DNA from: an uncultured Gammaproteobacteria bacterium
GTDB taxonomy: Bacteria > Pseudomonadota > Gammaproteobacteria > Halothiobacillales > Halothiobacillaceae
NCBI GenBank assembly: GCA_938004235.1
Contig: CALKWL010000339.1
Coordinates: forward strand, 1 to 42,238
DNA length: 42,238 nucleotides
Reading direction: 5' to 3'
The notes beneath the pieces are model-generated. The model saw only the letters and a program-made list of their open reading frames with translations, searched no databases and was not told the origin of the DNA. The position numbers were made by a program, and so were the translations under genes. Shown here one piece after another: positions 1 through 42,238 of the stretch. How positions within the stretch are numbered: position 1 is the stretch's first letter; each line of letters opens with the position of its first letter.

Positions 1-19
1 GTTTTTACTGTTTGTTTTT

Positions 20-85
20 CAAGCAGAAGACGGCATACGGGTTTGACTGAATTGAACGGAGTTCAGACGTGTGCTCTTCAGATCT
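20..85 (+). other. Degenerate Illumina P7 / TruSeq read-2 adapter (assembly artefact)
   Basis: caagcagaagacggcatacg matches the P7 start; ggagttcagacgtgtgctcttcagatct matches GGAGTTCAGACGTGTGCTCTTCCGATCT with 1 mismatch; genomic pgk sequence begins immediately after. Confidence 0.93.
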
Positions 86-240
86 TGGCCGGCGGCGGCG
101 ACACCATTGCTGCGATTCAAAAATACGACATCTACGACAAGGTATCCTACATCTCTACGGCGGGAGGGGCTTTCCTCGAATACCTGGAAGGCAAGGTTCT
201 GCCCGCTGTGGCAATGCTTGAACAGCGCGCTCAGGGCTGA
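86..240 (+). CDS. pgk: Phosphoglycerate kinase, C-terminal fragment (truncated at contig start)
   Basis: [10 protein letters not shown]...[22 protein letters not shown] is the PGK C-terminal signature; followed by pyk-fba. Confidence 0.95.
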
Positions 241-247
241 AAGCCCT

Positions 248-399
248 GCCCCTGAGAGCCCGCCCAGTCGGGACATGGAAGTCCCGCACGCAAATCAATC
301 GCGTGCGTGATTGATTTGTCGCTGGCGGGTTCGGGCGTGTACCGGACTCGTCATGGCTTAAAAACGCATGGATGAGTTTTTAAGCCTCCTGTCAGGGGC
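248..399. repeat. Multi-hairpin intergenic repeat element (family A, copy 1)
   Basis: Hairpins cgggac-atggaa-gtcccg, caaatcaatc..gattgatttg, cgggttcgg..ccggactcg, cttaaaaac..gtttttaag; bounded by IR gcccctgagag/ctgtcaggggc; 269-350 is homologous to the reverse complement of 33131-33212. Confidence 0.8.
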
Positions 400-460
400 G
401 TCTGACCGCGATATTGGTCAGGCACGTATTTTGATTTTATCTGTTAACTGAGCGCTGAAA

Positions 461-1909
461 ATGATACGTCGTACAAAAATTGTCGCCACCCTCGGGCCGG
501 CGACTGACGAGCCCAAGGTTATCGACGAGCTGATTTCCGCGGGTGTCGATATGGTGCGTCTGAACTTCTCTCACGGCCTGCCCGAAGATCACATGAAGCG
601 CGCGCGCATGGTGCGCGAGGCGGCGGCGCGTCAGGGGCGGCATGTCGCTATTATGGGCGATTTGCAGGGACCGAAAATTCGTATCGACCGCTTCAAGGAG
701 GGCTCCATTTATCTCGAAGATGGTGCGGCGTTCATTCTTGATGCAGCCTTGGGCAAGGACGACGGCGACCAGGAGCGTGTGGGCTTGACTTACAAGCAGT
801 TGGTTGATGATGTGCGTGAAGGCGATACTCTGCTGCTGGATGACGGACGCATTGTTTTTACCGTGCGTGACATCGTTGGCAGCGAGATTCATTGCACCAC
901 CGTGGTCGGCGGTAAGCTGTCCAATAACAAGGGCATCAACCGTCAGGGCGGCGGCCTTTCTGCGCCTGCGATCACGGCCAAGGATCGTGCGGATATTAAA
1001 ACCGCCGCCGAAATTGGCGTGGACTACATCGCGGTGTCCTTCCCGCGCAGCGCGGCAGATTTGCATCAGGCGCGCGAGCTGTTGAAGGCGGCGGGCAGTG
1101 ATGCCGGGATCGTAGCGAAGGTCGAGCGCGCTGAAGCGGTGCAGGCCATTGATGAAATCATCGAAGCCTCGGATGTCATCATGATCGCGCGTGGCGATTT
1201 GGGCGTGGAAATCGGTGATGCTGAGCTGCCGGCGGCGCAAAAAGCTTTCATTCGCAAGGCGCGCCTGGCCAAGCGTGCGGTGATTACCGCCACACAGATG
1301 ATGGAAACCATGATTACCAACCCGATCCCTACCCGCGCCGAGGTGTTCGACGTGGCGAATGCGGTGCTGGACGGAACCGATGCGGTCATGCTGTCTGGTG
1401 AGACGGCGGCAGGCAAGTATCCAATCAAGGTGGTACAGGCCATGGCGCATATTTGCGCGCGTGCTGAAAGTCAGATTCAGTCCAAGATGCACGTCCCGCC
1501 TGTGGATATGCACTTTGAGCGTGTGGATGAGACCATTGCCCTCTCCGCCATGTACGCGGCGAATCATATGGCGGTGTGCGCCATCATCGCCCTGACGGAG
1601 TCCGGCTCGACCGCCTTGTGGATGTCGCGCGTCAACTCGTCCATTCCAATCTATGCGCTGACTCGCCGTGAGGCGACGGCGCGCCGTGTGGCCATTTATC
1701 GCGGCGTGGTGCCGATTTTCTTCCATTACGACACCACGGATCATGCCGAGGTCAATCGCATGGCCGTACATGCGCTCAACAAGGTCAAGCCGCTGCACAA
1801 TGATGATCTGGTCATCATTACCAAGGGAGACCTGGTGGGCAAGATGGGTGGTACGAACGCGATGAAGATCATGCGCGTGGGGGACGGTTTCCTACCTGGT
1901 ACCGAGTGA
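461..1909 (+). CDS. pyk: Pyruvate kinase
   Basis: RRTKIVATLGPA, RLNFSHG, DLQGPKIR, IMIARGDLGVE, TATQMMETM, DAVMLSGETAAG motifs. Confidence 0.98.
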   Translation: MIRRTKIVATLGPATDEPKVIDELISAGVDMVRLNFSHGLPEDHMKRARMVREAAARQGRHVAIMGDLQGPKIRIDRFKEGSIYLEDGAAFILDAALGKDDGDQERVGLTYKQLVDDVREGDTLLLDDGRIVFTVRDIVGSEIHCTTVVGGKLSNNKGINRQGGGLSAPAITAKDRADIKTAAEIGVDYIAVSFPRSAADLHQARELLKAAGSDAGIVAKVERAEAVQAIDEIIEASDVIMIARGDLGVEIGDAELPAAQKAFIRKARLAKRAVITATQMMETMITNPIPTRAEVFDVANAVLDGTDAVMLSGETAAGKYPIKVVQAMAHICARAESQIQSKMHVPPVDMHFERVDETIALSAMYAANHMAVCAIIALTESGSTALWMSRVNSSIPIYALTRREATARRVAIYRGVVPIFFHYDTTDHAEVNRMAVHALNKVKPLHNDDLVIITKGDLVGKMGGTNAMKIMRVGDGFLPGTE

Positions 1910-2000
1910 CCCGCGCCCAATGTGCGCCTTGGCGTGTGACGCCTGTTCAATTTGATTCGTTTGATTGGATTCGATTTACAAACCTAAAGAGGAGAAGCTC

Positions 2001-3065
2001 ATGGCTCTGATTACCCTTCGTCAATTGCTCGACCATGCCGCTGAGCACAGCTATGGCATGCCGGCGTTCAACGTCAACAACATGGAGCAGATCCACGCGA
2101 TCATGCAGGCCGCCGACAAGGTTGACAGCCCGGTGATCCTGCAAGGTTCCGCCGGCGCCCGTTCCTACGCGGGCGAGCCGTTCCTGCGTCACCTGGTGGC
2201 CGCTGCCGTTGAAATGTACCCGCACATCCCGGTCGTCATGCACCAGGATCACGGTTCCGATTTGGGCGTGTGCCTGCGCGCCATTCAGTCGGGCTTCAGC
2301 TCCGTGATGATGGACGGCTCCCTGATGGCCGACATGAAGACCCCTGCCTCTTATGAGTACAACGCAGGCATCACCGGCAAAGTAGCCGAAGTTGCCCACA
2401 GCGGCGGCGTCTCCGTAGAAGGCGAGTTGGGCTGCCTGGGCTCTCTGGAAACCGGCAAGATGGGTGAAGAAGACGGTCACGGCGCGGAAGGCGAGCTGGA
2501 TCACTCCATGCTGCTGACTGACCCGGAAGAGGCGGCTCAATTTGTGCGTGACACCGACGTGGACGCTCTGGCGATTGCCATCGGCACCTCCCACGGCGCC
2601 TACAAGTTCACCCAGAAGCCCACCGGCAAGGTTCTGCGCATCGACCGCGTCAAGGAAATCCATGAACGCATCCCGGGCGTTCACTTGGTCATGCACGGTT
2701 CTTCTTCTGTGCCGGAAGACTGGCTGGAAATCATCAACAGCTACGGCGGCGACATGGGTCAGACCTACGGCGTGCCGGTTGAAGAGATCGTTGAGGGCAT
2801 CAAGTACGGCGTGCGTAAGGTCAACATCGACACCGACCTGCGCATGGCTTCCACCGGCGCCATCCGCAAGCATCTGGCGGAGAATAAGGCCAACTTTGAC
2901 CCGCGCAAGTTCCTGAAAGAAGCGACCAAAGCTATGGCCGGCATCTGCCAGGCGCGCTTTGAAGCCTTCGGCGCGGCCGGTATGGCGTCCAAGATCAAGC
3001 CGATCTCTCTGGATGACATGCGCAAGCGTTATGAGTCCGGCTCGCTGAAGCAGCAAGTTAAGTAA
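2001..3065 (+). CDS. fba: Class II fructose-bisphosphate aldolase (CbbA-like subtype)
   Basis: [55 protein letters not shown]; RBS gaggag upstream of ATG 2001. Confidence 0.97.
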
Positions 3066-3087
3066 TCGTTAAACAATTGCAGCTTAT

Positions 3088-3115
3088 AAAGGGCGGCCTT
3101 CGGGTCGCTTTTTTT
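3088..3115 (+). terminator. Rho-independent terminator after fba
   Basis: gggcggcc-ttcg-ggtcgctt hairpin followed by a T run. Confidence 0.85.
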
Positions 3116-3238
3116 ATTGGGCACTCCAACGCATACTCCGGCCTGAAACATGCTTGTTTGCAGGCTGGTCAAGTCTGTGGCCTTGTTGTTTATTCACAGG
3201 CATGACTCCAAGCACGCCTACCACCACGAGGTTCGTTC

Positions 3239-6200
3239 ATGAGTATCCACGTCGCGCTGCGTCACCGCACAGCCTATACCTTCGACCGTCCGGTGAGCCT
3301 GAGCACTCATTTGGTGCGCCTGAAGCCCGCCGCGCACTGCCGTACGCCGATTGAGGCCTATAGCCTGAAGGTCGAGCCGAAACTGCATTTCATTCACTGG
3401 CAGCAGGACCCGTTCGGCAACTACGTGGCGCGCCTGGATTTTCCTGAGAAAACCACGCATCTGAGCATTGATGTGGAAGTCATTGCCGATCTGGCGGACA
3501 TCAATCCCTTCGACTTTTTTGTCCAGGATGAGTACGAGCAATGGCCGTTCAGCTATGAGAAGACGCTCGCGGTGCAGCTCGTGCCCTATCTTGAAAAGGT
3601 TGAAACAGGCTCATGCTTTAAGGAGCTTTTGGCCTCGATTGAGCGCAGCAAAGTACGCACGACCGATAAGCTGGTCGAGCTGAATCAGCTCGTGCAGAAG
3701 CGAGTGGGTTACAACATCCGCATGGAGCCCGGTGTGCAGACGCCCGAAGAGACGCTTGGCTTGGGCACCGGCTCCTGTCGTGACAGCGCTTGGTTGCTGG
3801 TACAGCTCGCGCGCCATCTCGGCCTGGCCGCGCGCTTCGTTTCCGGCTATCTGGTGCAGCTCACCCTGGACGAAGCCCCGCTGGACGGGCCGCCCGGCAC
3901 GCCGAACGACTTCACCGACCTGCACGCCTGGGCGGAGATTTATCTGCCGGGCGCGGGCTGGATTGGCCTTGACCCAACCTCCGGGCTGTTCGCCAGCGAG
4001 GGGCATATCCCGCTGGCCTGTACGCCCTTCCCCGGCGATGCGGCGCCCATCAGCGGCGCCACGGATAAATGCGAAGTCGAGTTTGACTTCGTCAACGAGG
4101 TGACGCGCATCAAGGAGTCGCCGCGCGTCACCAAACCCTACACGGATGAAGAATGGGCGCGCATGAGTCGCCTAGGCGCCTTTGTCGATGCGCAAATGGC
4201 GGCGGCGGACATGCGCATGACCCAGGGCGGCGAGCCGACCTTTGTCTCCATCGACAATATGGAAGCGCCGGAGTGGAATACCGATGCGCTCGGCAAGCAC
4301 AAGCGTGAGCGCGCCGAAGACCTTGTGCGCCGACTGGGCGAGCGCTTCGCCAAGGGCGCGCTGCTGCACACTGCCCAGGGCAAGTGGTATCCCGGCGAAC
4401 CCTTGCCGCGCTGGGCGTTGGGTTTGTTCTGGCGTAAGGACGGCGTGCCGGTCTGGCGCAATCCGGCCTTGCTGGCGATGCCGGGGCGCGACTACGGGCA
4501 CACGCTGGAAAATGCGCGGGATTTTTCCAAAGCCCTGTGCGCGCAGCTGGGCTTGTCGCCGCTGTTTCTGCAAGAAGCCTTTGAGGACGGGCTGGAGCTG
4601 TTGCAGGAGGAGGCGCGCCTGCCCGTGGCGTGGGCGGTGGATGGCGCTGACAAGCGCAATGCCGCCGAGCGTCGCGCCTTGTTGGAAAAAATCAGCCGTG
4701 GGCTGGATGTGCCGCGCGGTTTTGTCTTGCCGCTGGCCTTCAATCCGATCACCCAGGCATTCAGCAGCGGGCCGTGGGCGCTGCGCCGCGGGCGCGTGGT
4801 GTTGATTCCGGGCGATTCGCCGCTGGGTCTGCGTCTGCCGCTGGATAGCCTGCCCTGGGTGGATAAGGCGCTGCGCGAGGAACTACCTGAGCGCGACAGC
4901 TTTGCTCCCGATTCGCCGCTGGCGGATTTTCATGACCTGGGTGAGGGCCTGGGTGAAGGCGCCGTTCCGGATGCGGCGATTTACGGTGAAGTCGCGGCGC
5001 GTTACACCCACACCACGCCCTATGTCGAGCCGCATCCTGAAATTCACGCCCAGACCGCGAGCGAGACTTGGGTGAAAGTGCCGCACACCGCCTTGTCCAT
5101 CGAGGTGCGTCAGGGCGTGCTGCATCTGTTCCTGCCGCCCTTTACCCTGCTGGAACCGGCGCTGGCCTTGATTGCCGCCATCGAGCGCACTGCCGAGGCG
5201 CTGGCCATGCCGGTAGTGATCGAGGGCTATGCGCCGCCGAGCGATAGCCGCATGGAAAAGCTGCTGGTCACGCCTGATCCCGGCGTGATCGAGGTCAACA
5301 TTCATCCGTCCTCGAATTGGGCGGAACTGGTCGAGCGCACCGAAGCGCTGTATCAGGAGGCGCGGCTGGCGCGTCTTGCCGCCGAGAAGTTCATGCTCGA
5401 CGGCCGCCACACGGGTACCGGCGGCGGCAACCACATGACCCTGGGCGGCATCACCCCCGCCGACAGCCCGTTCCTGCGCCGTCCGGATCTGCTGCGCAGT
5501 CTTGTGACCTACTGGCAGCACCATCCCAGCCTGTCCTACCTGTTCAGCGGCCTGTTCATCGGCCCGACCAGCCAGGCGCCGCGCGTGGACGAGGGGCGCG
5601 AGGATCGCGTCTACGAGCTGGAAATCGCGCTGGGGCTGATGGACGAAATGCAGCCGGAGGCCGCGCCGTGGCAGGTGGATCGCGCCCTGCGCCATTTGCT
5701 CACCGACCTGACCGGCAACACCCACCGTGCGGAAATCTGCATCGACAAACTCTATTCGCCGGACGGCCCCACCGGGCGACTGGGGCTGGTGGAGCTGCGC
5801 GGCTTTGAAATGCCGCCGCATCCGCGCATGTCGCTGGCGCAGGCTCTGCTCGTGCGCGCCATCATGCTGCGCCTGTGGAAAGCGCCGTATCGCAAGCCGC
5901 TGGCGCGTTGGGGCACGCTGTTGCACGACAAGTTCATGCTGGGGCACTACCTGCGCGAGGACTTGAAAGACATTTGCGCCGATCTGGCCGAACACGGCCT
6001 GCCGGTGGAAAGCGAGTGGTACGAGGGCTTTCTGGAGTTCCGCCTGCCGGAGTATGGCCGCTTCCAGATGGGCGACATCGAGATGGTGTTGCGCGCGGCC
6101 ATCGAGCCCTGGCATGTGCTGGGTGAAGAAGCCACGGCTTCAGGCATGGCGCGCTATGTGGACTCATCGGTCGAGCGGGTGGAGGTGACCATTCACGGCC

Positions 6201-6673
6201 TGACCAAGGGGCGCTATGTGCTGGCCTGCAACGGGCGTCGCGTGCCTCTGCGCCCGACCGGCCTGCAAGGGCAGATGGTGGGCGGCGTGCGCTACCGCGC
6301 CTGGCAACCGCCTTCGGCACTGCATCCGAACATCGGCATTCATGCGCCGCTGGTGTTCGATGTGATCGACACCTGGAACAACAAGAGCATCGGCGGCTGC
6401 ACCTACCACGTCGTGCATCCGGGCGGACGCAATTACGACCAGTTCCCGGTCAACGCCAATGCCGCCGAAGCGCGCCGCCACAACCGCTTCGAGTCGGCGG
6501 GGCACACCGTCGGCGTGTACGACGCGGTGAACTGGCCGCCGAGTTTTGTGCCCTCCGGCGCGCGTGTCATCCCGCATGACGACCTGCCGCGCCCGATGAT
6601 GCCGCCCGCTGAGGAGGTTGCCGGGGATATGCCGTATACGCTGGATTTACGGCGCAAGGCGGTGGTGATTTAG
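3239..6673 (+). CDS. Transglutaminase-like domain fused to putative amidoligase (DUF2126-type), 1144 aa
   Basis: N-terminal bacterial transglutaminase domain; GSCRDSAW (Cys), DLHAWAE (His), WIGLDPT (Asp) triad; C-terminal TQGGEPTF, PDPGVIEVN, GTGGGNH, GLVELRGFEMPPH motifs of the COOH-NH2 ligase-like DUF2126 region. Confidence 0.92.
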   Translation: MSIHVALRHRTAYTFDRPVSLSTHLVRLKPAAHCRTPIEAYSLKVEPKLHFIHWQQDPFGNYVARLDFPEKTTHLSIDVEVIADLADINPFDFFVQDEYEQWPFSYEKTLAVQLVPYLEKVETGSCFKELLASIERSKVRTTDKLVELNQLVQKRVGYNIRMEPGVQTPEETLGLGTGSCRDSAWLLVQLARHLGLAARFVSGYLVQLTLDEAPLDGPPGTPNDFTDLHAWAEIYLPGAGWIGLDPTSGLFASEGHIPLACTPFPGDAAPISGATDKCEVEFDFVNEVTRIKESPRVTKPYTDEEWARMSRLGAFVDAQMAAADMRMTQGGEPTFVSIDNMEAPEWNTDALGKHKRERAEDLVRRLGERFAKGALLHTAQGKWYPGEPLPRWALGLFWRKDGVPVWRNPALLAMPGRDYGHTLENARDFSKALCAQLGLSPLFLQEAFEDGLELLQEEARLPVAWAVDGADKRNAAERRALLEKISRGLDVPRGFVLPLAFNPITQAFSSGPWALRRGRVVLIPGDSPLGLRLPLDSLPWVDKALREELPERDSFAPDSPLADFHDLGEGLGEGAVPDAAIYGEVAARYTHTTPYVEPHPEIHAQTASETWVKVPHTALSIEVRQGVLHLFLPPFTLLEPALALIAAIERTAEALAMPVVIEGYAPPSDSRMEKLLVTPDPGVIEVNIHPSSNWAELVERTEALYQEARLARLAAEKFMLDGRHTGTGGGNHMTLGGITPADSPFLRRPDLLRSLVTYWQHHPSLSYLFSGLFIGPTSQAPRVDEGREDRVYELEIALGLMDEMQPEAAPWQVDRALRHLLTDLTGNTHRAEICIDKLYSPDGPTGRLGLVELRGFEMPPHPRMSLAQALLVRAIMLRLWKAPYRKPLARWGTLLHDKFMLGHYLREDLKDICADLAEHGLPVESEWYEGFLEFRLPEYGRFQMGDIEMVLRAAIEPWHVLGEEATASGMARYVDSSVERVEVTIHGLTKGRYVLACNGRRVPLRPTGLQGQMVGGVRYRAWQPPSALHPNIGIHAPLVFDVIDTWNNKSIGGCTYHVVHPGGRNYDQFPVNANAAEARRHNRFESAGHTVGVYDAVNWPPSFVPSGARVIPHDDLPRPMMPPAEEVAGDMPYTLDLRRKAVVI

Positions 6674-6689
6674 TACGCTTGCAGGATTT

Positions 6690-6784
6690 TGATCGTTGCC
6701 GCGCTCCAGCGTGGGAATGCAGCCCTGGACGCTCCAGCGTCCTGTACACGCTGGCTACGCGCCGCTGGAGCGTGGGAACGATCA
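6690..6784. repeat. REP-like palindromic element (GATCGTTCCCACGCTC..GCGTGGGAA type)
   Basis: tgatcgttgccgcgctccagcg ... cgctggagcgtgggaacgatca terminal inverted repeat with internal ggacgctccagcgtcc hairpin. Confidence 0.8.
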
Positions 6785-6807
6785 TTAGTCTTGTGAGGGC
6801 TTATGAC

Positions 6808-6840
6808 GGCTAACGCCCCTCTGCAACTTGTTGTTAGCGC
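6808..6840 (-). other. Truncated attC-like site (gene cassette remnant)
   Basis: Minus strand gcgctaac-aacaagttgcagaggggc-gttagcc, 3 nt after the stop of the 382-aa gene; has TAAC...GTTAG ends but is only 33 bp. Confidence 0.45.
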
Positions 6841-6843
6841 GAC

Positions 6844-7992
6844 TCACTCTGCAACGTCGTCATTCGAAAGAAACCCTGTCAGGAAGAACTTCTCGTCGTA
6901 GTGCGACACGTGCCAGAAGCTTCCTGAACTATCCAGCGCATCGACCTGGTAATCGACATGTACTTCGCCAATACCTGGTGGAACGGTGCTCTTCTGAGAG
7001 CTGTTGGTTGTTGCCTTCTCGTATATCGGAGCGCCATCGCGTTTCAGTTTCACGGAATATTTTCGAGGTTCTGTCCAGCGACTTGCTGCCGCCTTTTGAT
7101 CAGCTGATGCGAGCATTGTAATGGTTGTGTCTAGCACATACTCAGCACGCTCCCGCAAGCCGTCGGACTCCAACTTGGCGAAGTCCCTCTTGTGCACCCA
7201 TGTGGAGTTTTTCTTGTCGGATCGGTAAACCTCCGGGGTGAGACGCCAAACATTCCAAAATGAAACCGTGTCTATTCCTTTCCGCATGAGATCCATGTCG
7301 AGTTCGGAATGGTCTAAGACAATGTAGTCGGTAGGGTCGCAGACTGTCTTTTCAATATATTCCTTGCTACGAGCATAGTAGGGGGCTTTCCGCCCCCGCA
7401 GCGCGAACCCGAGTCCCTTTTTCTCTTCCGCAAACGGAGCTACGTCGTAGTCACGCTCGATTCTTACGAAGAGTGCTTTCCGACAATTGAATAGGCAGGT
7501 CTCGAAGTCTCCGTTTTCGAAAGCTTGCGCTGCATCTCGCACGAGGTCTTTGGCTTCTCCATCTTTCAATAGATCGATGAGGCTGACGCTAGCAAATGTC
7601 ACTCCAAGAATAGAGCTTGCGACCTCATCGAAGAGTTCGCGGACGGTGACCAAAAGGCCGCTGACTTCTGATTTTGCGGGCGCAATCCCGAAATGCTTTG
7701 AGCTGACCCGCAGTTTGTTTAGTGCCAAGAGGCGCGCCCTGAAGGGGAGCGATTTGGGCGAAATCCTGTCATCGATTAAATCAATGTACTGTTCGAATCC
7801 TGTTTTTCCTTGAATCTTCGCGTTAACTTGCTCTGCTACCGCGAGCAAGAATGCCTCTACAGCGTCTTGGAGCAGGTTGACCCCAATCGCCAGGCTAAGC
7901 TCATTGGTGGAGCTCAGGTTCTCTCGTGCTAAATCAAGCAGACGACGAGCCAATAAAAGTTTATGGATGATACTCTTCTGCATAGTACTCAC
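6844..7992 (-). CDS. HEPN-like domain protein with possible C-terminal SH3b-like domain (candidate toxin/defence)
   Basis: LLQDAVEAFL helix and R95-x4-H100 (RVSSKH) motif; C-terminal APIYEKATTNS..VPPG..FWHV..GFL pattern; visibly more AT-rich than flanks; alternative start ATG 7983. Confidence 0.6.
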   Translation of the reverse strand: MSTMQKSIIHKLLLARRLLDLARENLSSTNELSLAIGVNLLQDAVEAFLLAVAEQVNAKIQGKTGFEQYIDLIDDRISPKSLPFRARLLALNKLRVSSKHFGIAPAKSEVSGLLVTVRELFDEVASSILGVTFASVSLIDLLKDGEAKDLVRDAAQAFENGDFETCLFNCRKALFVRIERDYDVAPFAEEKKGLGFALRGRKAPYYARSKEYIEKTVCDPTDYIVLDHSELDMDLMRKGIDTVSFWNVWRLTPEVYRSDKKNSTWVHKRDFAKLESDGLRERAEYVLDTTITMLASADQKAAASRWTEPRKYSVKLKRDGAPIYEKATTNSSQKSTVPPGIGEVHVDYQVDALDSSGSFWHVSHYDEKFFLTGFLSNDDVAE

Positions 7993-8129
7993 GACGTCCC
8001 CGGGGTTTTTAATAGCGCCTAGCTTTAGAGTCCGGGGTAACTAACTGTAGCCGATTTCCCGGCCATTTGTTTTGCATACGCTCCAATTCGGTGCGTGTTG
8101 CGCAGGGGGGCAGTTCTCCTGATTCATGT

Positions 8130-9365
8130 TCACGCCTTGGCTCCGGCATCCAGCGCACGCAGGCTCTCTTCCACGCCGGCGGCATGGGTCAGGTCGGCGA
8201 CGTTGTCCTTGGTGAAAAAGCCCTGAAAATCGCCGAAACGCTGGACGTATTCGACGATTAGCGCCGAATGCTCGGAGGCGCTGGAGAAGATCTGCTTCAG
8301 CCCTTCCTCCCGCGAGCCGATGACGTTGAGCAGGAAGTTCTTGCCGCAACCCTTGAGAGCATCTACCACGTAATCGATGTTCGGCGCGCCGTTGGTTTCG
8401 CCGTCGGCCACGGAAATGGCCAGGTGGTGCAGGCGCGGGCCGAAATTGCGCACGAAGGCTTCGGTCGGCGAGGGCAGGTGCAGCAGGTGGTTGACGAAGT
8501 AGGGGTAGTTGGCGGCGGTGAACACCTTGGCCGGGCTCTTGGCTTCGCGCTCGTAGTGCACGCTCTTGGTGACGTTGGTGGATGAGTTCTGGTCGGCGAT
8601 GTCGTAGGAGCCCCAATAGTAATAGCTGCTGAGGGTGAGGTATTCGAGGATGGCGACTTCGCGGTTCTGGCTGTAGACGCGGGTGGCGAGGTGGTCGATG
8701 GGCAGAAGCAGGCTGTCCAGGCCGAGTTTGGCCTGCATGTTTTTGGCTTCGACATAGGCTTGCTGGATGTCGTCGCGGATGCTGGAGAGGCCGAGGGCGT
8801 AGACGCGCAGTTCGGACTCCGGGCGCTCCCAATAGCCGACGATGTTGTGGGTGTAGGGCGAGGGTTTGACGATGGCCATGTTGGCCGGAAGCTCGAGCTT
8901 GCGGATTTGCTCCTGGTTGAAGAAGCGGATCTCGCGCTCTTTTTGCAGCTCGACGACTTCGTGCAGATTGTCCACGCGGAAAATTTCGCCCATGTAGCGC
9001 GAGTTGGGCTTGGCTGCGCCGACGGGGTAAACCTCGTTGAGGCAGCGAAAGATGCCGCGCATGTTGGGGTCTTTGACTTCGCGCACCAAAAGGTCGGGCG
9101 AGTCGAGGTCGATGCGCAGGACGTGGGTGTAGTGTTCCTCACTTTCCAGGGTGACCAGGTAGTGGTAGGGCGTCATCAGGCAGAGCTCGTTGACATAGCC
9201 CACCGAGCGGTCAGGATCGACGGTAATCATCAGCGCATCCACCGCGCCGATCATGTTGGTCAGCCCCACGCGGTCGCGCTCTTCGAGCAGGCGCACGAGG
9301 TATTCCTCGAACATGGGCGAGTTGATTTTGTCCCCATAGCGGGGCAGGGCAAGCGACGGGCTCAT
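8130..9365 (-). CDS. VOC-superfamily, 4-hydroxyphenylpyruvate dioxygenase-like metalloenzyme
   Basis: C-terminal IDHLA, GPRLHHLA, LKQIFS and EYVQRFGDFQGFF..NV..L parallel the HPPD His/His/Glu iron motifs; RBS ggag before ATG 9365. Confidence 0.7.
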   Translation of the reverse strand: MSPSLALPRYGDKINSPMFEEYLVRLLEERDRVGLTNMIGAVDALMITVDPDRSVGYVNELCLMTPYHYLVTLESEEHYTHVLRIDLDSPDLLVREVKDPNMRGIFRCLNEVYPVGAAKPNSRYMGEIFRVDNLHEVVELQKEREIRFFNQEQIRKLELPANMAIVKPSPYTHNIVGYWERPESELRVYALGLSSIRDDIQQAYVEAKNMQAKLGLDSLLLPIDHLATRVYSQNREVAILEYLTLSSYYYWGSYDIADQNSSTNVTKSVHYEREAKSPAKVFTAANYPYFVNHLLHLPSPTEAFVRNFGPRLHHLAISVADGETNGAPNIDYVVDALKGCGKNFLLNVIGSREEGLKQIFSSASEHSALIVEYVQRFGDFQGFFTKDNVADLTHAAGVEESLRALDAGAKA

Positions 9366-9404
9366 CAAAAGGCTCCTTGGATTGGTTCTTCAGAACAGGA
9401 GTTC

Positions 9405-9420
9405 TGCAAGAACTGTTCCA
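9405..9420 (-). promoter_or_regulatory. Sigma54 (-24/-12) promoter of the HPPD-like gene
   Basis: Minus strand TGGAACAGTTCTTGCA: GG-N10-GC with TTGCA, 40 nt upstream of the start. Confidence 0.7.
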
Positions 9421-9485
9421 TGAGACCCGTGCCAATCAGGCTGTTGGATGCCCGATGCTTGATGGGCGTGCGGCAGGAGGGTGGC

Positions 9486-10310
9486 TTAGCTGATCTGGTT
9501 GAATGGATTCATGCAAGGTTGCTGTAGGGCGCACATTTGCTCTTGAACAGGCTGCGGCGCGGTAGGGGGTGTTTCATCGCCCTCGCCGGGTTGCCAGGGA
9601 ATGCGCGGCAAGCCGTCAAGTGCACGCAGCAGACCCGCGCCCCATTTTTCGGTCAGCTCGCGGTAGTAGGGGTCATCTTCGTTGAGTTTGATGCGATAGG
9701 GCTGATCGATCATGTCGCGCTGCAAAATCAGCAGTTCGACTGGCGCGCCGACGCTCAGGTTGCTGCGGATGGTGGAGTTGATGGAGACCAGGGCGCAGCG
9801 TGCAGCGGTTTCCAGATCGGTTTCGGGCTGGATGACGCGATCCAGAATGGGCTTGCCGTATTTGGTTTCGCCAATCTGCAAAAACGGGTGTGCAGGCGGC
9901 TCATGAATGAAATTGCCCTGGGCGTAGATCATGTACAGTTCGGGCGCCTGACCAAGAATCTGGCCGCCAAAAATAAAGGTGGCTTCGAAGTTGGTGTTGG
10001 CCGTGTCGCGGGCTTGTTGCTGGCGTTGCACATTGGTGCTCAGTTGCGCGACAAAATCCACGGCAGCGTGCATATTGGGCATGGTGCTCAGGATGGGTTG
10101 ACCGTCTGCACCTAATTGGTGCATCTGTTTGACCACCTCCTGCGTCGTGGCCAGATTGCCGGCGGCCAGGAGAACAAACATGCGGTTTCCGGGAAAGCGG
10201 TAGCAGTGCATTTTGCTGTAGGTACTGATGTGGTCGAGACCCGCATTGGTACGTGAATCGCTGGCGAATATGAGGCCATTGTTCACGTGAATTCCGACAC
10301 AGTAGGTCAT
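9486..10310 (-). CDS. Anbu proteasome-type Ntn-hydrolase (ancestral beta-subunit)
   Basis: MTYCVG..ASDSRTNAGLDHISTYSKM, AGNLATTQ, FLQIGETKYGKPILDR, STIRSNLSVGAP; Thr at mature N-terminus. Confidence 0.93.
   Translation of the reverse strand: MTYCVGIHVNNGLIFASDSRTNAGLDHISTYSKMHCYRFPGNRMFVLLAAGNLATTQEVVKQMHQLGADGQPILSTMPNMHAAVDFVAQLSTNVQRQQQARDTANTNFEATFIFGGQILGQAPELYMIYAQGNFIHEPPAHPFLQIGETKYGKPILDRVIQPETDLETAARCALVSINSTIRSNLSVGAPVELLILQRDMIDQPYRIKLNEDDPYYRELTEKWGAGLLRALDGLPRIPWQPGEGDETPPTAPQPVQEQMCALQQPCMNPFNQIS
10107..10123. promoter_or_regulatory. NtrC-type enhancer box inside the Anbu CDS
   Basis: Perfect palindrome TGCACC-TAATT-GGTGCA, about 285 bp upstream of a sigma54 motif. Confidence 0.55.
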
Positions 10311-10406
10311 GGGCTTTATCCTGAGAACTTCGTGTGGGGGGGAGTGTAACAAGGGTTCGGTATAAGCGAGTCAGAAAAATAAGCCAGAAATGCGCCATCT
10401 CGTATA

Positions 10407-10422
10407 TGGCCTCAAGATTGCT
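10407..10422 (+). promoter_or_regulatory. Sigma54 (-24/-12) promoter of the ATP-grasp/alpha-E operon
   Basis: TGGCCTCAAGATTGCT: GG-N10-GC; followed by RBS aggagg and ATG 10449. Confidence 0.7.
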
Positions 10423-10448
10423 AGGTTGCTGAACAGGAGGAACGGACT

Positions 10449-11891
10449 ATGCGCTGCGAGAGTTATCCGAAAACATCGTTCTACGATGAGTTGATTGATG
10501 AGCGCGGTGAACCGCGCGCAACGGCCAAAGCCTTGTGTGCGCACCTGAACCTGCAAAGCGCCGAAGATTTGCGCGCCCGCAGGGAAGCTGTAGACGCTGC
10601 GATCATGACCATGGGCATCAGCTTTACGGTGTACAGCGATGCGGGAAATATCGACCGTGCTTGGCCATTTGACCTGATTCCGCGCATTGTGCCGGAGCGT
10701 GAATGGAAGCAGATTGACGCGGGCTTAAAGCAGCGTCTGCGCGCCTTGAACATGTTTATCGAAGATATTTACAACGAGCAGGACATCGTGCGCGAAGGCG
10801 TGTTTCCGGCGGATGTGCTGGAAGGCTCAGTCAATTATCTTGCGCCCTGTGAGGGCATGAAGCTGCGTTATGGCGCGTGGGCGCATATTTGCGGCACGGA
10901 TCTGGTGCGCGGCGGCGACGGGGTGATGTATGTGCTGGAAGACAATCTGCGCGTGCCGTCCGGCGTGTCCTATATGTTGGAAAATCGCGGGTTGATGAAG
11001 CGCCTTTTGCCGGAGCTGTTTGCCGACCAGGCCATTCTGCCGCTGGATGATTACACCACGCGCCTGTACGAAATGCTGGCCTCGCTCTGTCCGCGCGATA
11101 CGGAGCATCCGGTGATCGTGGTGCTGACGCCGGGGGTGTACAACTCGGCGTATTTTGAGCATAGCTATCTGGCGCAACAGATGGGTGCGTATCTGGTTGA
11201 AGGTACGGACTTGAGTGTTGATGCGGATGATGTCGTGACCATGCGCACGGTGGCCGGGCCGCGTCGGGTCGATGTGATTTACCGCCGGGTGGATGACAAG
11301 TTCATTGACCCCGAAGTGTTCCACAAGGATTCCGTTTTGGGCGTGCCCGGTTTGATGCGCGCCTGGCGCGCCGGCAAGGTGGCGATTGCCAATGCGCCCG
11401 GCTCGGGTGTGGCGGACGACAAGATCGTGTACACCTATGTGCCTGACATGATTCGCTTTTATCTGAATGAAGAGCCGATCCTGCCGAATGTGCCCAGTTA
11501 TCTGTGTATGCGCGAGGATCACCGCGAGTACGTTCTGGCGCATCTGGACGAGCTGGTGGTCAAGCCGGCCAATGAGTCCGGCGGCTACGGCATGTTGATC
11601 GGTCCCAAGGCGAGCGAGGCGGAGCGCGCCGAGTTTGCCAAGCGGATTATTGCCGAGCCGCGCAACTACATGGCGCAGCCAATGCTGGCGCTTTCCACCG
11701 TGCCGACTTTGATCGGCGACGAGCTTGCGCCGCGCCATGTGGACTTGCGCCCGTTTATCCTGCAAGGCAAGGAGATGAGCGTGACCACGGGCGGGCTGAC
11801 CCGCGTGGCCATGCGCGAGGGTTCGATCGTGGTCAACTCCAGTCAGGGCGGCGGCAGCAAGGACACCTGGATTGTGAAGGAGGGCGTGTAA
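10449..11891 (+). CDS. Circularly permuted type 2 ATP-grasp peptide ligase
   Basis: WPFDLIPR, VLEDNLRVPSGVSY, VLTPGVYNSAYFEH, VDVIYRRVDD, VVKPANESGGYG, HVDLRPF, VVNSSQGGGSKDTW. Confidence 0.95.
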   Translation: MRCESYPKTSFYDELIDERGEPRATAKALCAHLNLQSAEDLRARREAVDAAIMTMGISFTVYSDAGNIDRAWPFDLIPRIVPEREWKQIDAGLKQRLRALNMFIEDIYNEQDIVREGVFPADVLEGSVNYLAPCEGMKLRYGAWAHICGTDLVRGGDGVMYVLEDNLRVPSGVSYMLENRGLMKRLLPELFADQAILPLDDYTTRLYEMLASLCPRDTEHPVIVVLTPGVYNSAYFEHSYLAQQMGAYLVEGTDLSVDADDVVTMRTVAGPRRVDVIYRRVDDKFIDPEVFHKDSVLGVPGLMRAWRAGKVAIANAPGSGVADDKIVYTYVPDMIRFYLNEEPILPNVPSYLCMREDHREYVLAHLDELVVKPANESGGYGMLIGPKASEAERAEFAKRIIAEPRNYMAQPMLALSTVPTLIGDELAPRHVDLRPFILQGKEMSVTTGGLTRVAMREGSIVVNSSQGGGSKDTWIVKEGV

Positions 11892-12844
11892 TGCTCGCGC
11901 GTGTCGCTGAAAACCTGTACTGGATGGGACGGCAGCTTGAGCGTGCCGAAAATACCGCGCGTTTGGTAAATGCCACTACCCAGGTGCTGCTGGATTCGCC
12001 TACGGGGATTGAGCTGGGCTGGGATGAATTGACCCGGGTGATGGGCTTCCCTTCTACGCAGGGCGTGACTGAAGCTGACGTGGTGCATCTGTTTCTGCTT
12101 GATCAGGACAACCCGGGCTCGATTGTGGTGAGTTTGCGTCAGGCGCGCGAGAATGCGCGTTCCCTGCGTGAAGTACTGCCGCGTGAAGCCTGGGAGCAGT
12201 TGAATTCCCTGCATTTGCGTGCGCCTGCGCTGATGACCGCGGCGTTGGAACGCTCGCGGCGTGATGCGGCATTACGTGAGGTCGTGGATGCGCGTTTGTT
12301 GCTGGCGGGTTTGCTGAACGAAACCATGAGCCATGATGCCGCGTTTCAGTTTTTGCGCCTGGGCGCCTTGCTGGAGCGTGCAGACATGACCTCGCGCATC
12401 GTGGATATCAGCAGCGCCGTGGCCTGTACCGCGCCGGGAGGCTTGGGCATGGAAACCACCTGGATCAGTATCCTCAAGGCTCTGAGCGGTTTCCAGATGT
12501 ATCGTCGTCACAAAAATGTACGCATCTCGCCTAAGGCTGTGGTGAGCTTTTTGTTCTCCGATCCGCGTTTTCCGCGCGCGATTCGTTATTGCCTGGAGAA
12601 TATCGAGAGCATTCTGGCCGAGCTTCCCGATCCTGCCGACCCCTTGCGCTCTGCGCGTCAGACCGCGCGCCTGCTCGCCAAGGTGGAACACAGCATGGAG
12701 CTGAATGATGGTTTGCCGGTCTTGATCGACGAGATTCAGCAACGCCTATGCGAGTTGCACAATGCCATTCATGAGCACTATTTCGCCAAGCCGAAGCCCG
12801 AGGCCATTGAGCCTGCACAGACCCAAAATATGGCGGAGGCCTGA
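11891..12844 (+). CDS. Alpha-E domain protein (DUF403 type)
   Basis: MLARVAENLYWMGRQLERAENTAR, ARENARSLRE, LERADMTSRI, FPRAIRYC; start overlaps the ATP-grasp stop. Confidence 0.93.
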   Translation: MLARVAENLYWMGRQLERAENTARLVNATTQVLLDSPTGIELGWDELTRVMGFPSTQGVTEADVVHLFLLDQDNPGSIVVSLRQARENARSLREVLPREAWEQLNSLHLRAPALMTAALERSRRDAALREVVDARLLLAGLLNETMSHDAAFQFLRLGALLERADMTSRIVDISSAVACTAPGGLGMETTWISILKALSGFQMYRRHKNVRISPKAVVSFLFSDPRFPRAIRYCLENIESILAELPDPADPLRSARQTARLLAKVEHSMELNDGLPVLIDEIQQRLCELHNAIHEHYFAKPKPEAIEPAQTQNMAEA

Positions 12845-12880
12845 ATAGTGCGAAGATTTTCAAATGCTTAGGACAATACC

Positions 12881-13192
12881 ATGGATACGATGACGATGCA
12901 GAAGCTGGCGCGTTTCAAAATCATGACGCGCCGATTGGGTGGTTTTAACGTCGATATCTTCCGCTTGGCGCAGGCCGACGATTATGCTCGCGAGATTCTG
13001 GCGCGCGCGCAGGAAGTGGATAACGAGACGCTGGTGTTGTTGGCGCTGGAACTCTCGGATGCGCTCGGCCTGCTGGAGGCGCCCGAAGCTGAGAATAAAG
13101 TCACGTCGTCGCCCATTAAACCGAAACATGCCGAACCTATTGTGGCCGAGGGTAAAGATACCCACAATTACACCTACGGCGCGCGGTTTTAA
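12881..13192 (+). CDS. Small hypothetical protein with helical core, flexible linker and C-terminal YTYGARF tail
   Basis: RBS aggac before ATG; co-directional between alpha-E and the ATPase gene. Confidence 0.75.
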   Translation: MDTMTMQKLARFKIMTRRLGGFNVDIFRLAQADDYAREILARAQEVDNETLVLLALELSDALGLLEAPEAENKVTSSPIKPKHAEPIVAEGKDTHNYTYGARF

Positions 13193-13242
13193 ATTTTCCA
13201 GGGATGGAATAAAACAGCATTTACCTAATTAGAGACACAGAT

Positions 13243-13935
13243 ATGGCGGACATTCATTTCATTGGCGGCGAAAAGGGCGGCGTGGGCAAATCCATGATGG
13301 CGCGTATTCTGGCGCAGTATTTCATTGACCACGAGCTGCCGTTTATTGGTTTTGATGCCGATAAGTCGCATGGCGCCCTGCTGCGCTTCTACAGCGACTA
13401 TGCTTCCAAAGTGGCGGCGGACAGCTATGAGAGCCTGGATCTCATTGTCGAAGCGGCCACGGCGGATTTTGATCGTCCCGTGCTGGTTGATCTGGCCGCG
13501 CAAACGCAGGACGCCCTGATGCGCTGGATTGACGACTCCGACGTGCTTGGCCTCGCCAGTGAATTGGGGCTGGGCATTCGTTACTGGCATGTGATGGACT
13601 CGGGGCGCGATTCGGTGGACTTGCTCGCGGTGCTGCTGGAGCGCTTTGACGACAAGCTTGACTATGTGCTGGTGCTTAATCAGGTGCGCGGCGATGATTT
13701 TGGCATTCTCAGACAGTCTGGCCTGCTCGCGCGTGCGCAGGAACTGGGCGCGAAGGTCATGACCCTCAAGCGTCTGCATGAGGCCTCGATGGTGAAGATT
13801 GATGCGAGTAATAGCAGCTTCTGGGCGGCGACCCAAGGCGGGGCAGCGCATGAACTTGGACTGCTGGAGCGTCAGCGCGTGAAAATGTGGCTGAAGTCGG
13901 CGTATCAGGAAATCGATCAGCTCATGCAGGGCTGA
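13243..13935 (+). CDS. ParA/MinD-superfamily P-loop ATPase (MobD-like)
   Basis: IHFIGGEKGGVGKS deviant Walker A, FDADKSH, VLVDLAAQ. Confidence 0.85.
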   Translation: MADIHFIGGEKGGVGKSMMARILAQYFIDHELPFIGFDADKSHGALLRFYSDYASKVAADSYESLDLIVEAATADFDRPVLVDLAAQTQDALMRWIDDSDVLGLASELGLGIRYWHVMDSGRDSVDLLAVLLERFDDKLDYVLVLNQVRGDDFGILRQSGLLARAQELGAKVMTLKRLHEASMVKIDASNSSFWAATQGGAAHELGLLERQRVKMWLKSAYQEIDQLMQG

Positions 13936-14579
13936 AGACGCGCCAGCAATGCGGCGCCGTTGGCGTGGCGCTCCATGCGCATGATCGGTGCGCCAGTCCA
14001 GAGGCGCAGGTCGGCGTAGTTATCCATGCTGCGCGGCGTTTCGGCGTCAAGCTGATTCAGAATCACCCCGGCCAGCGTCAGCCCGCGATGTGTGACGGCA
14101 TGGATTCCTAGCAGCGCCTGGTTGATGGCGCCCAGTCGGTCGGGAACCACCAGCAGTATCGGCAGACCCAGCTTGGCAGCGAGATCGGCGTTCAGGCCAT
14201 CTTCGGCCAGGGGCGCAAAAAAACCGCCCGCGCCCTCGACCAGGATACAGTCTGCATTTTCCGGCATGGCGCAGGCCGGGTGTAATTCGGCCAGCATGAG
14301 CTTGCGCTTCATATGGCGTGCGGCGCGCGGCGGGCTGGGCGGTGCGCGCAGCGGGTTGGGGCAGATCGTCTCAAGCGTTTCCCATGCGCCTGCGGCGTGC
14401 CGGAGCTGTTCGGCATCCTGTGCAATCAGCACGCCGTCATGCTCGACGCAGCCGGATTCCACCGGTTTGCGTACGGCGACGCGGAGACCCTGCGCGTTAA
14501 GGGCGGCGGCGAGTTGAGCCGCAAGATAGGTCTTGCCCGACCCGGTGTCGCTGGCGGTAATGAAAAAACCTTGAGCCAT
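13917..14579 (-). CDS. bioD: Dethiobiotin synthase
   Basis: FFITASDTGSGKT, RKPVESG, LVEGAGG, LGAINQALL. Confidence 0.95.
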   Translation of the reverse strand: MAQGFFITASDTGSGKTYLAAQLAAALNAQGLRVAVRKPVESGCVEHDGVLIAQDAEQLRHAAGAWETLETICPNPLRAPPSPPRAARHMKRKLMLAELHPACAMPENADCILVEGAGGFFAPLAEDGLNADLAAKLGLPILLVVPDRLGAINQALLGIHAVTHRGLTLAGVILNQLDAETPRSMDNYADLRLWTGAPIMRMERHANGAALLARLQPCMS

Positions 14580-14586
14580 CAGAAGC

Positions 14587-14754
14587 TTAGCCCGAATGTT
14601 TCATAAATTCGCGCGATGATTGCGCAGGGTATTGTTCGTACAAGGCATTTTCCGAAGAAGTGCCGTATCGGGTTATACGGGCGACTGAGGAAAATGCCTT
14701 GTACGGGCAAGAGACCAGCGAGGGCGGGTGTAATTTATGAAACATTCGGGTTAA
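14587..14754. mobile_element. 168-bp MITE (family B)
   Basis: 23-bp TIRs ttagcccgaatgtttcataaatt / aatttatgaaacattcgggttaa (1 mismatch); internal hairpin gtacaaggcattttcc..ggaaaatgccttgtac; no coding capacity. Confidence 0.85.
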
Positions 14755-15400
14755 TGGGTTCAAAGCGACCTGTATCCGGGTTCCAGGCGCTTAGCAGTCC
14801 GCGCGCCATGTCGAAGTACCAGCCGTGGAGCTTGAGGTGACCGGAGCTCACGCGTGCGCGCACCATCGGAAACGTCAGCAGGTTTTTCAGTGAACGAATG
14901 ATCGAGTCTTTCTCGCACTCGTGCGCCAGACGGTTCATGTCGGCTTCTGGGTAATCGGCGCGCGCCTTGTCGTAGGCAGGCTTGGCCAGCGCCAGCCAGC
15001 GTCCGACCAGATGCGGGCTGTCGATATGCGCATCTTCCGGATTCTCGCATAGCGCGCGAATGCCGCCGCATTGCGAGTGGCCGTTAATGATGATGTGCTC
15101 AACCGCCAGCGAGTTGACGGCGTACTCAATCGCGGCGCTTACGCCGTGTTGCCCCGCATTGATTTCGTACGGCGGCACGATATTCGCCACGTTGCGGATA
15201 ATGAACAGCTCGCCGGGCTCGGTGCCGAACACAATGGCTGGATCCACGCGCGAGTCCGAGCAGCCTAAAAATAGCACGCGTGGATGTTGTCCCTCTCGCA
15301 CCAGCGCTTGGTAATAGGTGTCTTTGCGCTCAAAGCGCTCGCGGCGGAAATGCTGAAATCCAGCAACCAGTTTGTCGATGGGGGCGTGGTTATCGCACAT
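14735..15400 (-). CDS. Beta-class carbonic anhydrase
   Basis: GCSDSRVDP, GELFIIRNVAN, GHSQCGG zinc ligands. Confidence 0.96.
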   Translation of the reverse strand: MCDNHAPIDKLVAGFQHFRRERFERKDTYYQALVREGQHPRVLFLGCSDSRVDPAIVFGTEPGELFIIRNVANIVPPYEINAGQHGVSAAIEYAVNSLAVEHIIINGHSQCGGIRALCENPEDAHIDSPHLVGRWLALAKPAYDKARADYPEADMNRLAHECEKDSIIRSLKNLLTFPMVRARVSSGHLKLHGWYFDMARGLLSAWNPDTGRFEPINPNVS

Positions 15401-15424
15401 AGTTTTTGCTCATCGTTTCGGCCT

Positions 15425-16312
15425 TCATTGGGTCAGGCGTTGCAGGGCTTCACGGTATTTGGCTGAGGTGCGCTCGATAATCTCCGGCGGCAGCTCCGGG
15501 CCGGGCGCTGTTTTATCCCAGTCCAGCGCTTCAAGCCAGTCGCGTACAAATTGTTTGTCAAAACTTTCGGGACGCTTCCCCGGCGCGTAGCTGTCCAGCG
15601 GCCAGAAACGCGAGGAATCCGGCGTGAGCGCTTCGTCAATCAGGTGCAGTGTGCCGTGCTCATCGACGCCAAATTCAAATTTGGTGTCGGCAATGATAAT
15701 GCCGCGCGCCAGCGCGTATTCGGCAGCCTCTTTGTAAAGGCGCAGGGTCATGTCGCGCACCTGGGTCGCAAGCTCAAGGCCGACCAGGTTGACGGTTGCC
15801 GCGAAATCGATGTTTTCATCATGATCGCCCACCGCAGCCTTGCTTGATGGGGTGTAAAGCGGTTCTGGCAGTTTGTCGGCCAGGCGCAACCCGGCGGGTA
15901 GGGGAATCCCGCACACCGCGCCAGTGGCTTGGTAGTCCTTCCAGCCCGAACCAATCAGGTAGCCGCGCGCAATCGCCTCAATCGGCAGTGCCTTGAGTTT
16001 TTTGACCAGCATGGTGCGCGGCGCAAGTTCAGCGCATAGCGCCGCATCCGGAATAACATCTTCAAGCGCAAGATCGGTTGCCAGGTGATTGGGAATCAGC
16101 GACTCGAAATGCTTGAACCAGAACAGCGCCGTTTGCGTCAGCACCTCGCCCTTGCCTGCAATCGGCGTAGGCAGAATCACATCGAAGGCTGAGAGCCTAT
16201 CGGTGGTCACGATCAACAAATGCACATCATCCACGGCATAAATGTCGCGCACCTTGCCGCGGTGGATGAGTTGGAGATTAGGGATGTGAGAGTCGAACAG
16301 GGCAGCAGTCAT
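15425..16312 (-). CDS. purC: SAICAR synthetase
   Basis: [52 protein letters not shown]. Confidence 0.98.
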
Positions 16313-16399
16313 GGCAGGTTCACAGGCAAAGAATGACCGGCATTGTAGCGGGTAAGGGCTGAGACGAAGAAGCACCTGCTGCGGGAGGGGGATGGGCGC

Positions 16400-16591
16400 T
16401 CAGCCCTGGGTAAAGGCAATGGTGACAAAGGCAGCAAGCACAATGAGCGCCCCAAGTAGAGAGGCCGCAATAGAGAACTGTCCCATGGTTCTAAACTGCG
16501 GGCGTCTGGTTTGTGGGAAGCGCATCAGCGCGAATGTGATGCCAGAGGCGATCAGGCCAATAAGCAGGATTAGATAATGCAAGATATTCAT
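16400..16591 (-). CDS. Small two-TM membrane protein, hypothetical
   Basis: Two hydrophobic segments separated by a basic loop; co-directional with neighbours. Confidence 0.55.
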   Translation of the reverse strand: MNILHYLILLIGLIASGITFALMRFPQTRRPQFRTMGQFSIAASLLGALIVLAAFVTIAFTQG

Positions 16592-16597
16592 GGATTC

Positions 16598-16632
16598 GCA
16601 GCCAGTTTGTTTCAAGCCCGACAGGCTGTTGG
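16598..16632. repeat. Solo end of MITE family C
   Basis: gcagccagtttgtttcaagcccgacaggctgttgg aligns without gaps to 20524-20558. Confidence 0.65.
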
Positions 16633-16669
16633 CTGTGAGTACATCCGAATGAATATTCGCTACGGGCTG

Positions 16670-16900
16670 TCAACGCAGCAGAGCGTCCAGATGATCCACA
16701 GCTTCAGCCCAGTCCGCGTCCTCCTCCAGCGCTTCGCGGATGAACTGGGCTTGCGCTACCGTCCAGAACGGCGCATCCGCAAGGGCGAGCTCATAATTCA
16801 GCGGGCATTTGTCGGCAATAAAGGCATCGATTGATGCGGCATCCGAGGGCAGGCCGAGTTGGTCGAAAAGTTCAGTCAGGGGATGAAAACCATGTTCCAT
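16670..16900 (-). CDS. DUF2789-family protein
   Basis: LFDQLGLPSD..IDAFI..LADAPFWT.AQA.FIREAL.EDADWAE.VD.L pattern; RBS gaggtg. Confidence 0.85.
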   Translation of the reverse strand: MEHGFHPLTELFDQLGLPSDAASIDAFIADKCPLNYELALADAPFWTVAQAQFIREALEEDADWAEAVDHLDALLR

Positions 16901-17194
16901 ACATCACCTCGCGGCATTGAGTTGAAAGGGGGGCTTCCGATCGAGTCAGAGCCTCCCGCTCGGGGCAGGGAGACCCTGTTGCTTCATGACGCAAGTCATT
17001 GAAGTGCGCAAGACAGCTTGGAAATGTATCAGGCTGTCGAGTCTGTAACGCGCCCATGCCTGGATTCATTCAGGGTTTCCGAAGCGGGCTGGGCGGTTAT
17101 TCAGTCCTTGCCTTGTCTGACTTTATCGTAATTGCTGCACATTTCCACACCGGCGCATCGGAAAAATGGTGCAGGCTGGATGAGGTGCGCCGAC

Positions 17195-17343
17195 TTAGAG
17201 CCTGCTCAAAATCTCGATCAACGGATGCAGTGCAAGCGAAAAACCGCCGAAAAAGCGCAGCATAGACAGACTATGTGAGCATTTTGAGGTGGTTTTTTTG
17301 CGCCGCAATGCGCCGTTCAGCGAGATTTTGAACAGGTTCTTAA
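17195..17343 (+). mobile_element. ~149-bp MITE (family D, copy 1)
   Basis: TIRs agagcctgctcaaaatctcg / cgagattttgaacaggttct (18/20); second copy inverted at 20310-20445. Confidence 0.88.
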
Positions 17344-17370
17344 ATGCTGTGGAGACGGTGTTCGCCAATA

Positions 17371-17625
17371 TCATGGCGCCGTCTGCGCTTCCAGCCAGAC
17401 CAGCCAATGCAGTGCGTGCTCACGGCTGGTTCCGCACATTTCCTCGCTGGGCTGGAGCGAGCCGCACACCGCCGGGCGTTCGGGTGCGCCGAAAAGTTTG
17501 CAGCCCTCGGTCTCGTCAAGCTGGATGCAACGTAGCCCGGCAGGCTTGCCGTTTTCCATGCCGGGAATCGGGCTGCTGATGGAGGGCTCAATGCAGCAGG
17601 CGGCACAGTTGGGGCGGCAGTTCAT
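17371..17625 (-). CDS. YkgJ/YeiW-type CxxCxxCC cysteine-cluster protein
   Basis: [34 protein letters not shown]....C.LFG.PERP.VC. Confidence 0.88.
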
Positions 17626-17692
17626 GGGATGACCAGCTATGGGAAGCGGAGCTTCATGGATGACGTCAGTTCGCTTTTGAACTTGACGTGCT

Positions 17693-17817
17693 TATTGCTC
17701 CGGCACGATTTAAACCGGAATAAGACATGAGCACCGTTCGCTCTGAGCCTGTCGAAGAGCCGTGCTTCGACAGGCTCAGCACGAACGGATTCATGAATAA
17801 ATCGTGCCGGATCAATA
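17693..17817. mobile_element. 125-bp nested palindromic element (family E)
   Basis: Outer TIR tattgctccggcacgattta / taaatcgtgccggatcaata (19/20); inner palindrome ccgttcgctctgagcctgtcgaag..cttcgacaggctcagcacgaacgg (17734-17788). Confidence 0.85.
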
Positions 17818-17844
17818 TTCAGGGGGGCGTCGGCTTTGAAAACA

Positions 17845-18453
17845 TTACGACTTGATCGCCATGCTGACCGTGTAATCCTTGCCTTGCTTGACCTTGTCAT
17901 AATTGCCGAACATTTCCACCAGGGTGCGTTTGAAGAATTCACGCAGACCGGAGATGGTGACGAGCACGATGCGCCCGCCGGGTTTCATGTGGGCGCGGGC
18001 GTCGTCGAGCATGATGTAGAGCATTTCCTTGCCGACCTTGGCGGGGACATTGGATACGATAATGTCGAATGTGCGCTCTGCTGGAATCTGGGCAAGGCCG
18101 TTGCTGAGCATGGCTTCGGCGTTAGGGGTGCGGTTGAGTTCGATGTTTTTGCGCGTGTAGTCCACGGCGACGAAGTCCTTGTCCACCATGAGGGTGCGAC
18201 CCTGGGGGGCAAGGCTGGCGAGGGTGAGACCGATGGGGCCGTAGCCGCAGCCGATGTCGAGAATGTCGTCGCCAGGCTTGATGTCGATCTGACCGTCTTC
18301 AAATTGCTTGAGCAAAAGCCATGTGCCGCTGTCGATTTCGCGCGGTGAAAATAACCCCCAGGTGGTGCAAAAGCGCAGTTTTTGTCCGGCCAACGTGGTG
18401 TCGATGGCGTTGTCCTGGCGCCATTGGGCGATGAGTTGCGGGTCGATGCTCAT
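17845..18453 (-). CDS. Class I SAM-dependent methyltransferase (RsmC-like small domain)
   Basis: GLFSPREIDSGT, ILDIGCGYGPIG, FDIIVSNVP; ATG overlaps the zur stop. Confidence 0.9.
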   Translation of the reverse strand: MSIDPQLIAQWRQDNAIDTTLAGQKLRFCTTWGLFSPREIDSGTWLLLKQFEDGQIDIKPGDDILDIGCGYGPIGLTLASLAPQGRTLMVDKDFVAVDYTRKNIELNRTPNAEAMLSNGLAQIPAERTFDIIVSNVPAKVGKEMLYIMLDDARAHMKPGGRIVLVTISGLREFFKRTLVEMFGNYDKVKQGKDYTVSMAIKS

Positions 18454-18920
18454 GAGCGGGTTGCCTCCTGGCAGTGGGCGCACAGGCCGTGGATTTCGAG
18501 GTGGGTGTGGCTGGCCTTGAAGCCGCTTGCGTGCAGCGCGTCTTGCAGCGTCGCGTCCAGTGCCGGGTTTGCAAGCTCACTGATTTGACCACATTGGGTG
18601 CAGATCAGCAGGCGCACGTCATGCGGGTTATGGGCGCCGGTGCAGCCGACAAAAGCATTCAGGCTGTCCACGCGGTGGATCAGGCCGTGCTCCAGTAGAA
18701 AATCGAGGGCGCGGTACACGGTCGGCGGCTTGACCAGGTGGTCTTCGGTGGACAGACGACTGATGAGGTCATAGGCCTTGACGGCAGCATGGCTTGCGCA
18801 CACCAGTTCAAGCACGCGGCGGCGCAACGGGGTCAGTCTTGCGCCCTGGCTTTGGCACAGGGCTTCGGCATGTTCGAGCGCTTGCGTGAGGCAGAGCGTG
18901 TGGTGATTACAGTGCGACAT
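18450..18920 (-). CDS. zur: Fur-family regulator, Zur-like
   Basis: RLTPLRRRVLEL, KAYDL, PPTVYRALDFL, HRVDSLNAFVGC, CTQC and CAHC. Confidence 0.85.
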   Translation of the reverse strand: MSHCNHHTLCLTQALEHAEALCQSQGARLTPLRRRVLELVCASHAAVKAYDLISRLSTEDHLVKPPTVYRALDFLLEHGLIHRVDSLNAFVGCTGAHNPHDVRLLICTQCGQISELANPALDATLQDALHASGFKASHTHLEIHGLCAHCQEATRS

Positions 18921-19046
18921 GGGGTGGCAGCTTGGCTCAAATGCGTGATTCGGGCAAGCCATGCGCTGCGTTCTATAAACCCGGCAGTGGGTTAGATAAA
19001 AAACTTGCGTGAGTGTGCGAGGCGGCAACACCCTAGAATGAATGCT

Positions 19047-19241
19047 CTAGCCGCCTGTTGGGCTGGAGGTGATCTGGCTGCAAAAGCTTGTGGAATCCAT
19101 CCATGGATCCCGCCCTTAGTCAGGCTGTCGAAATACTTGTTTCAGCAGCCTGACTAAGGGCGGGACATGGGTGTCCCGCACGCAATCTGTCCTCGGTCGG
19201 CGACTTTTTCGCTTCAGCCGTTCAAGTCCACAGGCTGCTGG
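19047..19241. mobile_element. Composite element: family C-like ends enclosing family A hairpins (copy 2)
   Basis: Ends ctagccgcctgttgggctgga / tcaagtccacaggctgctgg resemble the ctagcagcctgtcggactt terminus; internal 20-bp perfect-arm hairpin 19108-19165 and gggacatgggtgtcccgcacgcaa. Confidence 0.7.
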
Positions 19242-19274
19242 CGCTTAACTTATAAAAATTACGGGAGGTGGGTC

Positions 19275-20312
19275 ATGACAGAGCAATATGCAGGTGTTGA
19301 AGCGCGTCGGAGTTTTTTGCGCACGGTCGCCAGCGCGGCCGCGGTGGGCGTGTTGAGTCTGCCCACGCTTGCGCCCCTGCAAGCGTTCGCCAAGGAGATG
19401 GACATGGTGGTGAAGGGGCCGCCCGTACCCGACATTCCTGCTACGAAGATTGGGGAGCATACCTATGTGGTGATTGCTCCGGACGGTTTTCCAAATGCCA
19501 AAAACCAAGGGTTGATGAGTAATGTCAGCTTTGTGGTGACGCAAAAAGGCGTGGTGATTTTGGACTCAGGCGCGTCCACGCAAATTGGCGACATGGCGCT
19601 GCGTCAAATTAAAAAGGTGACCAACAAGCCGATTATTGCGGTATTCAACACGCACTATCACGGCGACCATTGGCTTGGAAATCATGCGTTTGTCGAGGCG
19701 AACAAGGAGGTGCCGATTTACGCGCACGCGCTCACCATGTCGGCGATCAAGTCCGGGCAGGGTGAGTATTGGGTCAAGCTGATGGAGCGCTCGACTGATA
19801 ATGCAACCATCGGCACGGTCGTGACCCCGCCGAACAAGGAAGTAAAGCATGGTGACGAATTCAAGTACGGCGACGTAACCATTCGCTGTCTGCATTATGG
19901 TACGGCGCATACGCCAGCAGATGTGTGCTTCGAGGTCGTCGAGGATCGTATCGTGCACGTCGGTGATGTGGCCATGGATCGGCGTATCGCCTTTATGGAG
20001 GATGGCTCGTATCTTGGGACATTCAAAACCTACGATGAGCTGGAGAAACTCCAGCCCAAGGTGAAGGTGTGGTTGCCAGGGCACGGTCTTCCGGGGGCGA
20101 ACGTACTTAAAGACAACCGTGAGCTGTTCGAGGGCATTTACGGCGCCTGTGTTGAGGCGGTCAAGCAGGGCAAGCCGCTGGAGCAGGCCAAAATCATGGT
20201 GCTGGCCGATCCCCGCGTGAAAAAATGGGCACCGGTCACCAAGGGCTTCGAGGAGAATATCGGCAACTACACCATCCTGGCCTATACCGAGGCGGAACAG
20301 GCGAATTTTTAA
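19275..20312 (+). CDS. Tat-exported MBL-fold metallohydrolase, SoxH-like
   Basis: RRSFL twin-arginine signal; NTHYHGDHWLGN; AHT..D; PGHG; RBS ggagg before ATG 19275. Confidence 0.8.
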   Translation: MTEQYAGVEARRSFLRTVASAAAVGVLSLPTLAPLQAFAKEMDMVVKGPPVPDIPATKIGEHTYVVIAPDGFPNAKNQGLMSNVSFVVTQKGVVILDSGASTQIGDMALRQIKKVTNKPIIAVFNTHYHGDHWLGNHAFVEANKEVPIYAHALTMSAIKSGQGEYWVKLMERSTDNATIGTVVTPPNKEVKHGDEFKYGDVTIRCLHYGTAHTPADVCFEVVEDRIVHVGDVAMDRRIAFMEDGSYLGTFKTYDELEKLQPKVKVWLPGHGLPGANVLKDNRELFEGIYGACVEAVKQGKPLEQAKIMVLADPRVKKWAPVTKGFEENIGNYTILAYTEAEQANF

Positions 20313-20445
20313 GAGCCCGTTCAAAGTCTCACTGACCGGCGCTTTGCGGCGCAAAAAACCGCCTCAAAGTGCGTATATGCTGCGCTTTTCCGGCGGTTTT
20401 TCGCGTGCACTGCATCCGTTGATCGAGGCTTTGAACAGGCTCTGA
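20310..20445 (-). mobile_element. MITE family D, copy 2 (inverted, small internal deletion)
   Basis: Reverse complement aligns along its length with 17195-17343; its end overlaps the TAA stop of the MBL gene. Confidence 0.88.
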
Positions 20446-20479
20446 TTTCCTTGGTTCGCGGATTCATATTTTCGTGCTT

Positions 20480-20505
20480 AACGCCGCCGTGTCGCGGCGT
20501 TTTTT
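20480..20505 (+). terminator. Rho-independent terminator
   Basis: aacgccgc-cgtgtc-gcggcgtt followed by a T run. Confidence 0.7.
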
Positions 20506-20523
20506 GTTTTGTCGGCTCTGCTG

Positions 20524-20558
20524 GCAGTCAGTTCGCCTCAAGTCCGACAGGCTGCTAG
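20524..20558. repeat. Solo end of MITE family C
   Basis: aagtccgacaggctgctag is the exact reverse complement of the left end (40462-40480) of the birA insert. Confidence 0.75.
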
Positions 20559-20594
20559 ACTCGCTCGTCAATGTTATCGACGCATATTCTTATC

Positions 20595-22226
20595 ATGACC
20601 ACTGCTGAACTCGTGATTCGCTGCCTTGAGGCCGAGGGCGTTGAAACCATTTTTGGCGTTCCCGGGGAAGAAAATCTCGACTTGCTCGATGCCCTGCTGG
20701 ACAGCTCCATTCGTTTTATTCCCACGCGCCATGAGCAGGGGGCGGCATTTATGGCCGATGTGCACGGTCGCCTTACGGGGCGTGCCGGGGTATGTCTGGC
20801 GACCCTGGGGCCGGGGGCGACCAATCTGATTACTGGCGTGGCGGATGCGAACATGGATCACGCGCCGCTGGTGGCGATTGCCGGACAGGCTTCGACTGAG
20901 CGTCTGCACAAGGAGTCGCACCAGGTGCTTGACCTGGTGGAGATGTTCCGCCCGATTACCAAGTACTCGACCCGCGTTTTGACGCCCGCGACCGTGCCGG
21001 AAACCATCCGCAAAGCGTTTAAGCTGGCGCAGGCCTCCAAGCCGGGAGCCGCCTTTATCGAGCTACCGGAAAATATCGCCGAGATGCCCGCTGAGGGCGT
21101 GCCGCTGCACTCGGGTGAAGAGCACCGTCCGGGACCGACAGAGCACACGGTTGTTGCCGCGGCCAGGCTGATTTCGCAGGCGGAGAACCCGATCATTCTT
21201 GCGGGCAATGGCGTGATTCGCGCCGGCGCGCATGAGGCGCTGGCGGCGTTTGCCGAGCAGTTGAATGTCCCTGTGGCCAATACGTTCATGGCCAAGGGGG
21301 TTATTCCGTTCAAACACCCTATGGCGCTGGGCAGCGTGGGCTTGCAGGCCAAGGATTACGTCGGCGTCGGCTTTGACCATGCGGATCTGATTATCGCTAT
21401 CGGTTATGACATCGTGGAGTATCACCCGCACCTGTGGCATCCCACGCGGGATCGCGCCATTTTGCATATCGACGATTCCCCTGCCGAAGTCGATGCGCAT
21501 TACGGCGTGACGTTGGAAGTTCTGGGAGACATTGGATTAAGTCTGGAGCGCATCGCCCTGCGCGCTAAACCGCATGAAGGTCAGGCCATGCGCCCGCTGC
21601 GCGATATGCTCAAGGCCGATATGAGTGAGCATGCGCGCGATACCCTGTGGCCGATGAAGCCGCAAAAGCTGATCTGGGATCTGCGTACCGCACTGGATTT
21701 GCATGACATCGTGATTTCCGACGTGGGGGCGCACAAAATGTGGTTGGCGCGCATGTTCCGCTGCGAGTTTCCCAATACCTGCCTGATCTCCAATGGCTTT
21801 GCCAGCATGGGCATTGCTCTGCCCGGTGCGATTGCCGCCAAGCTGGCTTGCCCGGAGCGTACCGTGGTTGCGGCAACTGGGGACGGAGGCTTCCTGATGA
21901 ACGTACAGGAACTGGAAACCGCCGTGCGTCTGAAAACGCCGATGATCGTGCTGATCTGGAATGATAGCGGCTATGGCTTGATTGAATGGAAGCAAATGGC
22001 GCAGTTCGGGCGTCCAGCCTTCGTTAAATTCGGCAACCCGGACTTCGTCAAGCTGGCGGAATCGTTCGGCGCGCGCGGTTACCGCATTGAGCCGGGTATG
22101 TCGCTGCAAGATGTGTTGCGCGAGGCTGTGGCCAGCAATGAGGTCTGTGTGATTGATGTGCCGGTGGATTACAGCGAAAACCTCAAGCTCACCGCGCGTT
22201 TGGGTGAAATGATTTCACCGATGTAG
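20595..22226 (+). CDS. Acetolactate synthase large subunit-like ThDP enzyme
   Basis: FGVPGEEN, RHEQGAAFMA, TLGPGATN, GDGGFLMN..ELETA..WND ThDP motif; no adjacent small subunit. Confidence 0.92.
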   Translation: MTTAELVIRCLEAEGVETIFGVPGEENLDLLDALLDSSIRFIPTRHEQGAAFMADVHGRLTGRAGVCLATLGPGATNLITGVADANMDHAPLVAIAGQASTERLHKESHQVLDLVEMFRPITKYSTRVLTPATVPETIRKAFKLAQASKPGAAFIELPENIAEMPAEGVPLHSGEEHRPGPTEHTVVAAARLISQAENPIILAGNGVIRAGAHEALAAFAEQLNVPVANTFMAKGVIPFKHPMALGSVGLQAKDYVGVGFDHADLIIAIGYDIVEYHPHLWHPTRDRAILHIDDSPAEVDAHYGVTLEVLGDIGLSLERIALRAKPHEGQAMRPLRDMLKADMSEHARDTLWPMKPQKLIWDLRTALDLHDIVISDVGAHKMWLARMFRCEFPNTCLISNGFASMGIALPGAIAAKLACPERTVVAATGDGGFLMNVQELETAVRLKTPMIVLIWNDSGYGLIEWKQMAQFGRPAFVKFGNPDFVKLAESFGARGYRIEPGMSLQDVLREAVASNEVCVIDVPVDYSENLKLTARLGEMISPM

Positions 22227-22239
22227 TCGCGGGCACGGA

Positions 22240-23025
22240 ATGAATAGACACGATTCTTCTGCACACGCATCTTATCTGCGCGTGCTGAGCTACAACATTC
22301 AGGTTGGCATTGCCAGCCGCGCTTACCACGATTATTTGCGCAATAGCTGGAAACATGTGTTGCCCAGTCGCGAGCGTTCCGGAAATCTGGACAACATTGC
22401 ACAGACGCTGGAACGCTACGATATCGTCGGCTTGCAGGAAGTGGATGCGGGTAGTCTGCGCAGCCAGTACATCAATCAGACGGAATACCTCGCCGCACGC
22501 GCCGGGCTACCCTTCTGGCGTCACCAGACCAATCGTGATTTCGGGCATCTGGCCAAGCATAGCCTGGGCTTGCTGGCGCGCTATACGCCGTATGTGGTGG
22601 AGCATCACGCGTTGCCGGGCGTCGTGCCCGGGCGAGGCGTGATGCTGGCCTATTTTGGTTGCGGCAAAGCGCGTCTGGCTGTGGCAGTGATGCACTTGGC
22701 GCTGGGGCGTGGAGCGCGCTTCAAGCAGATGGCCTTTGTGGCCGAGTTGTTGCGCCACGAGCCTCATGCGATCTTGATGGGCGATTTCAATTGTCTGCCG
22801 CATTCGCCGGAGATGCGCATGTTGCAACAGCGCACGGGATTGCACCTGCCTGAACAGGAACTGCACACCTTTCCGAGCTGGCGACCGAACCGCATGATCG
22901 ACTATATCCTTCTGAGTCCCAGCCTGCGCGTGCACAAGGCCGAGGCTTTGCCCCTAGCGCACTCGGATCATTTGCCCCTAGCGGTGGAAATCGAATGCCC
23001 TCCCGGGTTGTCGCTCGCCGCCTGA
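22240..23025 (+). CDS. Endonuclease/exonuclease/phosphatase (EEP) family protein
   Basis: SYNIQ, GLQEVD, MGDFN, IDYI, SDHLP. Confidence 0.92.
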   Translation: MNRHDSSAHASYLRVLSYNIQVGIASRAYHDYLRNSWKHVLPSRERSGNLDNIAQTLERYDIVGLQEVDAGSLRSQYINQTEYLAARAGLPFWRHQTNRDFGHLAKHSLGLLARYTPYVVEHHALPGVVPGRGVMLAYFGCGKARLAVAVMHLALGRGARFKQMAFVAELLRHEPHAILMGDFNCLPHSPEMRMLQQRTGLHLPEQELHTFPSWRPNRMIDYILLSPSLRVHKAEALPLAHSDHLPLAVEIECPPGLSLAA

Positions 23026-23180
23026 AAGGCTCTGTGCGGCTTGCAATCGGCGTAAGCTCGCCGCAAAATTGCCGAACTTTGAATGTCCGCAAATGAATGT
23101 TCCAAGCGTGTCGGGTCTTTCACGGCTTGATCTTAAGGTGGTTAGTTCCCCGTTTTACGTTCCCATAGAGGAGATACCGC

Positions 23181-23507
23181 GTGAGCGAGAATATTGTTTA
23201 TCTGTCCGATGAAGGCTTTGAGCACGATGTACTCAAAAGCGATATTCCTGTGTTGGTTGATTACTGGGCCGAGTGGTGCGGTCCCTGCCGCATGATTGCG
23301 CCGATCCTGGAAGAAATCGCCAAGGATTACGCGGGGCGCGTCAAGATCGCCAAGCTCAACATTGATGAAAACCCAGGCACGCCGCCGAAGTACGGCATTC
23401 GCGGCATCCCTACCTTGATGTTGTTCAAGAATGGCGCTGTGGCAGCGACCAAGGTTGGGGCGCTCTCCAAATCGCAACTCGCCAGCTTCCTGGACGGTCA
23501 GCTGTAA
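23181..23507 (+). CDS. trxA: Thioredoxin
   Basis: WAEWCGPC; GTG start after aggag; upstream of rho. Confidence 0.97.
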
Positions 23508-24012
23508 GCCTGCGCTCCCTGTCCTGCCAGACTGGATCCACGCTATCGACCGCAATGGTTCGGTATTTGGGTCTCGTTCTTGCTCTGTGCGAACACCAAG
23601 CCGCCGAGCGGCTTAAGAAAGTCGGCTGTAAATCGCGCGAGATGGTGTTTGCCTTGCTGTTTTGGGGGGATTTTGGGTGTTGGACTGGATTCATCCTGCA
23701 AAACCCTCAAAATCAGTCCACCGCCAGCCGGTGATGCTTTGTTTTCCGAAGTCCGACGGATTTCTGGACGCGTGATCTTAGTCATGTTATTTTCGGCAAA
23801 CTTCAATCTGTTGAAGTTGAATCGCTCTACAGCGCGCCGACCTCTCGCGGTTCATCTGACCCGCTGTATTCACCCGCTGCTCCAAGCCTATGTTTACCCC
23901 CGGCTCAATGCCTCGGTACGGGTAGCGCGCAAAGCGAGTTCCTCACTCTCCTCCTTGATGCCATGACTCGCTTGGGTCATTGCTCCCCCTCGTTATTGAA
24001 ATTCCACCCTGC

Positions 24013-25269
24013 ATGAATCTTACCGAACTCAAGAAAAAACCTGCCGCCGAACTGTTCGCGCTGGCCGAGTCCCTGGGCATTGAAAATATTGCGCGTGCCC
24101 GTAAACAGGATTTGCTCTTTGTCATTCTTAAGGCGCACGCCAAGACAGGCGAGCCCATTTACAGCGATGGCGTCCTGGAAATCCTTTCGGATGGCTTTGG
24201 CTTTCTGCGCACGCCGAATGACTCCTATCTGGCCGGCCCCGATGATATCTATGTGTCGCCGAGTCAGATCCGCCGTTTCGGTCTGCAAACAGGCGACAGC
24301 GTTTCCGGCACCATTCGCCCACCCAAAGACGGTGAGCGCTATTTCGCCCTGCTCAAAGTTGACACGATCAACTTTGAGCCGCCAGAAAACACCAAGGGTA
24401 AGGTGCTGTTCGAAAACCTGACGCCGCTGCACCCTGAAAAGCGTCTGCGCATGGAGCGCGGCAATGGCAGCACTGAAGATTTGACCGCGCGCATTATCGA
24501 CATCGTCGCACCCATGGGCAAAGGCCAGCGCGGCCTGATTATCGCGCCGCCCAAGGCCGGTAAGACCATGATGTTGCAGAACATTGCGCAGAGCATCACC
24601 GCCAACTACCCCGAGTGCTACCTGATCGTTCTGCTGATTGACGAGCGCCCGGAAGAGGTTACCGAGATGCAGCGCACTGTGCGCGGCGAAGTGATTGCTT
24701 CCACTTTTGATGAACCCGCCACCCGCCATGTGCAAGTCGCCGAAATGGTGATCGACAAGGCCAAGCGCCTGGTCGAGCACAAGCGCGATGTGGTGATCCT
24801 GCTCGACTCCATCACTCGCTTGGCGCGTGCCTACAACATCGTGCAGCCTTCGTCCGGCAAGGTATTGACTGGTGGTGTGGATGCCAACGCCCTGCAAAAG
24901 CCCAAGCGCTTCTTCGGCGCGGCGCGCAATATCGAGGAGGGCGGTTCGCTGACCATTATCGCTACTGCGTTGATTGACACCGGCTCGAAAATGGATGAAG
25001 TGATCTACGAGGAATTCAAGGGCACGGGCAACAGCGAAGTTCACCTCAACCGCAAGTTGGCGGAAAAGCGCGTCTATCCGGCGATCGACATCAACCGTTC
25101 TGGCACCCGTCGCGAAGAGCTGCTGACCGATGCGGAAGAAATGCAGAAGATGTGGATTCTGCGCAAATTCCTGCACACCATGGGTGAAATTGAGTCCATG
25201 GAATTCCTGCTGGATCGCCTGACTAAGACCAAGGCGAATAGCGAATTTTGGGATGCCATGAAACGCTAG
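24013..25269 (+). CDS. rho: Transcription termination factor Rho
   Basis: [48 protein letters not shown]. Confidence 0.99.
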
Positions 25270-25337
25270 TCGTTTCCGACTCTGTGATCGGCTGGACTAG
25301 GAGTATTTCCTCAGAAAGGCAGCAAGCGTTGAACACA

Positions 25338-25973
25338 TTAGACCAGTCCCATTTCGCGCGCCAACAGCGTTGCCTCAGCGCGTGAGGAAACGTTGAGTTT
25401 GCGGTAGATATCTTTCACGTAGCCGGTCACGGTGTGCTGAGAGATACCGAGCAAGCGTGCGCTTCCCGCCGTGGTCATGCCTTTGGCGATAAGTTGCAGC
25501 ACCTCGATTTCGCGTCCGGTCAGGTGTGGCGACGTTGCATCAGGGTTTTGTGTCGGGCTGAAGTGACTCAACATACGGCGAGCGATGGCGGGCGAGATCG
25601 GTGGCTCGTCTGCCGCAATACCCTTTAGCGCGCGTACGATCACGTCTACCGGTTGGTCTTTGAGCAGGTAGCCGCGCGCGCCGGCGCGTAGAGCCGGGAA
25701 TATATGCCTGTCGTCATCGAAAATGCTGGCCACGATACACAGCGATGCCGGACTGTGTAGGTTGATGCTCTGGATCACCTCGATACCTGATCCATCCGGC
25801 AAGCCGAGGTCGATCAGGGCGATTGCGGGGCGCCCGCCGTCGAGGATATAGCGCCGCGCCTCATTCACGCTTGTCGCCGTGTCGATCTCGATGTCGTCGA
25901 AGCTTTGGCGCAAGGCGTGCTCTAGCCAGCGGCGGGATTCGGGCAGGTCATCGAGAATAAATCCGGTTTTCAT
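25338..25973 (-). CDS. NarL/LuxR-family response regulator
   Basis: ILDD, LIDLGLPDGSG, GYLLKD receiver domain; LTGREIEVLQL..YVKDIYRKLNV HTH. Confidence 0.95.
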   Translation of the reverse strand: MKTGFILDDLPESRRWLEHALRQSFDDIEIDTATSVNEARRYILDGGRPAIALIDLGLPDGSGIEVIQSINLHSPASLCIVASIFDDDRHIFPALRAGARGYLLKDQPVDVIVRALKGIAADEPPISPAIARRMLSHFSPTQNPDATSPHLTGREIEVLQLIAKGMTTAGSARLLGISQHTVTGYVKDIYRKLNVSSRAEATLLAREMGLV

Positions 25974-26092
25974 GCGGGCGTTTCCTGGTGTGCTCGTTGC
26001 GAGTGTGCTTGAGAGCGGTTTGTGGCGTGGCAAGCCTTGCAGCGCTTCTGAGTGCAGGTTCCGATAGCATAAGCCTGCGTTTTTTGGGGCGA

Positions 26093-26113
26093 TACCCCGC
26101 ATTTACGGGGGTG
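26093..26113. promoter_or_regulatory. Palindromic putative response-regulator binding site
   Basis: taccccgcatttacgggggtg between divergent RR and HK; similar to 29936-29956. Confidence 0.5.
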
Positions 26114-26164
26114 CGTTTTTTGTCGCATTTTTTGTCACATCCATTCTTTTTCCACTCACGCCTC

Positions 26165-28066
26165 ATGCGCATCCATCTGCTTCTCGCCTGGTTCGTTGTG
26201 GCAATCTGCGGCGTTTCTCAGGCCTATGCCATTACTCTCGCTACGCCGGATGAGCGTGGCATTTTTGTATTACAGCATGCTGATTTCGTGCTTGATGCGG
26301 CTTGCGAGCCGCCTGCGCCGGAGGCAGCCTGGGTTGCGCGCAGCTTGCCTGATTGGTGGGGGTCGAGTCTGCCGGACAACGAGGGCGTTGGCTGGTATCG
26401 AATGCGATTTGAGCTTGAGCGTGAGCCGCATGAGCTTTACTCGATTCTCCTGCCCCGGTTGGGGCTGAATGCTGAGGTCTTCTTGGACGGGGTGAAAATC
26501 GGTAGCGGCGGGCGTTTTGATGAGCCCGTCGCGCGTTATTGGAATCGCCCATTGCTGTTTATTATCCCTCCGGGGTTGCTGCGTGAAGGGACGCATGTTC
26601 TCGACGTGCGTTTGCGCGGTCATGCCTATTCGCAGCCTTTTCTGTTTCCACCGCTGATCGGGGCGGAGCGCGTGCTCAGGGCAAAGTTCGAGGCGCTGAT
26701 TTTTCGTAATGTCACCATCAATCAGGCGGTGAGTCTGATGATTGCGACGATTGGTGTGTTCATGCTCAATCTTTGGCTGCGCCGCCGCCAGGACACGGCC
26801 TATGGACTGTTTGGTCTGTCAGCGCTGATTTGGGGCGCACAATCGACCAACTTGTTCCTGATCGACATTCCCGTGCCGACAGCAGTCTGGGAGATTTTCG
26901 TCAATGCCAGCTTTCAGGCGTTTTCTGCCCTGTTGCTGATTTCGTTGCTGCGTTTTACCGGTGTCGAGACGCGGTGGTTCAGTCGCGCACTCTGGTTAAT
27001 GATGTTGCTCTCGCCGCTGAGCCTGTCCCTGGCATCGCCCGCGCTGTATTTGCCGCTGACCACGTTTTGGCATCTTGGAACCTTGCTCGCCGCGCTGTTT
27101 ACCCTGTTTGTGCTGCTGCGTGAGGGGTTCGTGCGCGGCAATGAGGATGCCCGTCCTCTGGTTGTGGGCATGGGGGTGATAGTCCTGTTCGCGGCTCACG
27201 ACTGGTTGATGCATAGTCAGCATCGTTTATTGAGCGCCTTGCAGCCCGTTTTGCAGGAGGACATCTATCTACTGCAATTCGCTGCGCCGATGCTGTTCTT
27301 TGTTATCGGCCTCATCATGACAGCACGTTATGCGCGTGCCTTGAACGAGTTTGAAGCGCTCAATCGTGGGCTGGAGCGCCTTGTGGACGAGAAGCATGCC
27401 CAGCTTGAAGACAGCTTCCGCAAAATGCGTGTCCTGGAATGTGAGCAGGCCGCACGAGAGGAGCGTGAGCGTATTCACAGCGATCTGCATGATGATGTCG
27501 GTGCCAAGCTTCTTTCATTGGTCTACCGTGCGGGCGATGGTGAAAACGCGGATTTGGCGCGTTCCGCCTTGCAGGATTTGCGCGATATTGTCGCCCGCAC
27601 TCATGCGGAGGGTGTTCAACTGGATGAAGCGTTGGCTGACTGGCGCAGCGAGAGCGAACAGCGTTTGCGGGACGCTGGCCTGGAGCTTGATTGGCAGCAA
27701 GAGTTCGGAGTGGGTGTGGTGGTGGTGCTGCTGCAACACGCTCAGGCGATCAATATGCGGCGAATTTTGCGCGAGGCGGTCTCCAATGCCATTCGTCATG
27801 CGCACGCTGGGCGGTTTGCCGTCGATATCAGGATGGAAGAACGCGCTCTGAGTATTCGTTTGGAAGATGATGGTCTGGGGCTTGCGCTGATGAATGGAAC
27901 GCCTGCTGCGCTTTCGGCAGGACGCGGAATTCAGAGCATGCAAAACCGTGCACGGAAACTGGGTGCCGCGTTACGTTTTTACACAGCGGTAAGTGGTGGA
28001 TTGGGTATTGAGCTTGTTCTGCCGTTGAATGCCACGATGTGCTCGGCTGAGTGCGTTACTGTGTGA
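26165..28066 (+). CDS. Membrane sensor histidine kinase (periplasmic sugar-binding-like domain, ~7 TM, HisKA_3 type)
   Basis: Signal peptide; GWYRMRF beta-sandwich; multiple TMs; ERERIHSDLHDDVG H-box; EAVSNAIRHA; DDGLG; GRGIQSM. Confidence 0.9.
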   Translation: MRIHLLLAWFVVAICGVSQAYAITLATPDERGIFVLQHADFVLDAACEPPAPEAAWVARSLPDWWGSSLPDNEGVGWYRMRFELEREPHELYSILLPRLGLNAEVFLDGVKIGSGGRFDEPVARYWNRPLLFIIPPGLLREGTHVLDVRLRGHAYSQPFLFPPLIGAERVLRAKFEALIFRNVTINQAVSLMIATIGVFMLNLWLRRRQDTAYGLFGLSALIWGAQSTNLFLIDIPVPTAVWEIFVNASFQAFSALLLISLLRFTGVETRWFSRALWLMMLLSPLSLSLASPALYLPLTTFWHLGTLLAALFTLFVLLREGFVRGNEDARPLVVGMGVIVLFAAHDWLMHSQHRLLSALQPVLQEDIYLLQFAAPMLFFVIGLIMTARYARALNEFEALNRGLERLVDEKHAQLEDSFRKMRVLECEQAAREERERIHSDLHDDVGAKLLSLVYRAGDGENADLARSALQDLRDIVARTHAEGVQLDEALADWRSESEQRLRDAGLELDWQQEFGVGVVVVLLQHAQAINMRRILREAVSNAIRHAHAGRFAVDIRMEERALSIRLEDDGLGLALMNGTPAALSAGRGIQSMQNRARKLGAALRFYTAVSGGLGIELVLPLNATMCSAECVTV

Positions 28067-28090
28067 ATCATCTGCGTTTGTGTGGCTCAA

Positions 28091-28120
28091 TAAAAAAGCC
28101 GCATCGTGCGGCTTAACTTT
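28091..28120. terminator. Terminator between convergent HK and lipoprotein genes
   Basis: aaaaaagccgca-tcg-tgcggcttaacttt; T run on the minus strand. Confidence 0.75.
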
Positions 28121-28173
28121 AGCGGGCAATGTTTTTTTACAGCTGTGAAGCTTTGCCCCACGGCTGTATCCGT

Positions 28174-29844
28174 TTAGAACGGAACAAACCCCATCGAGCC
28201 TTTGAGCGTAAAGTCTGCTGCCGTGCCAATAATGACCTTCATGGGTGTGGCGTTCATACTGATAAGGCCTGTGGCCTTGTCGAAGCTTACGCCATAGTCG
28301 GAGCATTTGAGTAATTGACCCACCGCTTGGGATGGCGTAAGTGTGCACATACCAGTCACGTTCCCTAGAGGGGCGCTGACGATTGGAAGGCCGCCGCCTA
28401 CGTTAATTTGCAATGTTTCGGATTCAGGGTTGCCGGCCATGCGCACATAGGCCACGACGAGCTTCAGTTGGTTTATGTCGGCGCCAACCTGCCATGACCA
28501 TTTTTTGCGGTCAAGAAAGGTTACGTCGGTCACGCCCTGTTCGAACACGGGGGCGCTTTGTGGAATTTTGGTAAACCCGTTAATCGGCGCCGAGAGTGTG
28601 ACGCCGCTGCCAGCGCCAGGCGTGCCGCCTGTGCCGCCGCCGTCATCACTGGCAGGTTTGTCGCCGCGCACGACGGTCACCCCATCCTTGGGTGATACGC
28701 CACTCCATGAGCGGTCGGCGAACAGGTCAATGTGTCCTTGCTTGAAATGCAGGTAGAGCATTTTGCCGTGGGTTGCACTGGTTTCCATGCACAGCGAGTC
28801 GAGGGGATACTCGATGCCATTGTAGAAAATCGTGGCATCGGTACCCACCAGGAGTTGTGCGTCACCGGTCTTGGTGAAATTGAAGCTGTTGTCGAAAACA
28901 CCCTCACTACCGCTGTAGGGGCCGGAGAAGCTGACAATATCCATGGCTCCGGGCAGGCTGACTGCGGTGCCCGGCTGGAAGAGCTCGGTTTTACAGCTAA
29001 GTGCGGCGGCGGGTTGCGGCGTAGTTTGGCAGCTCAGGCGCTCATCTTTCAGCTCGCAGTAGCCGCTGTCGAGTCCCTTGGCAATCGCCGCCGAGAGTTT
29101 GCTCTTGAGCTTTTTACGATCAGCGTCCGAGCCATTGGCGAGGGTGTTGGTCAGTGTGCTCAGATAGGCTCCCAAATCCCCCTGCATTTTTGCATCGGCC
29201 TGCATCTGCGAGAGGGCGCGCAGCAGTTCGCGGTAAGCCATGGACAGCGCATTGGCGTTGCCTAAGGCGGGGAGTGTATCCAGTAGATTGAATGCGCTGT
29301 CCAGTTGCGGCAGCACGGTTAGCAGTTGTTTGGTCTTTGCTTCGATGTCAGTACGCGTTAGGTTGTTTGCCATGCGTACGGCGGCTTCCGTGAAGGGGGT
29401 GATAGCGGCTGAAGTGACGCCGCCATTTGCACCAACAACAACGATGTTGCGCAGGGTGCCTTTCAGCGGTGTTCCGCTGCTTTCATCGCCCACGGTGGCT
29501 TCGTCATCGTAGGCTGCGCCATTTTCGATGGCGAGTAGAACCTCCCCGACATAGCTGCCAATATCAATCGTAAACTGGCTATCGGCATTAACGCTGGAGC
29601 AGGCGATTTTGCCGCCTTGCTTGCCTGCGTCGAGCTTGTACGCGCAGGTCTGACCGCTCAGGAACTTGCCGGCCATAGCTGTACCCGACACACTGCTGGA
29701 AAGTGTTGTCCCGCCCCCTCCTTCGCCTCCCGTGCTGTCTCCTCCAGTGTTGCTCGGTGCAGCATCATCGGAGCCGCCGCAGCCCGCCACGCTGGCGATG
29801 ATGATTGCGCAAGCCATCGCAAGAATGCTCTTCTTCCTTTTCAT
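28174..29844 (-). CDS. Large hypothetical lipoprotein (556 aa)
   Basis: MKRKK..IIIASVAG-C lipobox; Gly/Ser linkers separating several domains. Confidence 0.8.
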   Translation of the reverse strand: MKRKKSILAMACAIIIASVAGCGGSDDAAPSNTGGDSTGGEGGGGTTLSSSVSGTAMAGKFLSGQTCAYKLDAGKQGGKIACSSVNADSQFTIDIGSYVGEVLLAIENGAAYDDEATVGDESSGTPLKGTLRNIVVVGANGGVTSAAITPFTEAAVRMANNLTRTDIEAKTKQLLTVLPQLDSAFNLLDTLPALGNANALSMAYRELLRALSQMQADAKMQGDLGAYLSTLTNTLANGSDADRKKLKSKLSAAIAKGLDSGYCELKDERLSCQTTPQPAAALSCKTELFQPGTAVSLPGAMDIVSFSGPYSGSEGVFDNSFNFTKTGDAQLLVGTDATIFYNGIEYPLDSLCMETSATHGKMLYLHFKQGHIDLFADRSWSGVSPKDGVTVVRGDKPASDDGGGTGGTPGAGSGVTLSAPINGFTKIPQSAPVFEQGVTDVTFLDRKKWSWQVGADINQLKLVVAYVRMAGNPESETLQINVGGGLPIVSAPLGNVTGMCTLTPSQAVGQLLKCSDYGVSFDKATGLISMNATPMKVIIGTAADFTLKGSMGFVPF

Positions 29845-29935
29845 GAAACTCGAAACCTCGTTAACTTGACTGAACGCCGAACAAAAAAGACCTGTCGCCG
29901 TGGTCGGTGATGGTAGGGTTTGCTCAATGCTCTGT

Positions 29936-29956
29936 ATCCCCCGTGAACAGGGGGGC
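29936..29956. promoter_or_regulatory. Palindromic putative response-regulator binding site upstream of the lipoprotein
   Basis: atcccccgtgaacaggggggc; matches the reverse complement of 26093-26113 as CCCCCGT-RAAYR-SGGGG. Confidence 0.5.
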
Positions 29957-30034
29957 TTGGCTCGCGAAGGTATGGTTCAGGTGAGGAGTCGTTGGGCTCC
30001 ACATGGCGGGCTGGAATAAGTGCTTCAGCGCTTG

Positions 30035-30715
30035 CTAGGGTTGCGTCTGTGCGTTCAGAGCGGCCAGCCTTTCCGGCGTGCCGATGTCGTGCCATTCGCC
30101 TTGGTGGTGTTCGCCGCTTATTTGGCCGAGATCGGCGGCGCGGCGCAAAAGCGGGGCGAGGGGGTGACAGCCGGACGGGATGTCGTGGAAGAAGTGCGGG
30201 TGGAAGCGCGCTATGCCGGCGTAGGTGAGCGTTGGGGCGGGTTCTTGCGAATTGCGCACCAGGCCGCTTTCGAGAACAAAATCGCCCTTGGGGTGTTGCG
30301 GCGGATTGCTGACCATGACGAGGTGCGCCGGGGTTTGGTGCGGGGTGAGAAGTTGGCGGTAGTCGTAGTCGGTGTAGATGTCGGCATTGACCAGAATGAA
30401 GGGATTTGAGCCGAGCAGTGGCAGGGCGCGGCGGATGCCGCCTGCGGTCTCCAGTCCCGTTTCGCCTTCATGGGAGTAGCAGATGGTTGCGCCGAGCTTT
30501 GCGCCGGTGCCGAGCGCGGCGTGGATTTTGGCGCCGAGGTAGGCGGTGTTGATGACAATCTGCGTGATGCCTGCGTCCACCAGTCGGCGGATGTGGTGTT
30601 CGATCAGCGGGATACCATGCACGCAGAGCAGGGGTTTGGGGGTGGTGAGGGTGAGCGGCTGCATACGACGGCCTTCACCGGCGGCGAGGATCATGGCTTT
30701 CATGCGAGTGCTCAT
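30035..30715 (-). CDS. murU: MurNAc-alpha-1-phosphate uridylyltransferase
   Basis: MKAMILAAGEGRRMQPLT..PKPLL, LETAGGI, WHDIGTPERL; coupled to amgK. Confidence 0.9.
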   Translation of the reverse strand: MSTRMKAMILAAGEGRRMQPLTLTTPKPLLCVHGIPLIEHHIRRLVDAGITQIVINTAYLGAKIHAALGTGAKLGATICYSHEGETGLETAGGIRRALPLLGSNPFILVNADIYTDYDYRQLLTPHQTPAHLVMVSNPPQHPKGDFVLESGLVRNSQEPAPTLTYAGIARFHPHFFHDIPSGCHPLAPLLRRAADLGQISGEHHQGEWHDIGTPERLAALNAQTQP

Positions 30716-31716
30716 GGGCGGGCGCAGCCGTGTTGGTTGAGCCAGTCGATAAAGTCGGCGAATTCGGGGTAGGGTGCGAGCGAGCGGTGCAGGTTGCGTA
30801 GGGTGAGCGGCAGGTCGGCGAGGTAGCCGCTTTTGCCGTCGCGGTGGTGCAGGCGGGCGAAGATGCCGAGAACCTTGAGGTGACGTTGTGCGCTCATCCA
30901 GTCGAAGTCGGTTTTGAAGTGTTCCCACGCGGGGATGTCGGGCTGGTTTTGTTGCAGCGCGTGGTGATGCTGGCGCAACCATGCTTCGACTTGTTCATCC
31001 GGCCATTCGATATAACTGTCGCGCAAAAGTGAGGCGAGGTCGTAGGTGATCGGGCCGTGCACGGCATCCTGGAAGTCGATAATGCCGGGCGGGTTGTCGG
31101 GTGTGAGCATGAGGTTGCGGCTATGGTAGTCGCGGTGTACAAAACCTTGCGGCTGGGCGAGGGCGCGTGCGGCGAGGCGGGCATAGGCGGCGTTGAGTAA
31201 TGCCATGTCGTCGTTGCCTGGCTCAAGGCCGAGATGTCGGCGCAGATACCAGGTGTCGAAGAGCTGCATCTCGCTGATGAGTTTGGCGCGGTCGTAGTGC
31301 GGCAGGTCGTCGGATGGGCAGGTTTGCAGGTGCAGCAGGGCGCGCAGTGCATGGGCATAGAGCGTGGCGGCCTCATCCGGGCTAGCCTGTTGCAGAACCG
31401 GAAGCAGGGGGGTGGAGCCAAAGTCGTCCAGCAGCATGAGCCCGTGTTCCAGGCTGTAGGCGTGGATTGCGGGGACGTGCGCGCCGTGTGCGTCCAGGCG
31501 TTGTGCAATATGCAGAAACGGGCGGATGTCTTCGTGTTGCGGGGGGGCGTCCATCACGATGCGCGTAAGCCGTGCGCCGTCTGGGATGGCGGCGCGGAAG
31601 TAGCGGCGAAAGCTGGCATCCGCTGAGGCGGGTTCGAGGTTTTGGATGTTGAGTTCAAGCGTGTTATGCAGCCAGTCGAGGATCAGCTCGCGGCGCGGGT
31701 CATGCGTGGGTGTCAT
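30712..31716 (-). CDS. amgK: Anomeric MurNAc/GlcNAc kinase (APH-family phosphotransferase)
   Basis: ASADASFRRYFR, VMDAPP, VHRDYHSRNLM, IDFQDA..GP..YDL.SLL, QRHLKVLGIFARL. Confidence 0.92.
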   Translation of the reverse strand: MTPTHDPRRELILDWLHNTLELNIQNLEPASADASFRRYFRAAIPDGARLTRIVMDAPPQHEDIRPFLHIAQRLDAHGAHVPAIHAYSLEHGLMLLDDFGSTPLLPVLQQASPDEAATLYAHALRALLHLQTCPSDDLPHYDRAKLISEMQLFDTWYLRRHLGLEPGNDDMALLNAAYARLAARALAQPQGFVHRDYHSRNLMLTPDNPPGIIDFQDAVHGPITYDLASLLRDSYIEWPDEQVEAWLRQHHHALQQNQPDIPAWEHFKTDFDWMSAQRHLKVLGIFARLHHRDGKSGYLADLPLTLRNLHRSLAPYPEFADFIDWLNQHGCARP

Positions 31717-31720
31717 TGGG

Positions 31721-33016
31721 CTACAGGTTAAGGCTGAGTGAGGCAAGTACGGAAGCGGTCAGCACGACGGCGCCGACGCGTAGCCCGAGGGCGCGGCCGC
31801 CAATCGACCAGGTCAGCAGCAGTTTGACGGCGGTGTTGGTGAGGGCGGCAAGCAGGATGGCGTTGCGTGCGGTGTCGGCGGCGAGGCCGTCGATACTCAT
31901 GCGTGCGGTGGACAGGGTGAGGGCGTCCACATCGGCCAGTCCGCTGACGAAGGCCAGAATGTACAGCCCGGTGTCGCCAAACAGTTCGCGCGCGCCGATG
32001 GACAGTACCAGAATGATGCTCAGAATCAGGCCGAATTTCAGAGCGTTCCCCAGCTCGAAGGGGTTGCCGAGTACGGAGGCTTGGGCGCTTGCGGGGCTGT
32101 CCGGCTGTGCCCGGCTGCGTCGCCACAACCAGAAGGCGCCGGCCAGATGGACAGCGCTCATGCTCAGCATGGGCGGAAGCAGGCTGCCCAACAGGGCGGG
32201 GTTGATCACGCCTGCTTCAACGGCAATGCGGATGAACATGAGGCTTGAGGCGGCGAGAATCCCGGCGGCGAGCAGTTCTGGCGTGAAGCGTTGTGCACGC
32301 GCGTGCTGGGCGAGGCTGAGCGTGGTGGCGGTGGATGACACCAGGCCGCCGAGCAGGCTGGTCAGCATGATGCCTTGGCGTTCGCCCGCAAGCCGGATGG
32401 CGATGTAGCCGCTGAAGGACAGCGCCGAAACCAATACCACCATCCACCAGGCAAGGTAGGGGTTGAACGCCTGCCACGGGCCAAAGCCCTGGTTGGGCAA
32501 TAAGGGCAGCAGGACGACGGAAATCAGCAGGAATTTGAGCGTGGCGTTGAGCTCTTCGGCGGAGAGGCGGGTGAGCCATGCGTGCAGTATCGGTTTGAGC
32601 CCCAGCAGGGTGGTAATAATGACGGCGGCAATGGCCGCAACCAGCGGCTGTCCCAGGGTGGCGGTCAGACCCAGAACGAAGCTGGCGAGCAAGGCAAGTT
32701 CGGTGGTCATGCCGCGGTCGGCGTCGCCTGCGGAGGGGTGGTTGTCAAGCCAGTAGCCGACGATCACCAGGACGGCAAAGCTGAGCAGCCCCAATCCCGC
32801 AAAGATTGCGCCAAGCGACAGCGCAAGGGCGCCGACGAGCCCGCCGGTGAGCGCGGCCAGGCCAAAGGTGCGGATACCGGCGACGCGCGTGCCTTCGGCG
32901 GCATGGCGTGCGTGCCAGCCGCGCTCCGTGCCGATCAGCAAGCCGATGGCAAGCGCCAGCCCGAGGTTTTGCAGCAGGGGGAGTGAGGTCATTGCAAAGC
33001 TTTGAGTGGGTTCCAT
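31721..33016 (-). CDS. MgtC/SapB-family membrane protein with DUF4010-type C-terminal domain
   Basis: LAIGLLIGTERGW, AGIRTFG, GMTTE, GGLVSSTATT, SGLADVDA; alternative start 32992. Confidence 0.88.
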   Translation of the reverse strand: MEPTQSFAMTSLPLLQNLGLALAIGLLIGTERGWHARHAAEGTRVAGIRTFGLAALTGGLVGALALSLGAIFAGLGLLSFAVLVIVGYWLDNHPSAGDADRGMTTELALLASFVLGLTATLGQPLVAAIAAVIITTLLGLKPILHAWLTRLSAEELNATLKFLLISVVLLPLLPNQGFGPWQAFNPYLAWWMVVLVSALSFSGYIAIRLAGERQGIMLTSLLGGLVSSTATTLSLAQHARAQRFTPELLAAGILAASSLMFIRIAVEAGVINPALLGSLLPPMLSMSAVHLAGAFWLWRRSRAQPDSPASAQASVLGNPFELGNALKFGLILSIILVLSIGARELFGDTGLYILAFVSGLADVDALTLSTARMSIDGLAADTARNAILLAALTNTAVKLLLTWSIGGRALGLRVGAVVLTASVLASLSLNL

Positions 33017-33127
33017 GCCCGGAAGCTGTTGATTCTGTCAGCATGGTTCACGGATTTCTAGCGGGCTGTTAAGGAATTGCTGAGTCATTCAGCATTTACC
33101 CAGGTGATTTTGTGTGGTTTTCAGTCC

Positions 33128-33264
33128 GATCGAGTCCGATATACGCCCGGACTCGATCGCGACAAATCAATTATGTGCGTGATTGATTTGCGTGCGGGAC
33201 ACTCATGTCCCGCCTTATCAGACGGCTGAAATAAATACTTCGGCCGTCTGGCTAAGGGTGTGGG
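33128..33264 (-). repeat. Multi-hairpin intergenic repeat element (family A, copy 3, most complete)
   Basis: Four consecutive hairpins; homologous to both 269-350 and 19108-19187. Confidence 0.82.
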
Positions 33265-33334
33265 TTGTCATGATTGCTGTGGGCTCATGTATGATTGGCT
33301 CAATTTGTTTTATCCGTGGTCAGTGGAGATAGTC

Positions 33335-34021
33335 ATGATTCTGTTTCGTCAGTTGTTCGACCCAAATACATGGACTTACACCTATGTGCTTGCCGACGCG
33401 GTTACGCGTGACGCGGTGGTGATTGACCCGGTGGTTGAACAGGTTGAGCGCGATCTGGCAGTGCTGGCTGAGATGGGGGTTACGCTGCGCTACATTCTGG
33501 AAACGCATGTCCACGCCGATCATGTGACCGGGGGCGGCAAGCTGCGTCAGCAGACCGGCGCCAAATTTGTGGCCGGTAAGGGCACTCAGCTGGATTGTGC
33601 GGATGTGCTGCTGGGCGAGGGTGAAACGGTGGTTTTCGGCAACGAAGTGATCCGTGCGCTCTGCACCCCGGGGCACACCGATGGCTGCACCAGCTACCAC
33701 TGGCGCAACTGCCTGTTTACCGGCGACGCCCTGCTGATTGATGCCTGCGGTCGTACCGATTTCCAGCAGGGCAGCGCCAGCAAGCTTTACGACAGCCTGC
33801 AAAAGCTGCTCAGCTACCCGGACGATACGCTGGTCTATCCTGGGCATGACTACAACGGGCGGCATGTGAGCACGGTCGGGCAGGAAAAGTCGATCAATCC
33901 GTATGTTGTCGGTCTGGATCGAGCCGCTTTCGAGCAAAAGATGAGCGAACTGAAGTTGGCGCCTCCGCGCTTTATCGACGTTGCGGTTCCCGGTAATCTT
34001 AAGTGCGGGGACGCGGCGTAA
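33335..34021 (+). CDS. Persulfide dioxygenase-like (ETHE1/Sdo) MBL-fold protein
   Basis: LFRQLFD..T.TYTY, ETHVHADHVTG, TPGHTDGC, TGDALLI..CGRTDFQ, VYPGHDY, AVPGNLKCG. Confidence 0.88.
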   Translation: MILFRQLFDPNTWTYTYVLADAVTRDAVVIDPVVEQVERDLAVLAEMGVTLRYILETHVHADHVTGGGKLRQQTGAKFVAGKGTQLDCADVLLGEGETVVFGNEVIRALCTPGHTDGCTSYHWRNCLFTGDALLIDACGRTDFQQGSASKLYDSLQKLLSYPDDTLVYPGHDYNGRHVSTVGQEKSINPYVVGLDRAAFEQKMSELKLAPPRFIDVAVPGNLKCGDAA

Positions 34022-34120
34022 GGATGCCGAGTTTCTATTAAGCCGCTCTTTTCGCCATAATCGCGCCCTGTTCGATCAACGAACAGGGCGTTTTTGTTGG
34101 CTGCAAGGCTGGAGTTTTGA

Positions 34121-34633
34121 ATGCTGCTGTTGCGTCAGTTGTTGGGTTTGTGTCTGTTGCGCGTCGGCCCGGAAGCGTTGCCGGGGCATTGGCGTCTGCC
34201 GTTGTGGCTGGCTTTGGCTTATATCTTGAGCGGCGGGCTGATGTTCATGCAGGACGATGGTCTGGCGGTCGGCATGGCGCAGGCGGCCATGGATGCGACC
34301 TTGCTCGCTGGTTTCGTTTGGGTCACGCTCAAAATGCGTGCTCACCCTGAACGTTTTATTCAGACGTATGCGGCGCTGCTGGGTATTAGTCTGGTGTTTA
34401 CGCTGGTGTCATGGCCGATTTTCGAAGCTTTGCCGGATGAGTTCGGCAACGAGTGGTCTTGGGCGCAGATCGCCTTGCTGGGCGTGGTGTTGTGGAGTCT
34501 GGTGGCACAGGGGCAGGTGTTGCGGCGGGCGTTGGACGTTGGCGCCGGTGTTGGTCTGTTGCTGGTTTTTGTCTATTTCATGTTCTCCAGTCTATTGATT
34601 GCCGCAGTATTTTCCGGGAGTGCGCCTGCATGA
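34121..34633 (+). CDS. Hypothetical multi-TM membrane protein
   Basis: About five hydrophobic helices; stop overlaps the mpl start. Confidence 0.75.
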   Translation: MLLLRQLLGLCLLRVGPEALPGHWRLPLWLALAYILSGGLMFMQDDGLAVGMAQAAMDATLLAGFVWVTLKMRAHPERFIQTYAALLGISLVFTLVSWPIFEALPDEFGNEWSWAQIALLGVVLWSLVAQGQVLRRALDVGAGVGLLLVFVYFMFSSLLIAAVFSGSAPA

Positions 34634-35994
34634 GTTCAGTTCATATTCTGGGTATTGCCGGAACCTTTATGGGTGGCTTGGCGCAGTTGGCCAAGGCGGC
34701 GGGGTATGTTGTGTCGGGTGCGGATCGGCAGGTGTATTCGCCGATGCGTGAGCAGCTTGAGGCTGCCGGGATTCCCTGGGTTGAGGGTTACGAGGCGGCG
34801 CAGCTCGATGGTTTTGAGGGTGAGGTCGTGGTTGGCAATGTGATGCGGCGCGGGATGCCGATTGCCGAAACCATGCTGGATCGCGGCATGCGTTACACCT
34901 CGGGGCCGGAGTGGCTGGGACGCACTATCCTGCACGGGCAATGGGTGTTGGCGGTGGCGGGAACGCATGGCAAAACGACGACCAGTTCGATGCTGGCGTG
35001 GATTCTGGAATACGCGGGCTTGAACCCCGGCTTTTTGATCGGCGGCGTGCCGACTAATTTCGGTTGTTCCGCGCGTCTAGGCGGCGGGTCGTTTTTTGTG
35101 ATTGAGGCGGACGAGTACGACACGGCGTTTTTTGATAAGCGTTCCAAGTTTGTGCATTACCGCCCGCGCACGGTGATTCTGAATAATCTTGAGTTCGATC
35201 ATGCCGACATCTTCCCTGATCTTGCGGCGATTCAGACCCAATTTCATCATCTGGTGCGCATGATTCCGCCGAGTGGGCTGATTGTGAAGCCGCAAGGCGA
35301 CGCAGCGCTGGATGCCGTGCTGGAGCGTGGTTGCTGGACGCCGGTTGAGACGTTTGGCGTGGGCGGGGCGTGGTCGGTGGGCGCAGCGGACGCCGACGGT
35401 TCGCGTTTTGAGGTGCTGTTGGATGGCGTGATGCAAGGCACGGTGCAGTGGTCGCAATTGGGCGCGCATAACGTGAGTAATGCGCTGGCCGCCTTGGCCG
35501 CCGCGCGTCATGCCGGGGTGCCGGTGGCGGTCGGCATTGAGGCGCTGGCGCAGTTTTCCGGCGTGAAGCGGCGTTTGGAAGTGCGCGGCGTGGTGGATGG
35601 TGTGACGCTGTATGACGATTTTGCGCATCATCCGACCGCGATTCGCACTACGCTGGAGGGTTTGCGTGCGCGCATTGGCGAGGCACGCCTGCTGGTGGCG
35701 CTCGACCCGCGTTCAAATACGATGCGTATGGGGGTTCATGCGGACACCTTGGCGGATTCGCTGGCGGCGGCGGATGCGGTGTGGTTGTTCCAGCCGGAGG
35801 ATGCAGGTTGGGATGTGCGCCAGGTGGCGCAGGGCTTGGCCTGTCCGAGCTGGAGCGGCGGCGAGGTGGGGGCGATGGTGGAGGATGTGTTGGCACAATT
35901 GCGCCCCGGCGATCATCTGGTGTTAATGAGCAATGGCAGTTTTGGCGGGGCGCATGAGCGCGTGTTGCAGGGTTTGCGGGAGCGTTCGGTATGA
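34630..35994 (+). CDS. mpl: Murein peptide ligase
   Basis: HILGIAGTFMGG, AGTHGKTTT, EADEYDTAFFDKRSKF, DDFAHHPTAI, MSNGSFGG. Confidence 0.97.
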   Translation: MSSVHILGIAGTFMGGLAQLAKAAGYVVSGADRQVYSPMREQLEAAGIPWVEGYEAAQLDGFEGEVVVGNVMRRGMPIAETMLDRGMRYTSGPEWLGRTILHGQWVLAVAGTHGKTTTSSMLAWILEYAGLNPGFLIGGVPTNFGCSARLGGGSFFVIEADEYDTAFFDKRSKFVHYRPRTVILNNLEFDHADIFPDLAAIQTQFHHLVRMIPPSGLIVKPQGDAALDAVLERGCWTPVETFGVGGAWSVGAADADGSRFEVLLDGVMQGTVQWSQLGAHNVSNALAALAAARHAGVPVAVGIEALAQFSGVKRRLEVRGVVDGVTLYDDFAHHPTAIRTTLEGLRARIGEARLLVALDPRSNTMRMGVHADTLADSLAAADAVWLFQPEDAGWDVRQVAQGLACPSWSGGEVGAMVEDVLAQLRPGDHLVLMSNGSFGGAHERVLQGLRERSV

Positions 35995-36362
35995 GCAAAG
36001 TGCAGCATTTTGATGAGGCAGGCTTGACGCAGGTTTTGGCCGCGCATGAGCTGGTGTTGTTGGCGTTCTGGGCGCCGTGGTGTGGGCCGTGTCAGGCTTT
36101 TGCGCCGGTGTTTGCCGAGGTTGCCGATGATTATGATGAGGTGCTGTTCGGCAAGGTGAATGTGGATGCCGAGCCGGGTCTGGCGGCGCAGTTCGCCGTG
36201 CGTTCGATTCCGATGCTGATGGCGGTGCGCGAGGGTGTGGTGTTGTACGCCCAGCCGGGCGCGGTGTCGGCGAGCGCCTTGCGTGAGTTGGTGGCGCATG
36301 TGCAGGCGGTGGATATGGCGGCGGTGCGGGCGGCGTTGCCACGGGATGACGCTGCGCCATGA
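35991..36362 (+). CDS. Thioredoxin-family protein
   Basis: FWAPWCGPC, VRSIPML. Confidence 0.92.
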   Translation: MSKVQHFDEAGLTQVLAAHELVLLAFWAPWCGPCQAFAPVFAEVADDYDEVLFGKVNVDAEPGLAAQFAVRSIPMLMAVREGVVLYAQPGAVSASALRELVAHVQAVDMAAVRAALPRDDAAP

Positions 36363-37282
36363 CTTTAGTCATTGCCCAAATGGCCGCCATGGTGCTGGTC
36401 GGTCTGTGGTGGCAGTGGGCGAAGCCGGGCGGTTGGGAGGCGGGGCAGGCGCGTGGTGCGCTGACGACGCTGGTGTATTACATCCTGCTGCCCGCGCTGG
36501 TTTTGGCGGTGCTGTGGCGTGCGCCGCTGGGGGTGGAGAGTCTGCATATTGCCGGGCTGGCAGCCCTGGGCGTGCTGGCGAGCATGGGCTTGATGGCCGT
36601 GGTGGCGCATTTCATGCCGCTGACACGCGGGCAGAAGGGGGCGCTGTTGCTGGCGGCTTCGTTTCCGAATGCGACCTATCTGGGCTTGCCGGTGCTGGAG
36701 TCGCTGTATGGCGATTACGGGCGCGCAGTGGCGGTGCAGTACGATCTGTTTGCTTGTACGCCCTTGCTGCTGAGCGTGGGCATCGCGCTGGCGGTGTATT
36801 ACGGCAAGCCGGAAGAGGGTAAGGCACATGCGCCTTGGTGGCATGGTGTGCTCAAGGTTCCGGCGCTGTGGGCGGCCATTCTGGCTATGGTGCTGAATTT
36901 TTCCGGCACGCCGTTTCCGGATGTCCTGCGCGGGGTGCTGGATCGGCTGGGGGCGGGCGTGGTGCCGCTGATGCTGATCGCGCTGGGGATGGGTTTGCGG
37001 CTGGATGCGCTCAAGCCTGCGGCCTTGCTGCGCGTGAGCCCGGTGTTGCTGATTCAGCTTGCCTTTGCGCCCGCGCTGGTTTTGGCGGCGGGTATGGGGC
37101 TGGGGCTTGAGGCACCCTTGTTGACAGCGGTGGTGCTGGAGGCCGGAATGCCGGTGATGGTGCTGGGGCTGGTGTTGTGCGACCGTTACGGTCTGGATAC
37201 CGGTTTGTATGCGGCGGCGGCAACGCTTTCGACACTTTTGAGTCTGCTGACCCTGCCGTTCTGGCATGGGTTGGTGGGGTGA
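36359..37282 (+). CDS. AEC (auxin efflux carrier / malate permease) family transporter
   Basis: LVYYILLPAL, FPNATYLGLP, PLMLIALG, EAGMP; ~10 TM. Confidence 0.9.
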   Translation: MTLVIAQMAAMVLVGLWWQWAKPGGWEAGQARGALTTLVYYILLPALVLAVLWRAPLGVESLHIAGLAALGVLASMGLMAVVAHFMPLTRGQKGALLLAASFPNATYLGLPVLESLYGDYGRAVAVQYDLFACTPLLLSVGIALAVYYGKPEEGKAHAPWWHGVLKVPALWAAILAMVLNFSGTPFPDVLRGVLDRLGAGVVPLMLIALGMGLRLDALKPAALLRVSPVLLIQLAFAPALVLAAGMGLGLEAPLLTAVVLEAGMPVMVLGLVLCDRYGLDTGLYAAAATLSTLLSLLTLPFWHGLVG

Positions 37283-37342
37283 TTTTGTATAACTAAATGA
37301 TCTATCAAGATAAGGTTTGAATTGTTGCCCGAAACATTGGGC

Positions 37343-37407
37343 GTAGGAGGCTCGTCCCGAGCCGATGTTTTTGAGCCGATGGCATCGCGCCGAGACGGCG
37401 CTCCTAC
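37343..37407. repeat. GTAG-type REP doublet (REPIN-like)
   Basis: GTAGgaggctcgtcccgagccgat ... atcgcgccgagacggcgctcCTAC inverted pair. Confidence 0.8.
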
Positions 37408-37468
37408 GCGAATGTCGGTTTAGCAAGCGTTTAGACTTTGCCTGGATGGATCTATAACGAGAGAGGCC

Positions 37469-38044
37469 ATGATGACGACTGAAGCAATGACGGTGGGCAG
37501 CGACAAAGTTGTATTTATCCATTACACCCTGAGCGACGCGGCGGGGCAGGTTCTGGATTCAACCGTGAATGACGAGGCGCTGGCCTATCTGCACGGGCAT
37601 GGCAACTTGATTGTGGGGCTGGAGCGCGCGCTGGAGGGGCGCGCGGAAGGTGAGTGTTTTGCAGTGACGATTGCGCCGGAAGATGCGTATGGCGCACATG
37701 ATCCGGGCGGGCTGATCGATGTGCCGCGTTCCAGTCTGAGTGACGAGGTTGAGGTCGAGGTCGGCAATCAGGTGCAGGCGCAAGGTCCGGAGGGACGTAT
37801 CGAGTTCACCATCGTGAATTTTGATGATGAGGTGGTGACTCTGGATGGCAATCATCCGCTGGCGGGGCAAACGCTGCATTTCGAGGTTGAGGTTGGTGCG
37901 ATTCGTGACGCGCACGCGGATGAAATCAAGCATCATCGCGTGCATCCGGCGGGGCATCATCTGATGGTGACGGATTCTTCGTTTGATGAGTCGCTGTTCG
38001 ACGATACGGTCGTGGATGCCGCATTCCCTGCCGAGAAAGCATGA
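37469..38044 (+). CDS. slyD: FKBP-type peptidyl-prolyl isomerase
   Basis: IHYTL, YLHGHGNLI.GLE, PEDAYG, DGNHPLAGQTLHFEVEV, His-rich tail. Confidence 0.92.
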   Translation: MMTTEAMTVGSDKVVFIHYTLSDAAGQVLDSTVNDEALAYLHGHGNLIVGLERALEGRAEGECFAVTIAPEDAYGAHDPGGLIDVPRSSLSDEVEVEVGNQVQAQGPEGRIEFTIVNFDDEVVTLDGNHPLAGQTLHFEVEVGAIRDAHADEIKHHRVHPAGHHLMVTDSSFDESLFDDTVVDAAFPAEKA

Positions 38045-39843
38045 GGCTGTGTTATGTCCTTGCCGATGTTGATCCGGCCGCGCGTGAGTACGTTCTCTGT
38101 CTGACCATTTCCGAGCCTTGTCCGCAAGGGCAGGTGCTGGCGATGGCGGCTTGGACGCCCGGCAGTTACATGGTGCGCGATCATGCGAGGCATGTAACCT
38201 GGATTGAAGCCGTGGATGGTAACGGACAGGCCGTTGAGTTGACCTGGCTGGACAAACAGAGCTGGCGTGCAGCGCCTTGCGAGGGGGTGTTGAGCGTGCG
38301 CTGGCGCGTGCATGCGCATGAGCTTTCGGTGCGTACCGCGCACCTGGATAGCTTGTGGGGCTTTGCCGATGGCGCGGCCTTGTGGTTGCGTCCGCTGGGT
38401 TTTGAACATTTACCTTGTCGGGTTGAGGTGCAGCGCTCAGGCAGCGTCATGGTCAATGCAGGCGCGCTAGAGTGGCGTGCGACCATGATGCTCCCGCCCG
38501 AGGCTGTGGATGCGCATGGTTATGGTGTCTATACGGCAGACAATGTCGAAGCCTTGCTGGACGCGCCTGTGGCTTTTGGCGCGCTGCGCGAGTTTAGCTT
38601 TTCCGTGCGCGGTGTAGAACATCGATTCGCCTGGCTGGGGCGTGTTGAATTCGATACGGCACGCTTGGCGCTCGATTTGGCACGTGCCTGCGAAACGGCG
38701 GTGGCCTTGTTTGGTCCCGAGCCGCCACCATTTGCCCGTTACCTGTTTTTGGCGCTGGTGACACCGGATGGTTACGGCGGGCTGGAGCATCGTGAGGGCA
38801 CGGCTTTGCTCTGCCGCCCGGAGCATTTTCCTCGTGAGGGTGAAGTGGTTACAACACCCGCCTATCGGGAGTTTTTGGGCTTGTGTGCGCATGAGTATTT
38901 GCATGCCTGGCTGGTGAAGCGCATTCGCCCGGCGGTGTTTATGCCGCAGCCGGATGGCCGCTTGCCGCTGGATGCCGAAGCCTACACGCGCCTGTTGTGG
39001 TTGTTTGAGGGCGTGACCAGCTATTACGACGATTTGCTGTTGCTGCGTGCGGGTTTGATTTCGCTGACGGAATATTTGGAGACGCTGGCCACGACCATGA
39101 GTCGGGTGCAGCGTGCGCCGGGGCGTGAGCGCTTGACGCTGGAGCAGGCCAGCCTGACGGCCTGGACGCGGCTCTACAAGGCCGACGAGAACACGCCGAA
39201 TGCCAGTATCAGTTACTACACCAAGGGGGCGTTGTTCGCCTGGGTGCTGGATGTCGAGCTGCGTCGGCGCAGTGAGGATCGCGTGTCGCTGGATGATGTG
39301 CTGCGTGCTATGTGGCGCGATTTTGCTCTGAGCGGGCGCGGTGTGCCGGAAGAGGGGCTGGAGTCTTGGGTGGCTTCAGTCAGCGCTGTGGATGTGCAGG
39401 ATATTTTCGAGCGGGGATTGCGCGCCTGCGATGACCTGCCGCTGGAAAACTGTGCGCAGGCATTGGGATTGAGCCTGAGCTGGACGGCGGCTCAGGACTA
39501 TCCCTGGCTGGGGGCGGAGCTGCGTGCAGGCGCACAGGGTGAAGCGCGGGTGGGCACGGTGTATCGCGGCGCCCCGGCCGAGCGCGCCGGGCTTGCGCCA
39601 CAGGATGAGCTGCTGGCCTTGAATGGTCTGCGGGTGAACCGGGCGAATCTGGAAACGCATCTGCGACGTTTTCGCGCAGGCGATGTGGTCTCGCTGCATG
39701 TTTTTCGGCGTGATGCGTTGTTGCGTCTGCATTTGAGCCTGCAGGACGCGCCGCCGGTGCAGGCGCGGATTGGGTTGAGCGCCTCGGCGGCTGCGACGCA
39801 GCTGGCGCGGCTGTGCGACTGGTCGGCTGCGGAGCGTTCTTGA
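38041..39843 (+). CDS. M61-family metallopeptidase with C-terminal PDZ domain
   Basis: WTPGSYMVRD, YGGLEH, AHEYLHAW, LWLFEGVTSYY, SYYTKG, PAERAGL. Confidence 0.93.
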   Translation: MRLCYVLADVDPAAREYVLCLTISEPCPQGQVLAMAAWTPGSYMVRDHARHVTWIEAVDGNGQAVELTWLDKQSWRAAPCEGVLSVRWRVHAHELSVRTAHLDSLWGFADGAALWLRPLGFEHLPCRVEVQRSGSVMVNAGALEWRATMMLPPEAVDAHGYGVYTADNVEALLDAPVAFGALREFSFSVRGVEHRFAWLGRVEFDTARLALDLARACETAVALFGPEPPPFARYLFLALVTPDGYGGLEHREGTALLCRPEHFPREGEVVTTPAYREFLGLCAHEYLHAWLVKRIRPAVFMPQPDGRLPLDAEAYTRLLWLFEGVTSYYDDLLLLRAGLISLTEYLETLATTMSRVQRAPGRERLTLEQASLTAWTRLYKADENTPNASISYYTKGALFAWVLDVELRRRSEDRVSLDDVLRAMWRDFALSGRGVPEEGLESWVASVSAVDVQDIFERGLRACDDLPLENCAQALGLSLSWTAAQDYPWLGAELRAGAQGEARVGTVYRGAPAERAGLAPQDELLALNGLRVNRANLETHLRRFRAGDVVSLHVFRRDALLRLHLSLQDAPPVQARIGLSASAAATQLARLCDWSAAERS

Positions 39844-40892
39844 TTCGCGCACAGTTGGCCGCCCGTGTCTGGCAGCGTACGGTGCAAAGCCTGGTGGACG
39901 GGCGTTGGCATCCGCTGAGCGAGGTGGGTGCTGTGGCTGGGGTGGCTCCGCAGGTGGTGCGGGCGGTTTTGCGTCAGTGGGTGCGCATGGGTGCGCCGAT
40001 ACAGCGGGATAGCTGGCGGGGGCTGCGCTTTGTGCAGCCGGTGACGCCGCTGCGCTGCAAGTCGCAGCGCGTGTCTGTCGAAGTGGACGAACGCCTGCTC
40101 GTGGACTCGACCAATACGCTGGCCTTGCAGGCGTTGGGAGATGGTCTGGCGCAGCGCAAGGTGTGGGTGGCGGAGTATCAAACGCAGGGGCGGGGGCGGG
40201 CTCTGCGCCAGTGGCATCAGGGTTTGGGTTGTGGGCTGAGCCTGTCGCTGGCCATTCCGGCAGCATGGGTGCTGCCCCCGGATGCCCTGTCCTTGCGCGT
40301 GGGCGTGGCGCTGGCAGAGGCGTTGCAGGGATTGGGTGTGCGTGATGTGCAGCTCAAGTGGCCGAACGATGTGCTTTGGCAAGGCAAGAAACTGGGCGGT
40401 ATCTTGATCGAGGCGCGTCGAGCGGGCGTGGTGATCGGGGTCGGGCTGAACCAGTTGCGAGCTAGCAGCCTGTCGGACTTTAGGAATCGCAGCGAAAATT
40501 TGCACCGTCCAGACGGGTTTGCTACCGATTCGCCTAAGGTTCGACAGGCTGCTGAACAGACCTTGGGTGGGCTGGCGCAGCCGGTAGCCAGTCTCCAGGA
40601 TGTGTTTGGATGCCGCCTGCCAGCGCGCGCGCGCGTACAGGCGGCGCTAGTGCGTACCTTGCTGCGGGCTCTGGCGGACAAATCGGCAGCATGGCGAGCG
40701 GAGTTCGGGCGTTTCGATGTCTTGTACGGGCGTGCGATCCGCGTATACGAGCGTGATGGCAAGATATGGAACGGCGTGGCGGAGGGGGTGGGCGAACAAG
40801 GTTATCTGCGCGTGCGCACCGAGCGAGGGATGCGCCTGTGCCACGCGGCTGAGGTGAGTGTGCGCGTGGATGTTCCGGGAGATTGCGCATGA
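39840..40892 (+). CDS. birA: Biotin-protein ligase with N-terminal HTH-like region and 30-aa in-frame insertion
   Basis: DSTN, AEYQTQGRGR, LKWPNDV..GKKLGGILIE, VIGVGLN; upstream of coaX; start uncertain (TTG 39840 overlapping the M61 stop, or GTG 39813). Confidence 0.88.
   Translation: MIRAQLAARVWQRTVQSLVDGRWHPLSEVGAVAGVAPQVVRAVLRQWVRMGAPIQRDSWRGLRFVQPVTPLRCKSQRVSVEVDERLLVDSTNTLALQALGDGLAQRKVWVAEYQTQGRGRALRQWHQGLGCGLSLSLAIPAAWVLPPDALSLRVGVALAEALQGLGVRDVQLKWPNDVLWQGKKLGGILIEARRAGVVIGVGLNQLRASSLSDFRNRSENLHRPDGFATDSPKVRQAAEQTLGGLAQPVASLQDVFGCRLPARARVQAALVRTLLRALADKSAAWRAEFGRFDVLYGRAIRVYERDGKIWNGVAEGVGEQGYLRVRTERGMRLCHAAEVSVRVDVPGDCA
40464..40553. mobile_element. 90-bp MITE (family C) inserted in frame in birA
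   Basis: Ends agcagcctgtcggacttt / aaggttcgacaggctgct; length is a multiple of 3; encodes SSLSDFRNRSENLHRPDGFATDSPKVRQAA. Confidence 0.85.
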
Positions 40893-41680
40893 AGTTGGTG
40901 CTTGATGTAGGCAATACGCGCATCAAGTGGCGTATGGGCAGTGCGAGCGGCGAGACGGTGCATGTTCGGGGCGGCTGGGAGGCGCAGTTGCTGGGCGCAT
41001 GGCGCGCCCTGCCTGAGCCAGACGCCCTGGTTGTAGGCAGTGTTGCGAGTGAAGCGCTCAATCAGGCGCTTGAAGATTGCGTACGGCGCATTTGGCCGAG
41101 GGTTGAGCGTGTCTGGCTGCGGAGCAGGGCGGCGTGGTGCGGAGTGCGCATTCAATATGTTGAGCCTGCGCGCTTCGGTGTCGATCGTTTCGCGGGTCTG
41201 GTGGCCGCCCATACGGAGTTTCCGGAGCGCGCGTTGGCCGTGGTGGATGTAGGCACGGCGGTGACTGTGGATATGCTTGATGCAACGGGTGTGCATCGCG
41301 GGGGAGTGATTATGCCGGGCGTGCGGTTGTTGCAATCCAGTCTGGCGAGTGGAGCGGCGAAGCTGGCTGGGAGTCAACGGCCTGCATCCCTGCGCGTGTG
41401 TGAGCCGCAGAACGAAACCTGCCTGGCCATGGCGGCAGGGGTGTGCTGCATGTTGCAAGGCGGGGTGCTCAAGGCGCTGGAGCAGGGGGTGAGCGTTACA
41501 GGCGGGAGCCGGGCGGAGGTCATTCTGTGCGGCGGAGATGCGGCGTACCTGGATGAGGCAATGTTTACGCAACAAGGATGGATGGTTCATCGGCGTGCGA
41601 CCTTGGTACTGGATGGGCTTGAGCGCATGTTCGAGTGTATGGGGAAGGGGGGTGTTGCCCTCGTCAATGAACTGTCATAG
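40889..41680 (+). CDS. coaX: Type III pantothenate kinase
   Basis: LDVGNTRIKW, FGVDRF, VDVGTAVTVD, GGVIMPG, GGDA, LVLDGL. Confidence 0.95.
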   Translation: MKLVLDVGNTRIKWRMGSASGETVHVRGGWEAQLLGAWRALPEPDALVVGSVASEALNQALEDCVRRIWPRVERVWLRSRAAWCGVRIQYVEPARFGVDRFAGLVAAHTEFPERALAVVDVGTAVTVDMLDATGVHRGGVIMPGVRLLQSSLASGAAKLAGSQRPASLRVCEPQNETCLAMAAGVCCMLQGGVLKALEQGVSVTGGSRAEVILCGGDAAYLDEAMFTQQGWMVHRRATLVLDGLERMFECMGKGGVALVNELS

Positions 41681-41683
41681 AAT
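41655..41683 (+). promoter_or_regulatory. Sigma70 stable-RNA promoter for tRNA-Thr(TGT)
   Basis: TTGCCC-17 bp-TAGAAT followed by GC-rich discriminator gcgcgccc. Confidence 0.7.
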
Positions 41684-41695
41684 GCGCGCCCTGTT

Positions 41696-41770
41696 GCCGG
41701 CATAGCACAGCGGTAGTGCAACCGCCTTGTAAGCGGTAGGTCGTGAGTTCGATTCCCACTGCCGGCACCA
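41696..41770 (+). tRNA. tRNA-Thr(TGT)
   Basis: Cloverleaf, anticodon loop ctTGTaa, TTCGA, 3' CCA. Confidence 0.96.
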
Positions 41771-41774
41771 TTGC

Positions 41775-41803
41775 TTGACAGCCTTTTTGCCTTAACGCAG
41801 AAT
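41775..41803 (+). promoter_or_regulatory. Second sigma70 promoter for tRNA-Tyr-Gly-Thr-tuf
   Basis: TTGACA-17 bp-CAGAAT followed by discriminator gcgcgac. Confidence 0.75.
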
Positions 41804-41824
41804 GCGCGACTTGTTGTTTTTGCT

Positions 41825-41909
41825 GGTGGGATTCCCGAGCGGCCAAAGGGGGCAGACTGTAAATCTGCTGGCACTGCCTTCGAAGGTTCGAATCCTTCTC
41901 CCACCACCA
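41825..41909 (+). tRNA. tRNA-Tyr(GTA)
   Basis: Long variable arm, anticodon loop ctGTAaa, 3' CCA. Confidence 0.97.
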
Positions 41910-41964
41910 TCTCATTCACAAAAGAATTCTTTAGTGAGTGTTGGGATAGCTCCCATAAGCTTAA

Positions 41965-42038
<74 letters not shown>

Positions 42039-42043
42039 ATTTT

Positions 42044-42119
<76 letters not shown>

Positions 42120-42183
42120 CTTTAAGTGGTTCGTTGTCCCGAAGGTTTTGTTAGTCAACTTTGATTCAGTCTGGGGTGTATTC

Positions 42184-42238
42184 ATGGCCAAGAGTAAATT
42201 CGAGCGTAACAAGCCGCACGTGAACGTGGGCACCATTG
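42184..42238 (+). CDS. tuf: Elongation factor Tu, N-terminus (truncated by window end)
   Basis: MAKSKFERNKPHVNVGTI after the tufB-type tRNA cluster. Confidence 0.97.
   Translation, partial: MAKSKFERNKPHVNVGTI

What the first reader, a model, noticed from the sequence alone, without database searches (positions are those of the whole stretch)
3239..13935. Expanded Anbu / ATP-grasp / alpha-E / transglutaminase cluster with three extra components: candidate undescribed peptide-synthesis or protein-tagging system
Established: circularly permuted ATP-grasp, alpha-E, transglutaminase and Anbu genes form a conserved operon predicted to make or remove peptide linkages; to my knowledge its product is unknown. 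Seen: all four are present, with a second ligase-like domain (DUF2126-type) fused to the transglutaminase. Also present are an HPPD-like metalloenzyme behind Anbu, and a small protein plus a ParA/MinD-like ATPase behind alpha-E. Inference: two ligases, two hydrolase/transferases, an oxygenase, an ATPase and a possible substrate form one nitrogen-responsive pathway, for example a storage peptide or a protein tag.
Basis: partly seen in the sequence, partly recalled or inferred. Interest (0 to 1): 0.85.

Follow-up and report, generated by a model that had tools for sequence, protein, structure and literature searches.

The report
Anbu cluster with optional iron enzyme
This is a known but still unexplained bacterial gene set, predicted to make and cut amide bonds during nitrogen shortage, and in carbon-dioxide-fixing and one-carbon-using bacteria it repeatedly sits beside an unstudied, likely iron-dependent oxygenase that gives a new way to test what the system makes, while the other two extra genes look like likely co-regulated passengers.

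Summary
All seven genes are real, but they form three transcription directions around an unmentioned foreign gene, not one operon. The core (CP-ATP-grasp, alpha-E, transglutaminase-DUF2126, Anbu) is the known Anbu system; Anbu and transglutaminase catalytic residues are intact. A conserved sigma-54 promoter and an NtrC-type site support nitrogen control.

The three extras differ. The HPPD-fold protein is a true but optional partner: 36 of 38 sampled Gammaproteobacteria genomes that have it also have the ligase (background 123 of 400), half its loci lie beside the core in many gene orders, and 33 of 38 carry RuBisCO versus 19 of 42 controls. The ATPase co-occurs (12 of 12) but is usually unlinked. 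The small protein has a conserved C-terminal tail, yet persists in 5 genomes without the ligase and has its own sigma-54 promoter when alone (12 of 12), so it is unlikely to be the obligate substrate.

Most likely: a glutathione-like peptide build-and-cut cycle with an accessory 2-oxo-acid oxygenase (chemistry inferred, about 0.4). This scan already noted the oxygenase link twice on other DNA. New variant of a known kind.

The parts
3140..3153 (+). Weak sigma-54-like -24/-12 element ahead of TG-DUF2126, after the fba terminator
   Evidence: Same spacing in 6 of 6 same-genus loci; misses the strict pattern; no shuffle control; inferred
3239..6673 (+). Transglutaminase-like domain (Cys180, His229, Asp245) fused to DUF2126 putative amidoligase, 1144 aa
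   Evidence: Pfam; motif positions
8130..9365 (-). HPPD-fold (two-domain VOC) protein, 411 aa, His225/His314/Glu372 and Gln358; optional partner of the system
   Evidence: Fold; residues kept in 30 of 32 aligned proteins down to about 25% identity; linkage
9486..10310 (-). Anbu proteasome-like Ntn hydrolase, 274 aa, Thr1/Asp17/Lys32 intact
10107..10123 (.). NtrC-type palindrome inside the Anbu coding sequence, 300 bp upstream of the sigma-54 promoter
   Evidence: Only site with at most 1 mismatch in the 2.93 Mb genome (17 with at most 2); 0-2 mismatches in 7 of 7 divergently arranged relatives that have the promoter; consensus recalled
10343..10351 (-). Conserved element upstream of Anbu: extended -10-like box or remnant of a sigma-54 promoter
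   Evidence: Present in the window and 6 of 7 relatives; a full sigma-54 motif stands here in 3 relatives but not in the window
10407..10422 (+). Sigma-54 -24/-12 promoter motif for CP-ATP-grasp, alpha-E, small gene and ATPase
   Evidence: Only strict match in the window; motif in 14 of 15 family loci and 58 of 82 other loci against 1.3 expected
10449..11891 (+). Circularly permuted ATP-grasp type 2 ligase, 480 aa
   Evidence: Pfam; profile match to PDB 3n6x, deposited as putative glutathionylspermidine synthase
11891..12844 (+). Alpha-E protein, 317 aa, overlapping the ligase stop codon
   Evidence: Pfam; invariant ER motifs
12881..13192 (+). Small protein, 103 aa: four-helix N-domain, disordered linker, conserved C-terminal Tyr-x-x-Gly-Ala-Arg-x tail; sigma-54-regulon passenger
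   Evidence: Model; tail pattern in 112 of 120 homologues; independent distribution
13243..13935 (+). ParA/MinD-superfamily, TraL-like ATPase, 230 aa; facultative neighbour
   Evidence: distribution

Best explanation
This is an Anbu-type cluster, predicted to be switched on by sigma-54/NtrC in nitrogen shortage, that likely builds and cuts a small glutathione-like (gamma-glutamyl) peptide, and it sits beside an optional HPPD-fold enzyme predicted to oxidise and decarboxylate a 2-oxo acid formed in or fed into that cycle. Shown: genes, catalytic residues, folds, promoter motifs, co-occurrence and linkage. Inferred steps: (1) DUF2126 forms a first amide bond and the CP-ATP-grasp with alpha-E a second, as GshA and GshB do; (2) the Cys-His-Asp transglutaminase-like domain and Thr1 Anbu transfer or hydrolyse those bonds and so recycle nitrogen; (3) in autotrophs and C1 users, which handle amino-acid carbon poorly, the Fe(II) His/His/Glu enzyme turns a leftover or precursor 2-oxo acid plus O2 into a hydroxy acid plus CO2; (4) the small protein and the ATPase share the nitrogen regulon but are not required steps.
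For: Core domains and residues. The ligase's only PDB relative by sequence is a putative glutathionylspermidine synthase; Valas and Bourne note a glutathione-synthetase-like domain (PMC3235984); the Yersinia ATP-grasp releases phosphate from ATP while Anbu cut none of the standard proteasome substrates (PMC6376114). The core is NtrC-dependent in Burkholderia (PMC5491218); the genome has RpoN and NtrC. VOC: 69 of 80 best GTDB loci have a core gene nearby, 59 of 80 directly behind alpha-E (counted); 36 of 38 VOC genomes have the ligase against 123 of 400; 18 of 38 loci linked, in many orders; when VOC heads the unit it has the sigma-54 motif in 6 of 9 (0.1 expected); two distant ligase clades in one family both carry it. 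RuBisCO in 33 of 38 against 19 of 42. HPPD fold with triad and Gln358.
Against: No substrate or product is known or testable here. VOC is unlinked in 20 of 38 sampled loci, orphan copies mostly lack a sigma-54 motif (2 of 29), and the window's Anbu-VOC strand lacks one too. 87 of 123 ligase genomes have no VOC match; VOC presence needs at least 11 changes on the ligase tree, so no dedicated ligase subtype. 2 of 38 VOC genomes (divergent subfamily) lack the ligase. I did not measure how common the ligase is among RuBisCO genomes, so lifestyle confounds part of the co-occurrence; kin are not independent. Divergent relatives cluster in Thermodesulfobacteriota, mostly anaerobes by recall, which questions O2 use. 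DUF2126 has no meaningful solved relative by sequence (best E 0.6); its ligase role rests on the Pfam description and recall of Iyer 2009.
Confidence: 0.4

Rival explanations
1. Protein tagging: the ligases add amino acids or short peptides to target proteins, the transglutaminase and Anbu remove the tag or degrade tagged proteins, and the small protein with its conserved tail is a tag, carrier or activator in some lineages.
For: Published proposal (passages of PMC6376114; PMC5666114). The tail is conserved after a variable linker: Gly at -4 and Arg at -2 in 119 of 120, Tyr at -7 in 117 of 120. The small gene follows alpha-E or VOC in two lineages; 6 of 10 Thiobacillaceae loci are linked. PMC6376114 notes a groove in Anbu that could take a C-terminal tail.
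Against: The small gene is in 5 genomes with no ligase match (four of them 99% complete) and keeps its tail there; all 8 copies in a sister genus lie away from the operon; 0 of 36 class-wide VOC loci carry it. The last residue varies (Ser 87, Gly 21, Phe 9 of 120) and the model is four-helix, not ubiquitin-like. No stable complexes among Yersinia operon proteins were detected (PMC6376114).
Confidence: 0.25
2. Regulon island: the VOC enzyme does an independent job in autotrophs and C1 users and only gathers near the Anbu genes to share nitrogen control, like the small gene and the ATPase.
For: Half of the loci are unlinked with no consistent neighbours; strong tie to RuBisCO; linked loci in Thiobacillus often lie next to nitrate/nitrite assimilation genes (names read from the sequences by recall); no fusion found (a weak test).
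Against: No gene other than the core recurs beside VOC in more than about a tenth of 126 loci; adjacency recurs in many orders and on several ligase clades; 6 of 6 tested genomes with an unlinked VOC still hold the ligase; in relatives 0 of 34 ligase-less genomes have VOC, including ligase-less members of the same family.
Confidence: 0.2
3. The VOC protein is a real partner but not an oxygenase: it is a metal-dependent isomerase, epimerase or thiol transferase (glyoxalase I or FosA type) using a thiol peptide made by the ligases, for example against reactive aldehydes from high triose-phosphate flux.
For: Weak profile hits to glyoxalase and methylmalonyl-CoA epimerase chains (E 0.01-0.09); divergent clusters with Glyoxalase Pfam in 11-16% of members in Thermodesulfobacteriota; the tie to RuBisCO; glutathione-synthetase-like ligases next door.
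Against: All top fold matches are HPPD or hydroxymandelate synthase over the whole chain; the C-domain His/His/Glu set and the Gln of the HPPD motif are kept.
Confidence: 0.15

Closest known systems
Anbu operon: CP-ATP-grasp (COG2308), alpha-E (COG2307), transglutaminase-like (COG1305), Anbu (Valas and Bourne 2008, PMC3235984; PMC5666114; PMC6376114; Iyer et al. 2009, not held)
   Same: All four components; Anbu Thr1/Asp17/Lys32 and the transglutaminase triad intact; sigma-54/NtrC signals match reported nitrogen control (PMC5491218).
   Different: Split into three directions; transglutaminase present only as the DUF2126 fusion; carries the HPPD-fold gene, a small tailed protein and a TraL-like ATPase, none mentioned in the passages I read.
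4-hydroxyphenylpyruvate dioxygenase / hydroxymandelate synthase (PDB 3isq, 2r5v, 7yvv)
   Same: Whole-chain two-domain VOC fold (Z 26-28, rmsd 3.3-3.7, about 300 aligned), His/His/Glu triad and Gln in the same motifs.
   Different: 13-18% identity, no Pfam match, different C-terminal lid motif, no recurring aromatic-catabolism neighbours; a separate, very conserved family (74-80% identity across classes).
Glutathione cycle (GshA, GshB or GspS, gamma-glutamyl transpeptidase, phytochelatin synthase); recalled
   Same: Same kit of folds: carboxylate-amine ligase, permuted ATP-grasp, Thr-Ntn hydrolase, papain-like Cys enzyme.
   Different: An analogy of function only; no substrate shown; alpha-E and the VOC enzyme have no counterpart.
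TraL-like / ParA-MinD ATPases ('mobilization protein')
   Same: Deviant Walker A; predicted structure matches TraL/CbiA clusters at TM about 0.9.
   Different: TraL model score 37 against cut-off 360; no conjugation genes in the window; no fixed partner gene seen beside it.
Carrier or tag proteins (LysW, Pup, ubiquitin-like); recalled
   Same: Small folded domain plus flexible linker plus conserved C-terminal tail next to an ATP-grasp gene.
   Different: No terminal Gly-Gly or Glu, helical fold, not tied to the ligase in distribution.

Membership tests
Anbu operon | CP-ATP-grasp, alpha-E, transglutaminase-like and Anbu genes clustered | tested here: met
   all within 3239-12844
Anbu operon | Anbu Thr1/Asp17/Lys32 and transglutaminase Cys/His/Asp | tested here: met
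Anbu operon | Canonical single operon in conserved order | tested here: not met
   Three directions. PMC3235984 says split forms are predicted to share a regulon, so I treat this as a variant layout, not an exclusion; a sister genus has one co-directional operon ending in VOC
Anbu operon | Induction by nitrogen limitation through sigma-54/NtrC | tested here: inconclusive
   Motifs conserved; expression not measured
Anbu operon | Reaction product | not testable with these tools
   Unknown in the papers read
HPPD / hydroxymandelate synthase | Two-domain VOC fold | tested here: met
HPPD / hydroxymandelate synthase | His/His/Glu metal triad and Gln in the C-domain motifs | tested here: met
   Alignment to 7yvv; 30 of 32 rows keep all four, the two exceptions look frameshifted or degenerate
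HPPD / hydroxymandelate synthase | Match to curated HPPD or Glyoxalase profiles | tested here: not met
   No Pfam or NCBIfam family at E 0.01; so it works like, but is not filed as, an HPPD
HPPD / hydroxymandelate synthase | Fe(II)/O2-dependent turnover of 4-hydroxyphenylpyruvate | not testable with these tools
   Needs an assay
ParA/MinD superfamily | Deviant Walker A with signature Lys; CbiA profile | tested here: met
   Invariant in 7 of 7 aligned; 26.7 bits against cut-off 25.4
TraL conjugal transfer protein | NCBIfam cut-off and conjugative context | tested here: not met
   37 against 360 bits; no tra genes among the window proteins scanned
Ubiquitin-like, Pup or LysW carriers | Terminal Gly-Gly or Glu as the ligation site | tested here: not met
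   Tail ends in Arg plus a variable residue
Ubiquitin-like, Pup or LysW carriers | Strict co-occurrence with the ligase | tested here: not met
Ubiquitin-like, Pup or LysW carriers | Known carrier fold | tested here: inconclusive
   Four-helix model; no Foldseek match at E 0.001; the wide search was not run

The most novel reading that the evidence does not exclude
Autotrophs and C1 bacteria run an undescribed nitrogen-starvation pathway in which the Anbu ligases and a new family of HPPD-fold oxygenase jointly make or recycle an unknown hydroxylated gamma-glutamyl-type metabolite, with the TraL-like ATPase and the sigma-54-controlled tailed protein as regulators; finding the oxygenase's 2-oxo-acid substrate would name the long-sought substrate of the whole Anbu system.
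Probability: 0.2. Interest if true: 0.82.

Novelty: new variant of a known kind. Interest (0 to 1): 0.52.

Why it matters
The Anbu system was in 123 of 400 sampled Gammaproteobacteria genomes, and since 2008 its substrate has stayed unknown in the papers I could read. An HPPD-fold partner narrows the search: such enzymes act on small 2-oxo acids and can be screened by O2 uptake or CO2 release without knowing the pathway. Its tie to RuBisCO-bearing and C1 bacteria points to a carbon-nitrogen link and to usable hosts (Thiobacillus, Methylomonas, Halothiobacillus). Sorting the extras also saves effort, since the small protein is more likely a separate sigma-54-controlled factor than the tag. Interest is tempered because the core is known, no chemistry is shown, and this scan has noted the oxygenase link twice before.

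Tried and rejected
Complex prediction of ligase + alpha-E + small protein: no answer (score 0.02), no evidence either way. RNA runs: no RNA holder listed. Fused forms of VOC among longer proteins: none at E 0.001, a weak test. VOC on plasmids: no match. Single-sequence PDB search with VOC: none. Fold search with the small protein: nothing at E 0.001. PADLOC: no match for 5 proteins. Idea that VOC replaces 2-oxoglutarate dehydrogenase: sucA is missing in 14 of 38 VOC genomes against 6 of 42, but 24 of 38 have it and among RuBisCO genomes the difference vanishes (14 of 33 against 5 of 19, p 0.37), so not supported. Idea of a VOC-specific ligase clade: rejected (21 changes, at least 11 forced, shuffled mean 31; fused ligases and rows under 43% identity left out; the sample was enriched for VOC loci). 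Idea of a fixed small gene + ATPase pair as in ParA/ParB: 1 of 80 ATPase loci holds a small gene and it is not adjacent. A 2026 preprint shows the Mycobacterium proteins Rv2411c and Rv2567 (homologues of the ligase by recall) did not make GABA-trehalose. Literature: eight searches listed no paper joining Anbu to a dioxygenase, VOC or ParA-like gene; Iyer 2009 and Hervas 2008 were not held, and Iyer's text or supplement may already show the link.
Full report
Setting. The window is contig C339 of a 2.93 Mb assembly, 92% complete. Same-genus loci match records titled Halothiobacillaceae. The genome has two RuBisCO large-subunit matches, RpoN and NtrC and no sucA match. The cluster lies between pyk-fba and bioD-carbonic anhydrase-purC.

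Observation. All seven ORFs exist. Pfam confirms transglutaminase + DUF2126, CP_ATPgrasp_2, Alpha-E and a proteasome-type subunit. Anbu keeps Thr1, Asp17 and Lys32; the transglutaminase keeps Cys180, His229 and Asp245. The layout is not one operon: TG-DUF2126 runs forward, Anbu and the 411-aa gene run backward, and ligase, alpha-E, small gene and ATPase run forward with gaps of -1, 36 and 50 bases. A 382-aa, 51% GC gene (6844-7992) is inserted here and is missing at this place in 6 of 6 same-genus loci that span it.

Regulation. A sigma-54 motif at 10407-10422 is the only strict match in the window and recurs upstream of the ligase in 14 of 15 family loci and 58 of 82 other loci, against 1.3 expected from shuffles. 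An NtrC-type palindrome (consensus recalled) at 10107-10123 lies inside Anbu, 300 bases upstream. It is the only site with at most one mismatch in the genome. About 0.5 such sites are expected by chance genome-wide, so its position and conservation carry the weight. It has 0-2 mismatches in 7 of 7 divergently arranged relatives with the promoter, survives amino-acid changes, and is absent in the one relative lacking the promoter. These relatives are kin. NtrC dependence of the core genes is reported for Burkholderia cenocepacia (PMC5491218). The window's Anbu-VOC strand has no sigma-54 match, although three relatives do.

The 411-aa protein. It has no Pfam or NCBIfam family but at least 2314 relatives, the best 120 at 76% identity or more. 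The model is confident (pLDDT 92) and matches HPPD and hydroxymandelate synthase over the whole chain (Z 28.2, rmsd 3.7, 322 aligned, 17% identity). His225, His314, Glu372 and Gln358 align with the HPPD motifs and are kept in 30 of 32 aligned proteins.

Linkage of the 411-aa protein. Of the best 80 of 580 confirmed GTDB loci, 70 have a core or transglutaminase gene nearby (69 without one lone transglutaminase; 44 of 50 with 5 kb on both sides), and 59 stand directly behind alpha-E (counted). This set favours close relatives and includes four same-genus loci. In an even sample of 400 Gammaproteobacteria genomes, 38 have it, 123 have the ligase (one of the 123, G185, is unpublished and enters this count only), and 36 of the 38 have both. 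The two exceptions belong to a divergent subfamily. Of 38 non-self loci, 18 are within about 9 kb of a core gene, in many orders; the other 20 have no consistent neighbours. Six of six tested genomes with an unlinked copy hold the ligase elsewhere. In the 61 relatives all 17 carriers have the ligase and none of 34 ligase-less genomes carries it. A sister genus has a distant ligase (50-55% identity) in one operon ending in this gene, in a separate starred clade. When the gene heads the unit it has the sigma-54 motif in 6 of 9 cases; as an orphan in 2 of 29. It is optional: 87 of 123 ligase genomes have no match, and its presence needs at least 11 changes on a 93-row ligase tree. RuBisCO is found in 33 of 38 carriers against 19 of 42 ligase-positive non-carriers (every second one of 86); RuBisCO-less carriers include Methylotenera and Methylomonas (C1 users by recall). 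Ligase frequency among all autotrophs was not measured.

The ATPase. It is a ParA/MinD-superfamily, TraL-like protein. In the class sample 12 of 400 genomes have it; all 12 have the ligase and 10 have the VOC gene. Five of 12 lie within 10 kb of the core, and 3 of the other 7 have a sigma-54 motif. In metagenomes 7 of 80 loci show a core or VOC gene (11 counting lone transglutaminases), and only 1 of 19 with 4 kb on both sides. Within the genus it is in 4 of 8 operon-bearing genomes. It is tied to the system's hosts and recurs beside it, but it is not a fixed part.

The small protein. It has four helices (residues 3-61), a disordered linker and a conserved tail. It follows alpha-E in this genus and VOC in Thiobacillus; 11 of 101 Thiobacillaceae genomes have it and 6 of the 10 fetched are linked. 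Against a substrate role: it occurs in 22 of 61 relatives (one a weak hit), five with no ligase match. In four operon-less genus members it follows fba directly, and in the sister genus all 8 copies lie apart from the operon. All 12 of these orphans have their own sigma-54 motif (0.29 expected) and keep the tail. None of 36 class-wide VOC loci carries it. It is best read as an independent sigma-54-controlled protein that shares the ligase promoter here.

Mechanism. The fold kit parallels the glutathione cycle (recalled): a putative amidoligase, a permuted ATP-grasp whose only PDB relative by sequence is a putative glutathionylspermidine synthase, a papain-like Cys enzyme and a Thr-Ntn hydrolase. 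With the reported ATP cleavage by the ligase and the lack of standard peptidase activity in Anbu (PMC6376114), I commit at about 0.4 to a small-peptide build-and-cut cycle for nitrogen recycling, with the HPPD-fold enzyme oxidatively decarboxylating a 2-oxo acid tied to it. All chemistry is inferred. Protein tagging (0.25), a mere regulon island (0.2) and a non-oxidative VOC role (0.15) remain open.

Papers seen. Passages found by term: PMC5666114, PMC6376114, PMC3235984, PMC5491218, PMC3597751, PMC12316311, bioRxiv 2026.08.26.747336 (irrelevant). Abstract, outline and passages: bioRxiv 2026.04.15.718621. Iyer 2009 and Hervas 2008 were not held and are known only through those passages and recall. 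No supplement was read; Iyer's neighbourhood tables may bear on novelty. Eight searches listed nothing joining Anbu with these extras. Two earlier notes of this scan report the oxygenase link in other genomes; they are not independent support.

Verdict. Observation confirmed, interpretation partly supported. A new variant of a known, unexplained system: one real optional enzyme tied to autotrophy, one loose ATPase, one passenger. Interest 0.52.

Noticed in passing
window 6844-7992 (-), with 6690-6784 and about 6805-6842: 382-aa, 51% GC gene with only a sub-threshold HEPN match and no PADLOC match, missing at this place in same-genus loci; beside it a 22-nt inverted repeat and a short element that by eye resembles a cassette recombination site. 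Likely a recent foreign insert.
   Followed up: partly
window 10107-10123: An NtrC-type enhancer embedded in the Anbu coding sequence; codon third positions stay fixed while amino acids change.
   Followed up: yes
window 12881-13192; L312-L325, L199-L208: An unnamed small-protein family of sulfur oxidisers with its own sigma-54 motif and a conserved Tyr-x-x-Gly-Ala-Arg-x tail, independent of the ligase; could be a nitrogen-starvation regulator or protease adaptor. In several Thiobacillus loci it follows a nitrite reductase-like gene or precedes a chemoreceptor-like gene (names recalled).
   Followed up: partly
G000 contig C195, 1-595 (-): A second Anbu (44% identity, catalytic residues kept), cut by the contig end, with no core gene on that contig.
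   Followed up: partly
L312, L313, L314, L317: Same-genus genomes lacking the whole TG-to-alpha-E block have fba, a sigma-54 motif and the small gene in a row, so the block was lost or gained as a unit.
   Followed up: partly
P0155, P0158 and relatives; L239-L241: A divergent VOC subfamily (25-45% identity) keeps the metal triad; two members carry an N-terminal Cys-rich zinc-ribbon-like extension; three sampled loci are unlinked and two of those genomes lack the ligase.
   Followed up: partly
L024 1-5400; L139 170-1340: Nitrogen-scavenging genes next to related clusters: allophanate hydrolase-like and urea carboxylase-like genes divergent from the operon, and a cyanase-like gene after the ATPase (names recalled from the sequences).
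   Followed up: no
window 28174-29844 (-): 556-aa ORF with no Pfam, NCBIfam or PADLOC family, next to a LuxR/7TMR-DISM two-component pair.
   Followed up: no
window 19167-20312 (+): Metallo-beta-lactamase-fold protein, best match to SoxH-related quinoprotein relay hydrolases, below all cut-offs; divergent from a Zur-like regulator.
   Followed up: no
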